Shown here: in pieces, positions 1-64,000 of the stretch
Layout: each line of letters opens with the position of its first letter
How positions within the stretch are numbered: the first letter of the stretch is position 1
Assembly: GCA_965248495.1 (NCBI GenBank)
Contig: CBDFJL010000003.1
Span: forward strand, 1,343,966-1,407,965
Direction: 5' to 3'
DNA length: 64,000 bases
Origin: Dehalococcoidia bacterium
Lineage (GTDB): Bacteria > Chloroflexota > Dehalococcoidia > Lucifugimonadales > Australimonadaceae
Notes under the pieces: generated by a model
Told to the model about the DNA's origin: nothing
The model's database searches: none
Seen by the model: only the letters and a program-made list of their open reading frames with translations
Program-made: the position numbers and the translations under genes

Positions 1-56
1 CGAGGAAGGTGAGTCGCACGCGGCGCATGCTTTTGGTCCTTTGGCGCCGTCCGTTC

Positions 57-1289
57 CTAGGTTACGCTGGCCGGCACGGCCGACTCGAAGGCGTCGACGG
101 TGGCGGCGATGTTGATGGGCTTAACGACATCTTGCACGAGCTCGACGGTCTTCAGGCCGTTGCCCGTAATGTAGACCACCGTCAACTCATCGGGCCCGAT
201 GGCGCCGGACTCGGCCAGCTGCTTGAGGCCTGAGATGGCAACACCACCCGCGGCCTCGGTGAAGATGCCCTCGGTCCGCGCCAGGAGCTTCACGCCCGCG
301 GCGACTTCGTCCTCGGGGACGACCACGGCGGAGCCCCCCGATGCCTCGATGGTCTTCAGTGCATAGTAACCGTCAGCCGGGTTGCCGATGGCGAGCGACT
401 TCGCCACGCTGTTCGGCTTGACCGGTTTGATGATGAACCGGCCATCGAGGTACGCCTCGGCGATGGGAGCGCAGCCGGCCGCTTGAGCCAGGTGCATGCG
501 CGTTCGCACCGGCGAGTCGATCAGGCCGACGTCGGCAAACTCGTTGAGGCCCTTCCATATCTTGGTGAACATCGCCCCGGAGGCCGCGGGGGCGATGGCG
601 TGCATGGGAGCCCGCCAGCCAAGCTGCTCCGCTACCTCGTAGCCCAGGCTCTTGGAGCCGTCGGCGTAAAAGGGGCGGACGTTGATATTCACGAAGGCCC
701 AGTGGTACTTGTCCGCCAGCTCGCTGCACAGGCGGTTGACGTCGTCGTAGCTGCCGTCGACGGAGACAATGGTGGCGTCGTAGATAGCCGCGCCCAGCAC
801 CTTGCCCGCCTCCAGGTCCGACGGGATGAAGACGTAGGCCTTCATCCCCGTGCGCGCCGCGTGCGCGGAGACGGAGCCAGCGAGGTTCCCGGTCGACGCG
901 CAGGCGATGGTCTTGAACCCGAACTCCAGGGCCTTGGTCGTCGCAACCGAGACGACCCGGTCCTTGAAGGAGTAGGAAGGGTTTACGCTGTCGTTCTTGA
1001 TGTAGAGCTCGTTTAGCCCCAGCGCCTCGGCCAGGTTACGCGAGCGAATAAGCGGAGTGAAACCGGCGTTGATGTCCACGAGCGGGTTGTAGTCCGCGGG
1101 GAGGAAGTCCGCGTAGCGCCACATGCTGCGGGGGCCTGCTTCGATCTTCTTGCGCGACGTCGACTTCTTGATCGCATCGTAGTCGTATACGACTTCGAGC
1201 GGCCCAAAGCAGAACTCGCACACGTTCAGCGGCTCCACGGGATACTCCCGTGAACACTCGCGGCAGCGCAGCGACAATACATTGGCCAC
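57..1289 (-). CDS. thrC: threonine synthase
   Basis: 410-aa ORF. N-terminal Cys-rich segment (CRECSREY..CEFCFGPLE) followed by a PLP-fold region with the NPSYSFKDR lysine motif typical of ThrC. Confidence 0.85.
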   Translation of the reverse strand: MANVLSLRCRECSREYPVEPLNVCEFCFGPLEVVYDYDAIKKSTSRKKIEAGPRSMWRYADFLPADYNPLVDINAGFTPLIRSRNLAEALGLNELYIKNDSVNPSYSFKDRVVSVATTKALEFGFKTIACASTGNLAGSVSAHAARTGMKAYVFIPSDLEAGKVLGAAIYDATIVSVDGSYDDVNRLCSELADKYHWAFVNINVRPFYADGSKSLGYEVAEQLGWRAPMHAIAPAASGAMFTKIWKGLNEFADVGLIDSPVRTRMHLAQAAGCAPIAEAYLDGRFIIKPVKPNSVAKSLAIGNPADGYYALKTIEASGGSAVVVPEDEVAAGVKLLARTEGIFTEAAGGVAISGLKQLAESGAIGPDELTVVYITGNGLKTVELVQDVVKPINIAATVDAFESAVPASVT

Positions 1290-1415
1290 GGGAACCCCTC
1301 CTCGTGACCGGCCATGCTAACGGCGAGCGTGGTTACGGTCAAGGTACGGAGCAGACCGTGGCCGGGCGGACAGCCTCCAGGGAGCTCCATCAGACGTCGA
1401 CGTGAGGAATTGAGG

Positions 1416-1476
1416 ATTGATGGTGGTACACTCAAGCTTGCTATCGCGCACAGTGTGTGAGCGTGTATCGCTCAAG
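1416..1476. promoter_or_regulatory. two HAIR-like (HspR operator) 7-N7-7 inverted repeats upstream of dnaJ
   Basis: ATTGATG-N7-ACTCAAG (1416-1436) and TGTGAGC-N7-GCTCAAG (1456-1476), compared with the HspR consensus CTTGAGT-N7-ACTCAAG. Located 65-125 nt upstream of the dnaJ-hspR-clpC operon. The left halves are degenerate. Confidence 0.35.
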
Positions 1477-1540
1477 CGACCTGCGGCATCGAACGTACCG
1501 TGAGCTAGCGTAGTGCCAATAGGCGCTGACAAGGACTGAA

Positions 1541-2470
1541 ATGGCGAAGGACTACTACAAGCTGCTTGGTGTGGCACGGGACGCATCGGAGAAGGACATC
1601 CGTACGGCCTACCGGAAGCTCGCCCGGCAGTACCACCCGGACGTGAACCGGAACGACCCCAAGGCCGAGACTAAGTTCAAAGAGGTCAACGAGGCCTATC
1701 AGGTGCTCGCCGACGCGGACACACGCAAGCGCTACGACCGATACGGTGACGACTGGCGCCACGCGGAGCAATTCGAAGCGGCCGGTGCTCGACGGGGCCC
1801 CACGACCGGACCTTCCCGCCGGGGGGGCCCATCCGATGTCGGCTTCGACCTCAGTGACCTGCTGGGCGGCATGTTCGGCGGCGCCCGCGGTCGCCAGCGC
1901 GTGACGGTCGAGGAGCCTCTCAGGCCTCAGCGCGCGGACATCTCCACCGCGATCACCCTGGAGGAGGCGTACGCGGGCACCAAGCGCACGGTGCAGACGT
2001 CCCCGCATCCGCTCACCGGCAGTGCTGGCAAGCGGATCGAAATAAAGATTCCGCCGGGCGTCGACTCCGGCTCGCGGGTCCATGTGGGCGGCGTGGGTGG
2101 CGGCGCCCTCGACATCAACGTCATCATCGAGGTCAAGCCGCACCGCGCTTTCGAGCGTCGCGGCGACGACCTCGGCGTCACCGTCGATGTGCCGCTGACC
2201 GACATGGTCCTCGGCGCCGAAATCGAGGTGCCAACCATCGAGGGGCGCCGTGTGACACTGCGGGTACCGCCCGAGACGCAGAACGGCCGCACGTTCCGCC
2301 TGCGCGGCAAGGGTATGCCCCGTCGCCGTGGCAGTGGGCACGGCGATCTCTTGGCCATGGTCAAAGCGGTGTTGCCGCGTGACCTGTCCGATGACGAGCG
2401 CGGGTTGTTCGAGCGTCTCAGGGAGGCGCGTGAGCACGGGCCCGAGACGGAAACGAAGCAGGACGGGTAA
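1541..2470 (+). CDS. dnaJ: DnaJ-class co-chaperone, CbpA-like (J domain, no zinc-finger domain)
   Basis: N-terminal J domain DYYKLLGV...[25 protein letters not shown] with the HPD motif. C-terminal substrate-binding domains. No CxxCxGxG repeats. 309 aa. Confidence 0.85.
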
Positions 2471-2871
2471 TGGCCCGTCAACGAGGAGGCACGATGGTTG
2501 CAACCGACGGCAGGCTGTACAGGCGGACCGAACTGGACGACCAACCGGCCTACGTCATCAGCGTTGCTTCGCGCATGGTTGGTGTCCACGCACAGACCCT
2601 GCGGTACTACGAACGGGTTGGCCTCATGGAGCCGAAGCGCACCGGCGGCAACATCCGGTTGTACTCGGCCCGTGATGTCCAGCATGCACTTTGGATTCGC
2701 TCGCTGATCGACGACCTGGGCATGAACCTCGCCGGCGTGGAGGTCATGATGCGCATGTCTGCTCGGTTGGTTGAACTGGAGGATGAAAACCGGCGGCTCC
2801 GTGAGCAGGTCCCCGCCCACGACGTTCCCCGCCGTGTCGGAGCGCGTGGCCCACGCGTCAGGAGGTCGTAA
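2470..2871 (+). CDS. hspR: MerR-family heat-shock repressor HspR
   Basis: MerR HTH (YVISVASRMVGVHAQTLRYYERVGLMEPKRTGGNIRLYS). TAATG overlap with dnaJ. Position between dnaJ and a Clp ATPase as in HspR regulons. Confidence 0.8.
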   Translation: MARQRGGTMVATDGRLYRRTELDDQPAYVISVASRMVGVHAQTLRYYERVGLMEPKRTGGNIRLYSARDVQHALWIRSLIDDLGMNLAGVEVMMRMSARLVELEDENRRLREQVPAHDVPRRVGARGPRVRRS

Positions 2872-2873
2872 CG

Positions 2874-5339
2874 ATGGTATTCAGGCAAGAAAAGTTCACT
2901 GAACAGGCGCAGGACGCGATACACAGTTCCCAGGAGCTGGTGCGCACCATGCGCCACGCCGAATGGGACGTCGAGCACGTAGTCGTCGCCCTGCTCGAAA
3001 ACGACGAGGGTGTCCCCGCCCAAGTGCTGCGACAGCTCGGCGTTGACGTGCAGCGCGTGCGCGACGAGGTCGGCCTAGCCCTGGAGGCGACGCCGAAGCT
3101 CGCTTTCCAGGCTGCCCAGATCCACCAGACCCCGCGCTCGGCTCGTCTGTTCGAGGATGCGCTGGAGGAGGCCAACCGGCTCCACGACGAGTACATCAGC
3201 ACCGAACATCTCCTCATCGCGGCCGCCGCCGATGAGGGCGGGGAGTCGGCACGGGTGCTGGCGCGCCACGGCGCCGACCGCGAGAAGATCTACCAGGCAT
3301 TGCTGGAGGTCCGCGGTGGCCACCGCGTGACCGACCCGCGGGCCGAGAGCCACTACAAGACCCTGGAGCGCTACAGCATCGACCTGACGGCGCTGGCCAA
3401 GGACGGCAAGCTCGACCCGGTCATCGGCCGCGCGGCCGAGATTCGCCGGGTGATGCAGACGCTATCCCGCCGCACCAAGAACAACCCCGTGATCATCGGC
3501 GGCGCCGGCATCGGCAAGACCGCCATCGCCGAGGGGTTGGCCCAGCGCATCGCCGCAGGCGACGTGCCGCAGGCGCTCCGCGACCGCCGAGTGCTGGCGC
3601 TGGACATGTCCGCCCTCGTGGCGGGGTCCAAGTTCCGCGGCGAGTTCGAGGAGCGGCTCAAGTCGGTGATCGACGAGGTCAAAGAGGCCGGGCGCGAGGT
3701 CATCCTCTTCATAGACGAGCTGCACACCGTCGTGGGCGCAGGCGCCGCGGAGGGTGGCATCGACGCCGCCAACATCATGAAGCCAGCGCTGTCGAGGGGT
3801 GAAATGCAGGTCGTCGGCGCCACGACCCCCGACGAGTACCGTCGCTACATCGAGAAGGATGCCGCGCTCGAGCGCCGCTTCCAGCCGGTCTGGCTCGAGG
3901 AGCCGACGGTGGACGAGGCCATCGAGATCTTGCGCGGCCTCAAGCCCCGCTACGAGGCCCACCACAAGGTCCGCTTCGACGACGCGGCCCTGGTGGCCGC
4001 CGCTCGGCTCAGCGCACGCTACATCACCGGGCGTCATCTGCCCGACAAGGCGGTCGACCTCATGGACGAGGCGGCGGCCAAGCTGCGCCTTGACTCCGAG
4101 AGCCTGCCGCCCGAGCTCCACGAAGAGGAGCGCAAGCTCCGCAGGCTCCAGGACGAGGAGAACGCGGCCGCCGAGCGCAACGACTTCGAGGCCGCGGCGC
4201 GCATCAAGGCGGAGCGCCTCCAACTGCAGGACGCGTTCGACAAGGAGCGGGCCGAGTTCCTCGGCGAGGACGTCACCGACCTCGTGGTCGAGGAGGACGA
4301 CATCGCCAAGCTCATCGCCAGCTGGACCGGCATTCCCGCCACGCGCCTTCTCGAAGAAGAGGCAGAGCGGCTGATCCACCTGGAGGACCGCTTGCACGAG
4401 CGCGTCGTCGGCCAGCACGATGCCATCACGGCCATCGCCGACGCTATCAGGCGCTCCCGCGCCGGCCTCCAGGACCCGAAGCGGCCCATCGGCAGCTTCA
4501 TGTTCCTGGGCCCGACCGGGGTGGGGAAGACGGAGCTCGCCCGAGCCCTCGCCGCGTTCCTGTTCGACGACGAGGAGAACATGGTGCGGATCGACATGTC
4601 CGAGTATGGCGAGCGCCATACCGTTTCGCGACTCATCGGCGCCCCGCCCGGATACGTTGGCTACGAGGAGGCGGGCCAGCTGACCGAAGCCGTGCGCCGC
4701 CGTCCTTTCCGGGTCGTGCTCTTCGACGAGATCGAGAAGGCGCACCCGGACGTGTTCAACCTGCTCCTGCAAATACTGGAGGACGGCCGGCTCACCGACG
4801 GCCATGGCCGTACGGTCGACTTCCGCAACGTGGTCGTCATCATGACCTCGAACTTGGGCACCGCTGAGTTCACCAAGGCAGGCATCGGCTTCCAGCTCGG
4901 CGAGCAGACGGCCAGCGACGAGCAGCGCCACCGCGACGCCGTGCTGGAGGCGCTCAAGCGCGAGTTCCGTCCCGAGTTCCTGAACCGGGTCGACGAGTTC
5001 ATCGTCTTCCAAGAGCTGAAGGAGGACGAGATCGCTCAGATCGTCGACCTCATGGTCCACGAGGTGCAGGAGCGGGTCGTGGACCGCAAGGTCGAGCTGG
5101 ACCTGACGCCGGCGGCGAAGACGTGGCTGGCGCACGAGGGCTTCGACCCGGTCTACGGCGCCCGGCCGCTACGGCGGGCCATCCAGCGCCACGTTGAGAA
5201 CGAGCTGGCCAAGCGCATCCTGTCTGGCGAGATCCACGACGGCGACACCGTCGAGGTGGACGCGGGGAAAGATGGGCTGACGTTTACGTCGCAGCGGAGC
5301 CCCGCGCAGCGGGAGCCCGCCGCGGCCGAGTCGGCGTAG
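2874..5339 (+). CDS. clpC: AAA+ Hsp100/Clp ATPase, ClpC-like (short M-domain, IGF-type loop)
   Basis: 821 aa. Clp_N repeats. Two Walker A motifs ([16 protein letters not shown]). Short UVR-like middle domain ([17 protein letters not shown]). AGIGFQ loop in NBD2 that ClpB lacks. Confidence 0.85.
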
Positions 5340-5359
5340 AGCAGGTCGTCAACGCGAAA

Positions 5360-5386
5360 GAAGGACCCCGCTCGGCGGGGTCCTTC
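5360..5386 (+). terminator. stem-loop terminator after clpC
   Basis: GAAGGACCCCG-ctcgg-CGGGGTCCTTC, an 11-bp stem 20 nt after the stop, followed by a T-rich TTCATGTCTTTG. Confidence 0.55.
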
Positions 5387-5540
5387 TTCATGTCTTTGCG
5401 GTCACCTCCCAACCTCGAGGTCAGCGACCGTGGCCTCGGGCTGGCGCACACCGACATGACGCGTTGGGGCTAGAGCGGTCGAGCCGAAGTGAGCTGATTG
5501 TGATAATAGTGAGCCACCTGAACGGCGGGAGGCGGCTGTC

Positions 5541-6350
5541 TTGGAACGCAAATCTCTTGGCAATACCGGCGAGACGGTGGCGGAGGTCGGGCTTGGCACC
5601 TGGCTCTATAACGGCGACCCGGCCGTCATTCACAAGGCGCTGGAATGCGATGGAAATCTCATCGATACCGCGGAGGGGTACCACACCGAGGATATGGTCG
5701 GCGCCTCCGTTCGCGGCAACCGCAACGCCTACTTCCTGGCCACCAAGGTCTCAGGTGAGCACCTGCGCGCCGCGGACATGGTGAAAGCCTGCGACGCCAG
5801 CTTGAAGCGCCTCGGGACCGAGGTCATCGACCTATACCAGGTTCACTGGCCCAACGACGCCATCCCCATCGCCGAAACCATGGAGGCGATGGCCCGGCTC
5901 CAGCGCGAGGGGAAGATCCGCCACGTCGGCGTGAGCAACTTCTCGGTTGCGCAAACCCAGGAGGCCGACGCCGCGCTGAGGGCCGCGGGCGGTGGCGGCA
6001 TCGTCGCGAATCAGGTTCTCTACAGCCTGTTCGCCCGCGACATCGAGAGCGAGCTGATTCCCTACTGCGAGCAGAACGCCATCACCGTCATCGCCTACAG
6101 CCCGCTGGCGCAGGGCAAGCTCAGCGAGGAGCTCGCGGCCAACCCGGCCGCCGCCGACGCGCTCCGGTCGGTCGCCACCGAGACCGGTAAGACCGAGGCG
6201 CAGGTGCTGCTCAACTGGTGCGTGCGCAGTCCCTGGGTCGTTACCATCCCCGCGACCAACAAGGTGCACCGGGTCGTCGAGGACTTCGGCGCCTCCGGCT
6301 GGTACCTGACCGACGCGCAGTACGCCGCCCTCAGCGGGACGACGCCCTAG
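5541..6350 (+). CDS. aldo/keto reductase
   Basis: 269 aa. AKR motifs (LGTW, IDTAEGY, DLYQVHWP, GVSNF). TTG start 8 nt after GGGAGG. Confidence 0.8.
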   Translation: MERKSLGNTGETVAEVGLGTWLYNGDPAVIHKALECDGNLIDTAEGYHTEDMVGASVRGNRNAYFLATKVSGEHLRAADMVKACDASLKRLGTEVIDLYQVHWPNDAIPIAETMEAMARLQREGKIRHVGVSNFSVAQTQEADAALRAAGGGGIVANQVLYSLFARDIESELIPYCEQNAITVIAYSPLAQGKLSEELAANPAAADALRSVATETGKTEAQVLLNWCVRSPWVVTIPATNKVHRVVEDFGASGWYLTDAQYAALSGTTP

Positions 6351-7744
6351 CCTGCGGCGATCGGCAGCTGCGAGGCCTCCCACGCCGCGATCCCGCCGAC
6401 AAGCTCGACGCAGTTGTCGATACCCGCGCGCTGCAGCAGGCCCATCGCGATGGTCGAGCGGTACGCGGATGCGCAGTGCACGACGCACATGCCCTCGCGG
6501 GAGACCTCGTCAAGTCGCGCGGCCAGCTCGTTGAGCGGTACGTTCACCGAGCCATCGATGCGGCTGGCTTCCCACTCCGACGGCGCGCGGACGTCTATGA
6601 CGACCGGTGGGTGGTCGCCGGAGCGGAGCTCGTCCAACGTTGCGGCGGTGATGCGCTCCACACGGGACATGAGGTCCGCGCGCCCATCCAGTGCCAGCAT
6701 CCCGCCGTCCAGGTAGCCCGCGACCCGGTCGAAACCGATGCGACCCAGGCGCATCGTGGCCTCCGGCTCGGCACCCGGCTCGGCGATGATGACGATGGGC
6801 GTGGCGGGGTCAAGCACCATGCCCGCCCACGTGGCGAACGAGCCGCCCAGGCCGATGCCGATGCTGTCGGCCAGGTGTCCGGCTGCGAACTCCGACGGGT
6901 CGCGGACGTCCAGCACCTGGGCCCCTTCGGCTCGAAGGCGCAGGACCGTATCGAGGTCGAGCGGCTTCAGCGATTGTTCCAGCGCAGCGTCCAGCGTAGC
7001 CCGCTCGCGCCGGTTGAGGTCGGCGTCGAACGCGAAGTACGCGGGCGCCGGAGGCAAGTCGGTCGTCACCAGCGCTACGAACTCGCGCTTGGTCATGGGC
7101 TGGAGCGCGTGGTTGTAGAGCCGTTGGACGCCCAGGGTCGACGAGGTGTCGCTGCTCAGGTTGCGACCGCACATCGAGCCCGCGCCATGCGCCGGGTAGA
7201 CCAGCGTCTCGTCAGGCAGGGGCAGCAGCTTGTCCCGCAACGAGTCGTACAGCATGCCCGCCAGCTCCTCTGAGGTGACGCCGACGGACGCCATGAGGTC
7301 GGGCCGGCCTACGTCCCCGATGAAGAGCGTGTCACCCGTGAGGACCGCGTGCGGGCTCTCCGCATCAGCTGCAAGGTCATAGACGAGTATGGAGATTCCC
7401 TCGGGCGTGTGACCGGGTGTCTCGAGGACCGCGAGCCGTACAGAGCCGAATTCGAGGCTGTCGCCGTCCGCCATGGGAGTGAACGTGTAGTCGGCCCGGG
7501 CCGACGCACCCAGGTGGATCTCGGCACCGAGCCGGTCCCGCAGCTCCAGGTGCCCGGAGACAAAGTCCGCGTGGAAGTGGGTGAGGAAGGCGTGCCGAAT
7601 GGCGAAGCCCTCCCGCTCCGCGTCCGCCAGGTACTCGTCAACGTCGCGCTGCGGGTCGACCACCGCCGCGATGCCGGTCTCCTCGTCCGCGACCATGTAG
7701 GAGGCATGGGCCAGGCATCCCAAAAAGTACTGCTTCAGGTACAT
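6347..7744 (-). CDS. MBL-fold hydrolase fused to two rhodanese domains (persulfide dioxygenase/sulfurtransferase-like)
   Basis: LTHFHADFVSGH metal motif. Two C-terminal rhodanese modules, the last with a VVHCASAYRS active-site loop. Likely start at MYLKQYF (ATG 7744); the ORF track begins at 7768. Confidence 0.75.
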   Translation of the reverse strand: MYLKQYFLGCLAHASYMVADEETGIAAVVDPQRDVDEYLADAEREGFAIRHAFLTHFHADFVSGHLELRDRLGAEIHLGASARADYTFTPMADGDSLEFGSVRLAVLETPGHTPEGISILVYDLAADAESPHAVLTGDTLFIGDVGRPDLMASVGVTSEELAGMLYDSLRDKLLPLPDETLVYPAHGAGSMCGRNLSSDTSSTLGVQRLYNHALQPMTKREFVALVTTDLPPAPAYFAFDADLNRRERATLDAALEQSLKPLDLDTVLRLRAEGAQVLDVRDPSEFAAGHLADSIGIGLGGSFATWAGMVLDPATPIVIIAEPGAEPEATMRLGRIGFDRVAGYLDGGMLALDGRADLMSRVERITAATLDELRSGDHPPVVIDVRAPSEWEASRIDGSVNVPLNELAARLDEVSREGMCVVHCASAYRSTIAMGLLQRAGIDNCVELVGGIAAWEASQLPIAAG

Positions 7745-7832
7745 AACCTCTCCGTTGGTAACGATCAAGCGCGATTATGATGCGGCATTGCTCTTGGGGG
7801 GTGCCAGTGGCGGCAATGGTATCCTGCCGGCC

Positions 7833-8522
7833 GTGGCCAGCGAGCGCGTAGGCGCCATCGTCGTATCCGCCGGTGACAGCACGCGCATGCGTGGCGTCGA
7901 CAAGTCCGTCGTCCCGCTCGCGGGCGTGCCGCTGGTGGCCCGCAGCGTCGAGGTATTCGAGGCTAGCCCCCTCGTCGACGAAATCGTCGTGGTGGTGTCC
8001 GACCGCAACCTGAGCGCGCTCGTCGACCTGGCGCACGAGCGCGGCTGGCGCAAGGTCAGTTCCGTTCGCCTGGGCGGCCAGAGACGGCAGGACTCCGTCC
8101 GGCTGGGCCTGCGTGCCCTCGGGGAGTGCGAGTGGGTCCTCGTCCACGATGGCGCGAGGCCGCTGGTGAGTGAGCGTCTCATCGTCGATGGGCTCGCCGC
8201 CGCTCGGGAGACCGGGGCGGCAATTGCCGCCGTCCGCCCAAAGGACACCGTGAAGCAGATGCGAGGCGATGGCCGGGTCGGCCGGACGCTGAACCGGGAC
8301 CGGCTCGTGGCCGTGCAGACACCGCAGGTGTTTCGCCGAGCCCTGCTCGAAGAGGCCCACGCCAAGATCGTCCGCAATGTCACGGACGACGCTGCCATGG
8401 TGGAGCGGATCGGCGCCGCGGTGTGCGTGTACGAAGGCGACTACGCGAACATCAAAGTGACAACGCTCGAAGACCTGGCCGTGGCCGAGGCGCTGCTGGC
8501 GCGCGCGGGGACACCGGCGTGA
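7833..8522 (+). CDS. ispD: 2-C-methyl-D-erythritol 4-phosphate cytidylyltransferase
   Basis: AIVVSAGDSTRM..DK..PL N-terminal motif. ~229 aa from GTG 7833 (the ORF track starts at 7755). Followed by ispF. Confidence 0.85.
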   Translation: MASERVGAIVVSAGDSTRMRGVDKSVVPLAGVPLVARSVEVFEASPLVDEIVVVVSDRNLSALVDLAHERGWRKVSSVRLGGQRRQDSVRLGLRALGECEWVLVHDGARPLVSERLIVDGLAAARETGAAIAAVRPKDTVKQMRGDGRVGRTLNRDRLVAVQTPQVFRRALLEEAHAKIVRNVTDDAAMVERIGAAVCVYEGDYANIKVTTLEDLAVAEALLARAGTPA

Positions 8523-8548
8523 CACGGTTCTTGTTGTGTGCGAGGAGA

Positions 8549-8655
8549 GCAGGGGATATCCCTCCCCTGCCGGGGGAGTCTGAGGGGGTGTCCCCCTCAG
8601 ACCACCAATCACGTTTGTGGGTGGAGCGGGTGGGTAAGTTGCCCCCGCCACCCAC
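8549..8655. repeat. REP-like block of three consecutive GC-rich hairpins in the ispD-ispF spacer
   Basis: GCAGGGGA-tatccc-TCCCCTGC (8549-8570). GTCTGAGGGGG-tgt-CCCCCTCAGAC (8578-8602). GTGGGTGG...CCACCCAC with an inner GCGGG/CCCGC stem (8617-8655). Confidence 0.6.
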
Positions 8656-8667
8656 GGAGTGGCGACC

Positions 8668-9153
8668 ATGACACGGTTCGGTATCGGTTACGACGCGCAC
8701 CCGCTGGTGGTCGAGCGCCCACTGGTGCTTGGCGGCGTCGAGGTGCCCTACGAACGCGGACTGGAGGGCCACAGCGACGGCGACGTCCTGGCCCACGCCA
8801 TCATCGATGCGCTGCTGGGCGCGGCGGCGCTCGGCGACATCGGAACCCACTTCCGGCCGGGCGACCCATCGGTGCCGGAGGGCGCTTCGAGCATCGCGCT
8901 GCTGGCGCGGGCCATGGTCATGGTCCGCGACGCCGGATGGCAGGTGGGTAACGTCGATGCTACAATCGTCGCCCAGCGCCCCAGGCTCGCCGAGCACATC
9001 GTGGCCATGCGCACGGTGATCGCAGACGCGCTTGGGGCCGGGCTCAATAGCGTGAGCGTCAAGGCCACCACCGAAGACGGCATGGGCTACACCGGGTCGG
9101 GCCAGGGCATGGCCGCCATCGCCGTTGCCTCCCTCGAACCCCTCACCTCCTAG
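8668..9153 (+). CDS. ispF: 2-C-methyl-D-erythritol 2,4-cyclodiphosphate synthase
   Basis: MTRFGIGYDAHPL...GHSDGDVLAHAIIDALLGA signature. ATG 8668 lies 8 nt after GGAG (the ORF track starts at GTG 8659). Confidence 0.9.
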   Translation: MTRFGIGYDAHPLVVERPLVLGGVEVPYERGLEGHSDGDVLAHAIIDALLGAAALGDIGTHFRPGDPSVPEGASSIALLARAMVMVRDAGWQVGNVDATIVAQRPRLAEHIVAMRTVIADALGAGLNSVSVKATTEDGMGYTGSGQGMAAIAVASLEPLTS

Positions 9154-9159
9154 CGTTAG

Positions 9160-10527
9160 ATGAAAATCCAGGACACGCTCAGCGGCGCCAAACGGGAATT
9201 CACTCCGCTCGGCGACGAAGTCCGCATGTACGTGTGCGGCATCACGCCCTACTCGGAGTCGCACGTTGGCCATGCGATGTTCGCCATCGTCTTCGACGTC
9301 GTCCGCCGCTACCTGGAGTATCGCGGCTACCGCGTCCGGCACGTCCAGAACTTCACCGACGTGGAGGACAAGCTGATCGACCGGGCCAACGCTGAGGGTG
9401 TCGCGGTGGCGGAGCTCGCCGAGCGCCACATCGAGGCCTACATGGGCCATCTCGCCGCACTGAACATCAAGCCGGCGCACGTCTACCCACGCGCAACCCA
9501 AGAGATACCGACGATGATCGAGATCATCGAAGGGCTCATCGGGCGGGACATCGCCTACGCAGCTGGTGGCGACGTCTACTTTCGCGTCGACCGCGACCCC
9601 TTGTACGGCAAGCTCAGCCACCGCAGCGTCGACACCATGCGTGCCGGCGTCCGTGTCGAGACCGAGCTGAAGGAGCACCCGCTGGACTTTGCCCTGTGGA
9701 AGAGCGCTAAGCCCGGCGAGCCCTCGTGGGACAGCCCGTGGGGTCCGGGCCGGCCCGGCTGGCACATCGAGTGCTCGGCCATGGCGCTCCACCACCTGGG
9801 CGAGACGGTCGACATTCACGGCGGCGGACAGGACCTCATCTTCCCGCACCACGAAAACGAGATCGCCCAGAGCGAGGCCTACAACGATGGCCAACCTCTG
9901 GCCCAGTTCTGGATGCACAATGGCATGATGCTGTTCGAGGACGAGAAGATGAGCAAGTCGCTGGGCAACCTCGTGACCATCAACGAGGCGCTTGAGAATC
10001 ACTCGCCGGACGCCCTGCGCTACCTCGTGCTCTCGTCGCACTACCGGAGCCCCGCCACCTACTCCGAGGAGCTGATGACGTCGTCGGAACGCGCCGTGGG
10101 GCGCCTCCGCCAGGCGTTGGGCGCGCCCGACCGCTTCGCGGGCCAGGCATTGGACCCCGACGCCTACCGCGTGCGCTTTCTCGATGCGATGGACGACGAC
10201 TTCGGCACGCCCCAGGCAATGGCCGCGCTGTTCGACCTGGCGCGGGAGATCAACCGGGCCTCGGACGATGGCCGGCCCGTCGCCGACGCCCAGCGTTCGT
10301 TGCGTGTGCTCGGGGGCGACGTGCTCGGCTTCACCTTCGCGGAGCGCGAGGCTGACGTCCCGCCGGAGCTGGCGGCCCGCATCCAAGGCCTCGTTGACCG
10401 GCGGACGGCGCTGCGGAGCGAGCGGAGCTTCGCCGAGGCCGACGCCGTGCGCGACGAGCTGGCCGCGTTGAACGTAACGCTGACCGACTCCGCCGGCGGC
10501 ACCCTCTGGCGCGTCGAGGCCGGTTAG
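9160..10527 (+). CDS. cysS: cysteine--tRNA ligase
   Basis: Class I HIGH (HVGHAM) and KMSKS (KMSKSLGN) motifs. 455 aa. Conserved ispDF-cysS order. Confidence 0.95.
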   Translation: MKIQDTLSGAKREFTPLGDEVRMYVCGITPYSESHVGHAMFAIVFDVVRRYLEYRGYRVRHVQNFTDVEDKLIDRANAEGVAVAELAERHIEAYMGHLAALNIKPAHVYPRATQEIPTMIEIIEGLIGRDIAYAAGGDVYFRVDRDPLYGKLSHRSVDTMRAGVRVETELKEHPLDFALWKSAKPGEPSWDSPWGPGRPGWHIECSAMALHHLGETVDIHGGGQDLIFPHHENEIAQSEAYNDGQPLAQFWMHNGMMLFEDEKMSKSLGNLVTINEALENHSPDALRYLVLSSHYRSPATYSEELMTSSERAVGRLRQALGAPDRFAGQALDPDAYRVRFLDAMDDDFGTPQAMAALFDLAREINRASDDGRPVADAQRSLRVLGGDVLGFTFAEREADVPPELAARIQGLVDRRTALRSERSFAEADAVRDELAALNVTLTDSAGGTLWRVEAG

Positions 10528-10601
10528 GCGCCCAGCCCTAGGAACGGCGACAGCATCTTCACGAAGGCGTCCGAGTTGTCGACCGGCACGATGTGGGCCG
10601 T
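10524..10601 (-). pseudogene. relic of the last ~25 codons of an alpha/beta-hydrolase gene (duplicate of 11160-11234)
   Basis: The minus-strand translation TAHIVPVDNSDAFVKMLSPFLGLGA* matches the C-terminus AAHIVPVDNADAFVEALAPFLGLG* of the hydrolase at 11160-11999. 56/66 nt are identical over the aligned codons. Confidence 0.65.
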
Positions 10602-10608
10602 GCAACTC

Positions 10609-11157
10609 CTACCTGAGCGAGCAGCCGGAATCGTCCAAGACGTTGTCTAGGCCAAACTGCCGTCTCGGCGTCCTGTAGACAGTTCGTGTTCTGAGGTCCA
10701 CCGCAAACCAGAGCCACGCTTTGCCTGTCTCAGGCAGGCCCGTGACTGGGTCCGGTTCCACAGGAACAACATAGGTCACATCCCAGCAATCCGCGCCGCC
10801 TAGGATGCTCTCCCGATACTCCCGCTCCAAATTGCGAGTTCTCAAAGCCAGGTCTAACTCACGGCCATACCAAAGTGAGTCGACCTGGAGGACTACACGA
10901 GGTGGTTGTCGGCTTCCAAACGGGCTGTCGAGGTACGCCTTCCTGACGAGTGCGGCCTCATCGGTCGGAACCTCCGAATAGAGAAAGGTTTCGACGATGT
11001 CGTAGAGCACGGAGGGTTCTTCCAGAGCGATGGGAGTCGGTGTCGGCGTTGGCCCTGAAAACACACAGGCGACCGAAACCCACGCTAGGAGTGCAAGCGC
11101 CATGATGCGGCCAACCCCAGCCGATCTCCCTTCCATCCGTCTCCTCCCCCGGCCCAA
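10609..11157 (-). CDS. hypothetical secreted protein or lipoprotein, low-G+C ORF
   Basis: Signal-peptide-like MALALLAWVSVACVFSGPTPTPTP (probable start ATG 11103). No family recognised. My hand count is 58/100 G+C for 10609-10708 versus 44/60 for 10441-10500. Confidence 0.5.
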   Translation of the reverse strand: MGRGRRRMEGRSAGVGRIMALALLAWVSVACVFSGPTPTPTPIALEEPSVLYDIVETFLYSEVPTDEAALVRKAYLDSPFGSRQPPRVVLQVDSLWYGRELDLALRTRNLEREYRESILGGADCWDVTYVVPVEPDPVTGLPETGKAWLWFAVDLRTRTVYRTPRRQFGLDNVLDDSGCSLR

Positions 11158-11159
11158 TC

Positions 11160-11999
11160 TCAGCCCAGCCCCAAGAACGGCGCCAGCGCCTCCACGAAGG
11201 CGTCGGCGTTATCCACCGGCACGATGTGCGCTGCCTTGGGCACGTCCAATGACTCGAGGCGCGGGTTGGCCGCCCGCATGCGGTCCAAAATCGCATCCGA
11301 TACGAAGTGGCTGTCGCGTCCGCGCACCTCGAGGACCGGGCAGGCGATGGCCTCATAGGCAGCCCAGAGCTGCGCCGTCTGGTCGGGTGCCGGCACGGAC
11401 CGATCGAACAGCGCGGGGTCCAGGCGCCAAACCCACGTTCCGCCGTCGCGTTGCTCGAGCTTGTTGGCGAGGTCGGCCCGAATGGCTGATTCAGGCCCCG
11501 AAAACCACACGCCCTCGCGGGACCATGCCACGGCTTCGTCGAAGCCGCCGAACGTCATTGGCCGCGGCGGGCGGCTGGTCCGCTGCGCCTCCGCGCCGGG
11601 GCCCGTCTCGGGACCGATGTCAACGAGAGCGAGACGCTCCAAGCGGTCGGGGTGCGCGGCCGCATACAGCATGGCGACGATGCCGCCCAGCGACTGGCCG
11701 ACGATGGTGAGCATGCCGGTGTCCATGGCATCGATGAACGCGGAGAAGTCGGCCAGGTAGCGGTCGTAGCCGTAGCCGTCCGCGGCCCACGCGCTGCCGC
11801 CATGCCCCCGGAAGTCGAGCGCGAGGACGTGGTAGCGCGACGCCGCGGCCTCCGCCAGCCGGTCGAATACGTGGGCCTGTTCAGTGAACCCATGCAGACA
11901 GACCAGGGCGGGCGCGTCGGTCGCCCCGGCCTCCAAGTAGTGGAGACGCAGGCCGTTTGCATCGACGTGGCGATCGGCGAGTGTCGAAGAGTCGGGCAT
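11160..11999 (-). CDS. alpha/beta-fold hydrolase
   Basis: 279 aa. HGF oxyanion region, GQSLGG nucleophile elbow, C-terminal H (AAHIVP). Confidence 0.8.
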   Translation of the reverse strand: MPDSSTLADRHVDANGLRLHYLEAGATDAPALVCLHGFTEQAHVFDRLAEAAASRYHVLALDFRGHGGSAWAADGYGYDRYLADFSAFIDAMDTGMLTIVGQSLGGIVAMLYAAAHPDRLERLALVDIGPETGPGAEAQRTSRPPRPMTFGGFDEAVAWSREGVWFSGPESAIRADLANKLEQRDGGTWVWRLDPALFDRSVPAPDQTAQLWAAYEAIACPVLEVRGRDSHFVSDAILDRMRAANPRLESLDVPKAAHIVPVDNADAFVEALAPFLGLG

Positions 12000-12151
12000 T
12001 GGTCGCGGGCCTCGGATGGGGTAGCGGCGAGGCTAGCGCCGGTGCGGGAGGGCGTCAACTCGGATGGGTGGCGCGCGGTTGGCCGGGTGCGTGGGTGCGC
12101 GAAACCGGGTACGGTCTCGGCTGCGAGGCGTACGCCTCAGGAGCGCTGACC

Positions 12152-13615
12152 TTGCTTACGACGAACCTCCTTGGCGAGCTTGAGAAGGCCGTTGGCCCGG
12201 GTGCCGTCCTCACGGATAACGACACCCTGGAGCGGCTGTCCTTCGACGCCATTGGCCGCAGCCGGTTCAGTGGGCGGGAAAGCCTCGCCGATTCGCGTGT
12301 GGAGGCCGTCGTCCGGCCGGAGACGACCGCGCAGGTCGCCGCCGTCGTTCGCGCGGCCTCGGCAGCCGGTGTGGCTGTCATCCCGTACGGCGGCGGCACC
12401 GGCGTCATGGGTGCCGTCGTTCCCCTCCAGAGTGGCGTGGCCATCGACCTGCGCCGCATGGACCGGATCGTCGAAATCTCGGTTGCCGATCGGCTTGTGC
12501 GAGCGCAGCCCGGCGTCATCTTGGCCGATCTGGACGCGGGCGCACGGCGGGAGGGACTCATCCTTGGCCACGACCCCTGGAGCCTGCCCATCGCCACGGT
12601 CGGCGGTGCCATCTCCACCGATAGCGTCGGCTACCTCGCCAGCAGGTACGGCTCCATGGGGCAGCAGGTGCGCGCCGTCGAGGTGGTGCTGGGCGATGGT
12701 GAGATCGTCCGCACCCGGCCGCTCGCCAGGCAGAGCAGCGGCCCCCAGCTCGTCGGCACCGTCGTCGGCTCCGAAGGCAGCATGGGCATCGTGACGGAAG
12801 CGACCATCGAGCTTTTCCCTACGCCGGAGGCCCGAGTCTTCTCCACCTTCGGCTTCGCGTCCTTCAAACAGGGCTACCCGCTCGTCGTCCGGCTGTTCGA
12901 CATCGGCTTGCGGCCCGCGTTGGTGGACCTTACCGAGGAGGAGCCGCACGACCTTGCGCAGGGGTTTCGTTGCCTCCTGTACTTGGGTTTCGAGGGGTAC
13001 CGGGAAGGGGTCGCGGCGCAACAGTCGCGGACGGTGGCCGAGGCGCTGGCCTCCGGTGGCACGGACCTTGGCCCCGCGGCGACCGAGCGCTACTGGCATA
13101 CCCGCCACGAGGTCGCGGAGCGCTGGCGGGAGCGCACCGGGCCCTTGCTGCCGACGGAGCGCTGGGCCCGTAGCGATTGGCGGGGTGCGGATTACCTGCA
13201 CGTCTCGCTCCCCGTGAGGCGCGTCCTCGACTATAAGCGTCACGCCGATGCAATTACCGCGGCGCACGGCATCGAGATGGCCGAGACCGCCGTATGGACC
13301 GACCCACGCCTGTTCTCGATGCTCATCGTCGACCCTGAGTTGCGCTCAGCCGGGCAGGGCCCTCCTCCCGTTCGTCCCGAGGCACTCGAAGCGTGCCCTG
13401 AGCGAAGCCGCAGGGGGCGGCTGGCAGCCGCGGCCGACGAGCTGCTGGACCTGGCGCTGAGCATGGATGGCGGCGTCGAGTACTGCCACGGCATCGGCAT
13501 CAAGCTTGAGCGGTGGATGCCGCGGGAGTGGGGCGGAGCACTGGCGCTGGCGCGCAGGCTCAAGGGCGCCGTCGACCCCGCCTCGACCCTCAACCCCGGC
13601 AAGCTGGGGCTGTAG
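12152..13615 (+). CDS. FAD-linked oxidase (GlcD / alkyl-DHAP-synthase-like)
   Basis: FAD-binding PYGGGTGVMGA motif. C-terminal oxidase domain (EYCHGIGIKLERWM). Likely TTG start at 12152, 8 nt after AGGAG. The ORF-track start at 11957 overlaps the divergent hydrolase. Confidence 0.75.
   Translation: MLTTNLLGELEKAVGPGAVLTDNDTLERLSFDAIGRSRFSGRESLADSRVEAVVRPETTAQVAAVVRAASAAGVAVIPYGGGTGVMGAVVPLQSGVAIDLRRMDRIVEISVADRLVRAQPGVILADLDAGARREGLILGHDPWSLPIATVGGAISTDSVGYLASRYGSMGQQVRAVEVVLGDGEIVRTRPLARQSSGPQLVGTVVGSEGSMGIVTEATIELFPTPEARVFSTFGFASFKQGYPLVVRLFDIGLRPALVDLTEEEPHDLAQGFRCLLYLGFEGYREGVAAQQSRTVAEALASGGTDLGPAATERYWHTRHEVAERWRERTGPLLPTERWARSDWRGADYLHVSLPVRRVLDYKRHADAITAAHGIEMAETAVWTDPRLFSMLIVDPELRSAGQGPPPVRPEALEACPERSRRGRLAAAADELLDLALSMDGGVEYCHGIGIKLERWMPREWGGALALARRLKGAVDPASTLNPGKLGL
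13333..13415 (+). repeat. short dispersed hairpin-motif copies lying inside the FAD-oxidase CDS
   Basis: CCCTGAGttgcgCTCAGccgggCAGGG, then TCCCGAGGCACTCGAAG, then CCTGAGCGAAGCCGCAGGG (13397-13415). The last core recurs on the other strand at 60466-60484. Confidence 0.4.
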
Positions 13616-13758
13616 GCATTACGTCCGCCTACAGCGCAGCGTGGCCGGCGCCCCGCCGACGCTGAGCATCGCCGCCGCCGCGCCGTTCGAGCCGAGGATG
13701 GCGAATGCCATCAAGAACCGAGCTTGACACGGCGGTAAGTCAGGACTTACAGTAAGCC

Positions 13759-14070
13759 ATGGCTTACGCAGAAGTATTCACAGCCCTGGCAGACCCAACC
13801 CGCCGGCGCATATTCGAGGCGTTGCGCGAGCAGCCCAAGACCGTGGGTGAATTGGCGGAAGGCCAGCCGGTGAGCAGGCCTGCCGTGTCACAACACCTGA
13901 GGGTGCTCGAGTCCGCGGGGTTGGTGAGTGTTGAGCCGCAAGGTAATCGCCGCTTGTACCTCATCAAGCGCGATGGGTTGGATGATCTGCGGCGTTACCT
14001 GGAAAACTTCTGGTCAGATGCCTTGTCTGCCTATGGCGCTGAGATTACGCGACGTATGAAAAACGAATAG
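13759..14070 (+). CDS. ArsR/SmtB-family transcriptional regulator
   Basis: Winged HTH: ALADPTRRRIFEAL...VGELAEGQPVSRPAVSQHLRVLESAGLV. Confidence 0.85.
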   Translation: MAYAEVFTALADPTRRRIFEALREQPKTVGELAEGQPVSRPAVSQHLRVLESAGLVSVEPQGNRRLYLIKRDGLDDLRRYLENFWSDALSAYGAEITRRMKNE

Positions 14071-14080
14071 GAGAGACACA

Positions 14081-14542
14081 TTGCTCGATCCAATTGTCAG
14101 AACCATTGAGGTGCCTTGCAGCCAAGAGAAGGCATTCGGGGTCTTCGTGAACGAGATGGACAGCTGGTGGCCGCTGGAGAAGTTCTCGGTATCGGCGATG
14201 TATGGAGGGACCACCAAGTCGTTGCGCGTTGACCCGAAACAGGGCGGCAAGATAGTGGAGACGGCCCACGACGACACCGAGCATCTGTGGGGGACGATCA
14301 AGTCATACGACCCGTATGGCTCGTTCAGCATGGACTTTCACATTGCGAAACCCGAACAGCACACTGGATTCACCCTCATCGAAGTGCTGTTTACGGCTCT
14401 TGGCGATGAACGAACACGAGTCGAACTTACCCAGAGCAATTGGGAAGCCCTTGGCGAGTGGGCTGAGATGGTGCAAGGCGGCTACGGCATGGCCTGGGCC
14501 CCGATTTTCGAGCAGGCATACAAATCGGCTTGCGCCGCCTGA
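14081..14542 (+). CDS. SRPBCC/AHSA1 (START-like) domain protein
   Basis: 153 aa. Pattern typical of Aha1-like SRPBCC proteins, which commonly follow ArsR regulators. TTG start. Lower G+C (32/60 for 14101-14160). Confidence 0.65.
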   Translation: MLDPIVRTIEVPCSQEKAFGVFVNEMDSWWPLEKFSVSAMYGGTTKSLRVDPKQGGKIVETAHDDTEHLWGTIKSYDPYGSFSMDFHIAKPEQHTGFTLIEVLFTALGDERTRVELTQSNWEALGEWAEMVQGGYGMAWAPIFEQAYKSACAA

Positions 14543-14766
14543 TCGGTGACGCCATATGAAGGGCGCCGGGCCTGGGCTCGGCGTGCCCTTCGCTACGACG
14601 TTCGTATCGGGGTCTCCGAAGCGATCGGCGTGATGGTACGCATCCACGCAGGCGCCTCGTGCCCTCGGGCCGAGGCGTAGCGGACGCCGGCACGCGGATG
14701 ATCGAGTTGGGCGAGCGGAGCGCGTTGCCGTTCGCGCCTCTGGGCGCCGACCGCGATGGGCGGTGC

Positions 14767-14982
14767 TTAGCTGACCTTGATGTTGACGATGGCGAGGACG
14801 ACGAAGGCGACGGCCAGGACGATGGTGAACTGAAAGAGGGTTTTCTCTACGCCGCGCCGGGTGCGGAACGTCGACCCGGCGGCACCGAAGAGGCCCCCTC
14901 CCTGTCCCGGCGCCTGGAGCAGCACGCTGGCGACCAACAGAGCGACGACGATGATGACCGCGAAGTTGATGAACGTATCCAT
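14767..14982 (-). CDS. secG: preprotein translocase subunit SecG
   Basis: 71 aa. Two TM helices with a central G-rich loop (LLQAPGQGGGLFGAAGS). Confidence 0.8.
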   Translation of the reverse strand: MDTFINFAVIIVVALLVASVLLQAPGQGGGLFGAAGSTFRTRRGVEKTLFQFTIVLAVAFVVLAIVNIKVS

Positions 14983-15065
14983 GTGCTAGTCCTTCAGTCC
15001 TAATTGCCGGCGCGTTGGTGCGCCTTGCCGCCTACCGTCCGCCTCATGCATCCGCGATAGCGCGG

Positions 15066-16538
15066 TCAGCGCTTCGATTCGAGCTCCCGCGCCACCATCT
15101 CGGCCACGACGGACGGGTTCGCCTTGCCCTGGGTGATGCGCATGACCTGGCCCACCAGGAACTTCTGCGCACTGTCCTTCCCGCCGTGAAAGTCCTCGAC
15201 AGCCCTCGGGTTCTGGGCGATCGCCTCGGCCACCGCGTCGGCCAGCTCGGAGCTGTCGCTGACCTGCGCCAACCCCAGCTCCTCGACGACTTCGCGAGCG
15301 CCGGCGCCAGTGCGGTACATGGCGCCGAGCGCCTGCTTCGCCTGGGCAGAGCCGAGCGTTCCGTCCTGGATGAGGCGGACCAGGTCGGCCATGTCGCCGG
15401 GCTTGACCGGCTGCTCCAGGATGTCCATATTGTCCTCGTTCAGGTGCCCGGCCAGCTCCGTCGTGGTCCAGTTGGCGACCGCCTTGGCCGCGCCGTTGCT
15501 GACGCCGGGGAAGGACGCCATGGTGTCCTCGAAGAACCGCGCGGTGTTCGGCGTCGCCGTGAGCTGGGCAGCGTCGTAGGCGGAAAGCCCGTACTGGCGC
15601 GCGTACCGCGCCTGCTTTTCGTCGGGCAGCTCAGGCAGCAGCTCGGCGATCTCGGCGATCCACTTGCGCTCGATGTTCAATGGAGGAAGGTCGGGCTCCG
15701 GGAAGTAGCGGTAGTCGTTCGCCTCCTCCTTGGAGCGGTGCGAGACCGTCACGCCGCGCTCCTCGACCCACCCTCGGGTCTCCTGGGGGATGCGCTCGCC
15801 CTTCTCGGCCAGCGCAGTCTGGCGCTCGACCTCATAGAGGAGTGCCCGATACACCGCGCGAAAGCTGTTCATGTTCTTGACCTCGACCTTGGGGCCGAGC
15901 TCGGTGGTGCCCCTCGGGCGGATGCTGACGTTCGCGTCGCAACGGAACGCGCCCTCCTCCATCTGGGCGGTGGATACGCCGAGGTACTGGAGGATGGCGT
16001 GCAGGCTCAGCAGGTACTGGCGTGCCTCCTCGGCCGAGCGCATGTCGGGCTGGCTCACCGTCTCCATAAGCGGTACGCCGGCCCGGTTCACGTCAATCAG
16101 GCTGTAGGTCTCGCCGGTAACCGGGTCTGAGCTGTGCTGGAGCTTCGCGACGTCCTCCTCGAGGTGTACGCGTTCGATCGCGATGCGCTTCGGGCCATCG
16201 TCGGTGACGACCTCGATGTAGCCGCCCCGGCACAGCGGAAGATCGTACTGCGATATCTGATACCCCTTCATGAGGTCGGGGTAAGGGTAGTTCTTGCGGT
16301 CGAACTTCGTGTGCTCGGCGATCTCGCCGTGCAGCGCGAGCCCGGTCATGATGACGGCGCGCACCGCCTCGCGGTTGATGACCGGCAGCGTCCCGGGCAA
16401 GCCGAGGCACACCGGGCAGACGTGGCTGTTGGGTGGGGCCTGTTGGTAGTCGGCGGGGCAGGTGCAGAACATCTTGCTGCGCGTCAGCAATTGGGCATGC
16501 ACCTCAAGCCCGATGACGGTCTCGTACTTGGTGATCAC
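15066..16538 (-). CDS. gatB: Asp/Glu-tRNA amidotransferase subunit B
   Basis: [14 protein letters not shown]-terminus and a C-terminal GatB/YqeY domain. GTG 16538 gives the usual short N-terminus (the ORF track starts at 16586). Confidence 0.9.
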
Positions 16539-16544
16539 GCCTCG

Positions 16545-16574
16545 ATTATACGGGGGAGCAGGCGCGCCTGTCCT
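16545..16574 (-). promoter_or_regulatory. candidate promoter giving a leaderless gatB mRNA
   Basis: On the minus strand: AGGACA (16574-16569), an 18-nt spacer, TATAAT (16550-16545), then 6 nt before GTG 16538. Confidence 0.35.
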
Positions 16575-16839
16575 TTCACAGATCACAGACCGCGCAGCGG
16601 GGCCCTTTCGGCCGCCTTAGGCGGGCTCGAGACAGGCTCTGTGGGTGGGACACATTACGCTCGGGTCCAGCCCAGCGTGTCGTGAGCCGCTCGTTGGTCG
16701 TCGGGTGGCTGCGGCCGGTGACCCGGCCACCGTTCAGGAGGTTGTTCCCGCCAACCCGCCCTGCACGTCGACCGGGAAGGTGTGCGGACGGCCCGCCCGT
16801 CCCGTTACGTCGACTGCTTGGACCGGGCATAGGCCGGGG

Positions 16840-16945
16840 TGGCGTCGCGGCGGACGAAAAGTGGTGCGGTGGGCTAGCGCTGGCGTCGCGGCGGACGAAA
16901 AGTGGTGCGGTGGGCCAGCGCTGGCCTCGCGGCGAACACAAAACA
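16840..16945. repeat. 41-bp tandem repeat, ~2.5 copies
   Basis: TGGCGTCGCGGCGGACGAAAAGTGGTGCGGTGGGC(T/C)AGCGC at 16840-16880 and 16881-16921 (1 mismatch). A degenerate partial third copy begins at 16922. Confidence 0.85.
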
Positions 16946-16979
16946 ACGGCCTTGGCGCCGGGTAGGGGACGCCAAGGCC
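16935..16979 (-). terminator. intrinsic-terminator-like hairpin oriented on the minus strand
   Basis: 10-bp stem GGCCTTGGCG/CGCCAAGGCC (16948-16979). On the minus strand it is followed by GUUGUUUUGUGUU (plus strand 16935-16947). Confidence 0.4.
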
Positions 16980-17143
16980 GCTGGACCTCTCCAGTCAATA
17001 CCGATTAAACAGGCCCCTCTACCGCCTGTCAACTCCGTGTTGACCGGGAGCCCGCAGCCATGCGGCTGCTGTAATGTCGGCCCACCTCCGGCCACGAGCG
17101 AACCACACGCCGCCTCAACCAGCCGCTTTGGGAGGATTTTCGA

Positions 17144-17173
17144 TTGACGCCCCTGTGAGGGGGCGCCTATACT
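17144..17173 (+). promoter_or_regulatory. sigma70-like promoter upstream of tRNA-Thr(UGU)
   Basis: TTGACG (17144-17149), an 18-nt spacer, TATACT (17168-17173). Confidence 0.5.
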
Positions 17174-17179
17174 TCGCTT

Positions 17180-17204
17180 GACGGCCTGCGGGCCGTCGTT
17201 TTTG
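17180..17204 (+). other. hairpin plus U-tract immediately after the predicted start site
   Basis: GACGGCC-tgcg-GGCCGTC followed by GTTTTTG. It overlaps a second TTGACG (17178-17183). Confidence 0.4.
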
Positions 17205-17253
17205 TGTACGCGAATCGCCGGCAGAGCGGGCAGCGGCGGCAAGCGGCCGTGAG

Positions 17254-17325
17254 GCCCGAGTGGCGCAACGGCAGCGCAGCCGATTTGTAATTGGCAGGTT
17301 GTGGGTTCGACTCCCTCCTCGGGCT
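17254..17325 (+). tRNA. tRNA-Thr (anticodon UGU)
   Basis: Hand-folded cloverleaf. Acceptor GCCCGAG/CTCGGGC, D stem GCGC/GCGC, anticodon stem GCCGA/TTGGC with loop TTTGTAA, T loop TTCGACT. One U-U mismatch in the T stem. No encoded CCA. Confidence 0.8.
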
Positions 17326-17384
17326 CCGACGGTCCGCAAACCAGCGGTTCGCGGCTTGACTGAGAAAAGGGCGGGAACAAGGCG

Positions 17385-17413
17385 TTGGCGCGGTGGAGAC
17401 GCCGTGCTAGACT
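17385..17413 (+). promoter_or_regulatory. candidate promoter for tRNA-Tyr
   Basis: TTGGCG, a 17-nt spacer, TAGACT. Located 15 nt upstream of the tRNA 5' end. Confidence 0.35.
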
Positions 17414-17428
17414 ACCTTGGGTCCCCGT

Positions 17429-17515
17429 GGAGGGATGGGAGAGTGGCTAAATCCATCAGACTGTAAATCTGACGCCCGATGGGCTACGTAGGTTCGAATC
17501 CTACTCCCTCCACCA
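17429..17515 (+). tRNA. tRNA-Tyr (anticodon GUA), class II, CCA encoded
   Basis: Acceptor GGAGGGA/TCCCTCC, anticodon loop CTGTAAA, long variable arm, T loop TTCGAAT, 3' ACCA. Confidence 0.9.
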
Positions 17516-17565
17516 CTCGGAGCCCGCCCACCAAACGGGGCTTGCGGAGTGGGTCGGATAGACGA

Positions 17566-17641
17566 GCCCACATAGCTCAGCAGGTAGAGCACGTTCTTGG
17601 TAAGAACGAGGTCATCGGTTCAAGTCCGATTGTGGGCTCCA
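17566..17641 (+). tRNA. tRNA-Thr (anticodon GGU), CCA encoded
   Basis: Acceptor GCCCACA/TGTGGGC, D arm GCTC-AGCAGGTA-GAGC, anticodon loop TTGGTAA, T loop TTCAAGT. Confidence 0.9.
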
Positions 17642-17722
17642 CTTTAGGACGAGGACGCGAGAAGTAGGCCGTGGCCCCAATGACAATGGGGTTAACGAGC
17701 GCAGCATCGGAAAGGCAACGCA

Positions 17723-18922
<1,200 letters not shown>

Positions 18923-18931
18923 GGAGGCCGC

Positions 18932-19102
18932 GTGGCCAAGAAGCGAGGCGGCGTCCGCCAGTTGATCAATCTGGCCTGTGGCGAGTGCCGCGAGCGGACC
19001 TACTGGACGGAAAAGAACCGGCGGAACGATCCCAACCGGGTCGAGTTGACCAAGTTCTGCCCGCGCTGCCGTCGGCACACCGCTCACAGGGAGGTTCGCT
19101 AG
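18932..19102 (+). CDS. rpmG: 50S ribosomal protein L33 (zinc-ribbon form)
   Basis: A 56-codon ORF absent from the track (<60 aa). GTG start 5 nt after [63 protein letters not shown]. Canonical position between tuf and secE. Confidence 0.85.
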
Positions 19103-19342
19103 GTGGCGAGCCGCAGCAATCCACTACGGGCGGTGCTCGACGAGGGCCCCGGCAACCGTCGGCGTGGGCTCTTTGCCTTCGTCGGCGATATCTACACGGA
19201 GCTGACGCGCGTCACGTGGCCTTCGCGAGAGACGGCGTTCCGGCTCACGCTGCTGGTCTTGGCCGTCAGCATCGCGGCCTCGATCTTTCTGGGGTTGTGG
19301 GACTTCGGCTTCACCACCTTGGTCGACAAACTGCTGATCTGA
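19103..19342 (+). CDS. secE: preprotein translocase subunit SecE
   Basis: 79 aa. ELTRVTWPSRE motif followed by a single C-terminal TM helix. Position between rpmG and nusG. Confidence 0.85.
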   Translation: MASRSNPLRAVLDEGPGNRRRGLFAFVGDIYTELTRVTWPSRETAFRLTLLVLAVSIAASIFLGLWDFGFTTLVDKLLI

Positions 19343-19359
19343 TTCTGCTAACTAATCAA

Positions 19360-19938
19360 ATGGAACAAACCGTCATCGAAGAGGAGACACCAGGGAGCGA
19401 GGGCAACTGGTACATCATCCACACCTATTCGGGCCAGGAGGACCGGGTCAAAAAGAACCTGGAGCTCCGGATCGAATCGATGGACGTGAAGGACAAGATC
19501 TTCCAAGTGGTCATCCCGACCGAAGAGGAGATCGAAATCAAAGAAGGCCAGCGGCGGTCCGTCCACCGCAAGGTCTTCCCCGGTTACATCCTGGTCCAGA
19601 TGGTCATGGACGACGACAGCTGGTACGTGGTCCGCAACACGCCCGGCGTCACCGGATTCGTCTCCGCCGAGGACGAGCGGGAGCGGCGCCCCAAGCCGGT
19701 ACCCCTCGAACCCCGCGAAGTAGACGCGATCATGAACCGGATGACGCAGGACACACCGCGCATCAGAGTCGGCCTCACGGTGGGACAGATGGTACGGATC
19801 ACCTCAGGCCCCTTCGCCGATTTCATGGGTTCAGTCGACCAGGTCGACCAGGACAAGGGAAAGGTGCGGGTGCTGGTCTCCTTCTTCGGGCGTGAGACGC
19901 CGGTAGAGCTCGACTTCCTCCAGGTTGAAAAGGTCTAA
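19360..19938 (+). CDS. nusG: transcription termination/antitermination factor NusG
   Basis: NGN domain ([18 protein letters not shown]) and a C-terminal KOW ([18 protein letters not shown]). Start ATG 19360. The ORF-track extension back to 18985 overlaps rpmG and secE. Confidence 0.9.
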
Positions 19939-19946
19939 ACGGAACG

Positions 19947-20372
19947 ATGGCTAAGAAAGTACGCACGATCCTGAAGCTCCAGCTCCCCGCCGGTGCCGCC
20001 ACGCCGGCACCGCCGGTGGGGCCCGCGCTCGGCCAGCACGGGATCAACATCATGGGCTTCGTCAAGGAGTACAACTCCCGCACCGCGACCCAGTCGGGGA
20101 CCATCATCCCCGTGGAGATCACGGTGTTCGAGGACACCTCCTTCACCTTCATCACCAAGACCCCGCCCGCTTCCGAGCTGCTGCGCAAGGCCGCTGGTAC
20201 CTCGAAGGGCAGCGCATCGGCGCGCGCCGAGAAGGTCGGCACCATCTCCCGCGCCGCCCTGCGCGAGATCGCCGAGGCCAAGCAGAAGGACCTGAGCGCC
20301 GCGACTGTCGAGGCGGCGATGAAGGTCATTGAGGGCACCGCGCGGAGCATGGGAGTGGACGTCGAGGGGTAG
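19947..20372 (+). CDS. rplK: 50S ribosomal protein L11
   Basis: [29 protein letters not shown] signature. Confidence 0.95.
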
Positions 20373-20426
20373 CCCCCTTCGACCTTCGGCGGAGCTCAGG
20401 ACAGGCTTCCGCATCTAGGAGAACCG

Positions 20427-21140
20427 ATGGCCAAGCACGGAAAGCGATACGTCGAGTCGGCAGGGTTGGTCGAGGACCAGCGCACCTACTCGCCCGCGGA
20501 GGCGATCGCGCTCGCCAAGAGTGGAGCCAACGCTAAGTTCGACGAAAGCGTGGAGTTTCACCTGCGGACCAACGCCGACCCGCGTCACGCCGACCAGCAG
20601 CTGCGGGGCATCGCCGTGCTGCCGCATGGCAGTGGGCGCCCCGTGCGTGTCGCCGTGTTCGCCCAGGCGGACGGTGCGCGTGCTGCAACCGAGGCGGGCG
20701 CGGAGGTAGTCGGCGACGACGACCTGATCGCGCGCGTCGAGGGAGGCTTCACCGACTTCGACGTGGCCATCGCGACGCCGGACATGATGGGCAAGATCGG
20801 GAAGCTCGGGCGCGTCCTCGGGCGCAAGGGCTTGATGCCCAACCCGCGGACCAACACCGTCGTGCAGCCGCACGACATCGGGACAGCCGTGACCGAGGCC
20901 AAGAAGGGCCGCGTGGAGCTGCGCATGGACCGCACCGCGATCATCCACTCGGCAATCGGCAAGGCGAGCTTCGACGAGGCCCATCTGGTGGCCAACCTCA
21001 CCTCGGTCATCGACACTATCAACCGGCTGAAGCCCGCGGGCGTCAAAGGCCCACTCGCCAAGACCGCCTACCTGACGACGACCATGGGGCCGGGCGTGCA
21101 GCTGGACCTGGCCGAGACCATGTCCCTACGGGCCGAGTAG
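20427..21140 (+). CDS. rplA: 50S ribosomal protein L1
   Basis: 237 aa. L1 pattern (KFDESVEFHLRT..DPRHADQQLRG). Follows rplK. Confidence 0.95.
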   Translation: MAKHGKRYVESAGLVEDQRTYSPAEAIALAKSGANAKFDESVEFHLRTNADPRHADQQLRGIAVLPHGSGRPVRVAVFAQADGARAATEAGAEVVGDDDLIARVEGGFTDFDVAIATPDMMGKIGKLGRVLGRKGLMPNPRTNTVVQPHDIGTAVTEAKKGRVELRMDRTAIIHSAIGKASFDEAHLVANLTSVIDTINRLKPAGVKGPLAKTAYLTTTMGPGVQLDLAETMSLRAE

Positions 21141-21402
21141 CAGGCAGCCAAGTCTGCGGGATTGACGCCGTGGGCCGGTTGCCCGAAACTTGACGTTCAA
21201 ATAGAGCGTGACCGAAGACAGCGGGTCCCCGAGTGCTCGGGGTTAAGCCTGGAAGGGCCCGCCGAGGAAGCGCAGGTCGGTGAGCAGCTCACCGACATCT
21301 GCGATTGCCCGCGTCTTCGGACCGGGCCTTTTTATTGGCTGCCGCCAACGTGAGCCGTCTGACCGACGGCCGCACCAGAGTGGCGCCGTAGAGGTGTAGA
21401 AA
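21141..21402 (+). promoter_or_regulatory. rplJ (L10) leader region with an attenuator-like hairpin
   Basis: A 262-nt untranslated spacer. 9-bp hairpin GTCGGTGAG-cag-CTCACCGAC. A UUCG-capped stem GCCCGcGTC/GACCGGGC (21307-21327) followed by CTTTTTATT (21328-21336). Confidence 0.45.
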
Positions 21403-21930
21403 GTGGCGACAGAGGCAAAAGTACGGGACGTCGCGGCGCTGGCTGAGCTGTTCGGCAAAGCGAAGGTCATGATCGCGACCGACTTCAGCGGCCTCTCCGT
21501 GAACCAGATGACCGACCTGCGGCGCCGCCTTAGGGAGCAGGGCGCCGAGTTCCGCGTCGTCAAGAACCGCCTCGCGCTGCGAGCCGCCGAGGGGGCGGGC
21601 TCGGCGCTGGTGCCGGGGCTGCTGGTCGGTGTGACCGGGATCGCCTTCAGCTACGACGACCCCGTCACCGTCGCGAAGATACTGGACGATTACGTGAAGG
21701 AGACCCGTTCGCCGTTGAAGGTGCGCGATGGCATCGTGGACGGCGAACTCTACAGCGCAGCGCAGGTAACCGCGCTGGCGAGCGTGCCGCCGAGGGACGT
21801 CCTCCTTGGCCGTCTCGTTAGCCACCTGAACTCGCCCATCATGCGGCTGGTCTGGGCGCTCAACGGCAGCCTACAAGGACTGGCGACGGTACTCCAGAGG
21901 CGGGCCGAGCAGTTGGACTCGGCCGGTTAG
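21403..21930 (+). CDS. rplJ: 50S ribosomal protein L10
   Basis: 175 aa. GTG start after GAGGTG. Position before rplL. Confidence 0.9.
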   Translation: MATEAKVRDVAALAELFGKAKVMIATDFSGLSVNQMTDLRRRLREQGAEFRVVKNRLALRAAEGAGSALVPGLLVGVTGIAFSYDDPVTVAKILDDYVKETRSPLKVRDGIVDGELYSAAQVTALASVPPRDVLLGRLVSHLNSPIMRLVWALNGSLQGLATVLQRRAEQLDSAG

Positions 21931-21997
21931 CGCCTCGGCCTGTTAGCAATCGTACACGCGGCCGCGGGCCGCTAGAGAAAAATCAGGAGCACGAGCA

Positions 21998-22381
21998 ATG
22001 GCAACCAAAGATGAGCTGATGGAGGGTATCAAAGGCCTCTCCGTGGTGGAGCTGAACGAGCTGGTCAAGGCCCTCGAAGAGGAGTTCGGCGTGAGCGCGG
22101 CCGCCCCCATGGCGATGGCCGCGGCCCCTGGTGCCGGTGCGACGGCCGCCGCCGGAGGTGACGAGGAGCCGACCGAGTTCACCGTCCTCCTCAAGGAGTT
22201 CGGCGCGAACAAGATCAACGTCATCAAGGCAGTTCGTGAAGTCACGAACCTCGGTCTGCGCGAGGCGAAGGATCTCGTGGAGGCGGCCCCGACCAACGTG
22301 AAGGAGGGCATCGCCAAGGAGGAGGCCGACTCCATCAAGGCGAAGCTCGAAGAGGCGGGCGCGACCGTCGCCTTCGCGTAG
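21998..22381 (+). CDS. rplL: 50S ribosomal protein L7/L12
   Basis: Ala/Gly-rich hinge. C-terminal [24 protein letters not shown] motif. Confidence 0.95.
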
Positions 22382-22407
22382 ACCGCAGCGCTTTCCCGAC
22401 GAAGATC

Positions 22408-22440
22408 AAGGGGCAGTCCTCCATCAGGGGGCTGCCCCTT
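22408..22440 (+). terminator. stem-loop after rplL
   Basis: AAGGGGCAG...CTGCCCCTT, a 9-bp stem. No clear U-tract. Confidence 0.4.
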
Positions 22441-22538
22441 CGTGCACCCCCGGGTTACCCCCGCGGGTTGCCGATGGTAGGCTACCGCCCGGTCAGCAGA
22501 GTGGCTCAGCACGAACGGGAACGGCACGGGAGAGGCTC

Positions 22539-23993
22539 ATGCGCAGCGACGGCCTGACCCCCGAAAAGCAGGTCATCTTCGACTACGTCGACGCGAACGC
22601 CGATGCCCTTGCGCTGCTTGGCGACAACATCTACTACTTCGGCGAGCTCGGCATGCAGGAGTACGAGTCGGCAGGGCTCATGACCGAGGTACTCGAGGAG
22701 CACGGCTTCGAGGTCGCTCGCGGCATCTCGGGCATGCCGACCGCGTTCCTCGCCACATACGGCACTGGCAAGCCGGTCATCGCCATCCACACGGAGTACG
22801 ACGCCAACCCGGACAACTCCCAGGTGCCTGGCGTGGCCGAGCACCGCCCCATCATCGAGGGCGCGCCGGGTCACTGCGAAGGCCACAACGTCAACGCCGC
22901 CGTCATGGTCGCCACTGGCCTTGCGGTCAAGAAGGCGATGGACGAATTCGGACTCCGCGGCACCATCAAGCTCTTCGGCTCACCCGGCGAGGAGCAGATC
23001 ATCAGCCGCCCCTACTTCGTCCGCGACGGCCACTTCGCCGACGTCGACCTGGCGTTCCACGACCACATCCACCGGGAGTTCAAGGCCGAGTACGGGCTGA
23101 TGCAGTTCTCCGTCATATCGGTCGAGTTCACCTTCCGCGGCGAGACGGCTCATGGCGCCTACCCCTGGCGGGGACGCGACGCGCTGGACGCCGTGATGAT
23201 GATGGACGCGGGCATGGCGCAGTTCCGCGGCCATATGGAGACAACCATGCGGGCAGGGCGCGTCGTGACCGATGGTGGGGAGCAGCCCAACGTCATCCCG
23301 GCCCACGCCAGCATCTGGTGGTACCTCCGTGGGGCGACCGCCGCGCAGTCCACGAAGCTGCTGGAGCAGGCGCGCAGGTGTGCGGAGGCGGCCGCCCTTG
23401 CCACCAACACCACCCACGAGGAGCGGCTGCTGGCGGCGTCTTGGCCCGTGCGCGGCAACCAGACCCTGGCCGAGGTCACCCAGCGAAACGTCGAGCTGGT
23501 CGGCGTGCCCGAGTGGACGGGCGAGGAGCAGGAGCTGGCCCGCGAGCTGCAGCGCAAGGCCAACGTGGACGTCGAGGGCCTGAAGACGGAGCTCGTGCCG
23601 ATGCTGGGGCCGACCGCCCAGCTCCCGTCCGGCAACGACTGCGGAGACATCTCATGGGTCGTGCCGATGACGCGGCTCTCGTTCCCGTCCAACATCCCCA
23701 ATGTCGGCTATCACCACTGGGCGGCTGGAGTCGCACTGGCGACGTCCATCGCGCACAAGGGCGCGGTCGCCGGCACGAAGGCCCTCGCCGCCTCGGTGCT
23801 CGACTTCCTCGAGCAGCCCGAGCTGGTCGCCGAAGCGCAGCGAACCTTCGCGCAGGAGACAGCCGGCGTGACGTACGCGCCCATCATTCCGCTGCACCAG
23901 GACCCGCCAATCGACCGCAACGTCGGCGCGATGGAGCACTGGCGGCCGCTCCAACGCGAGCACTACCTGTCCAGCAAGCCCGCCTTCACCTAG
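22539..23993 (+). CDS. M20-family amidohydrolase (AbgB-like)
   Basis: 484 aa. M20D pattern (YYFGELGMQEYES..., IAIHTEYDA, GHCEGHN). Confidence 0.7.
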   Translation: MRSDGLTPEKQVIFDYVDANADALALLGDNIYYFGELGMQEYESAGLMTEVLEEHGFEVARGISGMPTAFLATYGTGKPVIAIHTEYDANPDNSQVPGVAEHRPIIEGAPGHCEGHNVNAAVMVATGLAVKKAMDEFGLRGTIKLFGSPGEEQIISRPYFVRDGHFADVDLAFHDHIHREFKAEYGLMQFSVISVEFTFRGETAHGAYPWRGRDALDAVMMMDAGMAQFRGHMETTMRAGRVVTDGGEQPNVIPAHASIWWYLRGATAAQSTKLLEQARRCAEAAALATNTTHEERLLAASWPVRGNQTLAEVTQRNVELVGVPEWTGEEQELARELQRKANVDVEGLKTELVPMLGPTAQLPSGNDCGDISWVVPMTRLSFPSNIPNVGYHHWAAGVALATSIAHKGAVAGTKALAASVLDFLEQPELVAEAQRTFAQETAGVTYAPIIPLHQDPPIDRNVGAMEHWRPLQREHYLSSKPAFT

Positions 23994-24154
23994 CCGCGCG
24001 TGCCGCTCAGGCGGTTCTTACGCACTTCACACGCTTTGCTTACGTTGCGCTGGTAGCGGTGCGACATCCCGGCCATGACAGGCGTGAGGCGGGCCCTCAT
24101 CATTGCGCATTGAGCCCAGTCCTTGGGGGCCCAATCCTTGGCTGAGGTCCTGGC

Positions 24155-24865
24155 ATGGCGACACGCCTGCGCGAGCTCGAATACCGGCTCATGATTCGCG
24201 ACCTTCCAACCGGCGAGCGCCCCCGCGAACGGTTGAGGGACAGCGGCGCGGCCTCGCTCTCCAACGCGGAGCTTCTCGCCATCCTCATGCGCACAGGGAC
24301 AAGCGCCGAGAGCGTGCTGGACCAGGCGACGCGCCTCCTGGCGGACTTCGGCGGGTTGGACGGATTGGCGCGCGCCAGCTACGGCGAGCTCTGCCAGGTC
24401 CATGGCTTCGGTGAAGCGAAGTCGGCTCAGCTGCTGGCCGCCGTCGAGGTGGGGAGGCGGCTCGCCGGCCCGCGAAGTCCCGAGCGGCCTGCCATTCGTA
24501 CGCCGCGAGACATTGCCGACCTGCTGCTTGCCGAGATGGCGCTCCTCGACCAGGAGCACTTCCGGGTGGTGGTGCTGAACACCAAGAACCAGGTCATGGG
24601 CTCGCAGACGGTGTTCATCGGCACTGTGAACGCCACGACTATCCGCACTGCCGAGGTCTTTCGGGACGCCGTCCGGCGCAACTGCCCGGCCGTGGTCGTC
24701 GCGCACAACCACCCCTCCGGCGACCCGACACCGAGCGCCGAGGACATCGCCGTCACGCGGGAGCTGGTCGCGGCAGGCAAAGCGCTGGAGATCGAGGTGC
24801 TGGACCACGTCGTCATTGGCCGTCACGGGTTCGTCAGCCTGAAGGAGCGGGGGCTCGGGTTCTAG
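24155..24865 (+). CDS. radC: RadC-family JAB/MPN domain protein
   Basis: N-terminal HhH region (LSNAELLAILMRTG). C-terminal JAB motif VVAHNHPSGDPTPSAED. Confidence 0.85.
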   Translation: MATRLRELEYRLMIRDLPTGERPRERLRDSGAASLSNAELLAILMRTGTSAESVLDQATRLLADFGGLDGLARASYGELCQVHGFGEAKSAQLLAAVEVGRRLAGPRSPERPAIRTPRDIADLLLAEMALLDQEHFRVVVLNTKNQVMGSQTVFIGTVNATTIRTAEVFRDAVRRNCPAVVVAHNHPSGDPTPSAEDIAVTRELVAAGKALEIEVLDHVVIGRHGFVSLKERGLGF

Positions 24866-24977
24866 CGGCGCGCCCCAACCGGCGCTGGGGCGTGGCCCGT
24901 GCCCACCGTGCGCGCGCGGGCTTGTCGCTGGCGCAGGGGAGGGCATAGGCTCTCGGAAGCCGACGCAGGGAGGACCC

Positions 24978-26141
24978 ATGGACGCCAAGGACGGTGTACG
25001 CGAGCGATTGAATGCGGCGCGGGCGGGGCTCGTTGAGCTGAGCCGCCGTATTCACGCGACCCCGGAGATCGCCTACGAGGAGGAGAAGGCATCCGTCTGG
25101 CTCTGCGAGGCGCTGGACGCCGCGGGCTTCGCCGTCGAGCGGGGCGTTGCTGGACTACCGACCGCCTTCAAAGCGACCTATGGCTCTGGCCCGCTGAACA
25201 TCGGCATCTGCTCCGAGTACGACGCCCTGCCGGGCGTCGGCCACGCATGCGGCCACAACATCATCGCGACGGCGGGGATCGGCGCGGCCATTGCCGTGGC
25301 CCAATTCGCCGATGACCTTGGGCTCACCATCACCGTGATGGGCACGCCGGCCGAGGAGTACATCAAGTCGGGGGGCAAGATCACCATGCTGGAACGGGGT
25401 GCGTTCGATGGGCTGAACGCCGCCATCATGGTCCACCCCATGCCGGAGGACGTGGTGGCGGTGCCGCTGATCGCCGCCGCCGGCTTCGAGGTGCGCTACC
25501 ACGGCAAGTCCGCTCATGCCTCCGCGGCCCCCGACCAGGGGATCAACGCCGGCGACGCCATGACGATAGCCCAGGCCGCCATTGGGCTGATGCGGCCGAC
25601 GCTGCGACCGACAGACCGTGTCCACGGCATCGTCACCAAAGGCGGCGACGCCTTCAACATCATCCCGGAGCTGGTCACCGGCGACTTCGGCGTCCGCGCC
25701 ACGACGCTGGCCGACCTCGACTCCGTCTACCAGAAAGTCTTGCGCTGCTTCGAGGCGGGCGCGGTGGCCACCGGGGCAAGGCTGGAGATCGACGGCGGGG
25801 CCAAGCCGTTCGCCCATATGGTCCACGACGCGGAGCTGGCGGAGCTCTACGGCCGAAACCTTGCCGATTCCGGCCGAACCTTCATCACCGAGGAGGAGGC
25901 ATGGCGCAGGCCGGCGTCCAGCGATATGGGGAACGTCTCGTTGGAGCTGCCGTCCATGCATCCCGGCATCAGGATCGACACCAAGGGTGCGGTCAACCAC
26001 CAACCCGAGTTCACCGCCGCCTGCGCCACCGAATCGGCCGACCAGGCGGTGTACGACGGCGCGCTCGGGCTCGCGCTCACCGCCGTGGACATGGCCACGA
26101 TACCGAGCCTGCGCGGGCGGCTGATGGCGAGCCGCAAGTAG
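24978..26141 (+). CDS. M20-family metallopeptidase/amidohydrolase
   Basis: 387 aa. IHATPEIAYEEEKAS, ACGHN metal motif, dimerisation insert. Confidence 0.7.
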   Translation: MDAKDGVRERLNAARAGLVELSRRIHATPEIAYEEEKASVWLCEALDAAGFAVERGVAGLPTAFKATYGSGPLNIGICSEYDALPGVGHACGHNIIATAGIGAAIAVAQFADDLGLTITVMGTPAEEYIKSGGKITMLERGAFDGLNAAIMVHPMPEDVVAVPLIAAAGFEVRYHGKSAHASAAPDQGINAGDAMTIAQAAIGLMRPTLRPTDRVHGIVTKGGDAFNIIPELVTGDFGVRATTLADLDSVYQKVLRCFEAGAVATGARLEIDGGAKPFAHMVHDAELAELYGRNLADSGRTFITEEEAWRRPASSDMGNVSLELPSMHPGIRIDTKGAVNHQPEFTAACATESADQAVYDGALGLALTAVDMATIPSLRGRLMASRK

Positions 26142-26285
26142 GGGCCCTCGCACAGGCGCGCTCCTTGACGCCCGCACCCGTGGTGATACCCTACCGACCG
26201 CCCGCGAGGACGAGCGCGGCACCGGTTCCGAAAGCCCGCCTCGCCTCGCGACCAAGCCCGCCTAGAGACTCAGAAGGAGACACCC

Positions 26286-26870
26286 GTGAAGCACGAGCTA
26301 CCGCCACTGCCGTACGCAATGGACGCCCTCCAGCCGCACATATCGAACGAGACGCTCGATTTCCACTACGGCAAGCACCACCAGGCCTACGTCAACAACC
26401 TGAACAACCTCATCGAGGGAACGGAGTTCGCCGACTCCTCGCTGGAAGACATCATCGCGAAGGCCCCGGCGGGTCCGATATTCAACAACGCCGCCCAGGT
26501 GTGGAACCACACGTGTTACTGGAACAGCATGAGCCCCAACGGCGGCGGAGAGCCGTCCGGCGCACTGGCTGACGCCATCAACAAGGCGTTCGGCTCTTTC
26601 GACGAGTTCAAGACGCAGTTCTCCGCCCGCGCGGCTGGAAACTTCGGATCCGGCTGGACCTGGCTGGTAAAGAACGCCGACGGCTCGGTGGAGATCGTCA
26701 ACACGAGCGGCGCGGGCAACCCAATGACCGACGGCAAGGCGCCGATCCTGACATGCGACGTCTGGGAGCACGCCTACTACATCGACTACCGCAATGCCCG
26801 GCCCGCGTACGTCGCGGCCTGGTGGAACCTCGTGAATTGGGAGTCCGCCGCAGCGGCACTGGCCGGCTAA
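26286..26870 (+). CDS. sodB: superoxide dismutase, Fe-type
   Basis: LPYAMDALQPHIS..FHYGKHH, AAQVWNHTCYW (Fe-type Gln position), DVWEHAYY. GTG start after GAAGGAG. Confidence 0.85.
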   Translation: MKHELPPLPYAMDALQPHISNETLDFHYGKHHQAYVNNLNNLIEGTEFADSSLEDIIAKAPAGPIFNNAAQVWNHTCYWNSMSPNGGGEPSGALADAINKAFGSFDEFKTQFSARAAGNFGSGWTWLVKNADGSVEIVNTSGAGNPMTDGKAPILTCDVWEHAYYIDYRNARPAYVAAWWNLVNWESAAAALAG

Positions 26871-26891
26871 CCGGCAGAAGTTACCGAGACC

Positions 26892-26927
26892 AAAAGGGGC
26901 AGCGCCTAAGCGCTGCCCCTTTTATTG
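26892..26927. terminator. bidirectional terminator between sodB and hemL
   Basis: AAAA-GGGGCAGCGC-ctaa-GCGCTGCCCC-TTTTATT. A perfect 10-bp stem flanked by A and T tracts. Confidence 0.75.
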
Positions 26928-26955
26928 TCTGGTCGCCAAGACGATGATCTTGGCG

Positions 26956-28242
26956 CTACGACAGCGTGGCTAGCGCGGCCTGGGACTGCTCGCTTGCGAA
27001 GGCCAGGTCCTCGGCCGTGTGGGCCAGCGAGACGAAGGCCGACTCGAACTGCGACGGCGCCAGGTAGACGCCTCGGTCCAGCATGGCGTGAAAGAAGTTA
27101 GCGTAGGCGGTCGTGTCCGCGTCGGCCACCTCGGTCCAAGTCGTCACCGGCCCCTCGCAGAAGAACGCCGTGAGCATGGAGCCGACGCGGTTGACGGCCA
27201 TCGGCACCCCCGCTTCGCTCGCCCCGGCAAGCAGGCTGGCCTCGACGGTAGCGCCGAGGCCCTCCAGCGTCTCATAGGTTCCCGGCTGCGCCAGCGCGTC
27301 AAGGCAGGCGATGCCGGCTGCGACAGCGAGCGGGTTGCCGGACAACGTGCCCGCCTGGTAGGCGCCGCCCAGAGGCGAGACCATGCGCATGGCGTCGGCC
27401 CTGCCTCCGTACGCCCCCACCGGCAGCCCGCCGCCGATGACCTTGCCGAGGCACGTCAGGTCCGGCCGGACGCCGTACCGGGCCTGCGCTCCGCCGTACG
27501 CGACGCGAAACCCGGTGATGACCTCGTCGAAGATCAGCAGCGCGCTGTGCTCGTCGGCCAGCCGTCGCAGGCCCTCGAGAAACCCCGCCGCTGGGGGAAC
27601 GACGCCCATGTTGCCCGCCGCCGGCTCGACGATGATGGCGGCGATGCGGTTCAGGTTCGCTTGCAGCACCGCCTCGACGGTGTCCAGGCGGTTGTACTCG
27701 GCCACCAGCGTCTCCGCGGCATAGCCCAGGGGCACGCCGGAGCTCGTGGGTACGCCGTGGGTCGCCGCGCCGGAGCCCGCCTTGACCAGCAAACCGTCGG
27801 CGTGGCCGTGGTAGCAGCCGTTGAACTTGAGCACCTTGTCGCGGCCGGTGTAGGCGCGTGCCGTGCGGATGGCGCTCATGGTCGCTTCGGTCCCCGAGCT
27901 CACGAGGCGCATCATCTCGATCGACGGCATCGCGGCGCGGATGCGCTCCGCCAGCTCGACCTCGCCCTCGGTCGGCGCACCGAAGGACGTGCCGTTGGCG
28001 GCGGCTTGCTGTACAGCTTCGACGATGGCCGGGTGGGCATGGCCCAGGATCAGCGGCCCCCACGAGCCGAGGAAATCCAGGTACTCGTTGCCGTCGACGT
28101 CCCAGACGCGGGCGCCCTTGCCGCGGGCGATGAACGGCGGCGAGCCGCCGACACCGCCGAACGACCGCACCGGCGAGTTGACGCCGCCGGGCATCAGGCC
28201 TTGGGCGCGCGCGAAGAGGGCTTCAGAAAGCGTGTGGTCCAT
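26956..28242 (-). CDS. hemL: glutamate-1-semialdehyde 2,1-aminomutase
   Basis: 428 aa. GGVNSPVRSF N-terminal motif and class-III aminotransferase fold. Confidence 0.9.
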   Translation of the reverse strand: MDHTLSEALFARAQGLMPGGVNSPVRSFGGVGGSPPFIARGKGARVWDVDGNEYLDFLGSWGPLILGHAHPAIVEAVQQAAANGTSFGAPTEGEVELAERIRAAMPSIEMMRLVSSGTEATMSAIRTARAYTGRDKVLKFNGCYHGHADGLLVKAGSGAATHGVPTSSGVPLGYAAETLVAEYNRLDTVEAVLQANLNRIAAIIVEPAAGNMGVVPPAAGFLEGLRRLADEHSALLIFDEVITGFRVAYGGAQARYGVRPDLTCLGKVIGGGLPVGAYGGRADAMRMVSPLGGAYQAGTLSGNPLAVAAGIACLDALAQPGTYETLEGLGATVEASLLAGASEAGVPMAVNRVGSMLTAFFCEGPVTTWTEVADADTTAYANFFHAMLDRGVYLAPSQFESAFVSLAHTAEDLAFASEQSQAALATLS

Positions 28243-28245
28243 GGC

Positions 28246-28683
28246 CTATCCCCACGCGAGAAGGACTTGCAGCGCGACCGGGTCGTTCAGGGTCGCGCGA
28301 AACTTGTCGAAGTCGGCGATCAGCGACCAGCGGTTGCGGTAGATGGCGAGCCGCTCGCGCATCGGCTCGTCCGCCGGCTCGTCCAGGGCGAGGACGCCGC
28401 CGTCGGAGAAGCGGTCGAAGGCGCCAGACGGCAGCACCCACGCCTCCGCCGGATCGGTGCTGACCACGCCCAGGACGAACAGCGACGGTCGCGGACGCCG
28501 TACCCGCGCCTCCAGGGCATTCGGCGTCGGCATTCGCGCCAGACGCAGCTCGACGAAGTGGCCTTGGTTGACGCGAGCGACGAGGTCCGCGGAGGATTCT
28601 GCCAGCGGGGCGAAGAGCTCGGCGCCAAGGCTGGTCAGCTCGCGCACGACGAGGTGCCAGGCGGGGTCGCGCTCCTTCGCCAA
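28246..28683 (-). CDS. hypothetical protein embedded between hemB and hemL
   Basis: 145-aa ORF with genome-typical G+C. 2-3 nt gaps to both neighbours, so it is co-transcribed. No family recognised. Confidence 0.55.
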   Translation of the reverse strand: MAKERDPAWHLVVRELTSLGAELFAPLAESSADLVARVNQGHFVELRLARMPTPNALEARVRRPRPSLFVLGVVSTDPAEAWVLPSGAFDRFSDGGVLALDEPADEPMRERLAIYRNRWSLIADFDKFRATLNDPVALQVLLAWG

Positions 28684-28684
28684 T

Positions 28685-29713
28685 CTACGCCTCTACCCGC
28701 AGAAGCCGGGCGGCGTCCTTGGCGAAGTAGGTGATGAGCAGGTCGGCGCCGGCCCGTTTGATGCTGGTCAGCGTCTCCATCATGACCGCCTGCTCGTCCA
28801 CCCAGCCGTTCGCACCGGCCGCCTTGATCATGGCGTACTCGCCGGAGACGTTGTAAGCGGCGATGGGGTGGTCGAATCGCTCCCGAGCCTGGGCCAGGAT
28901 GTCCAGATAGGCGAGGGCGGGCTTGATCAGCAGGATGTCCGCGCCCTCGGCGGCATCCTGCTCCAGCTCGCGCATCGCCTCGCGGGCGTTGGCACCATCC
29001 ATCTGGTACGCGCGACGATCGCCGTAGCGTGGCGCCGACTCGGCCGCGACCCGGAACGGGCCGTAGTACGCGGACGCCGCCTTCGACGCATAGGCCATCA
29101 CCGCCACGTCCTCGTGGCCCGCATCGTCCAGCGCCGCGCGAATCGTCGCCACCTGTCCATCCATCATGGCCGACGGGCCAACGATGTCCGCGCCTGCCTC
29201 GGCGTGGGATACCGCGGTCCTGGCCAGGAGCTCCAGCGTCGCGTCGTTATCGACGCCCTCGCCGTCGTGAGCAAGGACCCCGCAGTGCCCGTGGTCCGTG
29301 TACTCGCAGAGGCACACGTCCGTTATGACGACAAGGTCCGTGGCGTGCTTGATGGCGGCGACCGCCTCCTGCACGATCCCTTGCGGGTCGTATGCCTCAG
29401 AGCCGGCGGGGTCCTTCTGTGAAGGTATGCCGAACAGCAGGACGGCGCGGACTCCCAGGGCCTCCGCCTCGGCGACCTCCCCGAGCAGGTGGTCGAGCGA
29501 GTACTGGAACTGCCCTGGCATGGGCTCGATGGGCATTCGCACGTCGCGGCCGTGCGTGACGAAGAGCGGGTAGACGAGGTCGGCAGGCGACAACGTCGTC
29601 TCTCGGAACATTCGCCGCATCGAAGCCGTCCGGCGTAGCCGGCGCATGCGCACGTTGGGGAAGCCCGCGCTGCCCGCTCGCGAGATGGCCCTGTGACGCA
29701 AGAGTTCGCTCAC
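28685..29713 (-). CDS. hemB: porphobilinogen synthase (zinc-type)
   Basis: [14 protein letters not shown] zinc-binding Cys cluster. Active-site lysine regions. Confidence 0.9.
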
Positions 29714-31242
29714 CCGCCGCCCTCCGAGGCCGCCGGCACGGCGGCCTCCACCAGCGCTTGCACCAGGCCCGGCACGGTGTGCTCCCGAGCCTCGACGTCG
29801 ACTCGCAATCCCAGCTCCCGCGCGGTCTTCGTGGTCACGGGGCCGATGGAGGCGATGCGGACGCCGTCCAGCCGACCGATGTCACCGTTCAACAGCTCGA
29901 CGATGTTCCGCACGGTTGACGAACTGGTGAACGTCGCGATGGCTATCGTACCAGAGCCCAGCACCTCGCGAGCCTGCTCCGCCGCGCCGTCGGGCACCAG
30001 CGTACGGTAGGCCACTACCTCGTGGACGTCAGCACTCTGGCTCCGCAGGCCGCTCGCCAGCGCCTCGGGTGCGATGTCAGGGCGGGGCAGCAGCACTCGC
30101 TTGCCCGCAAGGTCAAATGCGCGAAAGCCGTCAGCGACCGCGTCGGTGGTGAAGGCGTCCGGGACGAAGTCCGCGACGACGCCACGGTCGGCGAGCGCAC
30201 GTGCCGTCGCCGGGCCGATGGCCGCAACACGCACGCCACCGAGGGCGCGCGCGTCCCGGCCCATACCGGCGAGCCGGCCGAAGAACGCATCGACGCCGTT
30301 GGTGCTCGTGAAGACGACCCAGTCGAACGAGGAGACACGGCCGACGAGGCTGTCGAGCTCCGAGGGGTCCTTGACCGGCGCGATCTCGATGGTGGGCAGC
30401 TCCACGGGGTCGGCGCCCGCGCGCGCGAGCAGCGCGCTCAGCTCGCTCGCCTGTTGCCGTGACCGCGTGACCAACACCCGCTGGCCGAATAGGGGACCGG
30501 AGTCGAACCAGCGCAGCGAATCACGCAGGCCCGCGACAGCCCCGATGACGGTAACGGCCGGCGAGCCGACGCCAGCCTCACGCACTCGCGTGGCGATGTC
30601 CGACAGCGTCCCGGCCACGGTCCGTTGTCGCGGCAGCGTGCCCCATTGCGTCACCGCGACCGGTGTGTCGGCTGCCCGCCCGCCGGCCACCAGCGCGCTC
30701 GCGATTTCGGCGAGCCTGCGTACGCCCATGAGCAACACCAGCGTGCCGGGCGTCTTGGCCAGCGCGTCCCAGTCGAGCGACGCCTCGGGCTTGGCCGGGT
30801 CCTCGCTGCCGCTCACGACGGTGAAGGATGTAGCCAACCCACGGTGGCTGACGGGGACGCCGGCGTAGGCGGGCGCCGCCACTGCCGACGTAATGCCGGG
30901 GACGACCTCGCAGGCCACCCCCGCCGCCTTGAGCGCCTCTATCTCTTCGCTGCCGCGCCCGAACACGAAGGGGTCGCCGCCCTTCAGCCTGACCACGGTC
31001 TTGCCCGTGCGCGCAGCGTCCACGAGCGTTTTGTTGATCAGGTCCTGGTAGTCGCCGGGGGTCTCCGGCTCCTTGCCCATGTAGACGAGCTTCGCGCCCG
31101 TCCTGGCATGCTCCAGCAGTGCGGGATTTGACAGGCGGTCGTAGACGACGACGTCCGCCAGGGCGAGGGCGTCGCGCCCCTTGAGGGTGATGAGGCCGGG
31201 GTCGCCCGGCCCAGCCCCGACCAGGATGACTCTGCCGCTCAC
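29710..31242 (-). CDS. bifunctional uroporphyrinogen-III C-methyltransferase / uroporphyrinogen-III synthase
   Basis: N-terminal SUMT motif [19 protein letters not shown]-terminal ~250-aa HemD-like half. GTGA overlap with hemC. Confidence 0.8.
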
Positions 31243-32162
31243 GGCGTCGCCTGCACACCCAGCAGTGTGCCCGCGCCCTGCTCGATGAGCGCCGCGTAGG
31301 CGGCGCGGCCGGCGACATCCGGGTCAGCGACGGGGCCGGCCACCTCCACGCGGTAGCTTTGGGACCCGTCGGGCGCGGTAACGGTGGCGAAGAGCGTCAG
31401 CACCTCGCCGTCGACCTCGGCCAGCGCACCGATGGGCAGCAGGCAGCCGGCCCCGGCGGCGCGCAGCACCCAGCGCTCCGCTTCCACGGCCGCTGCCGTC
31501 GCGTAGTGCCGAATGGACGCGGCCAGGACGGCCAGGTCGCCGTCGCTGGCTCGCACCTCCACCGCGAGGGCCCCCTGGCCGGGCGCGGGCGTCAACACAC
31601 GAGAGGAGATGTACTCGGCGATGCGATCGCTCAATCCGAGCCGCTCCAAGCCTGCCGCGGCGAGGACGACACCGTCGTAGTCGTCGCCATTTGCCTTGGC
31701 GATGCGCGTCTCGACGTTGCCGCGGATGGGGCGATAGTCGAGGTCGGAGCGCCCATGGCGTAGCTGCGCCTCGCGGCGCGGGCTGCTCGTGCCGATGCGG
31801 GCGCCAGCGGGCAGGTCGAGCAGGCCAAGGCCCCAGCGGTTGACCAGCACATCGCGTGGGTCGGCGCGCTCCAGGACCGACAGCACGATGAGCCCTGGTG
31901 ATGGCTCCGTGGGCAGGTCCTTCAGACTGTGCACGGCCATATCGATACGGCCCTCCAGCAGCGCGCGCTCGAGGGCGCTCGTGAAGACGCCGACGCCGAG
32001 GTCTTGGAGTGGCGCATCGGGCTGCTGGTCGCCCTCGCTGTGGACCTCGGCGGTCGTAAACTCGCGATCAGGGGCAGCGCCGCGGAGGGCGTCGACGACA
32101 AGCTGCGTCTGCTTCATGGCGAGACCGCTGCCGCGGGTGCCGATCCGAATGGGCGGTGCCAC
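31239..32162 (-). CDS. hemC: hydroxymethylbilane synthase
   Basis: IRIGTRGSGLAMKQT N-terminus. 307 aa. Confidence 0.9.
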   Translation of the reverse strand: MAPPIRIGTRGSGLAMKQTQLVVDALRGAAPDREFTTAEVHSEGDQQPDAPLQDLGVGVFTSALERALLEGRIDMAVHSLKDLPTEPSPGLIVLSVLERADPRDVLVNRWGLGLLDLPAGARIGTSSPRREAQLRHGRSDLDYRPIRGNVETRIAKANGDDYDGVVLAAAGLERLGLSDRIAEYISSRVLTPAPGQGALAVEVRASDGDLAVLAASIRHYATAAAVEAERWVLRAAGAGCLLPIGALAEVDGEVLTLFATVTAPDGSQSYRVEVAGPVADPDVAGRAAYAALIEQGAGTLLGVQATP

Positions 32163-32167
32163 AGCGA

Positions 32168-33409
32168 CTACTCGTCGGTCAGGCCGAAGAGAGAGCGCGC
32201 GGCCTCGGTGAGAGCCTGGTCGTTGCGCTCACGGAGCGTGCGGGTCGGGCCGTGGAGAAGCTTCTTGACCAGGGCCTTGCTGAGCGCGTCCACGGCCTCC
32301 GCGGCCTCGGGGCCTGTGCCGTTGAGGCGCTTCAGTGTCCGCGAGACTTCCGCCAGGCGCATCGCCTCGGCATGGTCGCGTATCCCGGCGATGGTCGGGG
32401 TGACCTCCTGCGCCTTCCACCATGCCCGGAACCTCGCCACCTCCTCGGCGACGATGGTCTCGACCTTGGCCGCTTCGGATTCGCGCTCTTTGCGGTTCGC
32501 CTCCGCGATGAGCTCGAGGTCGTACATCGTGTACAGGTGCACGCCTGGGATGTCCGCCGCCGCCGGCTCCACGTCGCGGGGCATCGCCAGGTCCATGATG
32601 ACCAGCGGCCTGGCCACACGCTCCGCCATGCCTCGCTGGATCACGTCCGCGCTCAGCACGAAGTCCGATGCCCCCGTGGAGCTCACGACGACGTCTGCGT
32701 CGCCGATGAGCGACGCCAGGTCGTCCAGCGACGCGACCATGGCGCCGAGGTCCGACGCCAGCTCCTTGCCATGCGACGGGGTGCGGTTGGCCACGACCAG
32801 TGACGATACGCCGGCGTCGCGCAGGGCCTGGCCGGCCATGGCGCTGGCCTCGCCGACCCCGACGAGCAGCGCCGAGCGTGACTCCAACTCCGAGGTGAGG
32901 CGCCGGACCAGCTCCACAGCCGCTCGGCTCACCGAGAGGGCGTTCCGCCCGATCCCGGTCTCCGTCCGCGCACGCTTCCCGACGCGCAGCGCATTGTGGA
33001 AGACGTGGGCGATCACCCCGCCGGCGACGCCGTGGCGGCTCGCGGCCGAGTAGGCGTCGCGCACCTGGCCGAGGATTTCGGACTCCCCGATGATGAGCGA
33101 GTCCAGGCTGGCTGCGACTCGATACAGGTGTTCCACGGCGTGGTCGTGCTCGAGGGTGTAGAGCGAAGACTCCAGCTCGTTGGGGTCCACTCCGAACTGG
33201 TCGCCGATGAACGCGCGAACGGCCTGGCCGTGGTCGACGGCGGTTGTGTAGACCTCGGTCCGGTTGCACGTGGCCAGGATCACTCCACGGTCGACCCGCG
33301 CGTGGAGCCGTGCCAGCGCATCGGGCAGCTGGGTCCGGCCAATGCTCATGGCCTCCCGCGTGGCCAGCGAGGCGCTTCGATGATTCAGCCCGGTGACGAC
33401 GATCGGCAT
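32168..33409 (-). CDS. hemA: glutamyl-tRNA reductase
   Basis: ILATCNRTEVY active-site Cys motif. NADPH-binding GVGEASAMA region. Confidence 0.9.
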   Translation of the reverse strand: MPIVVTGLNHRSASLATREAMSIGRTQLPDALARLHARVDRGVILATCNRTEVYTTAVDHGQAVRAFIGDQFGVDPNELESSLYTLEHDHAVEHLYRVAASLDSLIIGESEILGQVRDAYSAASRHGVAGGVIAHVFHNALRVGKRARTETGIGRNALSVSRAAVELVRRLTSELESRSALLVGVGEASAMAGQALRDAGVSSLVVANRTPSHGKELASDLGAMVASLDDLASLIGDADVVVSSTGASDFVLSADVIQRGMAERVARPLVIMDLAMPRDVEPAAADIPGVHLYTMYDLELIAEANRKERESEAAKVETIVAEEVARFRAWWKAQEVTPTIAGIRDHAEAMRLAEVSRTLKRLNGTGPEAAEAVDALSKALVKKLLHGPTRTLRERNDQALTEAARSLFGLTDE

Positions 33410-34059
33410 TAGCCACCCACTCCCTGGGGCGACGCCGAGCGTAGCGCCTGGAGCAGCCGGGCCTTTGCCTCAGCGTGGCGGCCTGCCAGCACCAGCGCCA
33501 GCACCTCGGCGTCCATGGCGTCCTGCCAGGCGTCCGCTGGCGGCTGCGCGCCCTCGCGTTTCAGGGCGGCGCGAACCTCGGCCAGCACCGGCGCCGCGTC
33601 GGCCCAAGCCAGCTCGGGCCATCGCTCCAAGGCCTCGCGTAGCTTGCGGGCCAGCGCGGGGCTCGTGCCGCTGGTGGAGACGGCGACGGTGACGGGACCA
33701 CGCTCGACCACGGCCGGAGCGATGAAGTCGCAGAGCTCGGGAACGTCGGCGACGTTGAGGAGCACCCGCTCGCGCGTTGCCTCCTCGCGGACCTGCCGGC
33801 TCACCGACTCGTCGCCGGTGGCGACGAACGCGGCGAAGGCTCCGGCAAGGTCGCCGGGTGCGTAGGGCCGCTTCAGCAGCCGCACGCGGCCTTCGGCAGA
33901 GGCGCGCTGGATGCCGCCGGTGGCCTCGGGGCTGACGACGGTGACGTCGGCTCCCGCGGCGACCAGCTGCTCCACCTTGCGCTCGGCGACTGAGCCCGCG
34001 CCGACGACGACACACGGCCGGCCGGCGAGGTCCAGATACGCGGCGTAATAGCGGCTCAG
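33409..34059 (-). CDS. sirC: precorrin-2 dehydrogenase / sirohydrochlorin ferrochelatase (SirC / CysG N-terminal-domain-like), probable CTG start
   Basis: The NAD-binding motif VVVGAGSVAERK lies upstream of the first GTG (33975). The frame is open to 34071. GGAGG (34071-34067) sits 7 nt before an in-frame CTG (34059-34057) that overlaps the ahbAB stop. Confidence 0.65.
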   Translation of the reverse strand: MSRYYAAYLDLAGRPCVVVGAGSVAERKVEQLVAAGADVTVVSPEATGGIQRASAEGRVRLLKRPYAPGDLAGAFAAFVATGDESVSRQVREEATRERVLLNVADVPELCDFIAPAVVERGPVTVAVSTSGTSPALARKLREALERWPELAWADAAPVLAEVRAALKREGAQPPADAWQDAMDAEVLALVLAGRHAEAKARLLQALRSASPQGVGG

Positions 34060-35123
34060 GAGCTCACCTCCTCAAGCGCCACGGCGTACTCGTGCTCCAC
34101 GAAGTAGCGGACCCGGGTCTTCTTGTACTCCCGCGTGCTGTAGAGGAGCTGGAAGTCGGTGACGCCCGTGGACTGGGAAATCTCCCGGGCCACGTCTTCG
34201 CACTGGTCCTGCGTGGTGGCATGGATCATGGTGAAGTGGGTGAAGCGCCAGTCGGGAAAGGTCGGCCGCTGGTAGCAGTGCGTCACCCATGGGCTGTGGG
34301 CCATGGTCATGCCGACCTCCACCGCTCGGTCTTCCGGCACTTTCCAGACCACCATGGCGTTGGAGCGGAAGCCTGCGCGCCGGTGGTGGAGCACGGCACT
34401 GTAGCGGCGCATGAGTCCACGCTCTTGGAGCCCCGCCATGACGGCGAAGAGCTCGGCGACGCTCACGCCCAAGCGGTCCGCGATTCCGTCGAAGGGCCGG
34501 CGATCGAAGGCCAGGCCCTCTTGGAGCTCGCGGATCACGTCGACCTCGAAGGGGGTCACGGTCTGCGCAATGTTCCAGTCCTCTCCGACGGCGCTCGTCT
34601 TCGAGTCGTCGCCGAAGCCATCCGGAGAGTAGTAGTCGTACGCGGCACCCTTTTTCTCGACCATGTCGAAGTTCACGCCGATCTTGAAAAAACGAATGGT
34701 GGGCATGACTCGCGCGGCTTCGGCGCCAGTCGCCTTCGCCATGCGGTCGATGGTCTCGTCGAGGTCGTGGTGCGGAGGCACCGCCAGCGTGAACCAGAGG
34801 TTGAAGTGGCCGTTGCGCGCGTAGTTGTGGCTCACCCCCGGGTGGCGATTGATGGCGCGCGCGGCCTTGTCCAGTGCCCCGGGCGGGTAGCGGAAAGCGA
34901 CCAGGGTCGTCTTGTAGCCGAGCTTGCGGGTGTCGAAGATGGCGCTGATCTGGCGGACTACGTTGCTCTTCTTCAGCGCGTAGACCCGTTGAAGCACATC
35001 GTCTTCGGTAATGCCGAGCTGCTCCCCGATGGCGCGATAGGGCTCCGCCACCACGGGGAACGACCCCTGCAGAATGTTGAGCAGTTCCTTGTCAGTCAGG
35101 TCGATGTCGGTTCTGGTCGCCAT
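34056..35123 (-). CDS. fused siroheme decarboxylase (AhbA/AhbB, NirD/NirL-like; two Lrp/AsnC-type modules)
   Basis: 355 aa with two repeats of the AhbA/B pattern. First: LNILQGSFPVVAEPYRAI...HPGVSHNYARNGHFNLWFTL. Second: IRELQEGLAFDRRPFDGI...SPWVTHCYQRP. Confidence 0.7.
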   Translation of the reverse strand: MATRTDIDLTDKELLNILQGSFPVVAEPYRAIGEQLGITEDDVLQRVYALKKSNVVRQISAIFDTRKLGYKTTLVAFRYPPGALDKAARAINRHPGVSHNYARNGHFNLWFTLAVPPHHDLDETIDRMAKATGAEAARVMPTIRFFKIGVNFDMVEKKGAAYDYYSPDGFGDDSKTSAVGEDWNIAQTVTPFEVDVIRELQEGLAFDRRPFDGIADRLGVSVAELFAVMAGLQERGLMRRYSAVLHHRRAGFRSNAMVVWKVPEDRAVEVGMTMAHSPWVTHCYQRPTFPDWRFTHFTMIHATTQDQCEDVAREISQSTGVTDFQLLYSTREYKKTRVRYFVEHEYAVALEEVSS

Positions 35124-35176
35124 AACCCCACTTAGGCGGGCCGCCGGTCAGGCCGACGGTGCGCCGTTGTATCAAG

Positions 35177-35842
35177 CTACCGTCGCGTACGCCTGCGCTG
35201 GCTTCCCGCTCCGTAGGCCCGCGTGAGCCCAAGTAGGACTTCGTCCGTGAGCCGGCCAAGCTGCTGCCAGACCCGGCTGACGACGGCGGATTGGCCGCCG
35301 CCCTGCTGGAGGGCTGGCTTGATGGCGTCCATCGTGACGTGGCGGAAGAAGACGAACCCCTCCACCGCCTCGTGCAGGGCGACGCCCTGGCCGGCTATCT
35401 CGACACCGTACTCGTGCCCCAGGGCCGTTGCCGTCTTCACCAGGTCGCGCCGCGCCGGAGCGTGGACCGCGTCCATGCACAACTCAAGCAACTCTCGGCC
35501 CAGGGCGCGCATCCGCTGCTGCCCAGCGTCATCGAAGCTCGCCATCCAACCTGGAGGTGCGGGCCGCGCCTCGTCAACGCGCCGCCTGATGCGGGGGAGC
35601 ACCGCCGCGCCCTCGGTGCCTACACGCTCGCTGGACCGGCCGCCTGCTCCTTGCACGAGCGCCCGAATGTCCTCGACGGCGAAGCGGCGATGGCCTCCAG
35701 GCGTCCGAAAGGCGCGCACCAGGCCATGGTCGGCCCACTGGCGGAGGGTGGCCTCGTTCACTCCGAGCAGCGTGCGGGCCAGCCCAAGGCTAAGCCATTG
35801 CCGGTCGTCTGCGCCGATGGCGGGGGTCGGTTTGGCCGTCAT
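35177..35842 (-). CDS. HTH (MerR/excisionase-type) regulator with a C-terminal helical sensor-like domain
   Basis: N-terminal LLGVNEATLRQWADHGLVRAFRTPGGHRRF HTH. A ~140-aa uncharacterised C-terminal domain. Confidence 0.6.
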   Translation of the reverse strand: MTAKPTPAIGADDRQWLSLGLARTLLGVNEATLRQWADHGLVRAFRTPGGHRRFAVEDIRALVQGAGGRSSERVGTEGAAVLPRIRRRVDEARPAPPGWMASFDDAGQQRMRALGRELLELCMDAVHAPARRDLVKTATALGHEYGVEIAGQGVALHEAVEGFVFFRHVTMDAIKPALQQGGGQSAVVSRVWQQLGRLTDEVLLGLTRAYGAGSQRRRTRR

Positions 35843-35850
35843 CAAAAACC

Positions 35851-35875
35851 TATAGAAATCTATAAGATTCTATTA
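35851..35875. promoter_or_regulatory. AT-rich palindrome plus a third half-site upstream of the HTH regulator
   Basis: TATAGA-aa-TCTATA (35851-35864) and TTCTATTA (35868-35875). Located 9 nt from the regulator start codon, in a divergent intergenic region. Confidence 0.4.
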
Positions 35876-36021
35876 CCAATCGATCAAGCGGGCGGTAGCG
35901 TACAATTTAGGTGTGGGGCCGTCAACCACAGGGGAAACGGCGGTCAACGGCCGGCAAATGAAGGTATCCGTTCGCGGCGTCACAAGCAACGGCGATTCGC
36001 AGGCTTAGAAGGGAGGAGGGT

Positions 36022-36672
36022 ATGCGGTACTCGGATGCCAAGCAGCGGCTGTTGAGCTCCCTTCGGCGCGAGGTCCGGGACGAGCGTGTCCTGGAGGCGC
36101 TCGCGGAGGTGCCGCGTGAGCAGTTCATGCCGCCGGGGCTGGCTGACCAAGCCTACGAAAACGAGGCCTTTCCCATCGGCTATGAGCAGACCATCTCTCA
36201 GCCGTTGATGGTGGCGGTGATGCTCGAGGCGATGGAGCTTCGCTCCGGCGGGCGCGTGTTGGAGGTCGGGACGGGGTCCGGGTACCAAGCGGCCGTGCTT
36301 GCCCGATTGGCCGCTCACGTCGTCTCAGTTGAGCGGGTGCGCGAGCTGGCCGATTCCGCCTGCGCGAGGCTGGAAGCGCTTGGCTGCTCGAACGTCGAGG
36401 TGCACCTTGCCGGCGAGCAGCTTGGCTGGCCGGCCGGTGCGCCCTATGACGCCATCGTGGTTGCCGCGTCGGCCCCATCGGCACCGCCAGTGCTCATCGA
36501 GCAGCTGGCCGAAGGTGGCCGGCTGGTCGTGCCCGTCGGCTCGCCCTTCGAGCAGCGGCTCGCCATCGTGCACAGGCGTGGCCAGCAAGTAGAGGTGCGG
36601 TGGGGCGACTCCTGCCGGTTCGTACCGCTGCTTGGTGCGCACGGGTGGGGCGACGAGCCCGTGGCCCGCTGA
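36022..36672 (+). CDS. pcm: protein-L-isoaspartate O-methyltransferase
   Basis: SQPLMVAVMLE and SAM motif VLEVGTGSGYQAAVLA. Confidence 0.9.
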   Translation: MRYSDAKQRLLSSLRREVRDERVLEALAEVPREQFMPPGLADQAYENEAFPIGYEQTISQPLMVAVMLEAMELRSGGRVLEVGTGSGYQAAVLARLAAHVVSVERVRELADSACARLEALGCSNVEVHLAGEQLGWPAGAPYDAIVVAASAPSAPPVLIEQLAEGGRLVVPVGSPFEQRLAIVHRRGQQVEVRWGDSCRFVPLLGAHGWGDEPVAR

Positions 36673-36835
36673 ACAAATCCGCGGAGCCCTCTGTGGCGTT
36701 ACGTTCTTAGGGGCGTTTGACTGCCGTATGTGCGCCGCATAACATCGCGAAATTCCCCTGGAGAGCCTGGACGTGCCTCACCGCTGCGGGATGCGGCCTA
36801 GGGGCCAGCGCCTGCGAAGGACGATACCCAACGAT

Positions 36836-37804
36836 ATGTATACCAAGAAGTCGTCAGCGGAGCTCGCGGTCCCGGTCGTCGAGAGGCTTCAGGAGAACTT
36901 GGAGCGTGTGATCTTTGGCAAGACCCGCGAGGTCCGGCTGGCCATCATGGCGCTCATGTGCCGCGGTCACCTGCTGATCGAGGACGTGCCCGGCGTCGGC
37001 AAGACGATGCTGGCGCGGAGCATCGCGCGGAGTATCGGCGGCGAGTTTCGGCGCATCCAGTTCACTCCGGACCTGCTGCCCAGCGACATCATCGGCGTGT
37101 CCGTTTACAACCAGCAGACGACCCAGTTCGAGTACCGGCCCGGCCCAATCGTCGCCGAGGTCGTGCTGGCGGACGAGATCAACCGAGCGTCACCGAAGAC
37201 GCAGGCGGCGCTTCTCGAATGCATGGAAGAGCGCCAGATCACCGTGGACGGTATTACTCACGCGATGCCGTCCCCCTTCATCGTGCTGGCGACTCAGAAC
37301 CCCATCGAGTACGAGGGCACATTCCCGCTGCCCGAGACGGAGCTGGACCGATTCCTCATCCGGCTGCGCCTGGGCTACCCTGCCCCCGCCGACGAGCTGA
37401 ACGTGCTCGAGGCCCAGCGAGAGAGCCACCCCATCGTGGGGTTAACGCGCGTCGTGACGCCCGATGACTTCGATCTACTCCAGGTCGCCATTCGCGAGGT
37501 GCACGTCGAGGACTCCGTACGCGAGTACATCGTGCGGGTGGTCGGTGCGACACGGAGCCACCCCAACCTGTATCTGGGAGCCTCGCCCCGGGGCTCGATT
37601 GCTCTCTTCCGCCTGGTGCAGGCGAGGGCGCTGCTGGAAGGGCGTGACTATGGCCTGCCGGACGACGTCAAAGAGCTTGCCGAATCCGCGCTCTGCCATC
37701 GAGTGATTCTCAGTTCTTCGGCGCGCATCCAGGGTGTCTCAGCCGAGGATGTCGTCGGCGAAATCCTCTCGCAGATTACGGTCCCAGGGGCCACGCCAGG
37801 GTAG
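36836..37804 (+). CDS. moxR: MoxR-family AAA+ ATPase
   Basis: Walker A EDVPGVGKT, Walker B VLADEINRASPKTQAALLE. ATG 36836 gives ~322 aa. Confidence 0.85.
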   Translation: MYTKKSSAELAVPVVERLQENLERVIFGKTREVRLAIMALMCRGHLLIEDVPGVGKTMLARSIARSIGGEFRRIQFTPDLLPSDIIGVSVYNQQTTQFEYRPGPIVAEVVLADEINRASPKTQAALLECMEERQITVDGITHAMPSPFIVLATQNPIEYEGTFPLPETELDRFLIRLRLGYPAPADELNVLEAQRESHPIVGLTRVVTPDDFDLLQVAIREVHVEDSVREYIVRVVGATRSHPNLYLGASPRGSIALFRLVQARALLEGRDYGLPDDVKELAESALCHRVILSSSARIQGVSAEDVVGEILSQITVPGATPG

Positions 37805-37829
37805 GCAGCAGGGCAGGGGGAGAGGTGGC

Positions 37830-39083
37830 GTGAAGGGGAGAATCCTGTGGGCGGTCCTGCTGGTCGGGGCGTTCGTTGCTGCCTTCTCGACCGGCTCGCC
37901 GATCGCATTCCGCCTCGGCTACGGCCTTCTCGTTGTCCCGGTCCTTGGGGCCATCGCGGTTGCCCTCGCGTCTCGTGGGCTCGATGCGGATGTGCGGCGC
38001 GTTACCGCCTACCTCCAGGTCGGTGAGGCCGTCGAGGAGGAGATAACCCTCGCGAGCTCTCACTGGTGGCCCAAGCTCCTGCTCGAAGTGCGCCATGCCA
38101 GCACGCCCTTCTCTTCCCCTGGCCGGGTCGCCAGCCTATGGCCCTATCAGCGGACATCCTGGACGACCAATGCGCGGGCCATGCGGCGCGGGCTCTATGA
38201 GTACGGCATTGTCGAGACAGTAGTCCGGGACCCGTTTGGTCTGTTCCAGCGCACCCTCCGCCGGGGTCGGCAGCAGGCGGCGCTGGTCTATCCGGCGACC
38301 GTGGACCTCCCCGGCTTCCATATCGCGACGGGCAGCGGCTGGACCGAGGGCGTGGTGCTGGCCGGCAGGACCTTCATCCCCAGCCCCATCGCAGCGACGG
38401 TCCGCGAATATGCGCCCGGCGATGCGGCACGTCGTATCCACTGGCCAACGACGCTGAAGATGAACAAGCTCATGGTCAAGGAGTTCGAGCCGGAGCCCGC
38501 CGGCCCTTCGGACACTATCTGGGTTTTTCTCGACCTGTGGGGTGGATCGCAGGCCGGTGAGGGCGTCGAAAGCACCGTCGAATATGGCGTGACCATCGCG
38601 GCGTCGATTGCGCGGCGCTTCATCGAGAACGGGCGTACCGTCGGCCTCATCGCCGGCGGTGCTGAGCTGACCGTCCTCAGGGCCGACTCGGGCCCCGCTC
38701 AGCTCGGCCGCGTCCTTCAGACGCTGGCGCTGGCCGCCTCCGGCGACGCGGTCCCAATGAGCGAAGCGCTGAACGCTATCGTCGATGCCGGCATGCCGCG
38801 AACCACCGCGATACTGATCTCGCCCGCGCCCGTGCAGCAGATCGCGTCCGCCGTCGCCTTCCTCGATACGCGCGGCGTGACGCCGGTGCCCATCATGCTC
38901 GAGGCGTCCTCCTTTGAGGGCGCAGCGCCTGCTGGCGGCGACATGTACCGGCTCCCCGGCACGCGAGTCGACGCCTACGTCGTCCATAGAGGGGACGAGA
39001 TCCATCGCCGGCTGGACTATCGGCTCGCGGGCCACGCGGGAGTCGATCTGGAGCGGCTGGCGCTCGGACGAACCGGCGCATGA
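37830..39083 (+). CDS. DUF58 protein (MoxR partner, vWA-like)
   Basis: N-terminal TM pair. RRIHWPTTLKMNKLMVKEFE signature. GTG 37830 after GGAGAGG. Confidence 0.75.
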   Translation: MKGRILWAVLLVGAFVAAFSTGSPIAFRLGYGLLVVPVLGAIAVALASRGLDADVRRVTAYLQVGEAVEEEITLASSHWWPKLLLEVRHASTPFSSPGRVASLWPYQRTSWTTNARAMRRGLYEYGIVETVVRDPFGLFQRTLRRGRQQAALVYPATVDLPGFHIATGSGWTEGVVLAGRTFIPSPIAATVREYAPGDAARRIHWPTTLKMNKLMVKEFEPEPAGPSDTIWVFLDLWGGSQAGEGVESTVEYGVTIAASIARRFIENGRTVGLIAGGAELTVLRADSGPAQLGRVLQTLALAASGDAVPMSEALNAIVDAGMPRTTAILISPAPVQQIASAVAFLDTRGVTPVPIMLEASSFEGAAPAGGDMYRLPGTRVDAYVVHRGDEIHRRLDYRLAGHAGVDLERLALGRTGA

Positions 39084-41284
39084 CGCTCGCCGGCGCGCGG
39101 ACTCTGGGGAGCGTGACGCTATGGCAGCGCTTCGCCAGTGGCCAAGGCATGACCGTCCTGCTGACGGCGCTGGTGCTGCTGTCGGTCTCCTGGCCGATTC
39201 AGCAGGCGCGCTGGGTGGCAGGGATGGCGCCGCTGAGCCTGATCGCGATGCTTGGCCTCGCGCTGTGGCTGGCAACGGACGCCGCGGGATGGCCGTCGCG
39301 ATGGGCGCATCTGCTGTCCGCCGCCGTGGGCCTGGCAATCACCGCGGTCGCGGCCATGGCCGTCGCGACGGGGTCGTACCCGTTCGGCCGCGCCGAGGGC
39401 GTCATCGACGACGTGCGCCTCTGGTTCTCGGCCATACCGTCGGACGACCTGGTACCGGGGCGAATCGAGTTCGTCATTCTGATGATCAGCGTGTTCTGGT
39501 CCTTGGGCTTCTGGGGCAGCTGGTTTGCGCTGCGGCGCAGGCAGCCGTGGCCGCTGGTGCTGGTCGTGGGCCTGGTGCTGATCTTGGCGCTGGCGAACCT
39601 GGCCAGCGGGGCCAGCTTTTGGCTGGTCACGTTCATGGGGCTATCGCTCGTCCTTCTGGTCCACGTCACCACGATTCGGCGCCAGGACCTTTGGCGTAGC
39701 AGGGGAATGGAGTTCGCGCCGTTCTTGGCGCTGTCTCACTCGGTTTTCATCCTGGGTTTCGGTTTCGTGGCCATGCTGTTGGCGGCGGTGGTGCCGTCGA
39801 TGCCGTGGGTGCCGCTCGACAGCTTGGGCCAGCGCCTCGCGTCCGCCACCGATAGCTTCGAGTCGGGGTTCGGCCGGCTATTCAACGGCCTGCCCTCGCG
39901 GCAGAGCTATATCACCCTCACCTATGGCGAGGAGACGCTGTTCCGCGGTAACCCGAACCTGACGGACGAAGTGATCTTCCGTGTGTCCGGTCCGCGCAAC
40001 TACTGGCGTGCACGCACCTACACCGAGTACTCCGGCACCGGCTGGTCCACGGGTGACGCGGCCTTCCACGAGCCTGGCCCTGAGATCACCCAGGACGACG
40101 CCCGGCGGGTCGACGTCCAAAACAGCTTCCGCATCGATTCGGCGACCGACAGCCTGTTCACGGCGGGCCTGCCGGGTCGTTTCGACGCGCCGGCCCGCTA
40201 TCTCCACAGCGGCGACACGCCCTGGGACGTCTTGCAGGTGCGCTACGGTCAGGGCCTCGACTTCTTCAAGACCCGGCTGAACCTGTCCTACACATCCCGC
40301 GGGTCAGTCTCGGTGGCCTCGGATGGGGAGCTCCGGGCCGCCGAGGGGCCATACCCGGAGTGGGTCACTAAGGACTACCTTCAGCTGCCGGATGAGCTCC
40401 CGGCGCGGGTCGGACAGCTCGCCCGAGAGGTCGGCGCAAGCGCTACCGGAAACAGCTACGACCAGGCCATCGCCATCCGCGACTTCCTGATCGACTACCG
40501 CTACAACCTGAGCATCAGCGCGCCCCCGGAAGGTAGCGACGGAGTCGACCACTTCCTCTTTACGTCCCGCGAGGGCTACTGCGACTACTACGCATCGTCG
40601 ATGGCCGTGATGCTTCGCGCCGTGGGCATTCCGTCGCGCTACGTGCTGGGCTACGCACCGGGCGGCTTCGACGCCGGCCGGAGCGAGCACGTGGTCCGCG
40701 AGCTGAACTACCACTCTTGGCCCGAGGCCTACATCTCGGGGCACGGCTGGATCGCCTTCGAGCCCACGCCACCCAACGCCATCGAGTTTGGCGGCGTCGT
40801 CGGTCTGGGTTTGCTGGATCTGACTGAGGGCGGCACGCCCCTCGATGACCTCTTCGCCGAAGAGGAATTCCCTCCAGGGGTGGCCGGCGTGGGCGGCTCT
40901 TCAGGCGCCGACACTTCGCTGGTGGTGCCCATCGTCCTGGGGCTGGGGCTGCTGCTTCTGGGCATGGCCGGCGCGATCTACTACCAGGCGTGGTGGCGCC
41001 TTTCGCGGCTCGAGCGTTCCGCGGAGCTCTTTGGCAAGATGCAACGGTTGGGCACGATGCTCGGAACTGGCCCCCGGCTTCACCAGACCCCCCGTGAGTA
41101 CGGCTGGGTGCTGGCGCGACAGATGCCGGCATACGCATGGGCGGTGTTTGATATATCCGAGGCGTACACGGCCTATCGCTATGGGCATCGCATGATCAAC
41201 ATCTCGCAGCGCGCGAACGCTGAGTTCGCCTGGGGACGGCTGCGCTGGGCCCTGGTGAAGCGGCTGCTACGGCCGGGCCGTTAG
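39080..41284 (+). CDS. multi-pass membrane transglutaminase-like protein
   Basis: ~6 N-terminal TM helices. Transglutaminase core GYCDYYASSMAVMLRAVGIPSRYVLGY...HSWPEAY. A C-terminal TM helix. ATGA overlap with the DUF58 gene. Confidence 0.8.
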   Translation: MTLAGARTLGSVTLWQRFASGQGMTVLLTALVLLSVSWPIQQARWVAGMAPLSLIAMLGLALWLATDAAGWPSRWAHLLSAAVGLAITAVAAMAVATGSYPFGRAEGVIDDVRLWFSAIPSDDLVPGRIEFVILMISVFWSLGFWGSWFALRRRQPWPLVLVVGLVLILALANLASGASFWLVTFMGLSLVLLVHVTTIRRQDLWRSRGMEFAPFLALSHSVFILGFGFVAMLLAAVVPSMPWVPLDSLGQRLASATDSFESGFGRLFNGLPSRQSYITLTYGEETLFRGNPNLTDEVIFRVSGPRNYWRARTYTEYSGTGWSTGDAAFHEPGPEITQDDARRVDVQNSFRIDSATDSLFTAGLPGRFDAPARYLHSGDTPWDVLQVRYGQGLDFFKTRLNLSYTSRGSVSVASDGELRAAEGPYPEWVTKDYLQLPDELPARVGQLAREVGASATGNSYDQAIAIRDFLIDYRYNLSISAPPEGSDGVDHFLFTSREGYCDYYASSMAVMLRAVGIPSRYVLGYAPGGFDAGRSEHVVRELNYHSWPEAYISGHGWIAFEPTPPNAIEFGGVVGLGLLDLTEGGTPLDDLFAEEEFPPGVAGVGGSSGADTSLVVPIVLGLGLLLLGMAGAIYYQAWWRLSRLERSAELFGKMQRLGTMLGTGPRLHQTPREYGWVLARQMPAYAWAVFDISEAYTAYRYGHRMINISQRANAEFAWGRLRWALVKRLLRPGR

Positions 41285-41303
41285 CCGGCCGTGGGGGCGA
41301 CGG

Positions 41304-42644
41304 CTACCCGTTCATCGTGGCCGTGCCTTCGAAGGTCGCGGTGATGGGCGCGATGGGGATGTCGGCCCAGCTCTCGGCGTTCATGAACTCCTGCCAGCGC
41401 ACGTAGAAGTGCCGCTGGTTGTTCTCCGAGATGTAGCGCTGGGCCACGATGCCCGGCAGGTCGTCGTGGGCTCCCGCGTGGCGCAGGCCCATCGACACGT
41501 TCTGCGCGTACCTGCGGGCGATGGGGCTGCGGCTCGCCTCCGACACTGAGCGCCAGTTGTCGATGTCGTCCTGCTCGTTCAGCCCGGCGGCGCCGTTGTT
41601 CTGGCCGTGGCCCGTGGCCAGCGCGCGTTGCATGGCAACCGGTGCGTCCTTCTCGTAGATCGCGAAGTCCCAGAACTCGGTCTTGAGCGGCCCTCGCGGA
41701 AGCGCCATGCGAAAGCCTAGGACGCCGTTCGGGAAGATGCTGTGGTTGCCGAGCTTCACGTTGCGGGCGCGGTAGCTGCCCAGGCGCCGCTCCACCTCCG
41801 GCATCGTCTCTTCAAGGTACGCCTCGAACATCTCCCTGTTGTCCTGGTTGACGCCGGCGACGATATCGAGGCCCGTGCTGCCTGGGGACCGGATCGTGAG
41901 GCTATGGCCATTGACCGACATGTGGCGGGCGTCGCTCACGAACTGTTGCTCCATGGTCACCAGCGGGCGCCCCCAGAACCGGTGCTTCACGCGGGCCGCG
42001 GACGCGTGGGTGAGCGGCACGTGGTAGTTGTCGGAGCAGTTGTCCACGGGCGTCTTCCAGTTCACCGGCTGCATCCACTTCATGGGGCCAACCGCCACCA
42101 TGCCGCCGTCGCGCCGGTTGAACACCGTGTCGAGGTACCAGCGGGCGTCGCCGAGGTAGGCCTCGAGGGTCGGGGCCTCCTGGTCCCACGTGGCGAAGAC
42201 GATGCCGGCGTAGGTGTCCACCTTCGCCTCGATGAGGTGCAGCTCGTCCTTGTCGAGGCAGTTGTAGTAGACCTGCTCCTCGCCGGGGACGTGCTCCAGG
42301 CTACCGTCGCTGGAGTAGGTCCAGCCGTGGTAGGTGCACATGAAGCTTTTGGCGTTGCCGTCGTCGGCGCGGATGATGCGGTTGCCGCGATGGCGGCACA
42401 TGTTGAGCAAGGCGTGGAGCTTGCCGTGGTGGTCGCGGGTGAGGATGACGGGGTCCTCGCCCATGTAGGTGTGGAAGAAGTCATTGAGGTTGGGGACGAG
42501 GCTGGTGTGGCCGATCATCTGCCACGCGCGGCCGAAGATCTTCTCGAGCTCCTCTTGGTAGATGTCCTCGTCCACGAAGATACGGCGGTCGAGGGCGCCG
42601 GTCTCCGTGTCGATGACGTTGTACTTCTTGTTCGTGGCGACCAT
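41304..42644 (-). CDS. Rieske [2Fe-2S] aromatic-ring-hydroxylating oxygenase, alpha subunit
   Basis: CRHRGN...CTYHGW Rieske motif. Mononuclear iron motif DNCSDNYHVPLTH. 446 aa. No beta subunit, ferredoxin or reductase adjacent. Confidence 0.8.
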   Translation of the reverse strand: MVATNKKYNVIDTETGALDRRIFVDEDIYQEELEKIFGRAWQMIGHTSLVPNLNDFFHTYMGEDPVILTRDHHGKLHALLNMCRHRGNRIIRADDGNAKSFMCTYHGWTYSSDGSLEHVPGEEQVYYNCLDKDELHLIEAKVDTYAGIVFATWDQEAPTLEAYLGDARWYLDTVFNRRDGGMVAVGPMKWMQPVNWKTPVDNCSDNYHVPLTHASAARVKHRFWGRPLVTMEQQFVSDARHMSVNGHSLTIRSPGSTGLDIVAGVNQDNREMFEAYLEETMPEVERRLGSYRARNVKLGNHSIFPNGVLGFRMALPRGPLKTEFWDFAIYEKDAPVAMQRALATGHGQNNGAAGLNEQDDIDNWRSVSEASRSPIARRYAQNVSMGLRHAGAHDDLPGIVAQRYISENNQRHFYVRWQEFMNAESWADIPIAPITATFEGTATMNG

Positions 42645-42660
42645 GTCGACTCCTTCTGAT

Positions 42661-42763
42661 GCGCTCTGGCCGACGCGCTCTGGCGCGGCTGCTGGGGCCG
42701 AGCCTTCCGAGCGTATTCCGACCGTGAAGGCGGCGCAAGAGCAGATCGCGCCGCCGAATACGC
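42661..42763. promoter_or_regulatory. direct and inverted repeats in the Rieske/hydrolase divergent region
   Basis: GCGCTCTGGC occurs twice (42661-42670, 42675-42684). GCGTATTC..GGCGGCGC..GCGCCGCC-GAATACGC is a nested inverted repeat (42711-42763). Confidence 0.35.
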
Positions 42764-42883
42764 GTTGCCGAGGCCGCGGCGGCGACGAGAAGTTGGGTCT
42801 CCACCGTCACGAGCGCCTTGGGCTAGAGTACCCCCAGCATGCCGCCCGGCTTGGCGCGGGCGGCCACCAGAGGGGGGACGAGC

Positions 42884-43744
42884 ATGGCTTTCCTCGCATC
42901 CAGCGGGCTGACGGAAGAGGGGACGGGCAAGAGCTTCAAGGACAGCAAAGGGATGACGATTCACTATCACGATATTGGTGAGGGTGACCCGATCATCTTT
43001 CTGCACACCTATGGCCCGGGCAGCATGGCCTGGCTGACGTGGCACAAGGTCATCGGCGAGTTCGCGAAGCATTTCCGCTGCGTGCTGATGGACATGGTGA
43101 ACTACGGCAAGAGCGGTCCGGAGGTCTACAACGAACCCGGCCACTCGGTGCAGTCGAGGGCGGCGCGCGCCCTAATGGACCACCTCGGCATCGCTCGAGC
43201 GATGTACGTCGGCAACTCGATGGGTGGTACGACCTGCCTGGTGCAGGCCATCGAAGCACCGGAGCGGGTCAGCAAGGTCGTGCTTGGCGGCTCACACGCC
43301 TCGACCGGCGGCGACCCCTACATCATCGCCAACTTCCCGTCGGAGGGCAGCAAGGCGACGCGCGAGACCTACGCCGACCCCTCGCGGGCGCAGTTCGTCC
43401 GCTACCTCAAGGCGCACCTGTACGATGAGGCGATGGCCACGGACCCCGAGCTCGTCGACTACGTCTACGGCACGTGGACGAACGCCAAGGAACACCAGGA
43501 GGCGCAGCACAAGTCCGTCAGCGTCTCGCACAGCAACCTCGGTCTGCTCAGCGGCATCAGCGTGCCGGTCCGCATCGTCCACGGGCGCTTCGATCGCATG
43601 GTGACGGTGGAGCAGGCGCTGATGCTCATGGGCTACATGCCGCAGGCGGACCTGGTGATCTTGAACCGGGTTGGGCACTGGGCGCCGTACGAGCGGCCCG
43701 ACGACTACCTGTCGAACGTGCTGCCGTTCCTGCTCGCGAAGTAG
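42884..43744 (+). CDS. alpha/beta hydrolase, meta-cleavage-product (C-C bond) hydrolase-like
   Basis: GNSMGG nucleophile elbow. GHWAPYERP His motif. ATG 42884 after AGAGGGGGGA. Confidence 0.7.
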   Translation: MAFLASSGLTEEGTGKSFKDSKGMTIHYHDIGEGDPIIFLHTYGPGSMAWLTWHKVIGEFAKHFRCVLMDMVNYGKSGPEVYNEPGHSVQSRAARALMDHLGIARAMYVGNSMGGTTCLVQAIEAPERVSKVVLGGSHASTGGDPYIIANFPSEGSKATRETYADPSRAQFVRYLKAHLYDEAMATDPELVDYVYGTWTNAKEHQEAQHKSVSVSHSNLGLLSGISVPVRIVHGRFDRMVTVEQALMLMGYMPQADLVILNRVGHWAPYERPDDYLSNVLPFLLAK

Positions 43745-43845
43745 GCCGGAAGCCGCCACGAGCGACGAATGCAACCGTTCGCGTGGCGCTGGACTCAGCC
43801 GGGGGTGACTGGATCATCCAACGAGCGGGGGTTAGGGCGTGGGGC

Positions 43846-44733
43846 CTAGGTGACACGCTCGCCGTGGATGAACTGGGTCACCGCGGTGTTGAACAGCTCC
43901 GGCTTCTCCCAGTGGGCCCACCAGCCGGTCTCGGGCATCAGCTTGAACTGGGCGCCGGGGATGATCGATGCGACACGCTCGCCGGCGTCCGGCCCCAGCC
44001 CGCTATTGCCGTCGCACCACAGGACGAGCACCGGCAGGTCGATCCGCGCGATCTCCTCTTCCCTGTAGTCGTACCCGGCCGAGTTCTGGCGCGTGTAGTA
44101 CTTGCGCTGGCCGTCGTTCGTCGACGGCCGCGAGTAGTGCGCCAGCCTGATGTCGACCAGCTCGTCGGTGACGCGCTCCGGATGCTGGTTGTGCATCACC
44201 ATGAGCAGCCGCGCGTGGATGCCCTCCCACGTGGGGTTGTCGAGCAGCTGGATGGTCCGGTCGCGCATGCTCATGCCCCCGACAGGAGGCAGCGGCGGCG
44301 CGTAGGTCCCTTCCTTGAGCGTGACGGCGATGCCCGACTCGAAGACGACGCCCTTGAGGCGCTCCGGGTTGGTCATCACCAGCGGCGTGATCCCCGAGCC
44401 GCCGCCGGCCTCGCCGTGCAGCCACACCTTGTCCAGCCCCAGGGCGTTCATGAGGTCGAGCACCTGGTCGGACACCAGCGCGTTGAAGTCGTCGACCACG
44501 TCTGGCACCGTCGAGAATCCGTGGCAGACCATCTCCATGCCGATGACATGGAAGTGCTTGGCCAGCGGCATGACGTTGTAGGCGAAGGTCTCGAGGTGGC
44601 CGCCGCCGCCGTGCGCCATGATCAGCGTCTCGGCGTGCTCTCCGCCTGCCTCGACGATGCGCGTGCGGTACTTCTTGCCCTGGACGAACTTGACCTCCAC
44701 GCCGAGCAGCGCGGTCCAGATGCTCTGTGGCAT
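43846..44733 (-). CDS. alpha/beta-hydrolase paralogue with Ala at the nucleophile position
   Basis: Aligns with its neighbours (ALGLDKV..). It reads HGEAGGG where they read LGNSLGG or VGNSMGG. The His motif AHWEKPE is retained. Confidence 0.65.
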   Translation of the reverse strand: MPQSIWTALLGVEVKFVQGKKYRTRIVEAGGEHAETLIMAHGGGGHLETFAYNVMPLAKHFHVIGMEMVCHGFSTVPDVVDDFNALVSDQVLDLMNALGLDKVWLHGEAGGGSGITPLVMTNPERLKGVVFESGIAVTLKEGTYAPPLPPVGGMSMRDRTIQLLDNPTWEGIHARLLMVMHNQHPERVTDELVDIRLAHYSRPSTNDGQRKYYTRQNSAGYDYREEEIARIDLPVLVLWCDGNSGLGPDAGERVASIIPGAQFKLMPETGWWAHWEKPELFNTAVTQFIHGERVT

Positions 44734-44821
44734 GACGGCCTCCTGGCCGGGTTCTGAGGGGGGTGGTCGGCCGGAACCCTGGTCCCGTTATCGAACGGGG
44801 CCAGGGTCCAGCCTGCCGGCG

Positions 44822-45664
44822 TTAGTCGGGTTCGTTCTCGACCCAGTCGATGACCAGGCGGTTGAACGCGTCGCGGCCTTCGTACTGCACCCAGTGCCCG
44901 CAGTGCGGGAACACGTGCAGGTGCGAGTCGGGAATGCGGAAGTTGAGCTGCCATGCGAAGTCGAGCGGGACGATGCGGTCGTCCCGGCCCCAGAGGATCA
45001 GCGTCTTCGCCCTGATCTTGCCGAGGTCAGGCGTCAGGTCGCCCATGCCACCGGTCGAGTTGCGCCGCGCAGTCTGCTTCTTCTCGTCCGTCGCCGAGGC
45101 GACTCGCTGCTCCAGCAGCTCGTCGGTCACGAACGACGGGTCGTCCACGAAGACCTTGATCATGGCGCGCATGGTCTCCTTCGTGGGGTTGTCGAACGCC
45201 TCCATCAGCCGGCGCAGCCCTTCGGTCGGCATGGGCTGCGTGAAGCTGGGGGCGCCGGTCGGTGCGCCCATGACCATGAGCTTGCCGAGGCTGTCGGGGT
45301 AGTCGATGGCGAACTTCATCGCCGTCATACCGCCGAGTGAGTTGCCCAGGATGTGGACCTTGTCCAGGCCGAGCGCGTCGACGAAGTTCTTGATGGTCCG
45401 CGCGTAGTAGGTGGCGGTGGGCTCGTGTATCTCCGGGGCGTCGCTCTTGCCGTACTGGGGCAGGTCGATGAGCAGCACCCGGAAGTGCTCCGTGAGGTCC
45501 GGCATGTTCTGCCGGAAGTTGCTCCAGCCGCTCGCGCCGGGGCCGCCGCCGTGGATCGCTATCAGCGGCTCGCCGGTGCCGGCCTCGTTGTAGTGCAGCC
45601 GGATGCCGCCGGCCTCGACGTAGTTGCTCGTGCTCTCCTCGGTCAATTGCGCCGTTGTCGCCAT
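44822..45664 (-). CDS. alpha/beta hydrolase, meta-cleavage-product hydrolase-like
   Basis: GNSLGG elbow. CGHWVQYE His motif. 280 aa. Confidence 0.7.
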   Translation of the reverse strand: MATTAQLTEESTSNYVEAGGIRLHYNEAGTGEPLIAIHGGGPGASGWSNFRQNMPDLTEHFRVLLIDLPQYGKSDAPEIHEPTATYYARTIKNFVDALGLDKVHILGNSLGGMTAMKFAIDYPDSLGKLMVMGAPTGAPSFTQPMPTEGLRRLMEAFDNPTKETMRAMIKVFVDDPSFVTDELLEQRVASATDEKKQTARRNSTGGMGDLTPDLGKIRAKTLILWGRDDRIVPLDFAWQLNFRIPDSHLHVFPHCGHWVQYEGRDAFNRLVIDWVENEPD

Positions 45665-45747
45665 GGTTCGCCTCCTCGTGTCGGTGGTGCGCAGGCTAGT
45701 CGCACGTGGTGGCGACGGTCAACTTGCCTAGGTTTGGCCGCAAATGA

Positions 45748-45835
<88 letters not shown>

Positions 45836-45903
45836 ACTCGAGCGCGGCTCGCCTCGAATTATAGGCGCGCGGGTTCCGCACGCGACGTGACCGCGGCAGC
45901 TGG

Positions 45904-47097
45904 CTAGGCCAGGTAGTCGTGGACCAGCGTCGACAGCACGCGCGCCTCGGCAATGACACCCGACAGCGGGGCGAAGTCGTCGCCCAGCAGCGTGTTCGCG
46001 CCGTTGACGCCGTACTGCACCGTCGGAACGCCGTGCGCGTTGGGCCCACCGGCGTCGTAGGAACCGCGGTGGTAGTAGTGCTCGGGCGCCTCGCCGAACA
46101 CGGCGGCGTGCGCCGCCGTGAGCGCTTGGACGCCGGGGTCGGACGCCTCGACGAGCGCCGGCAGCATGTGCACCCCGCGCTCGACGGTCACCTCGAAGGG
46201 GCTGAGGTCGCCAATGGCCTCGCGCACCTCCGCGACCGCCGCGTCGATGTCGTCGCCGGGCAGCAGGCGGCGGTCGACCCGGATGCGGGCGGTGTCGGGG
46301 AGCGTGTGCGGTGCCAGCGGCGAGTAGGAGACCTGGTAGGGCTCCGCGTGTAGGCCGCCCAGCTGCGGGTGGGTCTTCGAAAACGTCATCTTGCGGATGC
46401 GGTTGATTGCGTCCGTCGCACCCTGGATCGCGTTGTGGCCGAGGTCTGGCCGGCTGGAGTGCGACGCCTGCCCGCGGACCGTGACGTTGACGTCGACGCG
46501 GCCGCGGTTGCCGAGCTGCAGCTGGAAGTTGGTGCGCTGGAGCACGATGCCCAAGGTCGGCTTCGTTGGCAGCGCCGCGATGATGGCGTCGGAGCACTCG
46601 TGGCTGGAGCGCCCCTCGTTGTTGATACCGAAGTACAGCGTCCCGCCAAGCTCGGCGCCCGAGTCCACGAGCATCTTGAGCACGCCGAGCATCGCCGCCA
46701 TGTGCGACTTGTTCTGCGTCACGCCCTGGCCGAAGGCGCACGGCTCGTCGAAGCCGTACTCGGTGCCCATGGCGATGCGACCGGCGTGCGGGTCGGCCAT
46801 CATGTTGGAGTGCTGCGTGGGGGTGTAGGCCATGACCAGCAGCGCCTTGTCCGACTCGCCGGTGCCCATCCGCACCACCAGCTGATTGAGCGGCGCCTCG
46901 ATGATGCCGTAGGCGCCGATGGCCTGGAGCTCGGGGCGCACCACTTCCTGGACGTAGTGGACCAGCTTGGGGTCGTCCGGAGCCATGAGGGTGTCGGTGC
47001 CCATCGGCACCTCGGTCGGCTCTTGGAGCAGCTCGACGAGCGTGTCGACGATGTACTGCTCGTCGAGGTAGTCGGCGATGACTTCGGCGGCGGCCAT
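45904..47097 (-). CDS. M20-family peptidase (ArgE/DapE-like)
   Basis: ~397 aa from MAAAEVIADYL (ATG 47097). M20 pattern with a dimerisation domain. Confidence 0.65.
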   Translation of the reverse strand: MAAAEVIADYLDEQYIVDTLVELLQEPTEVPMGTDTLMAPDDPKLVHYVQEVVRPELQAIGAYGIIEAPLNQLVVRMGTGESDKALLVMAYTPTQHSNMMADPHAGRIAMGTEYGFDEPCAFGQGVTQNKSHMAAMLGVLKMLVDSGAELGGTLYFGINNEGRSSHECSDAIIAALPTKPTLGIVLQRTNFQLQLGNRGRVDVNVTVRGQASHSSRPDLGHNAIQGATDAINRIRKMTFSKTHPQLGGLHAEPYQVSYSPLAPHTLPDTARIRVDRRLLPGDDIDAAVAEVREAIGDLSPFEVTVERGVHMLPALVEASDPGVQALTAAHAAVFGEAPEHYYHRGSYDAGGPNAHGVPTVQYGVNGANTLLGDDFAPLSGVIAEARVLSTLVHDYLA

Positions 47098-47221
47098 GGC
47101 TCCTCTCGGCGGTGCCCCAGGCGGGTACTCAGCGTCGGGAGGATAGCAGGCGGAACCGACGCGCCGCGGGGCTCGTCTACAATGGCGCGAATCCCACCTG
47201 GATCCGCCATTCGGAGCCATC

Positions 47222-48295
47222 ATGAAGGTAGACCTGCGCACGCCGCCCTCGCACCCCGTCGCCGAGATGGTGGCCTTCGCTCAGCAATGCGAGGAGGCGG
47301 GCTTCCACGCCTGTGGCTTCAACGACTCGCAGCTCTACTTCCGCGATAACTACGTCGTCGCCGCGCAGGTGCTCGCCAACACCGAGCGCCTGGTGGTCCA
47401 CCCCGCGCTGACCTGCCCGGGGCCACGGCACACTTCGGTCATCGCCTCGGCCGCCAAGACCGTCCAGGAGTTTGGGCCCGGCCGCTACGAGCTCTGGCTG
47501 GGGCGGGGCGACGCCGCGGCGTCCACCATCGGCCACGCGGCGCTCACCCTGGCCGAGACCCGGCAGGCCATCAGCGAGATCAAGCGGACCATGGCCGGAG
47601 AGTGGGGCGTCTGGGGCGACCCGCACGTGCATCTCCACCACAGTGACGGCCCACCGGTCCCGGTGTTCCTCGCGGGTCGCGGACCCAAGGTCATCGGCAT
47701 CGCCGGCGAGCTGTGCGACGGCGTGCTGCTGGCGGTCGAGCCCAACGCCGAGTCGATCACGCAGGCCAAGGGCTGGCTCGCCGACGGCGCCGCGAGGGCG
47801 GGGCGCGACCCCGCCGACATCGAGGTGGTGCTCGAGGTCCGAACCATGATCCGCGAGACCCGGCGCCTGGCCCACCGCACGCATGCGCCCAAGCTGTTGC
47901 CCAACCTCGTGCGCGACGACTCCCAAGCGTGGCTGACCAAGCGCGGCATCGACTACGACCTCACGCCCATCAAGGCGCGGCTCCGCGAAGGCTGGGAGCG
48001 GATGCAACAGCTCGCGCCGTCCGCGACCCATCCCTACGACTGGAGCGCCGCCGAAGACATCGCCGACGCCGCCATCCCCGAGGAGCTGCAGGCGGTGGCA
48101 GGGGACACGATGGCGGTGCTGGGCGACCCGGACTACGTGGCGACACGGTACCTCGACTTCCAGGCCATGGGCATCGACCGCATCTACATGTACGCGAACC
48201 TGTCGTTCCAGTGGCCCGAGGACGAGCGCCGCGCCTTCGCGGAGGTCATCGGCCCAGCGCTGGCCAGGGGCGCGAGCGCCGCGGCGGGAGGCTAG
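47222..48295 (+). CDS. luciferase-like (LLM) flavin/F420-dependent oxidoreductase
   Basis: 357 aa. TIM-barrel LLM pattern (GFHACGFNDSQ..., LWLGRGD). Confidence 0.65.
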   Translation: MKVDLRTPPSHPVAEMVAFAQQCEEAGFHACGFNDSQLYFRDNYVVAAQVLANTERLVVHPALTCPGPRHTSVIASAAKTVQEFGPGRYELWLGRGDAAASTIGHAALTLAETRQAISEIKRTMAGEWGVWGDPHVHLHHSDGPPVPVFLAGRGPKVIGIAGELCDGVLLAVEPNAESITQAKGWLADGAARAGRDPADIEVVLEVRTMIRETRRLAHRTHAPKLLPNLVRDDSQAWLTKRGIDYDLTPIKARLREGWERMQQLAPSATHPYDWSAAEDIADAAIPEELQAVAGDTMAVLGDPDYVATRYLDFQAMGIDRIYMYANLSFQWPEDERRAFAEVIGPALARGASAAAGG

Positions 48296-48834
48296 GCCGG
48301 CAGCACCGCGCGACCCTCGGGTGTCGGCACGCCGAACGCGTTCAGGCAACACGCCAGCATGACGTAGGCGCCGACGATAGCGGCGAGCTCGGCCATGTCC
48401 CGCTCGCCTAACCGCTCGAGCAGCGCCCCGAAGGTCGCGTCCGATACGCGATGCGGCGCGCGTAGCACCTCGTGGACGTACCGCACCACCACCGCCTCGT
48501 TGGGCGTGAGCCCATCGGGCGCCGTCCCGGCCTTGATCGACGCGATCGCCTCCTCCCGAACGCCCGCCTCGCGGGCCTCGTCCTCGTGGGCCGCCCACTC
48601 GTACAGGCAGTCAAGCTCGCGCGCGACGCTGCAGATGGCGAGCTCGGCGACCCGCTTATCGAGTTTCGCCTCAAAGCGGGCGTAGCCGATGGTGTGGGCC
48701 ACGCGCGCGGCGAGGTCGGGCGAGTTGAGCAGGTACTGGTAGGGCGCGGCGATCCGGCCCCTGCTTGCGATGATCGAGTCGAAATGCGGCTGGTCAGCTT
48801 CGGCGACCTGCTCGCGCTGGGTTATCTCCGACAT
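48292..48834 (-). CDS. carboxymuconolactone decarboxylase (AhpD-like) family protein
   Basis: CMD core ARELDCLYEWAAH. Start at MSEITQ (ATG 48834). Confidence 0.65.
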   Translation of the reverse strand: MSEITQREQVAEADQPHFDSIIASRGRIAAPYQYLLNSPDLAARVAHTIGYARFEAKLDKRVAELAICSVARELDCLYEWAAHEDEAREAGVREEAIASIKAGTAPDGLTPNEAVVVRYVHEVLRAPHRVSDATFGALLERLGERDMAELAAIVGAYVMLACCLNAFGVPTPEGRAVLPA

Positions 48835-48962
48835 GCGTGGCAAGGGGAGCCTCCTTATCGGCGGTTGGCGCGCCACATGGTAGCGTCGCCTGCCCCCGGC
48901 GGCACCCGCCTCGCTGTTGCGCCGCCTGGACGGCCGGTGGCCGGGCATGCGATAACGGTGCG

Positions 48963-50339
48963 GTGACGGCCGAATCGAACCCCTATCGGGACCTCCCCAG
49001 CGTCGACAAGGTGCTGGCGGAGCCCGCGCTGGCCCCGCTGCTGGCGGAGTACGCCCACGACGTCATCGTCGATGCGGTCCGCGAGCAGCTTGCCCACGCA
49101 CGAGCGTCGCTCGGTACCGGGAGCGGCGTACCCACGGCGGAAGCCGTGGCCCTGAGCGTCGCGGCCCGTCGCCTCCGAGCGTGGCGGCCCTGGCCGACCC
49201 CCGTCATCAACGCCACCGGCGTCGTCCTCCACACCAACCTCGGCCGCGCGCCGCTCTCCGAGGCAAGCATCCGCGCGGCGGAGTCGTCGGGCGCCTACTC
49301 GGACCTTGAGCTGGACCTTGACGACGGCAAGCGGAGCACGCGCCACCGAGTGCTGGCCGGGCTCCTGCGCGAGCTCACCGGCGCCGAGGACGCCGTCGTC
49401 GTCAACAACAACGCGGGGGCCATGCTGCTTGGCATGGCGGCGATCGCCAGCGGCAAGGAGGTCGTCGTGGCCCGCGGCGAGGCCAGCGAGATCGGCGGCG
49501 GCTTTCGCATCCCCGACGTGCTGCGCCAGGGCGGGGCGCGCCTCGTCGAGGTGGGCACGGTCAACCGGACGTATGCCAGCGACTACGACGAGGCGGTGAC
49601 GGCGGACACGGCAGCCCTGCTGGTAGTCCATCGCAGCAACTTCCAAGTCGTCGGGTTTACGCACGAGCCATCGGTGGCCGAGGTGGCGGCGGTCGCCAAG
49701 GACAAAGGCGTGCCGCTGCTCCACGACCTCGGCAGCGGCGCGCTGATCGACACCACCCCGTTTGGACTCGCCCACGAGTGGACGCCGCAGGAGAGCATCG
49801 CGGCCGGCGCTGGGCTGGTGTTCATTTCGGGCGACAAGCTGCTGGGCGGCCCCCAGGCAGGCATCGTCGTCGGCGAACGAGATCTCGTCGCGCGGCTGGC
49901 GCGCCACCCGCTGGCCCGGCCGCTGCGGGCCGACAAGCTGACGCTGGCGGCGTTGCACGCGACGTTGTTGCACTACCTCCGCGGCGAGGCCCGCGAGGCG
50001 GTGCCCATCTGGCGCATGATCGCGGCGACCGCCGAGCAGATCGAGGCGCGCGCGCGCGCCGTCGCCACGTTGGCCGGGGCGCAGGCCAGCGTTACGCCTG
50101 GCGAGTCGACGGTCGGTGGCGGCAGCCTCCCCGGCGACACGCTGCCGACGTGGCTCGTGAGCCTGGACCCGTCGGGCGTCGATGGCGGCGCCGACGAGCT
50201 GGCGCGCCGGCTGCGCACCGGCGACCCCGCGGTGATGGCGCGAATCGAGGACGACCGCGTGCTGCTCGATGTGAGAACCGTGCTGCCCGTGCAGGACGCC
50301 GCGCTTGCGCCGGCCATCCGCTCCGCGCTCGGGTCCTAG
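48963..50339 (+). CDS. selA: L-seryl-tRNA(Sec) selenium transferase
   Basis: N-terminal YRDLPSVDKVL. PLP-lysine motif ISGDKLLGGPQAGIVVG. ~458 aa from GTG 48963. Confidence 0.8.
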   Translation: MTAESNPYRDLPSVDKVLAEPALAPLLAEYAHDVIVDAVREQLAHARASLGTGSGVPTAEAVALSVAARRLRAWRPWPTPVINATGVVLHTNLGRAPLSEASIRAAESSGAYSDLELDLDDGKRSTRHRVLAGLLRELTGAEDAVVVNNNAGAMLLGMAAIASGKEVVVARGEASEIGGGFRIPDVLRQGGARLVEVGTVNRTYASDYDEAVTADTAALLVVHRSNFQVVGFTHEPSVAEVAAVAKDKGVPLLHDLGSGALIDTTPFGLAHEWTPQESIAAGAGLVFISGDKLLGGPQAGIVVGERDLVARLARHPLARPLRADKLTLAALHATLLHYLRGEAREAVPIWRMIAATAEQIEARARAVATLAGAQASVTPGESTVGGGSLPGDTLPTWLVSLDPSGVDGGADELARRLRTGDPAVMARIEDDRVLLDVRTVLPVQDAALAPAIRSALGS

Positions 50340-51619
50340 ACGCGCAGGCTTCTGAAGCGCGGGTTTAGCATCGTAATCAGCGTGATCGCGGTCAGGCCGA
50401 CCACCGCGCCGGAAACCAGCGCCGTCTGGACACCCCACGCCTCGGCGATGAGGCCCGCGATGAGCCCTCCCAGGGGCATCATGCCGATGTCCATCATGTA
50501 GACGCCCATGACCCGCCCGCGCATCTCATCGGGCGTCATCATTTGAAGCACCGTGTTGTTGGTGGTCATCACGCTCATCTGGAATGCGTTGACGAACACC
50601 AAGATAGCCATGGCCTGCCACAGCACGCTGACCTGGGCGAAGCCGATGATGCCAAGCCCGGCCATGAATAGGGAGACGATGACCAGCCGGCCCTTGTTGC
50701 GGATCTGCGTGAAGGCGGCCATGAGGAAGGTGCCAACGAACCCGCCGATGCCCGCGCCGGTCAGCAACAGACCCAGCGTGCTCCCCTCGCCCGACTTCTG
50801 GCCGAGCACTTCGACAGCGTAGACCGGCATCAGCGTCATGATGAACGACATCATCGTCAGCGTCGGGACCAGTGCCACCAGGATCACGGTCAGTGTGTTC
50901 TTGTCGCCGACCACGTAACGGAAGCCGTCGCGCACGTTCGAAAAGATCGACCGCTTTCGGCTCTCCGAGTGGTCCGACGTGTACTCGGCGCGGAAGGGCA
51001 GGATCATGACCATGACGCCGACGTAGAAGATCCCTTGGATGAGGAAGTTGAGGCCCGGGCCGAAGAACGTGATGAGGAGGCCCCCGACCGCCGGCCCGAA
51101 CACGCGGGTGAAGTTGAATGCCATGGAGTTGAGGGCCACGGCGTTCATCAGCGCTTCACGGGGGACCGAGTTGCTGACCAGGGTCTGCCGCACCGGATTG
51201 TTGATGCTCCAACCCGCGCCGGTCAGGAAGCTGAAGAGGTGCAGATGCCACAGCACGTGGTTGTCGCTCAGGACGATAGCCGAGAACCCCAGCGCCAACA
51301 CCGCGAGGAATGCCTGGTCCAGCAGCATGACCCGGCGGCGGTCGAAGCGGTCGGCGATGGCCCCGGATAGCGGCGCCATCAGCAGCGGCACGGCGCGCAG
51401 GCCAACGACGAGGGACACCTGCAAGGCCGACCCGCTGAGCTCGAAGGCGAGCCATCCCAACGTCACCTGCTGGACCCAGTTGCCCCCGCTCACGAAGAGC
51501 GTGCTGATCCAGAGCAGGCGGAAGTTGCGGTACTGGAATGCGCTGAATGTCTGGTGCCAGCGAGAGCCACGCCGAACGGCGGCGTCTGCTGCGGGTATGC
51601 CCTCGGCTGCTTGGCTCAT
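50336..51619 (-). CDS. MFS transporter
   Basis: 12 predicted TM segments. Start at MSQAAEG (ATG 51619). Its stop overlaps the selA stop (CTAG). Confidence 0.75.
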   Translation of the reverse strand: MSQAAEGIPAADAAVRRGSRWHQTFSAFQYRNFRLLWISTLFVSGGNWVQQVTLGWLAFELSGSALQVSLVVGLRAVPLLMAPLSGAIADRFDRRRVMLLDQAFLAVLALGFSAIVLSDNHVLWHLHLFSFLTGAGWSINNPVRQTLVSNSVPREALMNAVALNSMAFNFTRVFGPAVGGLLITFFGPGLNFLIQGIFYVGVMVMILPFRAEYTSDHSESRKRSIFSNVRDGFRYVVGDKNTLTVILVALVPTLTMMSFIMTLMPVYAVEVLGQKSGEGSTLGLLLTGAGIGGFVGTFLMAAFTQIRNKGRLVIVSLFMAGLGIIGFAQVSVLWQAMAILVFVNAFQMSVMTTNNTVLQMMTPDEMRGRVMGVYMMDIGMMPLGGLIAGLIAEAWGVQTALVSGAVVGLTAITLITMLNPRFRSLRV

Positions 51620-51734
51620 TGAAGCCTGTCCACCAGCACAGCGGACTGTGTCCAAAAGGGGCGCTGGAGGGCGCCATCGAGTCTAGCGATGGACAGTTGC
51701 ACCGTCAACGACATATCAAAGGCATTGCCACGCG

Positions 51735-51764
51735 TTGACGGCCTGCTTGCCTGACCCCTACGAT
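51735..51764 (+). promoter_or_regulatory. candidate promoter for tRNA-Lys
   Basis: TTGACG, an 18-nt spacer, TACGAT. Located 28 nt upstream of the tRNA. It shares TTGACGGCCTGC with 17178-17189. Confidence 0.45.
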
Positions 51765-51792
51765 TGGATGGCGTGCCATCCCGGCGCATCGT

Positions 51793-51868
<76 letters not shown>

Positions 51869-52106
51869 GCCTATCTATTAGGGGCTCTGGGGTGGTACAC
51901 CCTCCGGGCGCCGCCCTGCCGGAGCTATTTGGGTTATTAGAGGGTCGCGGGCGCTCCCGCGAGGCGAAGGGCGGCGATTGGTTGACTGAGGAACCTGGTG
52001 TCCCAGCACGAGGTGGTTGCGCAATCGACTGCGATGCGATTAGAACAGTAATTCGGCCCGCGAAGGCACACTGACCAAGACATACGGCGGTGACGCGAAG
52101 GAGCGA

Positions 52107-55100
52107 TTGGTGGCAGCAGGAGTCTCAAAGGCGCGGCGCAAGGGGCTTTACCGGCCTGAGTTCGAGCACGACGCGTGCGGAGTGGGCGTCGTGGCGAACG
52201 TCAAAGGTATCGCCTCCCACGACATCGTCGAGAAGGGCATCGAGGTGCTGGCGAACCTCGCCCATCGAGGCGCCGCCGGCAGCGACCCCCTGACGGGTGA
52301 CGGAGCGGGCGTGCTGCTCCAGATACCCGATGCCCTCGTACGCCGGGAGACCGCCAGACTAGGCTTCGACCTGCCCGCGCCCGGCGACTACGCTGTTGGC
52401 TCCGTCTTTCTTCCTCGTGACCCCGCCGAGCGTGCTCTTTGCGAAGTGGCGCTTCAGGAAGCGATCGAGGCCGAAGGCCAGCGCGTACTTGGCTGGCGCG
52501 ACGTCCCGGTTGATGCCACCAGCATCGGGCGCGTGGCCCGGGAGTGCCAGCCCGTCATCCGCCAGCTCTTCGTCGGCCGCGGCGCCGGAGTGACCGACAC
52601 TGCCGACTTTGAACGCAAGCTGTTCGTGATCCGCAAGGTGGCCGAGCGCCGCATCAACGAGTCGGAACTCAAGGAGGCGGACAACTTTTACGTCTGCAGC
52701 CTGTCGTCCAAGGTGATCGTGTACAAGGGCCTGCTCATCGCAACGCAGGTCAGGGATTTCTACGCCGACCTGCGCGATCCCGACATGGGCAGCGCATTCG
52801 TGCTGGTGCACTCACGCTTCAGCACCAACACCCTGGGCTCGTGGAAGTTGGCGCACCCGTACCGCTACGTCGTCCACAACGGCGAGATCAACACCCAGCG
52901 CGGCAACGCGAACTGGATGGCGGCCCGCGAGGGCACCATGTCCTCCCCCCTATTCGGCGACGACATGGAGAAGCTGTTCCCGATCATCTGGCCAGGGCAG
53001 AGCGATACCGCGTGCCTGGACAACGCGTTCGAGCTGATGCTTCATACCGGTCGGCCGCTGCACCACGCCATGATGGCGCTGATACCCGAGGCCACCGGCG
53101 AGCGGGTGGCTATGTCGCAGGAGAAGCGGGACTTCTACGAGTTCCACGCGTGCCTGATGGAGCCATGGGACGGGCCCGCACTGGTTGCCTTCACGGACGG
53201 GACACGTGTCGGTGCCGTGCTCGACCGCAACGGCCTGCGTCCTTTCCGCTACCTGGTCACCACCGACGACACGCTGGTCATGGCGTCCGAGGTGGGCGTG
53301 CTGGACGTGCCGCCGGAGAATGTGCGCTTCAAGGAGCGTATCCACCCCGGCCGCATGTTCCTGTTGGACCCCGAGCGCGGCGGTATCGTCGACGACGAGA
53401 CGATCAAGACCGAGCTCTCGCATCGTCAACCCTACGGGGAGTGGTTGCGCGAGAACCAGGTGTACCTGGACACCCAGCCGGAGCCCACGGGCTCTGACGA
53501 CATAGACGACATAGGCGCGCTCGACAGGGCGACGGTGGTCGACCTCCAGCAGGCCTTCGGGTATACGCAGGAGGACTTGAGCATACTCCTGGAGCCGATG
53601 GCGGCCCACGGCGCTGAGCCGATCGGTTCAATGGGCAACGACATACCGCTCGCGGTGCTCTCGGAGCACCCACAGCTGCTATTCAGCTACTTCAAGCAGT
53701 GCTTCGCGCAGGTCAGCAACCCACCGCTCGACGGCATCCGCGAGGAGCTCGTCACCTCGGTGACCATGCGGCTCGGCGCGCAGCGAAACCTCTTTGAGGA
53801 GACCCCAGAGCACTCGCGCCAGGTCAGGATCAGCAGCCCGATTCTTACCAACGGTGACCTCCGGAAGCTCCGTGAAGTGAACGCCCCGGGGATCAAGAGC
53901 ATTACCCTTTCGACGCTGTTTCCAGTGGACGGTGGGGAGGGCGCGCTGCGGCGTGCCATGGACGAGCTGTGCGGGAAGGCGTCCGCGGCCATCGACCAGG
54001 GCCACAGCATCATCATCCTTTCGGACCGCGGCGTTGACGCCGCCCATGCGGCCATACCCAGCCTGCTGGCGGTCTCGGGCGTACACCACCACCTGATCAG
54101 GGAGGGCACCCGCACGCGTGCCGGCCTCGTGCTGGAGTCAGGCGAGCCACGGGAGGTCGCACACCTCGCGCTGCTCATCGGTTACGGCGCCAGCGCGGTC
54201 AACCCCTACCTGGCCTACGAGACGCTGAAGAACCTGACAGGCCAGGACGCGTTCAGCGGAAGTCTGGACGCCGAGACGGTGGAGAAAAACTACATCAAAG
54301 CCGCCAACAAGGGCCTGGTGAAGATCATCTCCAAGATGGGTATCTCCACGGTCCACAGCTACCACGGCGCACAGATATTCGAGGCGGTCGGCCTGAGCCA
54401 GGAGCTGATCGATCAGTACTTCACGTGGACTCCATCACGGATCGGCGGCATCGGACTCCACGCGCTCGAGCACGACGTGCTGGCGCTGCACCACCGGGCC
54501 TTCCCCCCGGCGGAGGTTGCCGCGAAGCAGGAGCTGCCATCGGGCGGCGTCTATCACTGGCGGCGTGACGGCGAGTACCACATGTGGAACCCCGACACCG
54601 TCGCCAAGCTCCAGTACGCGTCCCGCATGAACGACGCTGGCGCCTACGAGGCGTTTTCGGCGCTGGCCAATGACTACGAGCGGCGCCTCTGCACGCTGCG
54701 GGGTCTGCTGGACCTCAAGCTGGCGGACACGCCGGTCCCCATCGATGAGGTCGAGCCGGTCGGCGAAATCCTCAAGCGTTTCGCCACCGGCGCCATCTCC
54801 CTCGGTGCCATCAGCCGTGAGGCGCACGAGACCTTGGCCATCGCCATGAACCGCATCGGCGCGCGCTCCAACAGCGGCGAGGGCGGCGAGGACTACCATC
54901 GCTACACGGCGGACGCCAACGGCGATCAGCGCTACAGCGCCGTGAAGCAGGTCGCTTCCGGCCGCTTCGGCGTGACCACCAACTACCTCGTGAACTCAAC
55001 CGACCTCCAGATCAAGATGGCCCAAGGGGCCAAGCCTGGAGAGGGCGGTCAGTTGCCCGGCCACAAGGTGGACGAGTACATCGGCTGGATACGCCACTCA

Positions 55101-56675
55101 ACGCCAGGGGTCGAGCTGATCTCGCCGCCGCCCCACCACGACATCTATTCCATCGAGGACCTGGCGCAGCTGATCCACGACCTCAAGAATGTGAACCCGA
55201 CCGCCCGCATCCACGTGAAGCTGGTCGCGGAGGTTGGCGTCGGGACCATCGCGGCGGGTGTCTCCAAGGCCCACGGCGACGTGGTGCTCATCAGCGGTGA
55301 CTCCGGCGGCACGGGCGCCTCGCCTGAGTCGTCCATCCGGCACGCGGGGCTCCCGTGGGAGCTCGGCATCGCCGAGACGCAGCAGGTGCTGGTGGCGAAC
55401 GACCTGCGCGGACGTATCGTGGTGCAGGCGGACGGTCAGATAAAGACCGGGAGGGATGTCGCGATGGCGTGCCTCCTGGGCGCCGAGGAGTTCGGCATCG
55501 CAACCGCGGCCCTGATCACCCAGGGCTGCATCATGCTGCGCAAATGCCACCTCAACACCTGCTCGGTGGGGGTCGCGACCCAGGACCCCGAGCTCCGCAA
55601 GCACTTCACGGGCGAGCCCGAGCACCTCATCAACTACTTCACCTTCGTGGCCGAGGAGCTGCGGGAGATCATGGCTCAGCTGGGCTTCCGCACGGTCGAC
55701 GAGATGGTCGGCCGGGTGGACCGTCTGGAGACCGGCAAGGCGATCGAGCACTGGTGGAAGACCAAGGGCATCGATCTCAGCGAGCTGCTCGTATGGCCCG
55801 AGGCCCCCGAGTCGGTGGCCCGCCACCACAACATCAGCCAGGACCACGGCCTCGACAGGGCCCTGGACCACCAGCTTATCGAGCTGTCCAAGCCGGCGCT
55901 GGAGCACCAGGCGCCCGTCACCATCGACCTGCCCATCAGCAACGCCAACCGCACGGTCGGCGCCATGCTCAGCGGCGAGGTCGCCCGGCGGTACGCCGAG
56001 GACGGGCTGCCGCCGAACACCATCAACGTCAACTTCACCGGCTCGGCTGGGCAGAGCTTCGCGGCCTTCCTGGCCAAGGGCATCTCCTTCACTCTGGAGG
56101 GGGACGCGAACGACTATTTCGCAAAAGGCCAGTCAGGCGGCCGTCTGGTGTTGGTCCCACCCAAGGGAACGACCTACGTGCCGGAGGAGAACATCATCGT
56201 CGGCAACGTGGCCCTCTACGGAGCCACCGATGGCGAGGCATTCATCCGCGGCATGGCCGGTGAGCGCTTCTGCGTCCGCAATAGCGGCGCCCGCGCGGTG
56301 GTCGAGGGCGTCGGTGACCATGGCGCCGAGTACATGACCAACGGACGCGTGGTCGTGCTCGGCCCCACGGGCCGCAACTTCGCCGCGGGGATGAGCGGAG
56401 GCATCGCCTACGTCTTGGACGAGACGGGTGACTTCTCCGACCGCTGCAACCAGGAGATGGTCGACCTCGAGCCGGTGGTGGACGTGGAGGACGCGGATGA
56501 GCTGCGCGGCCTCATCCAGCACCACCTCGACCACACGGGCTCCGCCAACGCCAAGCGGGTACTGGACGCGTGGGACGAGTTCCTGCCCAAGTTCGTCAAG
56601 GTCTACCCTCAGGATTACCGGCGCGTCGTGGAAGCCCACAAGCGCGCAGAGTCGGAGATCGGCGCCAGTGGGTAA
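52107..56675 (+). CDS. gltB: glutamate synthase large subunit
   Basis: 1522 aa. Ntn amidotransferase Cys ([11 protein letters not shown]), FMN-binding central domain and a C-terminal GXGXG domain. Confidence 0.95.
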
Positions 56676-58131
56676 GGTCAGCGGCTTCATGGAGTTCGAC
56701 CGTGAGCCGCCGGAACGCCGACCGATCACCGAACGCACGAAGGACTTCCAGGAGGTCTACCTGGCGTGGCCGGAGCAGCAGGCACGTGACCAGGGCGCTC
56801 GCTGCATGAGCTGCGCCTTGCCCTTTTGCCACATGGGCTGCCCGCTCGGCAACCTGATCCCTGACTGGAACGACCTCGTCTACCGTGGCCGTTGGCGTGA
56901 GGCGCTAGGCGCCCTGCACGCCACCAACAACTTCCCGGAGTTCACCGGCCGCATCTGCCCGGCGCCTTGCGAGGCGTCCTGCGTCCTGGCCGTCAACGAC
57001 GAGCCCGTGACCATCGAGTACATCGAAAAGGCCATCGTCGATCGTGGATTCGAAGAGGGCTGGATCACGCCGGAGCCACCGGCAAAGCGGACCGGCAAGC
57101 GCGTCGCGGTCGTGGGCTCCGGCCCAGCGGGCCTTGCCGCCGCGCAGCAGCTGAACCGCGCGGGGCACCTCGTCACCGTGTTCGAGCGAAGCGAGGTCGT
57201 CGGCGGCCTGCTCTCGCTGGGGATCCCCGACTTCAAGCTGGACAAGTCCGTCGTCAGCCGGCGTGTCGATGTCATGGCGGCGGAGGGCATCGAGTTCCGC
57301 ACCGGGTGCGACGTGGGCGTCGACCTCAGCGTCGAGGAGCTGCGCTCAGGGTTCGACGCCATCTGCCTGGCTGGAGGATCGACCATCGCCCGCAGGCTCG
57401 GTGTTCCCGGCGAGGAGCTCGACGGCGTCCACCTGGCGATGGACTACTTGCCGCAGCAAAACAGACTCAACCGAGGCGAGTCGGTGCCCGACGGCGACCG
57501 CATCTCCGCCGAGGGCAAGCGGGTCGTCATTCTCGGTGGAGGCGACACGGGAGCGGACTGCCTGGGCACGGCCCACCGCCAAGGCGCCGAGGTCGTCTAC
57601 CAGTACGAGATCCTGCCCGAGCCGCCGAAGGAGCGGGCATCGAGCAACCCCTGGCCCCTCTGGCCGCTGGTCCTGCGCACGTCCCCCGCCCACGAAGAGG
57701 GCGGCATACGCGACTACAACATCCTGACCACGTCCTTTTCGGGGGACGACGGCCATGTGAAGAAGCTGCACGGTGTGCGGATTGAGTGGGGTGCGCCCGA
57801 CGCCACCGGTCGGCCGAGCATGAACGAAGTGCCGGGCAGCGAGTTCGAGATCGAGGCGGACCTTGTGCTCCTTGCCCTGGGCTTCCTGCACCCCCAGCGC
57901 GAGGGCGTGTTGGAGCAGCTCGGCGTCGAGCTCGACGGCCGTGGCAACGTTAAGACCACCGAGGAGAAGATGACCAGCGTCTCGGGCGTCTTCGCCGCGG
58001 GCGACATGGCCCGTGGCCAGTCGCTGGTGGTCTGGGCCATCGCCGAAGGCCGGCAGGCGGCTTACGGCATCGACAGGTTCCTAATGGGCGCGACGGAGCT
58101 GCCGAGCGTGAGCCTGGCGGGCTGGGCCTAA
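56668..58131 (+). CDS. gltD: glutamate synthase small subunit (NADPH)
   Basis: [14 protein letters not shown]-terminus from GTG 56668 (8-nt overlap with gltB). Fe-S Cys clusters. [10 protein letters not shown] dinucleotide fold. The ORF-track start at 56428 lies inside gltB. Confidence 0.9.
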
Positions 58132-58136
58132 CAAAA

Positions 58137-58170
58137 AGACCGGGCAGTGCGTTTCCGCACCACCCGGTCT
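58137..58170. terminator. bidirectional stem-loop between gltD and the Rieske gene
   Basis: AGACCGGG-ca-GTGCG-tttc-CGCAC-ca-CCCGGTCT, preceded by an A-tract. Confidence 0.55.
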
Positions 58171-58195
58171 GCTTACCGACGATGAGTCCTGGCGG

Positions 58196-59494
58196 CTACT
58201 CCTTGCCGCGCATGTAGTCGTCCCGGTCGATACGCTGAAAGTTCCCACGCGTCTGGATGCCACGGGCCTCGCGGGCGACCAGCTTGCGCCACTCCACGAT
58301 GGCGTAGTCGGCCCGGTACAGACGCTCGCGGTGCCAGAAGTCCTCGTACTGGTAGGCGTGGTGCGACGACTCCCGGCCGAGGATGTCGAAGTTATTGAAG
58401 CCTTGCGGCTCCACGCCAGGCTCGGTAAACACGTCGCTTGCCAACGTCTCCTCGACCTCCTTGCGGAAGGCCTCGGCCTCCTCGCGCGTGTTGCACTGCT
58501 TGCCCTGGATGATCGTGTACATGTGGTAGTCCTCGTCGACGGGGACGTACCACTCCCAGTGATAGAGGTCAGGCCGGGGGAAGCCCTTTACGTCCAGTTG
58601 GCAGGGGAGGAACGGGCCGAAGGTGTCCGGGTAGAAGGACACGTTGTCCGGGTCCTTGTCCGGAGTCGCCGTGAACACCTGTGACATGTCGGGGATGTTG
58701 TCGGGGTCGACACCCGGCGGAGCGACCATCACGCCCTCGACCTCGGCCACCCACGCGTTGATGGACGATCGGACCAGCATGCCGACGGGCTTGCCCGGCT
58801 CGTTGACCATCTTGATCTCGCCACGGTTCGCGGAGCGGGTGCCCATGGGAAGCACGGCCCCGTAGCGCTGCGCGGCCGCCCAGTTGCGGTGGCCGTAGAT
58901 GTGGCCCGTGTCGTAGCCGTTCTCCACCGCCAGACGCCAGTTCGCCTTGATCAGGCGGCGCATCAGCGGGTACGCCACGAGGTTCGGCTCCAGGAACGTG
59001 GGCATGACGTCGTGCTTGAGCGGGACCACGGGGACGCCGTCGCCGATGTAGACGAAGATCGCTCCGTTGAGCTCGTCGCAGTGGTAGGTCTGGATCGTTA
59101 TCTTGCCGATCACCGGGCTGCCCGGATCGGACATGACCTGGACCAGCGACCCGTCGCGGACGTCGAAGGTGAAGCCGTGCAGGAAGCAGGAGACGGTGTT
59201 CTCCGAGTAGCACTCGGGCCTATGGGAGAATGTCGAACCCCGGTGCGGGCAGCGATCCGCAATGCCGTACACCTTGCCCTTGACGCGCTTGAACAGAATG
59301 CGCTCGCCGCAGATGACGGCGTTGTTGGTCTTGCCCTCCTCCAGCTCGTGGGAGAAGAGCGCCGGGTACCAGTACTCGCGCAGCCCGAGCTCGGCGTCGA
59401 GGTAGCGCTGGTACGGCCGGAAGTGCTCGTGGCCCGCCTCCTCCTCGTGCCCGACCTCTACGAGAATCTCTTCCTGTTCTCGCTCCTTGACCAT
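58196..59494 (-). CDS. Rieske [2Fe-2S] oxygenase, alpha-subunit-like
   Basis: CPHRG...CFLHGF Rieske motif. NGYDTGHIYGH iron motif. 432 aa. No partner subunits adjacent. Confidence 0.75.
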   Translation of the reverse strand: MVKEREQEEILVEVGHEEEAGHEHFRPYQRYLDAELGLREYWYPALFSHELEEGKTNNAVICGERILFKRVKGKVYGIADRCPHRGSTFSHRPECYSENTVSCFLHGFTFDVRDGSLVQVMSDPGSPVIGKITIQTYHCDELNGAIFVYIGDGVPVVPLKHDVMPTFLEPNLVAYPLMRRLIKANWRLAVENGYDTGHIYGHRNWAAAQRYGAVLPMGTRSANRGEIKMVNEPGKPVGMLVRSSINAWVAEVEGVMVAPPGVDPDNIPDMSQVFTATPDKDPDNVSFYPDTFGPFLPCQLDVKGFPRPDLYHWEWYVPVDEDYHMYTIIQGKQCNTREEAEAFRKEVEETLASDVFTEPGVEPQGFNNFDILGRESSHHAYQYEDFWHRERLYRADYAIVEWRKLVAREARGIQTRGNFQRIDRDDYMRGKE

Positions 59495-59640
59495 GACACC
59501 CTCCGTCTCTTGTGGTCTGTTTTTTCGTGCGTGTGTATCCGAAATTGGGCCAAACCATACCTCACCCTGGCGACACCGCGCCCGCGGTCGTCACACGGTT
59601 GTGTCTGCGCCGAAAGAGTGGTTGCTGGTATGGTCGCGCC

Positions 59641-60366
59641 ATGGCAACTCTCGACGGACCCCAGCGCGACCCGAGGAGCGGCGGCAACGCCGAGAGCTTC
59701 GTGATCCTCCTGCACGGTCTGAGCTCGTGCGGCGACGACATGATGTTCCTGGCCGACGGCCTCGCCGACGCGCTACCGAACGCGAAGTTCTATGCGCCCA
59801 ACGCTCCATATCCGTACGACTTCGCCAACGATCCCAAGTCGAACCGAGGGGCCGACTTCGACCCCGCCGGCCATTACCAGTGGTACAACCGCTTCTCGGA
59901 GCGGACGCGGCAGCAAGGGCTCTACGAGATCGCCGAGCCCGTCAACGCCTTCATCGCGGAGTGCGCCAAGGAGAACGGCCTCGACGAGTCGCGTGGCGCT
60001 GTCATTGGTCACTCGCAGGGGTGCATCACGGCGCTCAACGTCGTGCCGCGGCGCTCGTCACCGCTCGGTGCCCTGGTCGCGCACAGCGGTTACCTCTTCT
60101 CGCCGGACTCGTTGCCCCAGCGCAAGACGCAGCGCGAGCGCTTCTTCACCGAGGTCGGGAGCCACACGCCGACTTGTGGAATTCACGGGACCGAAGACCC
60201 CGCCCAGGCGTGGCAGATGATGCACGAGTCGATCATGACCTACCTCGAGGCCGGCATCCCCTCCGAGTTTCACCTCATCGGCGGCCTCGGTCATGCCATC
60301 GGCGAACGCTCGATCGCGATCATGTCGTCGTTCCTGCAGGAGCACCTCCCGCCTCAGGCGGTCTGA
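59641..60366 (+). CDS. phospholipase/carboxylesterase-family alpha/beta hydrolase
   Basis: ILLHGLSS oxyanion region, GHSQG nucleophile, IHGTEDP. ATG 59641. Confidence 0.7.
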   Translation: MATLDGPQRDPRSGGNAESFVILLHGLSSCGDDMMFLADGLADALPNAKFYAPNAPYPYDFANDPKSNRGADFDPAGHYQWYNRFSERTRQQGLYEIAEPVNAFIAECAKENGLDESRGAVIGHSQGCITALNVVPRRSSPLGALVAHSGYLFSPDSLPQRKTQRERFFTEVGSHTPTCGIHGTEDPAQAWQMMHESIMTYLEAGIPSEFHLIGGLGHAIGERSIAIMSSFLQEHLPPQAV

Positions 60367-60465
60367 TCTGGCAGACCTAGCGTCAGCTGTCCCGTCCATG
60401 CCCACCCCGGAAGGTGTCCCGCCTCCGGTACGGGGACGCTTGCCTTACCCGGCGGCGCCGCGGGG

Positions 60466-60484
60466 CCCTTCGGCTACGCTCAGG
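60466..60484 (-). repeat. second copy of the short dispersed motif CCTGAGCG(A/T)AGCCG(C/A)AGGG
   Basis: The reverse complement of 60466-60484 is CCTGAGCGTAGCCGAAGGG, compared with 13397-13415 CCTGAGCGAAGCCGCAGGG (17/19). Confidence 0.5.
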
Positions 60485-60606
60485 ACAGGCTCCGCGGGCG
60501 GGCAGACCTGGTTCAGACGCCAGCCCGAGTTTGCCTAGGCCCGCTTGAGACGCACTGCCTGGCTGAGGCATGCTCGGGGTGTAAACAACCTCTGTGGGAA
60601 CTACGC

Positions 60607-61204
60607 TTAGTCGAAGACGATCGGCTCGCCCCAAGAGTCGGCGAAGGCGATCTCCTCGACGGACATGCGCGTCTTCGGGCCGTGCGGCTCCGCGGGGAAT
60701 CCCAGCGGTACCAATGCGATGATCTGGCGGTCCTCGGGAACACCGAGAGTTGCCATCAGCTCCTCGTATCGCAGCATGTGGTTCGTGGTTATGGTGCCGC
60801 CCAACCCCAGCGCCCTCGCCGCCAGGAGCAAGTTTTGTACTGAGGGGTACGACGAAGCGAAGGGCGTGACGGTACCCAGACCGGGGCGGCGAATCACCGT
60901 CGTGCAGACCGCCACGATCACGGGCGCCTCGTCCATGTGGAGCGCCAGGTACGCCGACGGGTCGCTGTCGGCGTTCCCCGCTGCTGCGCCCTCGGTTCGC
61001 GAAGAACCCCTCCTCGTAAATGCGCGCGACCTTCCGTTTCGGCTCGGGGTCGCGGACGACCACGAAGCGCCACGGCTGGTTGTTCCGCCCACTCGGGCCT
61101 TGCGTCGCCGCATCGAGTACTCGCCGCAGTAGCGCGGGGGGTATCGGGTCGCTGCGGAACCTGCGTATGGCGCGCGTCGTATAGATGGCCTCGAAGAGGC
61201 CCAT
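60607..61204 (-). pseudogene. nitroreductase-family gene split by one frameshift
   Basis: The N-terminal part (MGLFEAIYTTRAIRRF...NNQPWRFVVVRDPE...IYEEGFF) is in one frame. The C-terminal part (DPSAYLALHMDEAPVIVAVC...SVQNLLLAARALGLGG...) is in another. The junction is around 60975-61000, near a GGGG run. Confidence 0.7.
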
Positions 61205-61304
61205 GTCCTCAGGCACTGCCGGCTCCTGTCGGGGAATCCGGGGAAGCATACCCGCTGTCGTCGGCACGGTGCAGACCTGGACGAGGGGCGCTTCGCGCCG
61301 CGCC

Positions 61305-61871
61305 CTAGCCGCCTACGGACAGCTCTTCGCGCAGCGCCTGCACCTGCGAGGCCATGGGGACGCCGGCCCAGCGAGGAGGCCCGTCCTCGGGCTCGATGGT
61401 CAGCTCGACGAGCGACGGGCCCTCGGCCGCGAGGATCGCGGGGAGGTCCTCCCGCAGCGTAGCCGCGTCGTCGTAGCGCGCGGCGCACCGATAGCCGGCC
61501 GAAAGGGCCAGCCCGCAGGCGTCGAACACGCCCCGCCCGGGTATCGGCTGGTTGCCGGTGCTCTGGTAGAGCCCGTTGGCGAAGACGAAGTGGTAGAGGT
61601 TCGTGGGGGCGAGCCCGGCGACCGTCACCAGCGTCCCGAGCTGCATGAGCAGGCTGCCGTCCCCGTCCAACACCCACACGCCGCGGTTCGGCCGGCCCAG
61701 CGCGAGCCCGAGGCCGATTGACGATGCGCTGCCCATGCAACCCGTCGCGTCGATATGGCTTTGCGAGGCCTGGCCGGCCTCGTGCCACGGGACGATCGAC
61801 TGCATGCAGGCTACGCTGAGGGCATCACCTCGGTGGTCCGCGAGCGCCTGGATGGCTTCACTCCGTTGCAA
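61305..61871 (-). CDS. TPP-binding decarboxylase beta subunit (sulfopyruvate/phosphonopyruvate decarboxylase ComE-like)
   Basis: GCMGSASSIGLGLALG...VLDGDGSLLMQLGTL TPP-binding motif. 188 aa. Confidence 0.65.
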   Translation of the reverse strand: MQRSEAIQALADHRGDALSVACMQSIVPWHEAGQASQSHIDATGCMGSASSIGLGLALGRPNRGVWVLDGDGSLLMQLGTLVTVAGLAPTNLYHFVFANGLYQSTGNQPIPGRGVFDACGLALSAGYRCAARYDDAATLREDLPAILAAEGPSLVELTIEPEDGPPRWAGVPMASQVQALREELSVGG

Positions 61872-61880
61872 CGTCGTCTC

Positions 61881-62402
61881 CTAGTTTGTCGGGGCGCCGA
61901 TCAGGATGACCACGGGACCGCGACGCTCATGGCTTTCGTGCAGGGCCGTGCCGACGTTCGGCAGGTCGGCGGGCGCATCGAGCCGGTAGAACGGCACGTC
62001 CCACGCGTGCAGCGTCGGCTCGATGACACGCACGCGCGGGCTCGTGTGCTCTGACACGGGCTTGGTGACGTCTCGTCCGAACTCGCCCACGAACATGAGG
62101 GTCGGGACCTGTGCCTCTATTGCGATAGCCCGCAGCGTTCAGCGAGGCGAAGAAGCCGGTGTTCTGCACCAGCAGCATCGGGCGGTGGCCGCTCATGTAG
62201 AGGCCCGCGTTGATGCCCATCGCCTCGTCCTCGGTGGCCACGGGCAGTAGCACCGGGTCGCCCTGCTCGGCGATGGCGGTAATCAGCGTTCGCGCAGCGT
62301 ATCCGGTACCGTGACGACGTGGGTCATGCCAAGGCGCCGTAATTCGGCGGCGATGGCGCGCCCTTCGACGGGGTGGGCCAGCGGCGTGGCCTGGGTCTGC
62401 AT
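61881..62402 (-). pseudogene. ComD-like TPP-enzyme alpha subunit with two frameshifts
   Basis: The ATG 62402 frame hits TGA at 62285-62283. The conserved core LITAIAEQG..VATEDEAMGINAGLYMSGHRPMLLVQNTGFFASLNA is in a second frame. The C-terminal AIAIEAQVPTLMFVGEFG... returns to the first frame at ~62125-62137. Confidence 0.7.
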
Positions 62403-62456
62403 GGCGGACCTCCCTCGGACGCCGGGCATGATACGCCAGCTAACCCCACACCACAC

Positions 62457-63569
62457 TTAACCCCAGACCGTCTTGGCGGTCTCCGCGACGGTGCGCAGCT
62501 TGCGCGACTGGTCGGCCGGGCTCAGTCGGTTGCCTCCGACGGAGGTGGCAAACCCGCACTGGGGGCTCACGCCGAGTCGTTCGAGCGGGACGTACCGAGC
62601 GGCCTCGGCGATGCGCGCTTCCAAGTCCGCCACCGTCTCCTCGCGGGGCCCCTTCGTCGTCACCAGGCCCAACACCACCGTCTTGTCTTCGGGCACGCCG
62701 GCGAGGGGTTCGAAGCCGCCTGCGCGGGCATCGTCGTATTCCAGCATCAGCCGTTGCGCGTGCACCTGTTGTAGCACCGGCCGGGTGAGCCGCTCGTACC
62801 CGCCCTCTGTCAGCCACCGGCTGCCCTGGTTGCCCCGTCAGAGGTGGAACGCGAACGTCACCCGCGGGAAGGCGTCTATCACCGAGTTGTCCAGCTCGAT
62901 GCCTCGCGCAACCCAGTCCTCGGCGCTCCAGCCCTGCGACGCGTAGAAGGCGGACCAGGCGGGGTCGAGGACCAACGGGTAGTGGGGCGCGTCGAGCTGC
63001 ACGTACGTGGCGCCGAGCCGGGCGAGCTCCGCGACCTCGTCCCGCAGAATATCGGTGACGTCGGCCAGGAACGCATCGAGGGTGGGGTAGGCGTCGACCG
63101 ATCGTTCCGGCGACCAGAAGTTGGCAAACAGGCTGGGGCTCGGCAACGTCGTCTTCACCACTCTGTCGGTGCGCCCGCGCAGGTAGACAAACTCCTCGAC
63201 GGACAGGTGTCGCTTGCGCCGGAGCTTCCCGACCACGCCGAGGGTCTGGGGCCGATCGACAGTGAGGTCGCCGACCACCCCGTCGCCATGCCATGCCCCC
63301 CAGAGGAACGCGTCGATGTCGAACTGCCCAAAGCCCTCGACGGCCTCCGGCATCTGACTCTGGAAGGACAGACGGCGCATCTCGCCGTCTGTGACGATGC
63401 CCAGGCCCGCGTCCTCTTGGATGGCGACCGCCGCATCCACGGCGGCATCCTCGATGCGCTTGAATTCCGCTGCCGAGATGCGCCCCCCAGCCGAGTCGTC
63501 CCGTGCCCGGAGCAGCGCGGGCGGCCGGAGCAGACTCCCGACGACGTCGGCGTGGGGCAGCGTGTCCAT
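62457..63569 (-). CDS. cobalamin-independent methionine-synthase-family (MetE C-terminal-domain-like) protein with one in-frame TGA at the His-x-Cys zinc-ligand codon
   Basis: A 371-codon frame that is otherwise open. ...FAFHL[TGA 62840-62838]RGNQGSRWLTEGGYE...LMLEYDDARAGGFEPL...SPQCGFATS. TATACT sits 7 nt upstream of ATG 63569. Confidence 0.6.
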
Positions 63570-63604
63570 CGGCGCGAGTATAAGGGAGGGGCGAATAGCG
63601 GGGA

Positions 63605-63645
63605 GGAAAATGAACAAGGGGCCGGCCATTTGAGGCCGGCCCCTT
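63605..63645 (-). terminator. intrinsic terminator after the partial upstream gene
   Basis: 12-bp stem AAGGGGCCGGCC/GGCCGGCCCCTT (63616-63645). On the minus strand it is followed by GUUCAUUUUCC. Confidence 0.6.
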
Positions 63646-63677
63646 CGATCTCGCTTGACTACCGCGAGCGTCCGCCG

Positions 63678-64000
63678 CTAGCCGGCCTCGACGGGTGCTT
63701 CCTTCTCGATTGGCGGCCAGTAGACCCAGCCGGAGCCGGTCGTGACCTTGCGGGCGGGCATGTAGTCGGTCCACTCGGCCTTGTGGCCGGCCTTGACCTC
63801 ATCGACCGCACCGGCGACAACCGTCCAGCAGCGCAGCTCGCCTGTGCCGCCGACAAAGTTCTCGGAGCGGAAGGAGAACATGGCCTTGAGGTTATCGGCC
63901 TGGCCGGAGGTCAGCTGGTCCAAGAACCAGTTGTCCAGGGGCTCGTCCACCCAGCCCGTGCGGGGCCCACGCGGGTCGTGGGACATGCCACCCGAGCCGT
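63678..64000 (-). CDS. hypothetical protein, C-terminal part only (5' end beyond the window)
   Basis: The frame is open to the window edge. C-terminal sequence ...GWVDEPLDNWFLDQLTSGQ...GWVYWPPIEKEAPVEAG. No family recognised. Confidence 0.4.
   Translation of the reverse strand, partial: GSGGMSHDPRGPRTGWVDEPLDNWFLDQLTSGQADNLKAMFSFRSENFVGGTGELRCWTVVAGAVDEVKAGHKAEWTDYMPARKVTTGSGWVYWPPIEKEAPVEAG

Follow-up and report, generated by a model that had tools for sequence, protein, structure and literature searches.

A putative divergent control region and a candidate short RNA upstream of gatB in a marine Dehalococcoidia bacterium

The gap between gatB and the tRNA–tuf operon

We have analysed a stretch of 64 000 nt (the window), whose source is a marine, SAR202-like member of the Dehalococcoidia. 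The gatB gene (15066–16538, 490 aa) lies on the minus strand, and tRNA-Thr(UGU), the first gene of a tRNA–tuf operon, on the plus strand (17254–17327). The N-terminus of GatB read from the GTG at 16538 aligns with homologues, and a database protein 100% identical to it has the same length of 490 aa (with Pfam domains GatB_N and GatB_Yqey); an upstream GTG at 16586 was considered and rejected, the GTG at 16538 being the true start. With this start and the tRNA-Thr(UGU) start at 17254, the gap between the two genes is 715 nt long (16539–17253).

A first-pass annotation, made from the letters alone, had described this gap as non-coding and had listed in it a tandem repeat, a number of hairpins and a promoter; each of these features could be found again in place. 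The non-coding character is borne out by the gene ends and by codon-position composition: in all gap ORFs the G+C content is flat (GC1/GC2/GC3 ∼0.70/0.70/0.70), whereas gatB, tuf and other long ORFs show 0.67/0.42/0.90. On these grounds, and given translations rich in R, P and G, ORFs of at least 20 aa in the gap were rejected as protein-coding. Searches of the window by tblastn and tblastx, with the small membrane protein, the NHL/thioredoxin protein and the 127-aa ORF that relatives carry in the corresponding spacer as queries, revealed no remnants of these genes. The annotation had also seen no hallmark motifs of RNase P RNA, tmRNA, SRP RNA, T-box or cobalamin riboswitches in the gap, in agreement with a search of both strands against Rfam 15, where only the three tRNAs were matched at E-values up to 10; T-box, riboswitch, RNase P, tmRNA, SRP, 6S and known small RNA families gave no match, and the best match inside the gap was Pseudomon-groES (22 bits versus a gathering score of 50). 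For the whole window, five tRNAs and nothing else were detected at the gathering threshold.

A promoter scan of the region gave two promoter-like sites versus 0.2 expected. The promoter of the tRNA-Thr/Tyr/Thr–tuf operon (17144–17173, plus strand) has the boxes TTGACG and TATACT separated by 18 nt, with 10 of 12 consensus matches; described earlier as a strong promoter, it is indeed above chance and is present in all clade relatives. Downstream of it a conserved terminator-shaped hairpin, GACGGCC-TGCG-GGCCGTC followed by a T-run, GTTTTTGTGT (17179–17208, plus strand), stands at the 5′ end of the operon leader, which extends past the hairpin to 17253; the operon transcript would thus start with this hairpin and a U-run.

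The gatB-proximal promoter P2 (16545–16574, minus strand) consists of AGGACA (16574–16569), an 18-nt spacer and TATAAT (16550–16545), also with 10 of 12 matches. The TATAAT box ends 6 nt before the gatB GTG, so that the gatB mRNA would have no leader or hardly any. In the window, in all clade relatives examined and in many other Dehalococcoidia loci, the gatB start is preceded at 6–10 nt by a TATAMT box, often with TGn in front of it. Leaderless genes are recognised by a TANNNT motif ∼10 nt ahead of the start codon (PMC3160421), and P2 conforms to this pattern, with a TANNNT box within about 6–12 nt of the start codon. The gatB genes of the window and of most Dehalococcoidia examined, with TATAAT or TATACT at 6–10 nt, resemble the leaderless genes described there; however, the rule covers P2 only and leaves unexplained the RNA unit located further upstream.

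Conserved modules and unconserved sequence

The gene order tuf ← tRNAs ← spacer → gatB → secG is kept in the relative loci L081, L082, L084–L087 and L096. In L081–L086, tRNA-Thr(UGU) is separated from gatB by 384–1200 nt. Among the genes that relatives hold in this spacer are those for a small membrane protein, a thioredoxin/NHL-repeat protein and a PAP2-like protein, along with a 127-aa ORF; since this content differs among relatives, gene gain and loss occur in the spacer.

An alignment of the spacer with those of relatives had been proposed as a check of the first-pass annotation. In the alignment of the window with the closest relative (L081, with a GatB 88% identical to that of the window), conservation is confined to the surroundings of three short modules, which are conserved in syntenic loci: the tRNA–tuf promoter with its leader hairpin, a unit on the minus strand that we designate the P1 unit, and the TATAAT box of P2 before gatB. 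The comparison with this relative thus split ∼150 nt of conserved signal from ∼500 nt of filler, and the eye-catching repeats and hairpins of the G+C-rich gap are mostly noise. We consider it somewhat probable that gatB (minus strand) and the tRNA-Thr/Tyr/Thr–tuf operon (plus strand) are divergently controlled from the gap, which would then comprise three functional modules and a remainder that is functionless expansion.

The most prominent part of the remainder is a 41-nt tandem array (16840–16942) with two full copies (40 of 41 positions identical) and a third, partial copy (16922–16942) overlapping the U-run of the P1 unit. TRF reports it at 16840–16934 with period 41, 2.3 copies, 96% matches and score 176, and no other repeat of the window comes near it; the repeat noted earlier, with 2.5 copies, is therefore confirmed and above chance. 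Three relative loci (L081, L088 and L092) have a single ∼21-nt equivalent of the 41-mer, TTTGTATCCGCCGCGACGCCA, and a tandem duplication of another kind, 10 nt long, is seen in this spacer in two (L092 and L094). With 2.3–2.5 copies, 96–98% identity and a copy number that differs from relatives, the array is, to judge from these copies, a recent slippage duplication of the sequence just past the terminator. Like minisatellites or VNTRs produced by slippage, it has near-identical head-to-tail copies whose number differs between close relatives; nothing distinctive sets it apart, and it is an ordinary example.

The adjoining sequence (16575–16839) is specific to the window and includes a nested hairpin (16767–16815) flanked by an 8-bp direct repeat, GTCGACGT. 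It has no similarity to any relative locus, plasmid or phage record searched. The stretch of 405 nt that separates the terminator from gatB folds no better than shuffled sequences (z = +0.84 for the minus strand and −1.56 for the plus strand). Perfect 6-bp hairpins number 10 in the gap, versus 4.1 ± 2.5 in dinucleotide shuffles (10 were reached in 12 of the 300 shuffles), and the two terminator-like hairpins account for four of the 10. The tandem repeat, the promoter and both terminator-shaped hairpins go beyond what chance would give, unlike the nested hairpin and the remaining short ones. All the hairpins pointed out before are there to be seen, but the nested one is unconserved even in L081, and so are those at 17009–17030 and 17053–17068. 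The GTCAAC/GTTGAC hairpin (17029–17045) is partly conserved, for the sole reason that one of its arms is the −35 box of the P1 block described below. The spacer between the divergent promoters (17033–17143), which holds this hairpin (overlapping the −35 box) and GCAGCC/GGCTGC, shows patchy conservation in L081 only.

According to the first-pass annotation, the whole gap, the array and hairpins included, might represent one or more larger structured RNAs or an array of protein-binding sites. A 12–14-bp palindrome, GCCAGCGCTGGC, at each copy junction, 41 bp apart, would suit such an array, and perfect short hairpins occur at about twice the shuffle frequency. Yet the array, the nested hairpin and about 290 adjoining nt are absent from L081 and match nothing else, the folding energy equals that of shuffles, Rfam is empty up to an E-value of 10, and without the two terminators the hairpin count lies within ∼1 SD of the shuffle mean. 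Missing conservation largely refutes this reading, to which we give hardly any credence: a protein-binding array is unsupported by conservation, the array being a recent duplication, and of the supposed structured RNAs one small candidate is left in a region that is not packed with them. An inserted mobile element or a decayed gene could have left the ∼290 window-specific nucleotides (16575–16839) as a scar, given that the gene content of the spacer varies among relatives and that a direct repeat flanks the nested hairpin. We think this quite unlikely, as tblastn with the spacer proteins of relatives found no remnant in the window, no frame keeps residual codon periodicity, and neither a second copy in the 64-kb window nor a match in plasmid and phage collections was detected, as would be expected of a mobile element, MITE or REP. 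The 41-mer copies, the nested hairpin and the ∼290 nt are best explained as a functionless expansion of the spacer that separates the P1 terminator from P2 and is prone to slippage.

A conserved short RNA candidate

The P1 unit (16935–16996, minus strand; about 55–62 nt) is made of an invariant 13-nt 5′ segment, GACUGGAGAGGUC (16996–16984), a 16-bp hairpin with an 8-nt loop (16983–16944) and a U-run, UUUUGUGUU (16943–16935). The hairpin has 16 pairs, 11 of them G–C, followed by TTTTGTGTT; its folding energy is −35.1 kcal/mol (z = −4.24). Among the terminator-like sites in the 60 kb scanned within the window, it ranks first. The first-pass annotation had taken a hairpin read on the minus strand, with the sequence following it, to mark the end of a transcript, and a putative short transcription unit gains from the comparison, as the hairpin is conserved in relatives with compensatory base changes.

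RNAalifold independently predicts a hairpin of 15–16 bp. In nine distinct sequences 93% of cells are paired, versus 34–55% in slid registers, and three pairs are changed on both sides (AU/GC, CG/UA and GU/CG). A look for covariation, suggested along with the annotation, showed that hairpin pairs do covary: the score was reached by only one of 500 shuffles. The covariance model gives the window copy 79 bits in the sense and 24 bits in the antisense direction (61–79 versus 12–24 bits for the copies overall), and many of the hairpin pairs are G–U, hence valid only if read in the gatB sense. The first 12 nt, GACUGGAGAGGU, are invariant in the nine distinct sequences and unpaired in the centroid fold; a weak dyad, GAC-N7-GTC, is present in this region.

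Nucleotides 13–16 of the unit have two possible pairings, one in a 5-bp 5′ hairpin and one in an extended stem, and both forms keep the terminator. The 5′ hairpin, CUGGA/UCCAG, was considered as a conserved helix and rejected; it fits most sequences but is broken in L096. This locus supports the extended stem only, which is kept there by a change on both sides, and a single 16-bp hairpin is preferred.

The P1 unit is present in the window, L081, L082/83, L002, L003 and L096, all found through GatB, and also in seven of seven loci that came out of an unrestricted pattern scan of metagenome DNA. Since the scan pattern fixed TTGACA and the first 12 nt of the unit, the seven metagenome matches do not independently show that those bases are invariant. 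In all seven the unit has the orientation of gatB and precedes it by 77–188 nt; the window copy is 458 nt upstream, so that intact copies overall span distances of 77–458 nt, always in the gatB sense. Several lineages of the same clade have lost the unit (L084–87, L005 and L007), and in L004 it is inverted and degenerate; the unit is therefore dispensable. The window, L081 and L003 (GUUUAUUUU) have a good U-run after the hairpin; that of L002 (GUUGCGGUUAA), L082 and L090 is poor, and L096 (GGUGUUCGCC) has almost none, which means that termination may not be the conserved function of the hairpin.

Ahead of the unit there is a promoter-like block, P1 (17004–17032, minus strand), with TTGACA (17032–17027), a 17-nt spacer and TTTAAT (17009–17004), 7 nt from the G at 16996. 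TTGAC(A/G) precedes the conserved 5′ segment by 30–31 nt in seven loci (the window, L081, L082, L002, L003, L096 and L095), and the intervening spacer is unconserved; apart from the window itself, these loci were found through GatB and were not selected for the box. The −35 TTGACA and its spacing of 17 ± 1 nt to the −10 box are of the sigma-70 type. The −10 boxes (TTTAAT, TTCAAT, TCTAAT, TCTACT, TTCACT, TTAACT and CACACT) keep T at position 6 and none fits TAnnnT; T or C replaces the consensus A at position 2, the reason why P1 was unlisted by the promoter scan. P1 could be a weak promoter, one read by another sigma factor, or no promoter at all. A sigma-54 reading of the −10 region was rejected, as the GG-N10-GC spacing is not there.

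At the level of sequence, these data establish the conservation of the P1 unit, the covariation of its hairpin, its strand specificity and its exclusive linkage to gatB. Transcription from P1, termination and any regulatory effect are what we infer from them, and the unit is a candidate for one small uncharacterised RNA, with a putative function and no Rfam match.

Possible modes of action and related systems

Our preferred role for the P1 unit is that of a promoter-proximal leader or attenuator acting in cis. Polymerases that start at P1 would mostly halt at the hairpin and U-run, yielding an RNA of ∼60 nt, and the fraction that reads through would cross P2, where it could occlude the leaderless promoter or else contribute gatB transcripts with a leader. 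Whatever sets the read-through fraction would have the invariant CUGGAGAGG segment as its recognition site. P2 would remain the gatB promoter proper, giving the leaderless gatB mRNA; with gatB owning such a promoter, a classical 5′ UTR switch would not be possible, and control would instead be exerted by read-through that occludes or supplements P2. The position of intact P1 units upstream of gatB and in its sense is that expected of an attenuator. No conserved alternative (antiterminator) pairing was found in the P1 unit.

Several other ideas were tried and discarded. A leader peptide after the SD-like GGAGAGG was rejected, as there is no conserved small ORF and the reading frames differ: a TTG lies 10 nt after GGAGAGG in the window and L081, and no start codon is there in L082 and the L002 group. 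A T-box-like reading, in which UGGA pairs with the tRNA 3′ end and the 3′ strand UCCAG acts as a mimic, was abandoned since the Rfam T-box model gives no match and the 3′ strand of the hairpin varies (UCUGG, UUCAG and UCCAC). Between the 5′ segment and the start region of gatB, L002 can form only 4 bp (GGAG:CUCC), which the window does not have.

Intrinsic (Rho-independent) terminators serve as promoter-proximal attenuators in the ampC and pyrBI leaders of E. coli. The P1 unit resembles these in having a G+C-rich hairpin and a U-run tens of nucleotides past a promoter, upstream of a gene and in the same sense; it differs from them in being without a leader peptide, a conserved alternative pairing or a known effector, and in the weak U-run of several relatives. 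In some Firmicutes gatCAB is controlled by T-box leaders, likewise cis-acting RNAs with a terminator upstream of an amidotransferase gene. Those leaders, however, exceed 200 nt, in contrast to ∼60 nt for the P1 unit, which has neither a specifier loop nor a T-box sequence, and the window gave no Rfam T-box match up to an E-value of 10. RybB and OmrA/B of enterobacteria are minimal small RNAs composed of a seed and a terminator. The P1 unit shares with them an own promoter (a putative one here), an invariant 5′ end, a compensated terminator hairpin, a U-tail and a length of about 60–80 nt, but it comes from another phylum, has no sequence relationship to them and no identified target, and is strictly linked to one gene.

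The likeness to RybB and OmrA/B bears on a reading of the P1 unit as a separate small RNA gene of ∼60 nt, acting in trans, whose product pairs with mRNAs elsewhere, its adjacency to gatB being a matter of conserved gene order. The architecture would fit, with a 12–13-nt invariant 5′ end that is predicted to be single-stranded, a variable hairpin kept by compensation and terminator-shaped, and a U-rich tail. With 16 bp, −32 to −35 kcal/mol and its U-run, UUUUGUGUU, the terminator is a very strong one in the window, so that read-through into gatB should be rare, gatB has its separate leaderless promoter, and the unit is lost where the intergenic space is compacted, as accessory small-RNA genes often are. 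It is harder to reconcile with gene order alone that intact copies share their position and orientation relative to gatB over GatB identities of 63–100%, a linkage that holds despite rearranged neighbours, with the tRNA cluster adjacent or 3 kb away. Moreover, several copies have no usable U-run (L096 and L002), and a seed duplex scan of the 64-kb window gave no outstanding target besides the antisense strand of the unit itself; the best non-self site, at −20 kcal/mol, lies within a continuum of scores. A trans-acting RNA is thus the less probable reading, though one to be taken seriously. The conserved block could also be a DNA-level operator for a transcription factor of gatB, with the hairpin incidental, and the 12–13 bp that are invariant rather than co-varying, together with the weak dyad, point in that direction. 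Against it, the compensatory and G–U changes of the adjoining hairpin fit only an RNA in the gatB sense and the dyad has only 3 bp per half-site, which makes an operator highly improbable.

To our knowledge, almost no RNA biology has been described for the uncultivated marine Dehalococcoidia lineage. If real, the short RNA would add a candidate regulatory RNA for a lineage that is abundant in the sea. The cis-acting attenuator that we prefer would, in addition, offer a concrete and testable case of a leaderless gene controlled from upstream of its own promoter.

A more speculative extension, which we regard as rather doubtful, is that the RNA upstream of gatB and the similarly built leader hairpin of the tRNA–tuf operon are two arms of one clade-specific attenuation system tuning genes of the translation apparatus in marine SAR202-like Dehalococcoidia; gatB would be controlled in an uncommon manner, via a terminator-gated upstream promoter with CUGGAGAGG as the sensor site. 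The presence of this companion hairpin suggests that the design is reused. In relatives the stem of the tRNA–tuf leader hairpin is kept and its loop is variable, and all matches to the leader-hairpin pattern in 0.89 Mb (17 of 17) lie between such a promoter and a tRNA cluster.

Extent and content of the gatB-tRNA gap

Since gatB starts at GTG 16538 on the minus strand (its N-terminus agrees with those of homologues, and a database protein of 490 aa is 100% identical) and tRNA-Thr(UGU), followed by tRNA-Tyr, tRNA-Thr(GGU) and tuf, starts at 17254, the intergenic gap is 715 nt long (16539-17253). As the first-pass annotation had it, no credible ORF fills this gap: G+C by codon position is flat (~0.70/0.70/0.70) in every ORF there, against 0.67/0.42/0.90 in genes of this genome, and the gap is non-coding. 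The Rfam search that the annotation proposed was run on both strands and gave no match in the gap, even at E-values up to 10; over the whole window Rfam found five tRNAs and nothing else.

Syntenic loci from relatives (fetched loci are numbered L001-L096) were obtained via GatB homologues: L081 (88% identical), L082/83 (80%), L084-86 (74%), L087 (72%), L095 and L096 (68%), as well as L002 and L003 (63-64%) and L004. All GatB relatives belong to Chloroflexota/Dehalococcoidia, SAR202 bacteria included. The closer ones keep the order tuf <- tRNAs <- spacer -> gatB -> secG, with a tRNA-Thr(UGU)-to-gatB spacer of 384 to ~1200 nt and variable gene content in L081-L086. Overall, the gap is a divergent control region of the ordinary kind that local duplication and insertion have enlarged; it holds one small, uncatalogued, conserved RNA candidate and, in the tRNA-tuf leader, a terminator-shaped hairpin that is also conserved.

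The conserved unit upstream of gatB

The RNA candidate lies on the minus strand, in gatB sense. It consists of TTGACA (17032-27), 17 nt, TTTAAT (17009-04), 7 nt, the invariant segment GACTGGAGAGGTC (16996-84), a hairpin and a U-run. The terminator-shaped hairpin was correctly placed by the first-pass annotation; its stem of 16 bp (16983-16944) leads into TTTTGTGTT, and it folds with -35 kcal/mol (z = -4.2). The unit is also present in L081, L082/83, L002, L003 and L096, and in a diverged form in L095. An unrestricted metagenome scan with a DNA pattern yielded seven loci, all seven directly upstream of gatB and in gatB sense. The gatB start follows the conserved 5' segment after 77-188 nt in relatives; in the window this distance is 458 nt.

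RNAalifold predicted the long hairpin independently. In nine distinct sequences 93% of cells are paired, three pairs have changes on both sides, the covariation score was equalled by just one of 500 column shuffles, and slid registers pair 34-55%. The many G-U pairs of the hairpin are valid in gatB sense only; a covariance model scored 61-79 bits on the sense strand of these copies and 12-24 bits on the antisense strand, and L096, which was outside the model-building set, scored 41 bits in sense. A separate small CUGGA/UCCAG hairpin (16981-16994), listed in the earlier annotation, was not kept: a double change in L096 (G-to-C and U-to-G) breaks it and leaves the extended stem intact. We thus modelled one long hairpin behind a 13-nt free 5' segment.

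A GatB tree places every locus that has the unit in a single clade, with such loci in both of its sub-branches. Within this clade L084-87 do not have it, and there a small membrane-protein gene adjoins gatB; L005 and L007, with an intergenic space of only ~80 nt, do not have it either, and L004 has an inverted, degenerate copy. By this distribution the unit is old within the clade and yet dispensable. In L004 (560-1050), two paralogous small membrane-protein ORFs (...LVEQFLNGFSFTLGALAATGL...) lie on either side of this copy, an arrangement suggestive of local rearrangement there.

Promoters, leaders and the possible role of the unit

In the window (promoter P2, 16574-16545, minus strand) and in all clade relatives, a TATAAT or TATACT box, often with a preceding TGn, is found 6-10 nt ahead of the start codon of gatB. 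Such a box close before a start codon marks a leaderless gene (PMC3160421), and by this rule gatB would be leaderless. The same box (TGnTATACT or TATAAT) precedes gatB in many other Dehalococcoidia loci among the gatB start regions of L001-L096, which suggests that leaderless gatB mRNAs, made from an extended -10 promoter, are common throughout the class.

For the unit, conservation of sequence and structure, strand specificity and linkage to gatB are established. Its promoter-like block (P1) would start a transcript at ~16996 that, in the window, would mostly stop at 16935-16943 and give a ~60-nt RNA; read-through may supplement or occlude P2, and the invariant CUGGAGAGG segment may be a recognition site. 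Because gatB is served by a leaderless promoter of its own further downstream, we prefer to see in the unit a putative promoter-proximal leader or attenuator with read-through acting on P2. The main rival is an independent small RNA made of a seed and a terminator, for which no trans target was found within the window. The proposed mechanism has further weak points: no copy of the P1 -10 box has the consensus A at its second position, several relatives have a poor U-run or none, and no conserved antiterminator was found. Either way, the unit would add one more case to known types, a promoter-proximal terminated leader or a small RNA.

Every relative with the tRNA cluster also has the plus-strand promoter of this operon, in the window TTGACG-18-TATACT at 17144-17173 (already listed in the first pass as a strong plus-strand promoter), together with a terminator-shaped leader hairpin and a directly adjoining T-run (17179-17208 in the window). 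A search for the hairpin and T-run pattern gave 17 matches in 0.89 Mb, all between promoter and tRNA cluster and 5-17 nt downstream of a TTGAC(G/T)-N17/18-TATAMT promoter. The hairpin, of the form YGGCC-loop-GGYCG followed by at least 4 T (window, L002, L003, L081-L088, L091-L096), keeps its stem and varies its loop, lies shortly before the tRNA cluster (21-53 nt in loci whose first tRNA was located), and is more widely conserved than the gatB-upstream unit. In L002 and L091 ARAGORN detected no tRNA-Thr(UGU) upstream of tRNA-Tyr; both loci do have the promoter and the leader hairpin found ahead of it in other genomes, and their first tRNA may have diverged, been replaced or escaped detection.

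The tails behind the two divergent hairpins (16932-16943 and 17200-17211), each read in its own sense, are near-identical (TTTTGTGTTCGC vs TTTTGTGTACGC, 11 of 12 positions). Since the corresponding tails in L081 are just loosely similar, the likeness may have arisen by chance or through local conversion.

Repeats and window-specific DNA

The remaining features reported in the first pass are real, including a 41-nt tandem repeat (16840-16934, 2.3 copies, 96% matches) whose third partial copy reaches 16942. Perfect short hairpins are about twice as many as in dinucleotide shuffles (10 vs 4.1 +/- 2.5), and four of the ten are parts of the two terminator-shaped hairpins. The reading of the region as a candidate for uncharacterised structured RNAs is partly supported: it holds for the one small RNA candidate and does not extend to the 405 nt from the terminator to gatB, where folding is no stronger than in shuffles (z = +0.84 and -1.56).

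In the alignment with L081, the closest relative, two extra 41-nt copies and ~290 nt (16575-16839, with the nested hairpin 16767-16815) have no counterpart; the repeat equivalent there is single, ~21 nt long and immediately after the terminator tail. Of the copies in the window, the one nearest the terminator retains the ancestral 5' junction and the one farthest away the ancestral 3' junction, the pattern expected from local tandem duplication. In L092 and L094 this spacer has a different small tandem duplication, two copies of GACGTCCTGC. The window-specific DNA gave no match in the fetched loci, the rest of the window, or plasmid or phage collections, and no remnants of relatives' spacer genes were found in it. 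Within its 1.2-kb spacer, the 80%-identical relative has an ORF of 127 aa that matches no Pfam family (L082 4121-4504 and L083 351-734, both minus strand) and has no counterpart in the window.

In the window, G+C drops to 0.52-0.60 at ~14000-14500, against 0.65-0.70 nearby. At the corresponding position in relatives secG is followed by a SAM_HAT-domain gene; this stretch of the window has short fragmentary ORFs only and could be a product of gene decay or foreign insertion. The same area has a promoter-like site (13724-13753) and a 17-nt tandem repeat (13735-13767).

Follow-up and report, generated by a model that had tools for sequence, protein, structure and literature searches.

As summarized in Table 1, a MetE-like gene lies on the minus strand of the window, the whole 64-kb stretch of DNA analysed here. 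The gene is a frame of 371 codons, running from an ATG at 63569-63567 to a TAA at 62459-62457, and its sole internal stop codon is the TGA at 62840-62838. A frame of this length with one TGA had been described in the original prediction, which was made from the DNA letters alone, and translation confirmed it. Codon 244 stands in the context VTFAFHL-TGA-RGNQGSRWL, and the motifs LEYDD and PQCG follow from residues 276 and 336, respectively. No other in-frame TGA of the window has 60 or more codons of coding-like composition both before and after it. Elsewhere TGA had been taken for an ordinary stop codon, and a systematic count bore this out; nine other coding-like ORFs of the window are terminated by TGA, including the two minus-strand genes named at the time, which end at 11160 and 34056.

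Table 1. Features of the MetE-like locus and the selA gene in the window.
Feature	Position	Strand	Basis or remark
MetE-like gene (PF01717)	62457..63569	minus	370 residues including Sec244; translation, Pfam, hhalign, L037 orthologue
UGA codon 244, very probably read as selenocysteine	62838..62840	minus	aligned to E. coli MetE Cys643 (zinc ligand)
His242 codon	62844..62846	minus	aligned to MetE His641
Glu277 codon	62739..62741	minus	aligned to MetE Glu665
Cys338 codon	62556..62558	minus	aligned to MetE Cys726
Candidate SECIS core	62811..62823	minus	stem 62819-62823 (CAGCC) with 62811-62815 (GGCUG); loop GGU 62816-62818
selA	48963..50339	plus	TIGR00474, 509 bits vs cut-off 268

The selA gene that had been noticed in the same window is real, as its TIGR00474 score indicates, and its start codon is GTG, not ATG. 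selA is specific to Sec synthesis. No tRNA-Sec and no SelD match were found in the 64-kb window. Downstream of the MetE-like gene, a TPP decarboxylase gene and a nitroreductase gene each carry one pair of indels relative to L037, the closest locus found in another genome (a -1 near 62294 and a -2 near 62139 in one pair, a -1 near 61237 and a -2 near 60990 in the other). Three frameshifts had been counted there before; they are real relative to L037, but the number is four, in two pairs. These frameshifted neighbours are a sign of flaws in the assembly or in the locus. In the MetE-like gene itself, the comparison with L037 shows no indel.

The encoded protein matches PF01717 (Meth_synt_2) over residues 9-343 with an E value of 1.6e-18 (67.5 bits against a cut-off of 21), and it matches PDB 1YPX with an E value of 6e-45. 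In phmmer and hmmsearch runs against the PDB and E. coli MetE, the N-terminal half and the PQCG region were aligned and the H-x-C segment was skipped; therefore, a profile alignment by hhalign was used. It was revealed that the protein aligns to the catalytic domain of E. coli MetE with a probability of 98%, with the pairs fHLCrG/tHMCyc, LMLEY/vitiE, and SPQCGF/NPDCGL. H242, TGA244, E277, and C338 are thereby placed on the zinc ligands H641, C643, E665, and C726. The earlier assignment of the TGA column to the first Cys zinc ligand of MetE thus holds in the alignment, while metal binding is inferred. H242, U or C at 244, E277, and C338 are invariant across 285 sequences. An AlphaFold model of P0001, the closest Cys homologue (74% identical to the window protein), has a pLDDT of 82 and a pTM of 0.86. 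Foldseek matched this model to 1YPX, 3RPD, and the MetE structures of T. maritima, C. albicans, and N. crassa, with E values from 1e-18 to 1e-14 and TM scores of about 0.72, and the matched MetE structures include zinc-bound ones. Judged on this predicted model, the family has the TIM-barrel fold of the MetE catalytic domain.

The protein does not qualify as a canonical two-domain MetE (TIGR01371/PRK05222); it scores 46 bits against the TIGR01371 cut-off of 930, and the match covers only the C-terminal half of that model. The cut-offs of PRK06520 (222 vs 313 bits) and PRK06233 (198 vs 576 bits) were also missed. By these scores, the protein would be placed in a subfamily that is related to PRK06520 and PRK06233 and is a member of neither. 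The TIM-barrel catalytic domain and the His-x-Cys...Glu...Cys tetrad are common to this protein, MetE, and the core-MetE or methionine synthase II proteins (1YPX, 3RPD), and the tetrad residues are described as needed for activity in core-MetE homologues (PMC12478193). Unlike MetE, the protein lacks the N-terminal folate-binding barrel (370 vs 753 amino acid residues), its first Cys ligand is encoded by UGA, and an insertion of about 11 residues (RGNQGSRWL...) follows that ligand. The Bmt, MtgBCD, and Mlp methyltransferases were considered and set aside; they belong to other families according to the papers and do not explain the MetE-like protein.

Is the TGA codon confined to this genome? 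I scanned 185,579 representative genomes with CAYYTNTGAMRNGGNAAYCARNNNWSNMGNTGG, a degenerate DNA pattern for H-L-TGA-R/K-G-N-Q-x-S-R-W, and found 99 TGA loci in many phyla, while about 0.5 loci would be expected in random sequence by an arithmetic estimate. The TGA-carrying taxa include Poribacteria, Dehalococcoidia, Acidobacteriota, Methylomirabilota, and Latescibacterota as well as Binatia, Gemmatimonadales, Tectomicrobia, and Nitrospinota. Where the locus edge permits, the open frame extends over 242 or more codons before the TGA and over 126-139 codons after it, and a further interruption occurs only in two loci (L027 and L032). The proteins are 56-87% identical to the window protein over the full length. 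L037, from a Dehalococcoidia MAG, is syntenic with the window locus and has the TGA in common with it; the two proteins are 86.8% identical without gaps, and the nucleotide identity is 83-87%. Between the two genes, dN/dS amounts to 0.119 for the codons before the TGA and to 0.110 for those after it, with dS at about 0.7. The nine residues directly after the TGA, RGNQGSRWL, are almost invariant in both Sec and Cys forms. Thus, translation runs on past the TGA.

In all of the 120 best protein homologues and in 115 of 115 metagenome loci, the TGA column holds Cys. The Sec and Cys forms interleave in a neighbour-joining tree, requiring at least 20 parsimony changes. An alternation of TGA and Cys codons at this column had been proposed as a check of the selenocysteine reading, and it was found between these Cys sequences and the 99 TGA loci. 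The case that would have refuted the reading, a TGA in this copy alone, is ruled out by L037.

In a bacterial SECIS, a stem-loop directly follows the UGA, and its apical loop is small and includes a G (PMC1088965); the hairpin at 62811-62823 fits this description. With the U of the UGA as position 1, CAGCC-GGU-GGCUG occupies positions 18-30, and the apical loop lies at 23-25. Of the 98 Sec forms, 94 have a 5-bp stem capped by a G[G/U]U loop; among the 115 Cys forms, the number is 16 (Fisher p = 9e-38, without correction for phylogeny). When the loop is disregarded, the same five pairs are found in 65 of the 115 Cys forms; the full element is kept in two of five close Cys relatives. The loop is supplied by an Arg codon, for which the Sec forms use CGG (71), CGT (25), and AGG (two) but never CGC, while CGC is found in 83 of the 115 Cys forms. 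RNAalifold gave no consensus structure for the Sec set of about 100 orthologues other than this hairpin and one flanking pair, and it found no such hairpin in the Cys set. In the Sec set, 99.1% of the alignment cells of the hairpin are paired. The closing pair 18-30 covaries (CG in 82, GC in three, UG in two, and AU in one), at a level reached by none of 500 shuffles. The hairpin, which had been proposed from the window alone, is the one element conserved among the Sec forms, and its loop separates Sec from Cys. A second hairpin proposed at 62783-62801 does form in a single-sequence fold but does not reappear in the Sec-set consensus; as a part of the SECIS it was rejected as incidental.

The window hairpin is minimal, with 5 bp and about -6.8 kcal/mol, and on sequence grounds its stem arises in part simply because the Gly-Ser-Arg-Trp-Leu codons are conserved. 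The single-sequence fold of the 71-nt region 62770-62840 is no more stable than shuffled sequences (z = +0.83). Thus, the case for a SECIS rests on the comparison between species and not on folding energy. Rfam searches of the whole window at gathering thresholds returned tRNAs only, and around the UGA site, with E values up to 10, they returned chance-level matches only and no SECIS match. Part of the candidate SECIS is made up of the codons of an invariant Ser-Arg-Trp-Leu motif, and for a Cys form to become a Sec form, one synonymous change (CGC to CGG or CGT) together with TGY to TGA would be enough. So short a route would explain the many switches on the tree.

The arrangement resembles that of UGA140 in E. 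coli fdhF, where the in-frame UGA is also followed by a short stem within the coding sequence with a small apical loop containing G and U. Positions 22-25 hold the loop in fdhF (GGUC), compared with 23-25 in the MetE-like gene, and the local energies of the upper stems are similar (-5.7 and -6.8 kcal/mol, respectively). Unlike fdhF, the MetE-like stem consists of 5 contiguous bp with a 3-nt loop and has no conserved bulged U or lower stem. By analogy with fdhF, a ribosome arriving at UGA244 would meet the hairpin 14 nt downstream, presenting the GGU apical loop at positions 23-25. SelB carrying Sec-tRNA(Sec) would bind this loop, an inference for which there are no binding data, and Sec would be inserted at UGA244 in place of termination, which is also inferred. 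The product would be a single-domain TIM-barrel enzyme of 370 residues belonging to the MetE catalytic-domain family, in which Sec244 would stand where the His-x-Cys...Glu...Cys zinc site otherwise has its first cysteine. Homology suggests that a substrate with a thiol or selenol group is activated by the zinc for methyl transfer; the selenolate of Sec244 would then bind the catalytic metal directly.

Could the TGA be a fresh nonsense mutation in a recent pseudogene? One substitution turns TGC or TGT into TGA, and the indel pairs in the TPP decarboxylase and nitroreductase genes may point to a decaying neighbourhood. This alternative, raised in the original prediction, is nevertheless contradicted by the same TGA in L037 at a dS of about 0.7, by dN/dS of 0.11 past the stop, by the intact frames of 98 further species with the TGA, and by the lack of indels in the MetE-like gene relative to L037, which make it very unlikely. 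The nearby frameshifts could instead be assembly errors, and the TGA might be another one, in the third position of a Cys codon. However, an identical miscall in about 100 independent assemblies, among which are, to judge from the record titles, MAGs from short reads, MAGs from long reads, and one single-cell genome, is not credible, and the Sec-specific loop sequence would be left unexplained; an error is scarcely tenable.

The UGA might also be decoded as an amino acid other than Sec, for instance if a near-cognate or suppressor tRNA inserted Cys or Trp, or it might be reassigned in this organism. There are no data on selenium incorporation, and selB, selC, and selD were not seen, although only the window was covered. 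A genome-wide reassignment had seemed conceivable since twelve hand-picked genes ended in TAG or TAA, and it was rejected when the systematic count gave the nine ORFs ending in TGA. No other gene of the window has an internal TGA, selA points to Sec synthesis, and the conserved G[G/U]U loop at an fdhF-like distance is a requirement of SelB-dependent recoding; moreover, the carrier taxa are too diverse to have one reassignment in common. Such a decoding is most improbable. A naturally split gene, producing a 243-residue N-terminal polypeptide and a separate C-terminal polypeptide, could make use of a GTG at 62777, which opens a same-frame ORF of 106 codons. A start there would lose the 20 residues after the TGA, including the almost invariant RGNQGSRWL, and the alignment of 100 sequences has no conserved start codon or ribosome-binding site after the TGA, so that a split gene can hardly be entertained.

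All the checks that were run favour selenocysteine, and the TGA at 62840-62838 is very probably a genuine selenocysteine codon, in line with one of the two readings of the original prediction, although selenium incorporation and SelB binding are inferred. This best explanation stands on the codon, its recurrence, the purifying selection downstream, the alternation of Sec and Cys, the Sec-specific hairpin loop, the zinc-ligand alignment, and the presence of selA; zinc as the metal and the substrate, too, are inferences. A MetE-like family was not found in the searchable published lists of selenoprotein families, and it is not mentioned in a 2026 review of prokaryotic selenoprotein families. Gene callers split such genes into a 243-residue fragment and a fragment of roughly 106-126 residues or label them as pseudogenes, and for the window gene neither fragment is on record in the protein collection. 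In about 100 species, an enzyme that bears an active site is thus mis-annotated.

Sec is a ligand of Mo in E. coli formate dehydrogenase H. Sec would likewise be a catalytic-metal ligand in the MetE-like protein, where the metal is presumably Zn; FdhH belongs to an unrelated enzyme family and has a different metal. More generally, in [NiFeSe] hydrogenases and Mo/W formate dehydrogenases and, by inference, in the MetE-like protein, Sec takes the place of a Cys that binds the catalytic metal and does not serve as a free redox nucleophile. The difference is that the MetE-like metal site is, by homology, a non-redox Lewis-acid zinc. The metal-binding selenocysteines known so far sit on redox metals (Mo, W, Ni), and no description of a natural Sec zinc ligand was found in a shallow search of the literature. 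According to PMC13582414, Sec and Cys forms of metal-ligand selenoproteins coexist in related organisms. If the reading is true, selenium would be put to a new use, as a selenolate bound to the Lewis-acid zinc of a methyltransferase, and the family would offer a natural Sec/Cys series for probing the effect of selenium on zinc-thiolate alkyl transfer or oxidation resistance.

What might the enzyme act on? Clustering of the neighbourhoods of the 99 loci revealed no universal partner gene, and the largest families cover 13-19 of the 99. A gene for SenA, SenB, SelD, or EgtD adjoins the MetE-like gene on the same strand in 36 of the 99 Sec-form loci, with matches to all four scoring above the NCBIfam cut-offs. 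The selenoneine sen cluster consists of senA, senB, senC/selD, and sometimes egtD (Kayrouz et al., bioRxiv 10.1101/2022.04.13.486033). The window gene does not belong to such a cluster as far as the window reaches; no match to senA, senB, senC/selD, or egtD was found there, even at E = 1e-3. Since the gene lies inside selenoneine operons in other lineages, it is hypothesized that the MetE-like family works on a substrate of the selenoneine pathway containing selenium or sulfur or regenerates methionine for the SAM-consuming EgtD step. The placement between egtD and senA, or beside selD-senB, in the 36 species suggests a missing step or a support function in selenoneine metabolism.

A wider reading is possible but tentative, and I would sooner doubt it than rely on it: the gene may be the founding example of a selenoprotein family with Sec on a catalytic non-redox zinc and the family, at the same time, an undescribed fourth or fifth component of the selenoneine operon that methylates or demethylates a selenium or sulfur substrate. 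Selenoneine, a selenol derived from the selenosugar, and (seleno)homocysteine are the candidate substrates under this reading. If it is true, protein-bound and small-molecule selenium metabolism are linked within one operon. The layouts found among the 36 loci are egtD-X-senA and X-selD-senB, where X is the MetE-like gene. In Poribacteria, the next gene encodes a SelD with its own classical Sec codon, in the context TCG-TGA-AAK.

It was found that the TGA at codon 244 of the MetE-like gene is very probably a real Sec codon. There is no direct evidence of selenium incorporation, and the remaining doubt stems from this and from the selB, selC and selD status of this genome. The original prediction described a 371-codon frame containing one TGA, which translation bore out; its factual statements, among those that can be checked, are all correct. 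The TGA is preceded by 243 residues, in the context VTFAFH242-L243-[TGA244]-RGNQGSRWL, while E277 and C338 of the product lie within LEYDD and PQCG, respectively. When coding-like GC3 and GC2 were required on either side in a scan of in-frame stops, this TGA was the sole one in the 64 kb to be flanked on both sides by coding-like composition.

Positions of the features in the window; L037 is the closest Sec-form locus, from a Dehalococcoidia MAG
Feature	Position	Strand	Remark
MetE-like gene	63569 (ATG) to 62457 (TAA)	minus	371-codon frame, single internal stop
TGA codon 244 of the MetE-like gene	62840-62838	minus	internal stop
SECIS candidate hairpin	62811-62823		CAGCC-GGU-GGCUG
selA	48963-50339		
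CMD (AhpD-like) family gene	48292-48948	minus	divergent neighbour of selA
MFS_3 transporter	50336-51655	minus	convergent with selA; its end and the selA stop share 4 nt
TPP-dependent decarboxylase	61305-62420	minus	-1 near ~62294, -2 near ~62139 vs intact L037
Nitroreductase	60568-61260	minus	-1 near ~61237, -2 near ~60990 vs intact L037
Aromatic-catabolism-like cluster	57800-64000 (L037: 1-8000)		

Is the TGA found elsewhere? The 120 best protein homologues, with at most 74% identity to the MetE-like protein, are all (120/120) full length and carry FHLC[RK]GNQxSRWL. Since gene callers would truncate Sec forms, DNA was searched instead of proteins, using a back-translated H-L-TGA-R/K-G-N-Q-x-S-R-W pattern against one genome per GTDB species. 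I found 99 matching loci, with about 0.5 expected in random sequence, in Poribacteria, Dehalococcoidia, Acidobacteriota (including Marinacidobacterales), Methylomirabilota, Latescibacterota, Binatia, Gemmatimonadales, Tectomicrobia, Nitrospinota, and others. By names alone, the Sec-form taxa resemble marine sponge and marine/groundwater communities (a guess from Poribacteria, Dehalococcoidia, Marinacidobacterales, Latescibacterota, Binatia, Gemmatimonadales, Tectomicrobia, and Nitrospinota in loci L001-L080).

Where the 8-kb locus permits, the Sec-form frames have at least 242 open codons ahead of the TGA, and another 126-139 follow it; only two loci (L027 and L032) have a further interruption. 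Their products align over the full length with the window protein at 56-87% identity. L037 is syntenic with 57.8-64.0 kb of the window at 83-87% nucleotide identity and shares the TGA codon. Comparison of the two genes gave a dN/dS of 0.119 for the part before the TGA and 0.110 for the part after it (dS about 0.7); thus, both parts experience the same purifying selection. Sec and Cys forms (83 and 202 sequences, respectively) interleave on a neighbour-joining tree, where 29 clades are purely Sec and parsimony requires at least 20 changes; the tree is rough, but the pattern is not subtle. The original prediction had held a fresh nonsense mutation against a Sec codon. The recurrence of the TGA, the open frames, the downstream dN/dS, and the interleaving together exclude such a mutation, and the same recurrence, frame, selection and tree evidence excludes a sequencing error at the TGA as well as a gene split there. 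A reassignment of UGA in this organism is argued against by the stop codons of the 46 coding-like ORFs in the window (TAG 29, TGA 10 including the Sec codon, TAA 7); as had been predicted, TGA is an ordinary stop elsewhere, used by the minus-strand genes that end at 11160 and 34056 and by seven more coding-like ORFs. This stop-codon use is unusual for DNA of 67% GC; TGA is usually the dominant stop in GC-rich bacteria. As far as sequence comparison goes, the comparative evidence matches the standard signature of a selenoprotein family.

The hairpin proposed as a SECIS element is present downstream of the UGA. As a control set, 115 Cys-form loci were taken from metagenomes by the same DNA pattern with TGY. 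Numbered from the U of the UGA as position 1, the 5-bp stem (18-22 with 26-30) with a G[G/U]U loop occurs in 94/98 Sec forms and 16/115 Cys forms (Fisher p = 9e-38, uncorrected for phylogeny and for the higher GC of the Cys set). Without regard to the loop, the five stem pairs occur in 94/98 and 65/115, the latter because most of the stem comes from the codons that encode the invariant Ser-Arg-Trp-Leu motif (AGC CGN TGG YTG). The sets differ in the loop and in the closing pair. The Arg codon giving loop positions 23-24 is CGG in 71, CGT in 25, AGG in 2, and CGC in none of the Sec forms, versus CGC in 83, CGG in 14, CGT in 11, CGA in 5, and AGG in 2 of the Cys forms, and the stem-closing Leu codon is YTG in 92/98 and 67/115, respectively. 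Five Cys forms closely related to the window are in an intermediate state, the full element being kept in two. These two, L221 and L222 (the closest Cys-form relatives, one TGT and one TGC), have a complete stem and a GUU loop at ~4730-4790, which looks like either a recent Sec-to-Cys conversion or Cys forms one step from Sec.

The sole consensus structure that RNAalifold gave 3′ of the UGA in the Sec set is this hairpin, extended by one flanking pair; its result for the 115 Cys loci lacks the hairpin. A second hairpin in the original prediction did not hold up, being not conserved in the Sec-set consensus. When 100 Sec forms were aligned, the hairpin was paired in 99.1% of the cells. Variation is possible only at pair 18-30 (CG 82, GC 3, UG 2, AU 1), which shows four double changes, a number reached in 0/500 shuffles. 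The loop GGU at 23-25 resembles the apical loop GGUC at 22-25 after UGA140 of E. coli fdhF, as read from the genome, and the local stem energies are comparable. The window's own element has just 5 bp, its region folds no better than shuffles, and no Rfam model matches there. The recoding mechanism appears standard.

Residues 9-343 match the Pfam family PF01717 (E = 1.6e-18), which covers the cobalamin-independent methionine synthase catalytic domain. The nearest NCBIfam models, PRK06520 and PRK06233, are types of roughly 370 residues, and the protein reaches neither cut-off (222 vs 313 and 198 vs 576 bits). Judged by these scores, it is a subfamily related to both and outside those equivalogs; a canonical two-domain MetE was rejected. 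The nearest solved structure is 1YPX, an uncharacterised Listeria protein (E = 6e-45), whose site reads MHICRGN. It had been predicted that the TGA replaces the first cysteine zinc ligand of MetE. This is supported by an hhalign comparison of the family profile with the C-terminal domain of E. coli MetE (probability 98%, 321 columns), for which metE was taken from NC_000913 and H641, C643, E665, and C726 were verified. It pairs LMLEY with vitiE, SPQCGF with NPDCGL, and fHLCrG with tHMCyc; thus, the TGA occupies that position. H242, U/C244, E277, and C338 are invariant across 83 Sec-form and 202 Cys-form sequences. When the closest Cys homologue was modelled with AlphaFold (pLDDT 82, pTM 0.86), these residues lay at or just past the ends of strands 238-243, 273-277, and 332-336, and the model fits 1YPX, 3RPD, and zinc-bound MetE structures with a TM of about 0.72.

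No neighbour of the gene is universal across the 99 Sec loci. Two arrangements recur, all genes on the same strand and mostly 0-600 nt from the MetE-like gene (X): egtD-X-senA, often with a ProV-type betaine ABC ATPase next in line, and amidohydrolase-like-X-selD-senB (examples of sen-type loci are L006, L036, L047, L090, L018, L034, L066, and L087). Among loci with a named taxon, the former are mostly Methylomirabilota and the latter all Poribacteria. The neighbours exceed the NCBIfam cut-offs for SenA (540 vs 420 bits), SenB (372 vs 300), SelD (314 vs 125), and EgtD (376 vs 291), products of selenoneine biosynthesis genes (bioRxiv 10.1101/2022.04.13.486033). At least one of the four genes lies within 36/99 Sec loci and 2/120 Cys loci, a weak contrast since the average Cys locus is shorter and the habitats differ. 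In L018, L026, L034, L066, and L087, the poribacterial SelD that adjoins the MetE-like gene on its downstream side, at about 0.1-0.4 kb, itself has a Sec codon at the classical catalytic position (..SLAKTCG-TGA-AAKV..); thus, those genomes have two neighbouring selenoprotein genes. As a working hypothesis, by inference only, the enzyme would use zinc to move an alkyl group onto or off a sulfur or selenium nucleophile linked to the selenoneine pathway. Alternatively, and equally by inference, it may regenerate methionine for EgtD, which consumes three SAM per hercynine.

The Sec forms are filed here as a new selenoprotein family, unusual in having Sec at a zinc-ligand position and in the association with sen operons. 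Methionine synthase, MetE, homocysteine, and PF01717 are absent from a 2026 review tabulating prokaryotic selenoprotein families with Pfam and NCBIfam identifiers (PMC13188914), and also from the GOS selenoproteome and deep-Sep papers; the sole methionine synthase named in a 2021 marine survey is MetH, the B12 enzyme. The family lacks a dedicated model in NCBIfam release 20. Keyword searching of the open-access literature for selenoprotein with methionine synthase gave nothing relevant, and the placing of the gene in sen-type operons is unmentioned in the sen literature as far as searched; a prior description cannot be excluded.

As predicted, selA is inside the window (TIGR00474, 509 bits vs a cut-off of 268). 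It stands alone in 48292-51655, without an adjoining selB, and neither tRNA-Sec nor SelD was found in the 64 kb. In both the window and L037, the MetE-like gene neighbours two LigB-family extradiol dioxygenases, a split TPP decarboxylase, a nitroreductase, an alpha/beta hydrolase, and a Rieske 'homotrimeric ring hydroxylase'. This context tells little about the function of the MetE-like gene; O-demethylation of methoxy-aromatics is one idea for a link, with no supporting data. The frameshifted genes reported downstream are indeed there, and whether they reflect assembly errors or real lesions is undecided. In each pair, the -2 deletion follows the -1 by 150-250 nt, so that the net change is -3 and the frame is restored. 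The stretch between the first pair, the only one checked, is conserved only in the shifted frame, at 96% identity.
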